In this document: one piece after another, positions 1 to 8,764 of the stretch
How the letters are laid out: each line of letters starts with the position of its first letter
How positions within the stretch are numbered: position 1 is the stretch's first letter
From: a virus
Lineage: Duplodnaviria > Heunggongvirae > Uroviricota > Caudoviricetes
DNA: 8,764 bases
Virus record (IMG/VR): IMGVR_UViG_2534681663_000019
Reading direction: 5' to 3' (one strand)
Position numbers and translations under genes: made by a program
The notes under the pieces: generated by a model
Told to the model about the DNA's origin: nothing
Database searches by the model: none
The model's input: the letters and a program-made list of their open reading frames with translations, nothing else

Positions 1-1131
1 TCAAATGACCAGTCTTTTCCACTCCTTACCGCGTACATCGTTGTAAATATCGGTCATTTTTTGATTCGAATGGCCTAGCAAAATTTTGGTATCAACCCCC
101 TGCTCTCTGAACAATCGCTCTGATAAAGATCTCTGCTCATGGAAAGAGGGTGGGGTGCCATTATCACGCCAGTTGTAATCCACAGAATCCCGGGCTTTTT
201 TAAATGCAACGGTTAATGTTGCTGGCTTAACCATCCCGCCGCGCTTAGCTGTCCCTTTCGCGTGATGGTGGTGCAATAGCCACGGACTAAGAACGCAATC
301 GCGGCAGGATGACACCACATCATCCAGGGTGAGATTTAATTTATCGCAACGCAGAGCCAGAGGGATGGCAATCCGGGTTCCTGTTTTTTGCTGTTCGACA
401 TGAAGATAACCATCCCGGATATCCGAAAATTGCATTTTGCAAATATCTGAAAGGCGCTGGCCTGTCATCAGTGCCAGCAGCATACCGCGCTGTAAAAAGT
501 AACCATCCTTTTCCGCTGCGTTATAAATCATCATCCACTCATCAAAAGTCAGTCGCTGTCTTGATATCCGCACCTGCGGTTTTTTTGCCGATTCTGCAGG
601 GTTAAAGCCTGGCGGGACATCGCCCGTTTGCTGAGCTTCCCGGAAAACATCGATCAGTACTTTCCTGAAAATTTGTCCCATTCTGTTATGTCCTCTGGCC
701 TTGTACTCTTCCAGTACTGATACCACATCTTTTACGGTTATGGCATCTAACGGTCTGGTGCCAAAACGTTCATCAAATACCCTGAGAGGGGCCGCTTTCT
801 GTTTCAGCGTGTTGAGTTTGATCTCGCCGTTTTCATATCTTTCCTGTTGAATTTTTCTGTAATTATTCAGAAAAATGGTAACGGTTGATGAACCGCCGGT
901 ATCACTAATAATTTTCTCCTGCAGACTGAGCATTTGTTCCATTTGCTGCCGGGCAAGACGGCTGTTCGCTTCTGCTGCAATAGTTTCTGCCAGTTTCTGG
1001 TCAATACTGCCGAGACCGTGATTTTTGCCTGTTATGGGATGCCTGTAACGCCAGTAAACTTTGTTATTTCTTTTGTCAAAATACGGAGATAATCCCGGAA
1101 CATTGGTTTTATATTTTCGCGGGCGCGCCAT
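1..1131 (-). CDS. int: Prophage integrase, lambda-family tyrosine recombinase (376 aa, complete)
   Basis: Full-length minus-strand ORF. Motif pattern matches lambda Int along its length: N-terminal arm-binding region (RPRKYKTNVPGLSPYF...YWRYRHPITGK), RLTFDEW..IYNAAE, GQRLSDIC.MQFSDI.DGYL.VEQQKTG..IAIP.AL, PPSFHEQRSLSERL, LLGHSNQKMTDIYNDVRGKEW with the catalytic Tyr. Its 5' end overlaps the 3' end of xis by 23 nt, the usual xis-int arrangement. Confidence 0.93.
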   Translation of the reverse strand: MARPRKYKTNVPGLSPYFDKRNNKVYWRYRHPITGKNHGLGSIDQKLAETIAAEANSRLARQQMEQMLSLQEKIISDTGGSSTVTIFLNNYRKIQQERYENGEIKLNTLKQKAAPLRVFDERFGTRPLDAITVKDVVSVLEEYKARGHNRMGQIFRKVLIDVFREAQQTGDVPPGFNPAESAKKPQVRISRQRLTFDEWMMIYNAAEKDGYFLQRGMLLALMTGQRLSDICKMQFSDIRDGYLHVEQQKTGTRIAIPLALRCDKLNLTLDDVVSSCRDCVLSPWLLHHHHAKGTAKRGGMVKPATLTVAFKKARDSVDYNWRDNGTPPSFHEQRSLSERLFREQGVDTKILLGHSNQKMTDIYNDVRGKEWKRLVI

Positions 1132-1357
1132 CTTCCAGTATCCTCTTCAAAGCAGGGTGATCTGTGGCGATCACCTCCGGCTTGTTTACCATTCCGACAA
1201 AGCGAGCTTGCGGATCCACTCGCCAGCGTCTTCCAACTTTTTTGGGGAGAGGAAATATCATTCCGGCTTTAGCGTATTTACTTAACGTACTCGGAGTAGG
1301 GACCGGTTCACTGAATTCCTCTTTTGCCCACTCAGTGAGCAGAATAAGTCTTGCCAT
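1109..1357 (-). CDS. xis: Excisionase (Xis, 82 aa)
   Basis: Small ORF directly upstream of and overlapping int. Resembles lambda Xis in pattern (LTEWAK ~ LTLQEW; GMIFPLPKKVGRRWRV ~ RIFPPPVKDGREY). No strong Shine-Dalgarno is visible, so the exact start is uncertain. Confidence 0.85.
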   Translation of the reverse strand: MARLILLTEWAKEEFSEPVPTPSTLSKYAKAGMIFPLPKKVGRRWRVDPQARFVGMVNKPEVIATDHPALKRILEDGAPAKI

Positions 1358-1421
1358 GAGCGTCGTTCGCTAATCATGGTCGCCGCCACTATAGCTGGTG
1401 GGCAACGACCGGGGTTGAACA

Positions 1422-3893
1422 TTAAAAATCAGCCTGATTCGGGATCAGTTTTTGCCAGATAGTTGAAACGTATTTTGCCTGGTAACGGGCATCATCCAGC
1501 GCATTGTGGCGCTCACCTTCGAATGGAATAGCCGCCCTGGCATCGAAGTCCATGGCTTTTCCCAGCTCAACGATTGTGCGTACATCGCGATCGTTGTAGT
1601 AACGCCACGGGCAGGGGATCCCCTGCCGTTCGTATGAACGGCGCAAAATCGTGTTGTCGAAGTTGGCTCCATTTCCCCAGACCTGAACAAAAAATTCACC
1701 GGAGTTTTCGTCGATAAATTCCCGCAATTGTAACAGTGCATCATCTAACGGGATTTCATCGGTCATAATGGCAGATTGCGCTTCGCGTGATTGCTTAAGC
1801 CACCATTTAATGGTGTCCCGATCAATGACTCCGCCAGCAGTTTCCAGATCGATAGTCTTACTAAATTCCGGTCCCATATCTCCGGTTTGCGGATCGAAAA
1901 ATATTGCACCTATTGAGATGATCGGGGCATCAGGATTTTTTCCCATGGTTTCAAGGTCGATCATTAGATGGTCACACGTCCTGCTGGTGGATGTGATTTC
2001 TTGATGACCGTTCACCTTAATTGAGTGATCTGCCGTCTCGCCAGTTTCATTATCGCTGGCATGATGCTGATTGCCGCCAGTATTCTCCTTGTGTGGATGT
2101 TCAGCGCCTTCCATTTCCTCCGGATCATCTTCCTGAACTTCAACCTGATACTCTTCATCGAATGTTTCCTGGTATGTTGCGTCGCCCATCACCGCGCCAC
2201 AATCAGGGCAGTTGCCGCCGCCGGTCTGACCGCAGGCGGTGCAGACTTTTTCCACTTCCTGTTGCGCCACTGGTTCAGGCTGTTTCGTTTCTGGCTCGTT
2301 TTGTAACGCATTTGGGCTGTTTTGTTCCGCTTTTTGGTAGTTCCGTTCCGATTCATGCTGGTTCTGGTTTACAGAATCGCGGGTCTGGATCCCCTTAACC
2401 CATTTCGGATCATTCGGGTCGCTAATCCCTGCAACAAATTCTCCGCGAGAGGCAGCAAGCAACTTATCGGCGTCAGGCTGGCTGATATTGGCTGCCTGCA
2501 TAATTTTGTTTACTTCGTCAGCGGTAACTTGTACCGGCCCTGGTTGTGCGGTCGTGTCAGATGCACCAGTATTTTGTTGTGAACCTGAGTATGTACAGTT
2601 TTTGCGGGCGAAATATTCTTCTTTCGTGATTTCAGTAGCCCCGGCAGCCAGTGCCTTATCCAGACCAGAAAGTTTGTTTGCGCGACCGTATTTTTCGCCA
2701 TCCTTGTCGGTGAAGAGGAAGTAGAACGGCCCCTCACGCTCTACAGATGGTTCGACTTCCACTTTGCATTCGGTTTTTTCGTTGTCCGGAATTGCCGTTT
2801 CCACTGCATCAGTTTCTGGTACTGGCGACGAGAGAGTATCAGTTGCGCTCTGATTTCTTCCTTCATCTTCAAACACGCCCTTTGTAGTCAGGTATTCAGT
2901 AATGTATTTGTTCAGTGCCACAGGGTCTTTGTGAATGTCGATCGGACGTTCACGGACAAGGCCAAAAATAGTCTGGCGGTCGTAGCGAAGGGCATCAGGC
3001 TGTTTGCGCATTGATGCCGAGATACGCTTCCAGTCTTCGCGGTCGTTGTCGATAACTTCATTTTTTGCCCAGCGATGGATGCTGCCGTCAATGTTTCCGG
3101 CATCCACATCACCAGGCCAGAGAGCGTAGGCCAGTTCGTCATCCAGTGTTTTCCATGTCTGCTTGTATTCGCGATGAATGGCAGCAATGACCAGGCTGAT
3201 TTTTCCTGTTGAATTTTCAGTGTGCTGTTGATTGACTCTGGCGCGGGCGAGATCAACAACAGACGTGTATTTTCCGGTTTCCTTGCGTTCACCTTCGCGA
3301 CGTTTTTTCCAGATGCGCATCTCTGCCTGAATTTCGGGCCATTTGGCACCAGGCTTACATTTATGCTTAACCCACCCGATGGCATGCAGCTTAAGCTCCG
3401 GATACATGGCGTTAACTTCTGGCATTTTCATCAACGCTTCAACGATATGTCCGTCGAATGTTGCCATGTCTTCCTGCAACAATTCCTGTGCGCTAATAAC
3501 CATATCAACGGTGATGTTTTCACATGTGTCGAACTTAACCATGAGAGCGTTCTGTACTTCAGGGGCCAGCTTGTCAAAAGTGACGTTCATCAGATCGGAT
3601 TCAGTCTCAACTGGGACAAAAGAAGCAGAATCCTCATCCCAGCGGTTTTCCTGCATATATTCAGCATCCCATGAATCGAGGGCAGGGCGGGGTATGCCAG
3701 GTTTATCCTCGCAGATAATAAATTTATAAGCGCAGTCCTGAGCAGCCGGATAATGTTCCAGGAATTGCCAGTGAAATTTTGCTCGAGCACGGCGTTCGTC
3801 GCCAGCTTCAATGGCTGTGGCTACAGCCACAGCGCCTTCTTCCCTTGTTGCCAGTTCGTCAGGAATGGCGGCGCAAATAAAGACTTTACTCAT
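1422..3893 (-). CDS. Large prophage exonuclease (823 aa): RecE N-terminal-like region, acidic linker with CxxC-x7-CxxC zinc ribbon, C-terminal DnaQ-like DEDDh 3'-5' exonuclease domain
   Basis: Uninterrupted 823-codon ORF. The C-terminal ~180 aa carry the DEDD motifs in order (MIDLETMG; VWGNGANFD; HNALDDARYQAKY), which is diagnostic of the DnaQ/RNase T superfamily. Residues ~475-506 (DKLLAASRGEFVAGISDPNDPKWVKGIQTRD) match, from memory, a segment of the non-catalytic N-terminal part of Rac RecE. The N-terminal ~300 aa probably correspond to the truncated Qin ydfE of K-12 (recollection only). Confidence 0.85.
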   Translation of the reverse strand: MSKVFICAAIPDELATREEGAVAVATAIEAGDERRARAKFHWQFLEHYPAAQDCAYKFIICEDKPGIPRPALDSWDAEYMQENRWDEDSASFVPVETESDLMNVTFDKLAPEVQNALMVKFDTCENITVDMVISAQELLQEDMATFDGHIVEALMKMPEVNAMYPELKLHAIGWVKHKCKPGAKWPEIQAEMRIWKKRREGERKETGKYTSVVDLARARVNQQHTENSTGKISLVIAAIHREYKQTWKTLDDELAYALWPGDVDAGNIDGSIHRWAKNEVIDNDREDWKRISASMRKQPDALRYDRQTIFGLVRERPIDIHKDPVALNKYITEYLTTKGVFEDEGRNQSATDTLSSPVPETDAVETAIPDNEKTECKVEVEPSVEREGPFYFLFTDKDGEKYGRANKLSGLDKALAAGATEITKEEYFARKNCTYSGSQQNTGASDTTAQPGPVQVTADEVNKIMQAANISQPDADKLLAASRGEFVAGISDPNDPKWVKGIQTRDSVNQNQHESERNYQKAEQNSPNALQNEPETKQPEPVAQQEVEKVCTACGQTGGGNCPDCGAVMGDATYQETFDEEYQVEVQEDDPEEMEGAEHPHKENTGGNQHHASDNETGETADHSIKVNGHQEITSTSRTCDHLMIDLETMGKNPDAPIISIGAIFFDPQTGDMGPEFSKTIDLETAGGVIDRDTIKWWLKQSREAQSAIMTDEIPLDDALLQLREFIDENSGEFFVQVWGNGANFDNTILRRSYERQGIPCPWRYYNDRDVRTIVELGKAMDFDARAAIPFEGERHNALDDARYQAKYVSTIWQKLIPNQADF

Positions 3894-3986
3894 TTTGTTT
3901 TAACCTCATGACAGATTTAAGGATGAACAAATCCCTGCCATTGCTGGCATATAAGAATGAAACCGGATATTTATTACGGAACTGTT

Positions 3987-4178
3987 TTAAAGACCTGCCG
4001 GGATTTCGATATTATCCTGGTGAATAACTTTATCGACCGGGTAACAGTTACCGGGAATTTTCTGTTCGGTTGCTGCAGTCATACACTCCTGCATTGTCCT
4101 GTGAACACTGACTGCAATATCAACTGGCTCTCCGGAAACAAGAAAAACTGTCAGAACAAGTGCAAATGCTGTATTCAT
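3987..4178 (-). CDS. ydfD: Small membrane/lysis-type protein, YdfD-like (63 aa)
   Basis: Start ATG overlaps the dicB stop as ATGA (translational coupling). Hydrophobic N-terminus (MNTAFALVLTVFLVSG). Size and sequence agree with my memory of Qin YdfD. An alternative in-frame ATG lies 9 nt upstream at 4187. Confidence 0.7.
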   Translation of the reverse strand: MNTAFALVLTVFLVSGEPVDIAVSVHRTMQECMTAATEQKIPGNCYPVDKVIHQDNIEIPAGL

Positions 4179-4363
4179 TGCCAGCATCCTTTTTGTATCG
4201 GACGTAAACGGGCCAACATTGAAAGAATGCATATTTTATTTAATAGCTCCCGTTCGTGTTTTCTCTTGTTAATGGCATCTTCAGTAAATACAGGGTTACT
4301 GATAGTGACACCAATTTCAAAACAACCTTCAGACGTATTAACGTTTGGTAATAACGTTTTCAT
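4175..4363 (-). CDS. dicB: Cell-division inhibitor DicB (62 aa)
   Basis: The internal ATG at 4363 is preceded by GAGGA with a 7-nt spacer. The product MKTLLPNVNTSEGCFEIGVTISNPVFTEDAINKRKHERELLNKICILSMLARLRPIQKGCWQ is 62 aa and matches my recollection of E. coli DicB nearly residue for residue. The longer 97-aa ORF in the track has no good RBS and is taken as an upstream extension artefact. Confidence 0.85.
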   Translation of the reverse strand: MKTLLPNVNTSEGCFEIGVTISNPVFTEDAINKRKHERELLNKICILSMLARLRPIQKGCWQ

Positions 4364-4532
4364 TATCGCGTCCTCAACAATGAGTTTTGTGATGCGGTGC
4401 CTGGTGCCTCCAGGTGACGTTAACCAGTTAACAATTAACGCCGGATACAGAGAATCCAACCATAACACTGTTTTTGGTTTTAACTGTTCCGCGTGCGCTC
4501 AGCCGCATTCACCGCATCACAAAATTCACTTT

Positions 4533-4590
4533 AAAAAGGGCGGCAGAGCAGTCACGGAGTAAAACTGATACCGCCAAACGTCACCAGAAA
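4533..4590 (-). ncRNA. dicF: DicF small RNA (53 nt plus U-tail), with its intrinsic terminator
   Basis: Minus strand reads TTTCTGGTGACGTTTGGCGGTATCAGTTTTACTCCGTGACTGCTCTGCCGCCCTTTTT, identical to the DicF sequence as I remember it. It ends in a GC-rich hairpin (GGCGG...GCCGCC) followed by a T5 tract (4533-4537), a Rho-independent terminator. It sits between ydfC and dicB, as in the dicB operon. Confidence 0.8.
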
Positions 4591-4931
4591 ATTGATAACA
4601 GAGGGCGTTGCAGCGGGGTTGTCACTTAAGCGTATGGTCAACCTGACAACCTGGTGTCCTCAACGGGGGAAGGAATAACCCCGCCATACTTACCGCCGCG
4701 CCATTTCGCGGATTGCCACAACCGGAAGCGCACGGTCGACGAAAATTTAACGACAGGCTATCTATGAACCAGCTACCTCGCCGTGCGCTTTCGCGTTATG
4801 GTCTGACTTTTCAGGGAAATATCCTTTCAGTAAACTGTCAGTGCCGGATGCTCACCCGTGTCCGGCGCACGCACTCCACCTCACCCGTGGAGAACTCCTT
4901 AATTACCAACCTTAGCTTCGTTGGTTATCTA

Positions 4932-5150
4932 TTAACGCGGGTATGTAATCATTCTGGCAATGCTTAATGCCGCTGCTTTTTCCAGCCTGGTGATATCCTG
5001 CTCCAGAGCGGACAGATTTTCAGCCTGCTTAGCCCTGGCTTCATTGGCCCATTTCAAATCCTGCGCTGCATTAATTTTCTGGCGCATCCACTCATAAAGT
5101 TCATCATCGGTATAGTCTGGCGCGATGATGACGGGTTCTCGTTTCTGCAT
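4932..5150 (-). CDS. ydfC: YdfC-like small protein (72 aa), predicted coiled coil
   Basis: ATG at 5150 is preceded by AGGAG (5156-5160, minus strand). The product is 72 aa, as for Qin YdfC. Identity by recollection only. Confidence 0.7.
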   Translation of the reverse strand: MQKREPVIIAPDYTDDELYEWMRQKINAAQDLKWANEARAKQAENLSALEQDITRLEKAAALSIARMITYPR

Positions 5151-5221
5151 GTCGGCTCCTTGTGGTTAGCGTTGCCTGCTTTTAACCACGTCAGGCGAGG
5201 TGGTATCCTCTGAGGGGTCTG

Positions 5222-5578
5222 TTACTCGAGAGGAAATTGGTTATGAATACAATCAAGTTTTCTTGCCCAGAATGTGGTGGCGAAGTCTTTGACACATCCT
5301 TTAAACCGCAGGGCTCTGACAGTTTCGCGGGAGCCATCTGCAAAAATTGTGGTCACCTTGTAACTGAAGATGAGTCCTCGCAGTTTGATGACGAAATCGT
5401 TGACAATATCTTCGGTGCACTCACCAGAGACTTTCTGAAGTAAAGGCGCATACCGCTTAGTTACCGCTCTGATAATTCTTACCTGTCCGGCAATGGCGCT
5501 GATATCAATATAAAGCGCCATCGCTGTTTCTTTGCTGATCCCTGGACGCCTTCCATTCTGATGTTTGACTTCGCCCAC
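5222..5578 (-). CDS. Alternative gene model: minus-strand ORF (118 aa from GTG; possibly the ydfA/ydfB-equivalent position of the leftward operon)
   Basis: GTG at 5578 is preceded by AGAGGA with a 7-nt spacer, and the ORF is in the position and orientation expected for the first genes after the pL-like promoter. It is rich in rare Arg codons (AGA, AGG, CGA, CGG), has no recognisable motif, and overlaps the plus-strand zinc-ribbon ORF in an antisense frame that tends to stay open by chance. Only one of the two models is likely to be fully correct. Confidence 0.25.
   Translation of the reverse strand: MGEVKHQNGRRPGISKETAMALYIDISAIAGQVRIIRAVTKRYAPLLQKVSGECTEDIVNDFVIKLRGLIFSYKVTTIFADGSRETVRALRFKGCVKDFATTFWARKLDCIHNQFPLE
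5243..5443 (+). CDS. Candidate small zinc-ribbon protein (66 aa) encoded antisense to the leftward operon
   Basis: ATG at 5243 with a strong SD (AGGAAA at 5231-5236, 6-nt spacer). Two CxxCG knuckles (CPECGG and CKNCGH) 24 residues apart, acidic C-terminus. Only one rare Arg codon. Followed by a possible hairpin (TGGCGCT-13 nt-AGCGCCA, 5494-5520) and a T-rich stretch. Conflicts with the minus-strand ORF 5222-5578, which is in the same codon register. Confidence 0.4.
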   Translation: MNTIKFSCPECGGEVFDTSFKPQGSDSFAGAICKNCGHLVTEDESSQFDDEIVDNIFGALTRDFLK

Positions 5579-5761
5579 TGAGAAATCCTCTGTTTCCCCT
5601 TAACGCCGGGGTAGCGGAACAAAAACCTGCTGCATAGTTATTAAAGTTGAACCCTGCCGTCATGTTCTTACGCCTCGGGCTGGCTACTTAACCCCTGACC
5701 ACTGCCTGGTAACTCGAAGTATTGCCCTGCATTCTGTAGGATGGGGTGAGGGAATGAATGA

Positions 5762-5790
5762 AGTTTAGAAAAACGAACTTTTCAGGTCAA
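5762..5790 (-). promoter_or_regulatory. pL-like sigma70 promoter for the leftward operon (-35 TTGACC, 17-nt spacer, -10 TAAACT)
   Basis: Minus strand reads TTGACC (5790-5785), then 17 nt, then TAAACT (5767-5762). It lies about 85 bp downstream of the repressor stop and upstream of the first operon ORFs. The -35 is overlapped by a near-palindrome AATGTTTTGATAAAAAAACATT that shares the TTTTGAT motif with the cro/repressor intergenic region. Confidence 0.45.
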
Positions 5791-5874
5791 TGTTTTTTTA
5801 TCAAAACATTTTAAGCAGGCAGCTGTTAAGCCATCACCACGATGGCATACAGTTAATCAAATAGATGAGGTTGG

Positions 5875-6513
5875 TTAAATATCTTGTTGAATTTTAAAGC
5901 ATACGCCCAATATGCAAGATAGATCATCCAGCATAATTGAAGGGTAGCGAGGATTCGTGGGGACTAAAAGAATATCCGGCCCTTCTATCTCCAGTTTACG
6001 AATGACAGGTGTTGTGGTCCCTTTGGGTAAGGCAAGGACAATATTTCCTGGTTGTACGGTTCGATCGGGATCAACAAAAACTGTTGAACCATTTGGGATG
6101 GAAACTCCCCCACCAGATGTTGACATACTGTCACTCTCTAGAACAACTGCAAAGGTATTGACCGGGATTTCTCCGACAAGCTGCACACAAGAGGTTATTG
6201 AGGAATTTTTCATATAATCACTCCAGCTTGCTGCCTGCTGAAGTGATAGTAGCGGAACCGTTTTTATCGGCGGTAAAGATAGATCAAGCGAATCACCTGT
6301 ATTTAACTCTCCTCCATTAAGAAGCCAATTTTCGTTTACTTTCAATATTTTTGCCAGTGAACTTATGTAACGCGAGGACGGCGCTCCTCCACCGTTCATC
6401 CATTGACTTACGGAGCCTTTTGATGCGCCAGTGCCATTGACAAGGTCTTTGCCTTTCAGGTTTAGCGCATGCATACGTTGGGTTATGCGTTCAGATATAG
6501 TTTGCTTGCTCAT
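5875..6513 (-). CDS. Prophage repressor, cI/LexA-like (N-terminal HTH plus C-terminal S24 autopeptidase domain, 212 aa)
   Basis: N-terminal HTH (ISERITQRMHALNLKGKDLVNGTGASKGSVSQWMNG). C-terminal domain has the S24 Ser/Lys dyad context (ESDSMSTSGG ... VIRKLEIEG) and a candidate cleavage region (QQAASW). Diverges from the Cro-like gene. No obvious SD, so possibly leaderless like lambda cI from PRM. Confidence 0.9.
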   Translation of the reverse strand: MSKQTISERITQRMHALNLKGKDLVNGTGASKGSVSQWMNGGGAPSSRYISSLAKILKVNENWLLNGGELNTGDSLDLSLPPIKTVPLLSLQQAASWSDYMKNSSITSCVQLVGEIPVNTFAVVLESDSMSTSGGGVSIPNGSTVFVDPDRTVQPGNIVLALPKGTTTPVIRKLEIEGPDILLVPTNPRYPSIMLDDLSCILGVCFKIQQDI

Positions 6514-6604
6514 GTTTTGATTTTAAAACACAGATGGTTTTGTTTCTTGACTTTCTTTGGTTTTGATTATTAAACTTTTGACGTTCAGTTTTATGGAGCG
6601 ACTC
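6514..6604. promoter_or_regulatory. Divergent immunity control region (PRM-like and PR-like promoters with repeated operator half-sites)
   Basis: 91-bp AT-rich spacer between the divergent repressor and Cro-like genes. GTTTTGATT-type repeats occur at 6514-6522, 6535-6543 and 6560-6569. A PR-like -35 TTGACT sits at 6547-6552 with possible -10 TATTAA at 6568-6573. On the minus strand TAAAAT lies about 7 nt before the repressor ATG. Confidence 0.5.
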
Positions 6605-6847
6605 ATGAAAAAATCAGAAGTATTAGGCTATTTTGGCGGAGTTGTTAAAACAGCCGCAGCTCTAGGAACGTCAAAAACCACAGTCAGCATGTGGGGGGAA
6701 GAGGTTCCGTGGAAATGGGCGTTGCTAATTCAGGCAGTCACTGCCGGGGCGCTCAAATATGAGTTACACATACCGACGGTTGTCATTCCCGGTTCTGATC
6801 ATAATCCGCCTTCTAACCAAGGGGGGATTCATGAAAATCAAGCATGA
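6605..6847 (+). CDS. cro: Cro-like / YdaS-like HTH regulator (80 aa)
   Basis: ATG at 6605 with GGAG 5 nt upstream. HTH (VVKTAAALGTSKTTVSMWG) resembles the Cro/YdaS family. Divergent from the repressor. Its 3' end overlaps the next gene by 17 nt. Confidence 0.75.
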   Translation: MKKSEVLGYFGGVVKTAAALGTSKTTVSMWGEEVPWKWALLIQAVTAGALKYELHIPTVVIPGSDHNPPSNQGGIHENQA

Positions 6848-7256
6848 ACACATCCGCATGGCGATGAATGCCTGGGCGCATCCGGACGGCGAAAAAGTAC
6901 CGGCTGCGAAAATTACCAAAGCGTATTTCGAGCTGGGAATGACGTTCCCGGAACTGTATGACGACAGCCATCCGGAAGCCCTGGCTCGCAATACCCAGAA
7001 AATTTTCCGCTGGGTGGAGAAAGACACCCCTGATGCAGTTGAAAAAATTCAGGCGTTGTTACCAGCGATCGAAAAGGCAATGCCACCTTTGCTGGTGGCC
7101 AGAATGCGCAGCCACAGTTCAGCTTATTTTCGGGAGTTGGTGGAGACGCGGGAGCGACTGGTGAGAGACGCTGATGATTTTGTCGCAGTGGCAATCGCCG
7201 GTTTCAATCAGATGAACCGTGGTGGCCCGGCAGGAAATGTTGTGGCAGTACATTGA
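6831..7256 (+). CDS. CII-like regulator, YdaT family (141 aa)
   Basis: ATG at 6831 preceded by GGGGGG. The N-terminus MKIKHEHI... is reminiscent of Rac YdaT (recollection). Position immediately after cro corresponds to cII in lambdoid phages. Confidence 0.6.
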   Translation: MKIKHEHIRMAMNAWAHPDGEKVPAAKITKAYFELGMTFPELYDDSHPEALARNTQKIFRWVEKDTPDAVEKIQALLPAIEKAMPPLLVARMRSHSSAYFRELVETRERLVRDADDFVAVAIAGFNQMNRGGPAGNVVAVH

Positions 7257-7327
7257 CTGACAATAGCCATATCGAATCGCTTCCGGCAACTCGTGAGTAA
7301 AAAGATTCGGTATCAGAAGAGGTGAGT

Positions 7328-8398
7328 ATGGCTAACGCCTGGCTCAGATTATGGCATGACATGCCAAATGACCCTAAGTGGCGAACAATTGCCAGGGTGT
7401 CAGGGCAGCCAATTGCAACAGTGATGGCAGTGTATATCCACCTCCTGGTGAGCGCGTCACGAAATGTCACGCGAGGTCACATTGAGGTCACGACAGAAGA
7501 TTTGGCAAGTGCGCTCGACGTGACAGAAGAGGTAATTGATTCAATTTTGCAGACGATGCAGGGGCGGGTACTTGATGGTGATTTAATCACTGGATGGGAA
7601 AAACGCCAGGTGCTTAAAGAGGACAACGGCAATATTTCGCAAACCGCAAAATCTCCTGCAGAGCGCAAGAGGGCGCAGCGAGAGAGGGAAAGAAAGCGGG
7701 AACAAAATGGCGATTGTCACGGCGCGTCACGAAATGTCACGCATATGTCACGACGAGTCACGACAGATAAAGATACAGATAAAGATACAGATCAAGAAGA
7801 TCAAAACACTATGGTCCATGGCGTAAAAAACGCCACGAACCAGGCAGGGGATGTTCAGACCGTCACTCCTGGCCAGCCCGCAGGCACGACACCGGAAGCC
7901 GATTCAGCGTATGCGCTGAAAGCCGATTCGGGCGCTGTGCAGCAGGTGATGACCGCAAGGCAGGAGCAATCACACCAACTTCAGCAGCCTGAAGCCGATT
8001 CCGCCATTCAGCGGGAAGCCGATCGGGTAGTCCCGGAAAACACCGGGCAGTCTGTGGGACGAGTGGATTATCCGGATGTGTTCGAACAGGTCTGGCGGGA
8101 GTACCCGTTGCGTGCTGGGGCAAACCCGAAGAAATCCGCTTTCAGTGCCTGGAAGGCCAGATTACGCGAGGGGGTGCCACCAGAGGCCATGCTGGATGGC
8201 GTGAGGCGTTACGCAAGATACCTTGCGGCTACCGGGAAAACGGGAACGGAATTTGTTCAGCGAGCGACGACGTTTTTTGGACCGGACCGGAATTTTGAGA
8301 ACCCCTGGTTGCTCCCGGTAAGCGGCACGAACAACCAGCGTTGTGTGAATCATATTTCTGAACCGGATAACGAAATTCCGCCGGGCTTCAGGGGGTAA
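7328..8398 (+). CDS. Replication initiator / replisome organiser (O-like, 356 aa) with the origin iterons inside the gene
   Basis: ATG at 7328 preceded by GAGGTG. Its place after cro and the cII-like gene matches lambda O. The N-terminal region (ANAWLRLWHDMPNDPKWRTIA...) resembles phage replisome-organiser N-domains, and the C-terminal domain (VDYPDVFEQVWREYPLRAGANPKKSAFSAWKARLREG...) looks like a conserved interaction module. Two iteron clusters plus an AT-rich tract lie inside the ORF. Confidence 0.8.
   Translation: MANAWLRLWHDMPNDPKWRTIARVSGQPIATVMAVYIHLLVSASRNVTRGHIEVTTEDLASALDVTEEVIDSILQTMQGRVLDGDLITGWEKRQVLKEDNGNISQTAKSPAERKRAQRERERKREQNGDCHGASRNVTHMSRRVTTDKDTDKDTDQEDQNTMVHGVKNATNQAGDVQTVTPGQPAGTTPEADSAYALKADSGAVQQVMTARQEQSHQLQQPEADSAIQREADRVVPENTGQSVGRVDYPDVFEQVWREYPLRAGANPKKSAFSAWKARLREGVPPEAMLDGVRRYARYLAATGKTGTEFVQRATTFFGPDRNFENPWLLPVSGTNNQRCVNHISEPDNEIPPGFRG
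7452..7492 (+). repeat. Iteron cluster 1: four GTCAC(G/A) repeats phased at 10, 10, 11 bp
   Basis: GTCACG at 7456, 7466 and 7487, GTCACA at 7476. The 21-bp string GCGCGTCACGAAATGTCACGC (7452-7472) is repeated exactly at 7722-7742. Confidence 0.7.
7712..7812 (+). repeat. Iteron cluster 2 (five GTCACG repeats phased 10, 10, 11, 10 bp) plus adjacent AT-rich tandem repeat; probable replication origin
   Basis: GTCACG at 7716, 7726, 7736, 7747 and 7757, followed by the tandem 12-mer GATAAAGATACA x2 (7766-7789) and GATCAAGAAGATCAAAAC. Iterons followed by an AT-rich unwinding region is the lambda ori layout. Confidence 0.7.
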
Positions 8399-8423
8399 GT
8401 GTTAATTTCTGGTCATGAGGTAA

Positions 8424-8764
<341 letters not shown>

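Follow-up and report, generated by a model that had tools for sequence, protein, structure and literature searches.

The window analysed, an 8,764-nt stretch of the IMG/VR virus record IMGVR_UViG_2534681663_000019 (Caudoviricetes), carries on its minus strand a repressor gene, ydfC, a spacer of about 340 nt, the DicF sRNA and dicB, and 3' of dicB, on the same strand, the genes of a DUF1482/YdfD protein, an 823-aa exonuclease, an excisionase and an integrase (Table 1). The order ydfC - spacer - dicF - dicB is that of K-12; in K-12-type genomes it reads ydfA-ydfB-ydfC-(spacer)-dicB-ydfD, and the closest E. coli genomes annotate ydfC-(spacer)-dicB. Over the 411 nt around the spacer, identity is 99.8% to E. 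coli SK1144 and 97.3% to K-12-type genomes, and a match to the region is found in 4328 of 5426 complete E. coli genomes (∼80%). The K-12-like gene order and the 97.3% identity identify the window, as judged from its sequence, as a Qin-type lambdoid prophage, in which positions 4591-4931 on the minus strand form the untranslated spacer that separates ydfC from dicF in the early-left (dicBF) operon. No minus-strand promoter-like site was found within the spacer. A Rfam scan of the stretch, proposed in the preliminary description as a check, gave no family match at E<=10, RF00039 itself (gathering score 48 bits) included; this family model comprises the 52-nt DicF only, and the spacer adjoins DicF outside it. 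The spacer is a composite of four parts, at 4802-4931, 4716-4801, 4607-4722 and 4591-4606, which differ in structure and conservation as described below.

Table 1. Genes of the operon region and predicted RNA elements in and around the ydfC-dicF spacer (positions in the window).
Feature	Positions	Strand	Remarks
S24/HTH repressor	5875-6513	-	upstream; small ORFs next
ydfC	4932-5150	-	directly upstream of the spacer
Hairpin AACCAAC...GUUGGU(U)	4902-4928	-	immediately 3' of the ydfC stop codon
Hairpin CUCCAC-GGGUGAG-GUGGAG	4874-4892	-	first CACGGGUGAG copy; joints at ∼4889 and ∼4871
Hairpin GCCGGA-CACGGGUGAGCA-UCCGGC	4843-4866	-	second CACGGGUGAG copy in the loop
Hairpin CUGAC...GUCAG, inner GGA/UCC stem	4803-4841	-	from the MFE; starts the segment common to more prophages (joint at ∼4811)
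Helix A	4716-4801	-	∼19 bp; ∼45-nt loop; extends the earlier 10-bp stem
Conserved RNA domain	4607-4722	-	116 nt; 5' two-thirds of the 190-nt DicF RNA
P0 (closing helix)	4715-4722/4607-4614	-	
Pa (hairpin)	4707-4711/4696-4700	-	
Hx (encloses Pb)	4692-4695/4652-4655	-	
Pb (hairpin)	4679-4683/4664-4668	-	
Pc (hairpin, 19-nt loop)	4644-4650/4618-4624	-	
Pseudoknot	4684-4689/4632-4637	-	GUAUGG (just 5' of Pb) with CCAUAC (Pc loop)
Linker GCCCUCUGUUAUCAAU	4591-4606	-	A/U-rich; unpaired in the comparative model; from P0 to the DicF 5' end
DicF sRNA with Rho-independent terminator	4533-4590	-	Rfam RF00039 at 4538-4589, 76.7 bits, E=5e-16
Helix B	4510-4524/4385-4399	-	UUUUGUGAUGCGGUG with CACCGCAUCACAAAA; perfect 15-bp inverted repeat, dicF terminator to dicB
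DicB	4175-4363	-	downstream of DicF

All the inverted and direct repeats that the preliminary description had listed were located in the sequence, namely inverted repeats at 4613-4627/4670-4684 (GCGGGGTT.../...AACCCCGC), at 4617-4624/4644-4651 (GGTTGTCA, 19 nt, TGACAACC) and at 4723-4735/4781-4793 (13-nt arms, 92% complementary, 45-nt loop), an exact direct repeat CTCACCCGTG at 4851-4860 and 4880-4889, and GCCGGA/TCCGGC at 4861-4866/4843-4848. The stretch, described there as GC-rich, is so only mildly, with a GC fraction of 0.53 where the window overall has 0.48. Of 200 shuffled sequences, 3 contain a perfect 10-bp inverted repeat and 5 a direct repeat of at least 10 nt. Folding gives z-scores of −1.7 (4591-4931 as a whole), −2.0 (4802-4931) and −0.5 (4605-4727), the last of which marks the stability of the conserved domain as ordinary for its composition. 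Taken singly, the sequence exceeds chance modestly, and the main support for structure comes from comparison with homologues.

The spacer had been said to hold no credible ORF, and this is borne out: the overlapping minus-strand ORFs of at least 20 aa are just 21-31 aa long, and no Shine-Dalgarno sequence was seen before the two of them that were inspected. The Pb segments of the homologues measure 25-31 nt, hence no reading frame is conserved, and indels that are not multiples of three cross every ORF in 4607-4722, for which reason a missed small protein gene is rejected.

The segment 4607-4722 is, on the comparative evidence, a domain of four helices (P0, Pa, Hx and Pc) with covariation, in which Hx encloses Pb and a pseudoknot reaches into the Pc loop. 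Alignments of 35 representatives (A3) and of 72 copies, 65 of them distinct, aligned to the covariance model (A4) were prepared. In A4, 96% of the cells are paired and 12 pairs display compensatory changes, whereas column shuffling gives 5.0±1.3 (none of 500 shuffles attains 12) and controls in which the partners were slid by 1-3 columns give 0-4; since the homologues are related, the cell counts overstate the number of independent compensatory events. The covariation picture obtained with a MAFFT-only alignment agrees with that of A4, RNAalifold run on the MAFFT alignment independently recovers Pa, Hx, Pb and Pc, and all of these together with P0 form in the minimum free energy structure of the processed 5' end alone (4605-4727). 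Five of the six helices, all but Pa, display such compensatory changes; Hx contributes one covarying position, and the pseudoknot one covarying position besides its invariance.

The nature of the exchanges is evident from the variants recorded. Pc is commonly GUUGUCA/UGACAAC and is replaced by GUAACCA/UGGUUAC in Izhakiella, GUUGCCA/UGGCAAC in P1/P7 and AUUGUCA/UGGCAAU in Citrobacter, while its 19-nt loop is nearly invariant. Pb displays at least nine different stem sequences, commonly CGGGG/CCCCG and otherwise, for example, CUGGG/CCCAG, CAGGG/CCCUG, CCAGGUG/CACCUG, CGAGG/CCUCG and CCCGGG/CCCGGG, around a loop that retains UCCUU or UCCUC. The common CGGU/ACCG of Hx becomes CGGC/GCCG in P7, and the common GUAUGG/CCAUAC of the pseudoknot becomes GCAUGG/CCAUGC in P1, with U-G intermediates. 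G-U pairs are frequent on the transcribed strand (in P0, for example, U-G 30 and G-U 35); as the opposite strand would have C-A in their place, it is the transcript that carries the fold. The copies L008, L022, L084 and L177 lack the 5' strand of P0, and closure by P0 is therefore not universal. With the covariance model R1, the copy in the window reaches 169 bits and the 72 homologues 85-175 bits, and the domain is better conserved than the sRNA part that follows it, including the seed of DicF itself.

An outer stem of GCGGGGTT with AACCCCGC, which had been proposed to enclose the hairpin now called Pc, fares differently. The repeat is present, but its pairing finds no support among the homologues: it pairs in 80% of the cells, no better than shuffles (283/500), and displays one compensatory case only (copy L056). 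It shares AAC with the inner hairpin and competes with Pb, whose CGGGG/CCCCG is the supported local hairpin.

The 10-bp long-range stem of the preliminary description is real, and its true extent is the ∼19 bp of helix A. The 5' arm (4781-4801) reads CCAUAAC-G-CG-A-AAGCGCACGG and the 3' arm (4716-4735) CCGUGCGCUU-C-CG-GUUGUGG. The duplex energy is −35.5 kcal mol−1 here, −28 to −35 kcal mol−1 in six other lineages and −16.9 kcal mol−1 in Serratia. Equivalents were found in all seven lambdoid-type lineages examined, the weakest being that of Serratia, and their inner sequences differ (e.g. GAUGAGAGCAU/GUGCUCUCUUC): F1055, Erwinia, Izhakiella and L052 pair CACACAACGAUGAGAGCAU with GUGCUCUCUUCGUUGUGG, and Trabulsiella has a third version. 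It is the pairing of helix A that is conserved and not its sequence, which fits a dedicated RNase III substrate.

GUUGUGG takes part in the seven outer base pairs of helix A and also forms the 5' strand of P0; helix A and P0 are therefore mutually exclusive. The minimum free energy structure of the full spacer forms helix A, and that of the processed RNA (4605-4727) forms P0. In P1 and P7, the domain lies near the promoter Pban and helix A is absent, from which we infer that helix A serves to create a 5' end near the domain where the latter is buried in an operon.

The 5' half of the spacer (4802-4931) presents a different picture. Its four predicted hairpins are confined to Qin-type prophages and scarcely vary; no compensatory change was detected in 24-51 homologues, in which the changes are one-sided and some of them disruptive. 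The GCCGGA/UCCGGC hairpin, for instance, displays one-sided changes only among 50 homologues. This hairpin had been described as flanked by direct repeats; the hairpin is present, but the second copy of CACGGGTGAG lies in its loop and the first in the separate hairpin at 4874-4892. The covariation that the preliminary description had put forward as a check is accordingly found in 4607-4722, by the 12 compensatory pairs, and not in 4802-4931, where there is too little variation. Recurrent mosaic joints lie at ∼4911, 4889, 4871, 4811 and 4722, as seen by BLAST against E. coli genomes, phages and the retrieved loci. Both CACGGGUGAG copies coincide with such joints.

The processing of DicF in K-12 has been studied experimentally. 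According to Ragunathan et al. (2023, bioRxiv 10.1101/2023.04.14.536235), the 190-nt DicF requires RNase III for its 5' end and the 53-nt DicF requires RNase E for its own (both citing Faubladier 1990); both species derive from a polycistronic transcript from dicBp and are stable in stationary phase. In that work an internal promoter was not found, and northern blots with dicF and ydfA probes did not detect a transcript reading through past dicF. A cut by RNase III 3' of DicF, giving a 72-nt form, is also on record, and the ∼137 nt upstream of DicF have been called either a long untranslated region or the 3' UTR of ydfC; the published descriptions of DicF that were covered mention neither a conserved fold nor a pseudoknot nor a presence in other phages. 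The suggestion that the spacer is an RNase III/RNase E precursor was thus correct and had already been established experimentally in K-12, the spacer of which is 97.3% identical.

The predicted elements agree with these steps at the same locus, helix A matching the RNase III step and the linker the RNase E step. When 190 nt are counted back from the terminator, the RNase III cut falls near 4726, in the 3' arm of helix A, a position that derives from the length of the RNA and not from a published gel; a long duplex is indeed present there. Helix B occupies the position of the published RNase III cut for the 72-nt DicF, and its equivalents follow the terminator in other lineages. Long duplexes of distant segments likewise bracket the excised RNA in the lambda N leader, the T7 early RNA and the 16S/23S stems; the difference is that cleavage here is predicted to refold an adjoining conserved domain, from helix A to P0.

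We therefore favour, with a probability of roughly 0.55, a reading in which the spacer is a processing cassette around a conserved folded domain, where an RNase III cut, refolding from helix A to P0 and RNase E cleavage successively lead to the release of DicF. Helix A would form first during transcription and hold GUUGUGG, and RNase III would then cut it near 4726. The GUUGUGG so freed would pair with GCUGCAAC to give P0 and close the 116-nt domain, which would then constitute the 5' body of the stable 190-nt DicF RNA. The closed domain may bury the monophosphorylated 5' end, and would set the lifetime of the long DicF and its rate of conversion to the short one, while RNase E would cut the unpaired linker 3' of the domain and free the 53-nt DicF. 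This linker differs in length and sequence among lineages. Since a protective role leaves the nearly invariant 19-nt loop unexplained, a specific partner bound by the invariant loops is likely.

RNase E likewise frees a short terminator-ended sRNA from a longer precursor in the case of enterobacterial Hfq-dependent sRNAs such as ArcZ, RprA, MicL and those derived from 3' UTRs. To our knowledge, it is the discarded 5' portion of these sRNAs that is less conserved. In the DicF precursor, on the contrary, the 5' portion surpasses all other segments in both conservation and structure.

Segment 4599-4722 recurs by itself in unrelated phages, with identities of 87-89% in cdtI, Ayreon, 2H10 and Stx2c phages, 83% in Salmonella phage F1055, 84% in a record named Actinobacillus phage pPE4, 81% in P7 and 76% in P1. 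When IMG/VR and a single genome for each GTDB species were scanned by pattern, further copies emerged in Escherichia albertii, E. ruysiae, Shigella, Citrobacter, Trabulsiella, Serratia symbiotica, Erwinia tracheiphila and Izhakiella. Seven genera and P1 retain the fold. The domain starts within ∼20-45 nt of the C1-controlled Pban in P1/P7 and lies in the pL leader after cI in cdtI and F1055; in cdtI-type phages it is shortly 3' of the early promoter, whereas here and in K-12 it follows three genes, ∼0.8 kb from the promoter. The 'dicF-like region' annotated in P1 (NC_005856, 68791-68892) overlaps the P1 copy of the domain. This annotation reflects mere sequence similarity, and the likeness is to the domain upstream of DicF and not to DicF, as the terminator hairpin of P1 is another, unrelated one and Rfam detects no DicF there.

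Each of the 38 distinct downstream types carries a hairpin rich in G+C, together with a U-run, at 46-130 nt from Pc. Among these hairpins are DicF, several DicF alleles, long-loop forms (Erwinia, Izhakiella, Serratia and F1055) and the unrelated one of P1, and the linkers between domain and terminator, ∼12 to ∼100 nt long, are unrelated in sequence. The impression that the spacer holds more structure than its processing needs is thus upheld for 4607-4722, with its covarying, pseudoknotted domain in unrelated phages and before different downstream sRNA parts, but not for the rest.

That one domain stands before a wide variety of terminator hairpins and linkers, is retained in P1/P7 where the 3' hairpin is unrelated, and exceeds the following sRNA in conservation could also mean that the domain is itself the functional product, i.e., a trans-acting or protein-binding RNA that RNase III and RNase E would release as a species of ∼135 nt, of which DicF would be one interchangeable 3' passenger. 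The invariant Pc loop and the UCCUU-type Pb loop, kept while the stem changes, may in that case contact a host or phage factor or an mRNA. We consider this unlikely, if deserving of attention: a species of ∼135 nt has not been reported, and the terminator hairpin is never more than 130 nt away, which argues for a function in cis.

A function in cis might instead be exerted on transcription elongation, the domain being a put-like element or terminator modulator that controls read-through to dicB/kil and to the recombination and integration genes. The put sites of HK022 (putL and putR) are protein-independent processive antiterminators of two stems and ∼70 nt; like the domain, put is a cis-encoded, multi-stem RNA of a phage early operon, and the domain is promoter-proximal and upstream of terminators in P1 and cdtI. 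The early-operon sites after Pban and in the pL leader would suit such an element, as would the intrinsic terminator that has to be passed to reach the genes, the absence of an annotated N gene in cdtI, and a size and complexity comparable to those of put. However, the domain is a ∼116-nt four-helix junction with a pseudoknot, contained within a stable processed sRNA, and has no likeness to put in sequence or model. A cmsearch with R1 of HK022 22.0-31.6 kb, which includes the put regions, gave no match at E<=1; the local alignment to putL scores 31, within the range of shuffles (24.4±4.1); no put-like or 'element 2'-like sequence occurs anywhere in the window; and cdtI has no second copy of the domain. 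The K-12 blots cited above detected no transcript reading through dicF, and in Qin-type prophages the domain is removed from the promoter by ∼0.8 kb and three genes.

A lambda-type nut site (boxA CGCUCUUA / UGCUCUUU with boxB) was likewise rejected. In other lineages, the boxA-like GUGCUCUCUUC forms the 3' strand of helix A; it is not conserved in the window, which has GUGCGCUUCC, and no boxB-type hairpin was seen on inspection of the sequence. Control of elongation by the domain is, on balance, quite improbable.

A riboswitch-like sensor of a ligand, an ion or temperature, deciding on the formation of the terminator, would account for the aptamer-like layout, in which a terminator comes after a multi-helix junction that has a pseudoknot and invariant bases in its loops; it is nevertheless very hard to credit, as the linker ranges from ∼12 to ∼100 nt in unrelated sequences, no conserved alternative pairing between domain and terminator was seen on inspection, the hairpin itself makes up the body of an sRNA that acts in trans, and Rfam gives no match. 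A tRNA or tRNA-like structure was rejected on negative ARAGORN and Rfam results, and mimicry of 5S rRNA by the Pc/Pb arms on an alignment whose scores fall within shuffles. That nothing specific is encoded, and that the spacer holds chance hairpins or a missed small protein gene, is suggested by the weak energy z-scores, the 5' half devoid of covariation and the existence of short ORFs, and yet has very little to commend it overall, for it is contradicted for 4607-4801 by the compensatory changes in five of six helices, the fold in seven genera and P1 and the frame-breaking indels, and is possible for 4802-4931.

The precursor role is textbook knowledge, whereas the pseudoknotted domain, the helix A/P0 alternative and the spread among phages appear to be undescribed. 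Full-text literature searches for the loop sequences and for the P1 'dicF-like' RNA returned nothing, the P1 genome paper (Lobocka 2004) and the put survey (King 2011) lying beyond their scope. Alongside the processing cassette, we tentatively propose, as a possibility that falls well short of a probable one, that the domain is a new class of functional phage RNA, ranging from lambdoid prophages of several enterobacterial genera to P1/P7, whose invariant loops would engage RNA polymerase, a ribonuclease or a chaperone and so govern how the cell-division inhibitors of the early operon (DicF, DicB, Kil and Tci) are expressed or matured. Were RNA polymerase the partner, the domain may represent a second antiterminator or terminator modulator, unrelated to put.

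DicF was one of the earliest bacterial sRNAs to be described, and the ∼137 nt that accompany it in the 190-nt form have hitherto been treated as untranslated filler. A covarying domain common to P1 and to prophages of Citrobacter, Serratia, Erwinia, Trabulsiella and Izhakiella points to a selected function in the early operons of temperate phages. It offers a structure that can be mutated, a testable model of refolding from helix A to P0 and a candidate for a new RNA family. If RNA polymerase or RNases are its target, the domain would be relevant to the restraint of toxic prophage genes, dicB and kil among them.

Helix Hx of the conserved RNA domain has a mismatched C-A pair at its base in the window, because position 4652 is A; the corresponding base is G in 63 of 65 distinct homologues. 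On the strand opposite to this domain, hypothetical proteins are annotated in GenBank (cdtI orf40, F1055_0036 and pPE42_gp07; see table). Because the domain displays RNA-type covariation and indels, these are probably spurious gene calls.

Table. Coordinates of the features discussed; L-handles denote homologous loci
Feature	Location	Strand	Source
Perfect 15-bp inverted repeat, UUUUGUGAUGCGGUG / CACCGCAUCACAAAA	window 4385-4399 and 4510-4524	minus	
Second conserved non-coding element, UUUGGUUGUAACACGGCGUAUGGCACAUGCGUCGUUAGCGGUCUGG...	L098 ~9440-9530; L182 1188-1275; L003 (P1) 4786-4876	minus (L098)	
Hypothetical-protein calls over domain	L004 (phage cdtI) 2545-3000; L007 (F1055) 2284-2856; L008 (pPE4 record) 2506-2712	opposite to domain	GenBank
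C4 antisense RNA and IsrK matches	L004 40-228	minus	Rfam
DicF-position terminator hairpins, 50-60-nt loops	L187 (Erwinia) 4680-4755; L188 (Izhakiella) 2530-2610; L007 2650-2715; L185; L174		
Domain remnant	L010 (phage POCJ13) 2501-2531		
Helix A with 64-85-nt loop	L007 2380-2480; L187 4420-4515; L188 2260-2355		
Copies missing helix A	L022 1625-1769; L084 5214-5358; L177 1447-1591		
Motif AAAAGCAGGCACACAACG	window 5161-5186		

Three copies of the domain come from metagenome-assembled genomes labelled Bacillota, Veillonella parvula and Collinsella (L178, L180 and L184); over the regions shown, they match sequences of the P1 type or the E. coli Qin type and most likely represent binning contamination. 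The pPE4 record (PP818812.1 3651-8762) is named as an Actinobacillus pleuropneumoniae phage, an unexpected host; its early region is of enterobacterial type (DicA-like repressor, YdaT, Kil and exodeoxyribonuclease VIII), and its domain copy is 84% identical to that of E. coli. In phage cdtI, two adjacent segments on the pR side, a few kb away from the conserved domain, match Rfam families: C4 antisense RNA at 68.4 bits and IsrK at 60 bits.

A second conserved non-coding element lies directly 3' of a pL-like promoter in cdtI-type phages and one Citrobacter prophage, and its P1 copy is located between tRNA-Ile and ban; the element is absent from the window. Its likeness to HK022 putL (ACGGCG..CAUGCGUCG..AGCGG) is weak, with a score of 33 as compared to 20.9±3.9 for shuffled sequences, the maximum of which was 37.

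Downstream of the dicF terminator, the 15-bp inverted repeat encloses ∼110 nt, from the terminator to the dicB ribosome-binding site, and its position agrees with the published RNase III cut yielding the 72-nt DicF. A counterpart helix 3' of their own terminator is seen in other lineages (CACAACAGAAAAGAGCAUC ... GGUGCUCUUUUCUGUUUUGUGG). The long-looped terminator hairpins at the DicF position share a conserved CAGGAG..GAAGAUAAUGUUCU string resembling a Shine-Dalgarno sequence followed by AUG, which could be an internal stem or the start of a tiny ORF hidden in the hairpin. Of the domain, the N-encoding Stx phage POCJ13 retains no more than the final ∼31 nt, which comprise the 3' strands of Pc and P0, and this remnant precedes a DicF-like terminator and then kil. 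Hairpins of the DicF type therefore do not need the domain in order to persist.

The enlarged helix A loop of F1055, Erwinia and Izhakiella contains the T-loop-like strings GGUUCGAUUCC, GGUUCAAUUCC and GGUCCGUUCAAUUCGGAC; an Rfam scan of the F1055 locus at the gathering threshold gave no match. Helix A is missing from some copies. L022 carries a deletion between direct repeats of CGCGAAA, which in the window lie at 4694-4710 and 4779-4795. In L084 and L177 the motif AAAAGCAGGCACACAACG is fused straight onto hairpin Pa; in the window the same motif lies upstream of ydfC. The existence of copies devoid of helix A, together with the two placements of this motif, suggests that ydfC and the 5' half of the spacer were inserted into an ancestral helix A loop.

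Follow-up and report, generated by a model that had tools for sequence, protein, structure and literature searches.

The locus at positions 5222–5578 of the window (the whole 8,764-nucleotide stretch of viral DNA analysed here) is probably a nested antisense pair of protein-coding genes, with a 66-aa zinc ribbon on the plus strand lying inside the gene for a 99-aa protein on the minus strand, so that both of the conflicting gene models would be correct. The first-pass annotation had presented the two strands as an either/or choice, which the comparison of homologues does not support: both frames are open and conserved, are preceded by start signals and appear to be under selection, and the remainder of the scheme proposed below we infer. 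Taken singly, neither partner is new, the plus-strand gene being represented in NF047912 and RefSeq and the minus-strand ORF in PHROG 21318.

The two genes and their slot in the early-left operon

The window covers the early region of a lambdoid, Qin/Rac-like E. coli prophage, in which the locus is preceded by genes for an integrase, an excisionase and an 823-aa exonuclease, and then by ydfD, dicB, DicF and ydfC (4932–5150, minus strand). The DicF RNA (4538–4589, minus strand) was the sole match in an Rfam search of the window, with no family at 5222–5578. A gene for a 212-aa HTH plus S24 repressor lies at 5875–6513 on the minus strand, and Cro-like, YdaT-like and replication genes occupy the plus strand of the window. 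A consensus scan placed a candidate promoter of the pL/dicBp type at 5762–5790 on the minus strand (TTGACC, 17 nt, TAAACT), which is likely to be the early-left promoter of the window and would drive the minus-strand ORF, ydfC, DicF, dicB and ydfD, following the operon logic of Qin, where a single DicA-repressed transcript runs from dicBp through ydfABC-dicF-dicB (PMC10448788). The segment at approximately 5151–5592 (about 440 bp) is swapped for a ydfB-ydfA cassette in other E. coli prophages, which bears out the earlier placement of the minus-strand ORF in the ydfA/ydfB slot. The DNA of the present cassette and that of the ydfAB cassette could not be aligned, and the minus-strand ORF has no match to YdfA (DUF1391) or YdfB-type families in Pfam or NCBIfam. 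The present cassette would take the place of ydfA-ydfB nearest the promoter in an early-left operon of the dicBF type, and because that operon yields DicF and DicB, antisense transcription at its head could affect their expression.

The plus-strand gene (5243–5443) runs from an ATG at 5243 to a TAA at 5441–5443 and is preceded by the Shine-Dalgarno sequence GAGAGGAA (5228–5235), 7 nt before the ATG. Its 66-aa product, MNTIKFSCPECGGEVFDTSFKPQGSDSFAGAICKNCGHLVTEDESSQFDDEIVDNIFGALTRDFLK, has a mass of 7.2 kDa, a pI of 4.2 and an acidic C-terminal helix, and carries the knuckles CPECG (residues 8–12) and CKNCG (residues 33–37), whose cysteines C8, C11, C33 and C36 never vary among intact homologues; the good ribosome-binding site and paired CPxCG knuckles that had first drawn attention to this ORF were therefore read correctly. 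The suggested search against zinc-ribbon families was productive, as the protein matches NCBIfam NF047912 with 57.3 bits against a cut-off of 37 (E 1e-15), residues 4–59 aligning with profile positions 1–56 of 60, and it possesses the two CxxC pairs of that family, from which zinc binding is predicted. It is identical to RefSeq WP_001092153.1, named "ECs_2282 family putative zinc-binding protein". Scores for MqsA/YgiT-type antitoxins were below the cut-offs (12.7 vs 61.8 bits for TIGR03830 and 13.6 vs 20.2 for TIGR03831), and unlike those proteins the zinc ribbon has no HTH domain. The AlphaFold model of the product is of low confidence (pLDDT 54.7, pTM 0.36), too poor for a structure search. 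The NF047912 match, the invariant cysteines, the conserved length and Shine-Dalgarno sequence, and the low dN/dS on changes silent in the minus frame support the view that this ORF is a real, selected gene.

The minus-strand gene (5222–5521) encodes 99 aa from an ATG at 5521, plus the stop, and its product (11.3 kDa, pI 9.4) is RefSeq WP_001240336.1. The whole zinc-ribbon gene is contained antisense within it in the same codon register, as the first-pass annotation had observed: positions 5243, 5576 and 5519 are all 2 mod 3, and codon position 1 of the plus strand pairs with position 3 of the minus strand, an overlap of the type called "sas13" in OLGenie nomenclature (PMC7531306). The ORF had been described as devoid of recognisable motifs, which no longer holds, given its full-length match to PHROG 21318, a family of unknown function (E 4.7e-67, residues 1–99 on profile positions 1–99 of 99); homologues from other genera match phrog_21318 at E 1e-31 to 1e-34. 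The abundance of rare arginine codons noted in it is real, since seven of the eight Arg codons in the 99-aa ORF are AGA, CGG or CGA, and within the overlap they are explained by the plus-strand Ser and Pro codons TCT, TCG and CCG, which force them. AlphaFold, working from only eight sequences, gave a model with three long helices and a beta hairpin (pLDDT 68.5, pTM 0.54). An N-like or CII-like regulator, such as might be expected of the first pL gene or the gene after cro, was considered for this product and dropped, there being neither a profile match nor an arginine-rich N-terminus. Searches with Pfam and PHROG profiles matched neither product to SieB (PF14163), PDB sequence searches with both profiles returned nothing below E 0.28, and neither product has a relative of known function in sequence or fold searches.

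The first-pass model of 118 aa from a GTG at 5578 has the correct length for that start, which would add a 19-codon N-terminal extension (5522–5578, minus strand) and is preceded at 7 nt by the Shine-Dalgarno sequence AGAGGA (5586–5591, minus strand), a better one than the weak purine run that is all that the ATG at 5521 has in the window. As the conserved start of the family the GTG was rejected, because outside the E. coli lineage the conserved start aligns with ATG 5521. The extension has no coding signature (9, 5 and 6 changes by codon position; 6 synonymous, 14 nonsynonymous), and in about half of the loci with the E14* stop allele described below a 1-nt deletion puts the GTG out of frame. 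Initiation at GTG 5578 is possible within the E. coli lineage, where the true start of the minus-strand gene is uncertain.

Public annotations divide along the same line. In E. coli M217, whose locus is 100% identical, PGAP/RefSeq calls the zinc ribbon (WP_001092153.1), whereas in a strain with a zinc-ribbon stop at codon 14 RefSeq calls the 99-aa minus-strand ORF instead (WP_001240336.1); RefSeq flips to the minus-strand ORF wherever the zinc-ribbon ORF has a stop, that is, on one base. The GenBank records of phages Evi, PPompW and vB_EcoS-813R8 annotate the 118-aa minus-strand ORF and leave out the zinc ribbon. RefSeq, PHROGs and GenBank phage records hence give different proteins for the same DNA, and because of these conflicting names pangenome and phage-gene catalogues count one cassette as two unrelated "hypothetical proteins". 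Annotation pipelines permit one gene per locus, and fully embedded antisense genes are forbidden by design.

Several signals around the two genes could make separate units of them. Reading of the sequence suggests a plus-strand promoter at 5182–5209 (TTAACC, 16 nt, TG-n-TATCCT) with an extended −10 element at 5201–5209, of which all lineages keep the TATNYT hexamer and most keep the TG; the sequence was also sought in the EDL933 transcription start-site supplement, with no match. Alignment of the upstream regions suggests a plus-strand hairpin, CCTCTGAG/CTCGAGAGG (5207–5233), which includes part of the zinc-ribbon Shine-Dalgarno sequence and has altered sequence with the same pairing in other lineages, e.g., CTTGGTGT/ACACAACCAAG; its role may lie in translational control of the zinc-ribbon mRNA, or it may serve the minus-strand transcript as a 3' hairpin. 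At the other end, RNAfold applied to 14 lineages gave a GC-rich plus-strand hairpin, ATGGCGCT...AGCGCCAT, followed by TTTCTTT (5487–5533), found at the same place in most lineages. It is a candidate for the intrinsic terminator behind the zinc-ribbon gene and covers codons 1–12 of the minus-strand gene, whose ATG lies inside the 3' arm. Neither the plus-strand promoter candidate nor this terminator candidate was listed by the consensus scan.

Distribution, lineages and stop alleles

Protein searches located zinc-ribbon homologues in Escherichia, Citrobacter, Klebsiella, Enterobacter and Serratia, and minus-strand homologues in those same places. A profile search of 1.84 billion representatives returned only 11 proteins, and the family is therefore narrow. 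Contigs sampled at one genome per species and scanned with the zinc-ribbon alignment yielded two spurious loci only, one in Bacteroidota and one archaeal, and a first scan of viral contigs yielded only near-identical E. coli loci, to which a re-ordered alignment added one lineage (L235). The DNA was read in 15 lineages (numbered with the prefix L) and in about 140 further contigs found through a conserved 23-nt pattern.

In every intact-prophage lineage, down to about 45% protein identity, the zinc-ribbon ORF has 66 codons and its four cysteines, the sole exception in length being the Serratia lineage L308, with an in-frame 12-nt deletion. An AAGGA-type Shine-Dalgarno sequence precedes its ATG in all of these lineages, the AAGGA/GGAGG core standing at a similar short spacing in each. 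The minus-strand ORF is likewise open over 93–103 codons or more in all intact-prophage lineages; its ATG aligns with or near 5521 in most, with a strong Shine-Dalgarno sequence ahead (AGGAG, GGAGG, GAGGTGA or AGGAGG in L004, L005, L006, L011, L149 and L235), and homology between lineages ends just upstream of that sequence. In the 12 of 12 lineages counted, the frame antisense to the zinc ribbon has no stop beyond zinc-ribbon codon 2, and it is open in L308 and L309 too. One remnant, L310, which lies beside a gene for a molybdopterin enzyme, has a frameshifted minus-strand N-terminus and a degenerate zinc ribbon.

In the window, L006–L011, L149–L152, L308 and L309 the cassette comes first behind the early-left promoter, and in L004 and L005 it follows cro in the early-right (pR) operon. 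Throughout, the minus-strand ORF points the way of the operon and the zinc ribbon the opposite way. In the Enterobacter lineage L009 the zinc ribbon has a true SieB gene immediately upstream of it, encoded by the same strand, which fits the earlier picture of a counter-oriented gene embedded in an early operon, in a placement like that of sieB.

Within E. coli the zinc ribbon also occurs in broken form. Population counts were made with 50-nt queries whose 28-nt seed was required to span zinc-ribbon codon 14, and they show that the cassette is common: among 5426 complete E. coli genomes, 865 carry the intact codon GAA and 516, including O157:H7 and O103 strains, carry TAA (E14*), a change that leaves the minus frame with only a Phe-to-Leu replacement. 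E44* is an independent stop allele. The minus-strand ORF from ATG 5521 is open in every stop-allele locus read, and an allele with a broken minus-strand ORF and an intact zinc ribbon was absent from the approximately 140 contigs. Homologues that keep the minus frame while disrupting the plus frame, which the first-pass annotation had taken as the mark of a spurious plus-strand gene, do exist at population level, as these E14* loci attest; the deep lineages contain none, the GAA-to-TAA stop being absent from them. The stop alleles in E. coli therefore indicate that some prophages can do without the zinc ribbon, rather than that it is spurious, and E14* provides a natural knockout of one partner.

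Selection on the two frames and rival readings

Pairwise dN/dS in the overlap was 0.18–0.35 for the plus frame versus 0.29–0.86 for the minus frame, a simple per-frame comparison that was set aside as a means of decision because each frame shadows the other in the sas13 register. It was replaced by site-class counts, stop-creating changes, the non-overlapped part and the conservativeness of replacements, with YfdP and DUF2303, two ordinary genes that these phages also carry, as controls. These tests cover 66 plus 26 codons on an NJ tree with parsimony, over lineages that are not independent, and the site-class test a parsimony tree of 40 unique sequences with a crude ancestral reconstruction. 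If the plus frame alone were coding, SS should equal SN, and if the minus frame alone were coding, SS should equal NS, with NS greater than SN; the observed rates per site class were dSS 5.5 > dSN 2.7 > dNS 1.7 > dNN 1.1, an order that fits double constraint, with SS sites numbering only about 2.5 and 4% of bootstraps having dSN/dSS of 1 or more. The corresponding ratios were 0.42 (dNN/dSN) and 0.31 (dNS/dSS) for the plus frame, and 0.64–0.66 (dNN/dNS) and 0.48 (dSN/dSS) for the minus frame. The antisense dNN/dNS of one control gene was 0.76, so that dNN/dNS alone is weak.

Stop-creating changes in the minus frame numbered 2 where 10 were expected, both at plus-strand codon 2, where the minus-strand ORF naturally ends, whereas those in the controls were at expectation (25 vs 24 and 51 vs 54). 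Antisense frames in the same register in the control genes have 1–10 stops per sequence, and the arrangement of two ORFs is far beyond chance. The 78 nt of the minus-strand gene beyond the zinc-ribbon stop, which are free of the overlap, accumulated 146 inferred changes, distributed 43/34/69 over the minus codon positions, with a dN/dS of 0.46; the minus frame is the only one of the six that has no stop there in any sequence, and the one indel noted there, in a single lineage, is of 3 nt. Because a conserved hairpin overlies minus codons 1–12, the conservation measured in this part could be inflated, but with the hairpin excluded the pattern held, at 27/27/49 changes, with 52 synonymous and 51 nonsynonymous. 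With its own Shine-Dalgarno sequence and start, its codon periodicity, this dN/dS and signs of amino-acid selection in the overlap, the minus-strand ORF gives no support to the suggestion that it is the doubtful model. In this small, parsimony-based sample, both frames appear to be under purifying selection at the amino acid level.

The main rival to the nested pair holds that only the zinc ribbon is functional and that the minus-strand ORF is translated merely as a spacer, its ribosomes coupling early-operon transcription through ydfC, DicF and dicB. We regard it as unlikely, even though it would explain the open minus frame, its conserved Shine-Dalgarno sequence and start and its constant co-orientation with the operon. 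A spacer would also sit well with the stronger constraint on the plus frame in the overlap, with the unconstrained N-terminal extension in E. coli, with the control antisense ratio of 0.76 cited above and with a product that matches no known fold or family of known function. It does not readily account for the kind of amino acids that are exchanged, however: changes silent in the plus frame cause conservative replacements in the minus-strand protein (mean BLOSUM62 0.68 vs 0.02 expected, P 0.0002), a bias that the control antisense frames of YfdP and DUF2303 do not have (P 0.99 and 0.84). Nor would a mere spacer be expected to have a dN/dS outside the overlap close to the 0.30–0.43 of real genes in these phages, or synonymous and nonsynonymous changes in the numbers seen outside the hairpin. 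The wobble base of the plus-strand Ser and Pro codons 7, 22, 25, 46 and 59 is only ever T or G, the two bases that keep the minus-strand Arg, and the AlphaFold model of the minus-strand product is moderately confident.

The main role of the plus-strand unit might instead be that of an antisense RNA repressing the first early-operon gene, in the manner of OOP on cII in lambda or sar on ant in P22, with an ORF that is incidental or adds to this function. Full complementarity to the 5' two-thirds of the minus-strand gene agrees with this, as do a candidate promoter and terminator that would bracket a transcript of about 320 nt and the near invariance, in DNA and across many lineages, of TGTGGTCAC-N-TTGTAACTGAAGA; in L004 and L005, moreover, the unit occupies the cII slot and points through cro to the repressor gene, as pRE and OOP do. 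As the main function we consider it very unlikely, for it leaves the invariant Cys codons, the conserved Shine-Dalgarno sequence and ATG and the amino-acid selection on the plus frame unexplained, and the Rfam search found no family at the locus. A role as antisense RNA is compatible with dual coding and is not a true alternative to it.

That only the minus-strand ORF is real, with the zinc ribbon a shadow ORF held open by minus-strand codon choices, is very improbable, even though the minus-strand ORF is the one placed and oriented as an operon gene, the stop alleles E14* (516 genomes) and E44* leave it open in all loci read, the number of plus-strand nonsense changes (3, over about 4.9 sites) gives no clear sign of depletion and AlphaFold is less confident for the plus-strand product, because the NS rate of 1.7 per site is below the SN rate of 2.7, the opposite of what a minus-only frame predicts, the four cysteines need an A at four four-fold-degenerate minus-strand wobble sites where A is invariant in all lineages (the minus-strand protein alternates freely between Ala and Thr at these codons while the base that would change the Cys never varies), zinc-ribbon replacements silent in the minus frame are conservative (mean BLOSUM62 0.72 vs −0.13 expected, P < 0.0002), and the Shine-Dalgarno sequence, ATG and 66-codon length are conserved in a protein that scores above the NF047912 cut-off.

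Proposed working of the pair and comparison with known systems

For the nested pair we envisage that the basic 99-aa protein (or 118 aa, with initiation at GTG 5578) would be a translation product of the early transcript, under a repressor-controlled promoter near 5762–5790, and that the acidic 66-aa C4 zinc ribbon would form a counter-oriented unit that has a ribosome-binding site of its own and, in all likelihood, an extended −10 promoter and a hairpin terminator as well. The two mRNAs would be complementary over 201 nt and their transcription convergent, and the two proteins are therefore probably made in different states: the zinc ribbon in the lysogen, when the early promoter is repressed, and the minus-strand protein after induction. 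That the two genes form separate transcription units, that their expression is mutually exclusive and that the zinc ribbon has an accessory role are all inferred. By its position the zinc ribbon would resemble a lysogen-expressed accessory gene, standing beside a co-oriented sieB in one lineage, and its most likely activity would be protein binding, in superinfection exclusion or anti-defence.

A more ambitious version, which we hold only tentatively and think unlikely, makes of the cassette a self-contained two-state module. The acidic zinc ribbon and the basic protein would then be functional partners read from exactly complementary codons and kept mutually exclusive by convergent transcription and RNA duplex formation, the ribbon belonging to the lysogen and the basic protein to the induced state, and both acting on the same process, e.g., both excluding phage as in phage Fc02 (see below), or antagonistically. 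If this were true, the cassette would represent an old and conserved use of bidirectional coding as a regulatory device, spread over prophages of at least five genera of Enterobacteriaceae.

Functional genes that are fully embedded antisense in another gene are still disputed in bacteria and phages, and the nested pair offers a compact test case for them. A literature search on the locus found no paper, and no transcript, footprint or proteomic report for either strand. The nearest in position is the ydfA-ydfB cassette of Qin-type prophages, which lies in this very slot, with the conserved early-left leader on one side and ydfC on the other, the ydfA ATG falling where GTG 5578 falls here; it differs in consisting of two small co-directional genes that have no antisense partner and no sequence similarity to the present cassette. 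Lar (RalR) proteins resemble the zinc ribbon in being encoded in prophage early regions, in their length of about 60 aa and in having two CxxC knuckles, but the likeness is limited to the Cys knuckles, the zinc ribbon scoring 15.7 bits against the cut-off of 39.6 for Lar restriction alleviation (TIGR03655, E 0.014) and E 0.0098 against phrog_6422. The sieB gene of lambda has its own promoter and is expressed in the lysogen. In lambda, P22 and Rac, sieB (PF14163) is likewise a small gene that runs against the pL operon beside its first gene; it abuts that gene, whereas the zinc ribbon, a small acidic protein, is encoded inside it.

Among antisense overlapping genes, those of E. coli O157:H7 have been described as evolutionarily young and narrowly distributed, whereas the present pair is conserved, in both partners, over five genera and to identities as low as about 45%, and both frames appear to be selected. 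Known as ano/ECs2385, pop/ompA, asa and laoB, and reportedly based on expression data (PMC5960689, PMC7103648, PMC6294744, PMC5810103), these O157:H7 cases are likewise coding ORFs lying antisense within another gene, in the same species group.

The closest documented analogue is the pair olg1 and gene 10 of the Pseudomonas phage Fc02, a B3-like transposable phage, which overlap antisense beside the repressor and for both of which the protein has been demonstrated; olg1 is a small gene transcribed in the lysogen from the repressor strand, antisense to the second early lytic gene after ner/cro, and the products of both genes exclude superinfecting phages (PMC9936078). This arrangement resembles that of the L004 and L005 loci described here. 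The Fc02 pair belongs to an unrelated phage family, with unrelated proteins, no sequence similarity and no zinc ribbon described, and it is founded on RNA-seq, cloning and protein gels, whereas the present pair is founded on comparative sequence analysis alone; in turn the present overlap, unlike that of Fc02, is complete and in the same codon register. Set beside these systems, the locus is best seen as a new example of a class that is known but contested, and as one whose conservation is unusually good.

Operon context and neighbouring genes

The small RNA DicF (Rfam RF00039, 76.7 bits) lies on the minus strand at 4538-4589, with ydfC on one side and dicB on the other, and the cassette therefore stands at the head of a dicBF-type operon, where it replaces ydfA-ydfB. 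The repressor ORF of 212 aa, which is also encoded on the minus strand (5875-6513 in the window and 5976-6614 in the homologous locus L001), combines a DicA-like HTH at the N-terminus with an S24 peptidase at the C-terminus. The DNA of E. coli strain M217 is identical to the window over this ORF, and its RefSeq annotation, named 'LexA family protein', covers only the C-terminal 113 aa; this looks like a start called too far in, giving a product truncated relative to the 212-aa ORF.

Two other genes deserve mention. The 823-aa exonuclease ORF (1422-3893, minus strand) carries an internal double-knuckle segment, CTACG...CPDCG, and long acidic, low-complexity stretches N-terminal to its exonuclease domain, which is itself C-terminal. 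At a Klebsiella michiganensis locus (L011), a 384-aa HSDR_N-domain protein (4930-6084, minus strand) is flanked by the cassette on one side and the repressor region on the other, a moron/defence position.

Start sites and possible decay of the minus gene

Lineages differ in where the minus gene starts and in its N-terminus. At Citrobacter-type loci (L006-L008), the ORF is open in frame for 78 codons farther upstream (approximately 4286-4519, minus strand) and is called at 174 aa. In the Enterobacter lineage (L009, L010, and L013), the ATG aligned with that at 5521 is replaced, and the upstream extension of the ORF has a CKSCG motif of its own. Approximately half of the loci with the E14* allele, a stop at codon 14 of the zinc-ribbon gene (L306-type), present a 1-nt deletion (GCGAAGTC>GCGAGTC, equivalent to approximately 5570 in the window) after which the alternative start GTG 5578 no longer shares the reading frame of the minus ORF, and the zinc-ribbon and minus genes may be decaying jointly in this clade.

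A conserved 37-nt element

Most genera keep, 5' of the zinc-ribbon gene, the 37-nt element TTGCCTGCTTTTAACCACGTCAGGCGAGGTGGTATCCT (5173-5209), which is composed of two nested hairpins; solitary copies with 100% identity occur at unannotated sites of other E. coli genomes (hits H28-H30). The element may act as a promoter or a processing site, or it may mark a recombination joint.

The cassette in the early-right operon

At two homologous loci (L004 and L005), the cassette occupies the cII slot of the early-right operon (approximately 4001-4285), behind cro, and no CII/CP76/YdaT-like gene was detected there. The zinc-ribbon unit at these loci is directed through cro, towards the repressor gene, a direction like that of the lambda pRE transcript.

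Follow-up and report, generated by a model that had tools for sequence, protein, structure and literature searches.

The initiator gene of a Rac-like E. coli/Shigella prophage appears to contain the origin at which its own product acts. The gene lies in the window, the whole 8,764-nucleotide stretch of viral DNA that was analysed, and holds two arrays of short, helically phased direct repeats, the second of which adjoins an AT-rich tract at 7763–7812. With a probability of roughly 0.78, we read these arrays as iterons for the N-terminal winged helix encoded by the same gene, which together with the tract would form a theta origin. The initial annotation had proposed origin iterons and an AT-rich element inside the initiator gene, and the proposal is supported by the identity of the initiator, by selection at the DNA level, by a conserved layout and by co-variation of the repeat core with the protein. 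An origin inside its own initiator gene is a familiar arrangement; the exception is an additional, old array placed in the codons of the DNA-binding domain.

At ≥80% of query length, the gene occurs in 1647 of the 5426 E. coli genomes that are complete; the functional temperate coliphages Evi and Tritos carry it too, and no earlier account of its replication origin seems to exist. The literature covered, in which subscription journals (e.g. older work on Rac oriJ) are thinly represented, contains no description of an origin, binding or unwinding for this initiator family. The analysis offers a map of candidate initiator sites, unwinding tract and host-recruitment tail for prophage initiators of alpha-, beta- and gamma-proteobacteria, a large family that is not covered by Pfam at threshold.

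The initiator protein

The gene spans 7328–8398 on the + strand, stop codon included, and its open reading frame is translated into 356 amino acids. The protein aligns over its full length with PHROG 3729, ‘replication initiation protein’ (E = 1.8e-256, residues 1–356 against profile positions 1–356), and is named ‘phage replisome organizer’ in RefSeq; judged by its sequence, it is a replisome-organizer-type replication initiation protein without an ATPase domain. A whole-protein search of Pfam returned no family at E < 0.01. Phage_rep_org_N (PF09681) aligns over positions 1–115 of its 121-position profile with 16.5 bits (E = 0.0087), short of the gathering threshold of 23.3 bits, and matches 7 of 47 relatives (best E = 3.3e-4); on profile similarity, the protein is a distant relative of PF09681 and not a curated member. 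Foldseek found no significant match to the initiator protein in the PDB.

The N-terminal domain (residues 1–94, encoded at 7328–7609 on the + strand) is a DnaD/RepA_N-like winged helix that resembles the fold of the DnaD N-terminal domain. Its elements are helices at residues 4–14, 16–25 and 29–45, a strand at about 50–52, the helix–turn–helix (HTH) helices at 56–63 and 67–77, and a wing at 78–88. Between the winged helix and array 2 lies the coding region for a conserved basic helix (residues 110–126, AERKRAQRERERKREQ; 7655–7705, + strand), in which R113, R118, E119 and R120 are invariant in five distant homologues.

The C-terminal tail (residues 333–356, ending in VNHISEPDNEIPPGFRG; 8324–8395, + strand) matches the very last residues of E. 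coli DnaT, aligning with positions 156–179 of the 179-position NCBIfam profile PRK02854 (DnaT), and the DnaT structure PDB 6aep is matched at E = 0.003. The match is confined to the last 24 residues of DnaT and scores 19.3 bits against the PRK02854 cutoff of 201, far from a full-length DnaT. This tail accounts for the ‘Primosomal protein I’ labels found in phage records, and could possibly be a handle for the helicase-loading machinery of the host. The C-terminal domain is swapped independently of the N-terminal domain, as seen in matches that cover query positions 721–1199 alone.

Two phased arrays and an AT-rich tract

Nine GTCAC(G/A) cores, all on the + strand, fall into two arrays. Array 1 (7456–7492) comprises four cores, at 7456, 7466, 7476 (GTCACA) and 7487, with spacings of 10, 10 and 11 bp; it encodes residues 43–56, a segment that runs from the last part of helix 3 through a loop and strand 1 to the HTH N-cap. 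Array 2 (7716–7762) starts 270 bp after the start of array 1 and comprises five GTCACG cores, at 7716, 7726, 7736, 7747 and 7757, with spacings of 10, 10, 11 and 10 bp; it occupies codons 130–145, in the linker-coding region. An exact 21-bp repeat, GCGCGTCACGAAATGTCACGC, is common to both arrays, its first copy (7452–7472, + strand) holding two iterons in seven codons (ASRNVT) and its second lying at 7722–7742 (+ strand), while the translation contains the related peptides SRNVTRGHIEVTT (residues 44–56) and SRNVTHMSRRVTT (residues 134–146). An inverted core, CGTGAC (GTCACG on the minus strand), lies at 7519–7524, in codons 64–66 at the turn of the HTH. All of these elements had been reported in the initial annotation, and the number and spacing of the nine motifs were confirmed, as were the 21-bp repeat, the two peptide segments and the inverted copy.

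The same annotation had placed a tandem 12-mer and an AT-rich tract after the second cluster, and these too were recovered, at 7763–7812 (+ strand), along with a third, imperfect copy of the 12-mer. The unit ACAGATAAAGAT is repeated 2.8 times, in tandem at 7763–7786 and then as a copy of 83% identity that reaches 7798, and is followed by CAAGAAGATCAAAACAC; the tract encodes TDKDTDKDTDQEDQN. It is 72% AT and 70% purine on the + strand, between flanks of 42–51% AT, and constitutes the GC minimum of the initiator gene with an A>T skew of 0.61, which makes it the putative DNA-unwinding element. At least three direct copies in regular phase and an adjacent AT-rich element are thus both present.

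Counted over the window as a whole, GTCACR is not unusually frequent (13 against 7.4 expected, with 13 reached in 12 of 200 shuffles); what stands out is how the copies cluster and keep phase. Within the gene, the best 5-mer forms seven pairs at 10- or 11-bp spacing, and neither codon shuffling nor synonymous resampling reproduces this phasing, the maximum being three pairs in 5000 codon shuffles and four in 5000 synonymous resamplings with the protein left unchanged. In phage Evi, whose complete genome measures 40 kb, the two arrays are the only runs of at least three GTCAC with gaps of ≤23 nt. A GTCACG at 8497, considered as a third site, was rejected as the end of an IS100 insertion.

Selection on the cores as DNA

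Translation passes through the cores in each of the three frames (ASR / NVT / RGH / EVT), and the repeat therefore resides in the DNA and not in the protein. Among 24 homologues with 52–85% amino-acid identity, the entropy at four-fold third positions of amino-acid-invariant codons is 0.20 bits inside the cores (n = 10) versus 1.73 bits outside (n = 27; Mann–Whitney p = 2.4e-6). Third positions in the spacers between cores are free to vary, and the synonymous sites of array 1 are constrained as strongly as those of array 2. The cores of both arrays are under DNA-level selection; the arrays are the cause of a patch of apparent extreme codon conservation, and array 1, through its frozen synonymous sites, displays a clean natural instance in which a protein code and a DNA code overlap.

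The inverted core may likewise be conserved as DNA. Of 24 loci of the GTCAC clade, 18 have it at the corresponding position, which is 193, or 214 where a 21-bp insertion precedes it; the third-position entropy of its Val65 codon (0.74) is below typical, and in the GCAACG clade its place is taken by inverted GTTGC at 172 and 202; this pattern is suggestive only.

Conservation across homologous initiator genes

A comparison with homologous genes had been proposed as a check, with absence of the repeats as the refuting outcome; it was run on 84 loci from alpha-, beta- and gamma-proteobacteria, and the repeats are retained. Both arrays occur at the same gene positions in 61 of the 84 loci (60 of 81 in the control run), while array 2 is present in 77 and always adjoins an AT/purine-rich tract. 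The two-array layout appears in 0–1 of 81 codon-shuffled sequences, 0 of 74 upstream stretches and 1 of 77 downstream stretches. Sixteen of the 84 homologues carry array 2 alone, and array 1 is therefore dispensable within the family. The diversity in this set comes from a species-dereplicated genome scan, a scan of viral contigs having given solely near-identical E. coli copies.

Behind array 2, 69 of 70 homologous loci have a counterpart of the 7763–7812 tract, with 66.5% AT versus 43.3% gene-wide, and it is kept in GC-rich hosts (61% versus 36% AT). It is built of (AGATAA/AGATAC/AGAGAA)n across homologues, and the third codon positions of T146, D147 and T150 are invariant.

Both arrays are found in Aeromonas, Pseudomonas, Bordetella, Ralstonia and sphingomonad elements at 36–70% protein identity, which refutes the earlier suggestion of a recent internal duplication and supports an ancient origin of the layout. 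The exact 21-bp identity between arrays is absent in Aeromonas and Pseudomonas, and may come from recent gene conversion. Iteron number changes in E. albertii, where a 21-bp, seven-codon insertion gives 6+5 iterons. The gap between arrays ranges from 127 to 319 bp across homologous loci, and a search for a constant helical phase between them found none. Protein architecture in part determines where array 1 lies.

The core sequence varies in step with the protein. A GTCACG clade includes elements of E. coli, Aeromonas, Pseudomonas, Bordetella, Acidovorax and also Gilvimarinus; other loci use GTAACG, CGAACGC, GCAACG or GTGACG and retain the layout. The core tracks the protein clade and not the host: within the Enterobacterales it differs with the N-domain clade, Pantoea and Enterobacter having GTAACG and Erwinia CGTCACG, and the loop peptide encoded by the array is replaced wholesale where the core differs. 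The N-domain and the arrays travel together, while the C-terminal domain and the downstream genes vary (a helicase in Aeromonas, a primase/helicase in Pseudomonas, dnaB in Ralstonia, DUF977 in E. coli). These iteron dialects, with their matched protein clades, could be used to study how winged-helix DNA specificity changes, and the arrays predict incompatibility groups among Rac-like prophages.

Such data leave almost no room for the view that the arrays lack a DNA-level function and reflect a recent internal duplication, or a peptide motif (SRNVT...VTT) selected in the protein. That view draws on the exact 21-bp repeat common to the arrays in the window and on the similar peptides encoded at both places. 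It is at odds with a 10/11-bp period that is not a multiple of three and puts cores in three frames, with synonymous sites frozen inside the cores only, with the fact that same-protein resampling never attains the observed phasing, with the wholesale difference in loop peptide when the core differs, and with the retention of both arrays in the distant Aeromonas, Pseudomonas, Ralstonia and sphingomonad elements.

Co-variation of the core with the N-domain clade points to the initiator as the binding protein, although a tightly linked partner protein is also possible. We consider it improbable that the cores are bound by some other protein, such as a host factor, the neighbouring YdaT/CII-like or Cro-like regulators or terminase, in transcription control or packaging. 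Short phased repeats are known in pac/cos sites and in some operators; the GTCACG core, however, is paired with the same N-domain in hosts as unlike as E. coli, Pseudomonas, Bordetella and Gilvimarinus, in which other genes surround the locus, the core shifts with the N-domain clade even within the Enterobacterales, and in phage Evi neither terminase nor the promoters have another array nearby. Nor is there an enrichment of DnaA boxes (23 against 18.4 expected); none with <1 mismatch lies in 7300–8400, and none is well placed. The sequence TATATCCAC, just upstream of array 1, was rejected as a DnaA box: it represents conserved Y-I/L-H codons, of which the third positions vary.

Proposed mechanism and the role of array 1

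Array 2 is probably the core initiator-binding array, and with the adjoining tract would make up the core origin of the Rac-like lambdoid prophage. Initiator monomers would line up along a single face of the DNA, on 6-bp cores that recur with each helical turn, and the (GATAAA/GATACA)n tract would then melt. Host DnaB would be brought in, because the phage genome encodes no helicase or loader, and its recruitment would proceed via the initiator's C-terminal domain, possibly through the DnaT-like tail. Array 1 would be a second, ancient initiator-binding array in the same orientation, about 230 bp upstream of array 2; it may join array 2 in a higher-order complex that loops or wraps the intervening DNA, or may tune initiation. 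Location in linker-coding DNA holds for array 2, which follows the winged helix (1–94) and the basic helix (110–126), but not for array 1, whose codons 43–56 lie inside the DNA-binding domain itself. Array 1 is the unusual part of the layout, and the role given to it here is inferred.

A bipartite origin, which the initial annotation had offered beside internal duplication, is the better reading of the two. In its strongest form, array 1 would be an obligatory half of such an origin, with bridging that loops about 230 bp of the gene and drives melting of (AGATAA)n; we put this forward tentatively, as somewhat unlikely. If true, array 1 would lie in the coding sequence for the same domain by which it is recognised, giving a self-specifying initiator/origin cassette whose specificity changes solely by concerted change of protein and site. 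Such concerted change would explain the existence of at least five iteron dialects in proteobacterial prophages, and the exchange of N-domain and arrays as a module.

It is also possible, if somewhat unlikely, that array 1 is a regulatory site and not part of the origin proper, and that array 2 and the AT-rich tract fire alone; array 1 might block pR transcription (autoregulation), titrate the initiator or pair with array 2 or a sister copy in a manner like handcuffing. This would fit an array 2 that is called universal and adjoins the tract, next to an array 1 that is missing in 16 of 84 homologues, has no comparable AT-rich tract beside it (7498–7714 is 51% AT) and lies at a varying distance; ori-lambda in vitro needs just the two iterons nearest the AT-rich region (PMC7466680). 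It fits less well with synonymous-site constraint equal to that of array 2, with its retention, oriented like array 2, in 61 of 84 loci from three classes of proteobacteria, and with the Stx phages, in which extra upstream iterons are weakly bound and needed for efficient replication (PMC7466680). These opposing points do not separate an auxiliary origin element from a regulator.

Comparison with known origins

Array 2 and the AT-rich tract match, in their sequence layout, a known pattern of origins within initiator genes, exemplified by lambda O, SPP1 gene 38 and pSK41 rep. Lambda iterons, four to six in gene O of lambdoid phages, are inverted repeats of about 19 bp bound by O dimers, whereas the window has 6-bp direct cores every 10–11 bp. 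Ori-lambda lies in the middle of O, in the linker-coding part, with iterons followed by an AT-rich tract (PMC7466680). The window resembles it in placing the origin mid-gene, between N-terminal DNA-binding and C-terminal recruitment domains, with iterons and then an AT-rich tract; in genomic position, downstream of cro/cII-like genes in the rightward early operon; and in iteron numbers that vary between alleles in frame-preserving steps. It differs in its extra array, which lies some 230 bp upstream where the DNA-binding domain is encoded, and in having no P-like loader gene. The protein itself falls outside the lambda O family, with no match at E < 0.01 to the Phage_rep_O profile or to any other Pfam family in the whole-protein search. 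The label ‘DNA replication protein O’ in some phage records is a name only.

In SPP1, oriL lies in gene 38, with repeats in direct orientation plus an AT-rich unwinding element inside the initiator gene (PMC5737612, PMC6316719). G38P is likewise an initiator without an AAA+ domain, known as a replisome organizer, and the window's protein has the RefSeq name ‘phage replisome organizer’ and a weak full-length PF09681 match; pairwise comparison of the two proteins gave no similarity (best BLASTP E = 0.36). The repeats of gene 38 are found mid-gene only (about 360–450 of 771), with no array in the N-terminal coding part, and SPP1 has a distant second origin, oriR, as well as its own helicase and loader, which the Rac-like phage lacks. 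The Rep boxes of pSK41 are in the centre of rep (PMC5703833), and the iterons of RepA_N replicons are semi-palindromic and of greater length (PMC7145576). This plasmid family belongs to the Firmicutes, no upstream N-domain array is described for it, and the window's protein has no match to its profile, PF06970.

Two separate clusters of initiator sites serve one replicon in P4, at ori and crr. The same holds for the PICI/SaPI ori and for the bipartite oriC of B. subtilis and H. pylori (PMC6092414, PMC3479198). The window is like PICI/SaPI in this respect; however, PICIs have one iteron set on either side of the AT-rich region, both external to the initiator gene, whereas both arrays here are intragenic and precede the tract. 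The oriC examples from B. subtilis and H. pylori differ in their use of DnaA.

Genomic context of the initiator gene

The window comes from a Rac-like lambdoid prophage, of which it is the early region; its genes run in the order integrase, excisionase, RecE-like exonuclease, LexA/CI-type repressor (5875–6513, minus strand), P22-Cro-like, YdaT-like and initiator. Of 5426 complete E. coli genomes, 1647 carry the initiator gene over at least 80% of its length. Among isolated temperate phages, Evi, Tritos and vB_EcoS-640R1 are examples with a gene that is 97–99% identical. Copies 98–100% identical to the E. coli gene also occur on very short contigs under unrelated organism names (L164, a Collinsella MAG; P0019, labelled Staphylococcus saprophyticus), and are probably contamination or mis-binning. 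The next gene, DUF977, has its start at 8441 and follows the initiator stop codon at a distance of about 97 bp. It is interrupted by an IS100 (IS21-family) element at about 8496–8764 (istA start at 8583), and the match to uninterrupted prophages stops at 8495–8496. Because of this insertion, a GTCACG at 8497 was rejected as a further iteron; it belongs to the IS100 end.

Two phased iteron arrays

The repeats listed in the initial annotation (cores, spacing, 21-mer, inverted copy, tandem repeat and AT-rich tract) were all confirmed, and all lie in the initiator ORF at 7328–8398 (356 aa). Array 1 consists of plus-strand GTCAC(G/A) cores at 7456, 7466, 7476 and 7487 (spacing 10/10/11), and array 2 of cores at 7716, 7726, 7736, 7747 and 7757 (spacing 10/10/11/10). 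An exact 21-mer is common to both (7452–7472 and 7722–7742), and a single inverted core, CGTGAC, lies at 7519–7524. The cores of array 1 are oriented in the same way as those of array 2, that is, towards a tract at 7763–7812 with an AT content of 72% (42–51% in the surroundings) and a coding strand that is 70% purine, where a tandem repeat, ACAGATAAAGAT x2.8, starts at 7763.

The total of GTCACR hexamers across the window is unremarkable; it is the phasing of the cores, unlike their raw count, that is remarkable. For the gene's best 5-mer, seven neighbours fall at a distance of 10/11 bp; 5000 codon shuffles gave at most three, and 5000 synonymous-codon resamplings that left the protein unchanged gave at most four. 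A logo of 181 iteron units holds little information beyond GTCACG.

Conservation of the two-array layout

Among annotated phages, Aeromonas phage pAEv1818 and several Pseudomonas aeruginosa phages proved in a protein search to carry homologues of the N-domain (the N-terminal winged-helix domain, residues 1–94) with 70% identity; Ralstonia and metagenomic phages carry more distant ones. The Aeromonas and Pseudomonas genes carry GTCAC arrays at identical gene positions (129–160 and about 388–418), and their C-terminal domains and downstream genes differ from those of the window. Distant homologues have the same layout with another core, GAACGC in a spring-water phage and GCAACG in Ralstonia phage Hennie. 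Scanning bacterial genomes, one per species, added 80 loci, and at 84 loci arrays were called automatically from the 5-mer with the best 10/11 phasing. Both arrays were present in 61/84, array 2 alone in 16/84, array 1 alone in two (which may be incomplete loci) and neither in five; two-array calls in controls numbered 0–1/81 for codon-shuffled genes, 0/74 for upstream stretches and 1/77 for downstream stretches. Judged from these comparisons, the two-array layout is old and general. The initial annotation had asked whether homologues keep one array or both, and had raised a recent internal duplication; the latter is excluded, since the layout is conserved across distant homologues. The exact 21-bp identity is absent from the Aeromonas and Pseudomonas genes, and is the only feature of the window that recent array-to-array conversion may explain.

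Of 24 GTCAC-clade loci, 18 keep the inverted core that lies downstream of array 1. In the GCAACG clade an inverted GTTGC takes its place, and the inverted core therefore may be a site too, a putative one with weaker evidence than the arrays.

Iteron number seems to change in frame-preserving 21-bp steps. The first 460 nt of the Escherichia albertii gene (L087) hold 6 + 5 cores, the gain in array 1 being a 21-bp insertion of two iterons (seven codons), and array 2 of Aeromonas has three cores through a 21-bp difference. Among 72 E. coli copies the 4 + 5 pattern is found in 69; in each of the other three, one core is altered by a point mutation.

Core dialects track protein clade, not host: GTCACG (Escherichia, Aeromonas, Serratia, Pseudomonas, Bordetella, Acidovorax, Gilvimarinus), GTAACG (Pantoea, Enterobacter, Marinobacter), CGTCACG (Erwinia), CGAACGC (many beta- and alpha-proteobacteria), GCAACG (Ralstonia, Cupriavidus, Burkholderia) and GTGACG (Paraburkholderia). 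The peptide encoded by array 1 shifts with the dialect (ASRNVTRGH, ASNATERGR, ASTATQGNADATRGN, ASSVTQGDADVTRGD).

Selection on the repeats as DNA

A repeated peptide was rejected as the cause of the repeats, because with a 10/11-bp period the reading frame changes from one core to the next (A-S-R, N-V-T, R-G-H, E-V-T). The repeats are selected as DNA. In a codon alignment of 24 homologues with the GTCAC core (52–85% protein and 58–85% DNA identity), four-fold third positions at amino-acid-invariant codons have a mean entropy of 1.73 bits (n = 27), and synonymous sites are near saturation. Inside cores the mean for such positions is 0.20 bits (n = 10; Mann–Whitney p = 2.4e-6), in array 1 and array 2 alike. 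Third positions in spacers are free (for example R45 1.55, R49 1.75 and I52 1.99 bits). Like those inside the cores, third positions in the first codons of the tract (ACA GAT ... ACA) do not vary.

The initiator protein

The initiator is a full-length match to PHROG 3729 ('replication initiation protein'; E 1.8e-256), and its RefSeq name is 'phage replisome organizer'. No Pfam family scores above threshold; PF09681, the replisome-organiser N-domain, gives a weak but full-length match to the N-terminal 130 residues (16.5 bits; cutoff 23.3). An AlphaFold2 model (pLDDT 80.8) has a winged helix with recognition helix 67–77 and wing 78–88, followed by a disordered stretch and a basic helix at residues 110–126. 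This arginine-rich helix (AERKRAQRERERKREQ, 7655–7705) comes after the winged helix and before array 2, and its R113, R118, E119 and R120 are invariant in distant homologues; it could provide extra DNA contacts or oligomerisation. Array 1 occupies codons 43–56 (end of helix 3, loop, strand 1 and start of the HTH), the inverted core codons 64–66 and array 2 codons 130–145, in the linker.

The last 24 residues (333–356; 8324–8395; ...VNHISEPDNEIPPGFRG) are almost the same as the very C-terminal end of E. coli DnaT, to which the remaining protein is unrelated, and K-12 Rac YdaU has the same ending (...IPPGFRG). As phage Evi has no gene for a helicase or helicase loader, this DnaT-like tail may serve to take over DnaB–DnaC or the restart primosome of the host. 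In some short relatives of the N-domain (P0043, P0061, P0062, P0071, P0104, P0106, P0112), HNH endonuclease domains (PF01844, PF14279) replace the usual C-terminal domain.

The AT-rich tract and possible module exchange

For every core type, (AGATAA / AGATAC / AGAGAA)n starts no more than two or three bases after array 2. Across 70 loci, the 40 bases past the last core are 66.5% AT, compared with 43.3% for the gene (higher in 69/70), and 76% purine compared with 56%; in genes of GC-rich hosts the tract is 61% AT versus 36%. Both place and composition are those expected of a putative unwinding element.

The N-domain with its iterons and the C-terminal domain appear to be separate exchangeable modules, as suggested by two comparisons. 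In K-12 Rac ydaU (L167, 2620–3477) the N-domain is another one, DUF1376, and the repeats in mid-gene also differ (two direct copies and one inverted copy of TGTTCAAAC); the GATAAAGATACAGATAAAGATCTAAAA tract and the tail are the same. Some Stx phages have only the C-terminal 160 codons in common with the initiator (82% identity). The Rac comparison would put the module junction near the tract, and similarity to the Stx phages starts further downstream, near 7920. The tract is a possible recombination joint for exchange of the N-domain-plus-iteron cassette, and the repeats and tract of ydaU may mark Rac oriJ. Directly after the (GATAAA)n tract, a CCCCCC(T)TA(A)CCCCCC motif, which encodes PPxxPP, is present in many homologues and in ydaU (L003, L089, L092, L095, L098, L099, L108, L167) and absent from the window gene.

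A candidate in-gene origin

Precedents for an origin inside an initiator gene are ori-lambda in O (PMC7466680), SPP1 oriL in gene 38 (PMC5737612, PMC6316719) and the Rep boxes of pSK41, which encode a dispensable linker peptide (PMC5703833). Array 2 and the tract reproduce this pattern in the linker-coding part of the gene, and the origin proposed in the initial annotation is the most likely reading. The initiator falls outside the lambda O and RepA_N families and, at threshold, outside the Pfam replisome-organiser family, although the outline of working is alike. SPP1 has a second origin, oriR; the Evi genome has no array beyond arrays 1 and 2, and therefore no second origin of this kind. A literature search that covered few subscription journals found no description of this origin or of GTCACG iterons, and an older account is possible. 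A specialist would expect an origin at this spot; the noteworthy part is the family-wide two-array design with its overlapping codes. Unusual features are the conserved second array within sequence coding for the DNA-binding domain, cores that are very short and spaced one helical turn apart, an (AGATAA)n tract that is conserved and common to unrelated N-domains, and the range of iteron dialects.

Since the 6-bp cores recur once per helical turn, winged-helix monomers would line up in a row on one face of the DNA, one per core. Initiators on both arrays would then form one complex that helps to open the tract, and host DnaB would be recruited via the C-terminal domain, perhaps through imitation of DnaT. 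It is equally possible that array 1 is regulatory, acting as a roadblock to the gene's own transcription, in titration or in pairing; consistent with such a role, array 1 is absent from sixteen homologues and the arrays are separated by a variable distance (127–319 bp, median 227).
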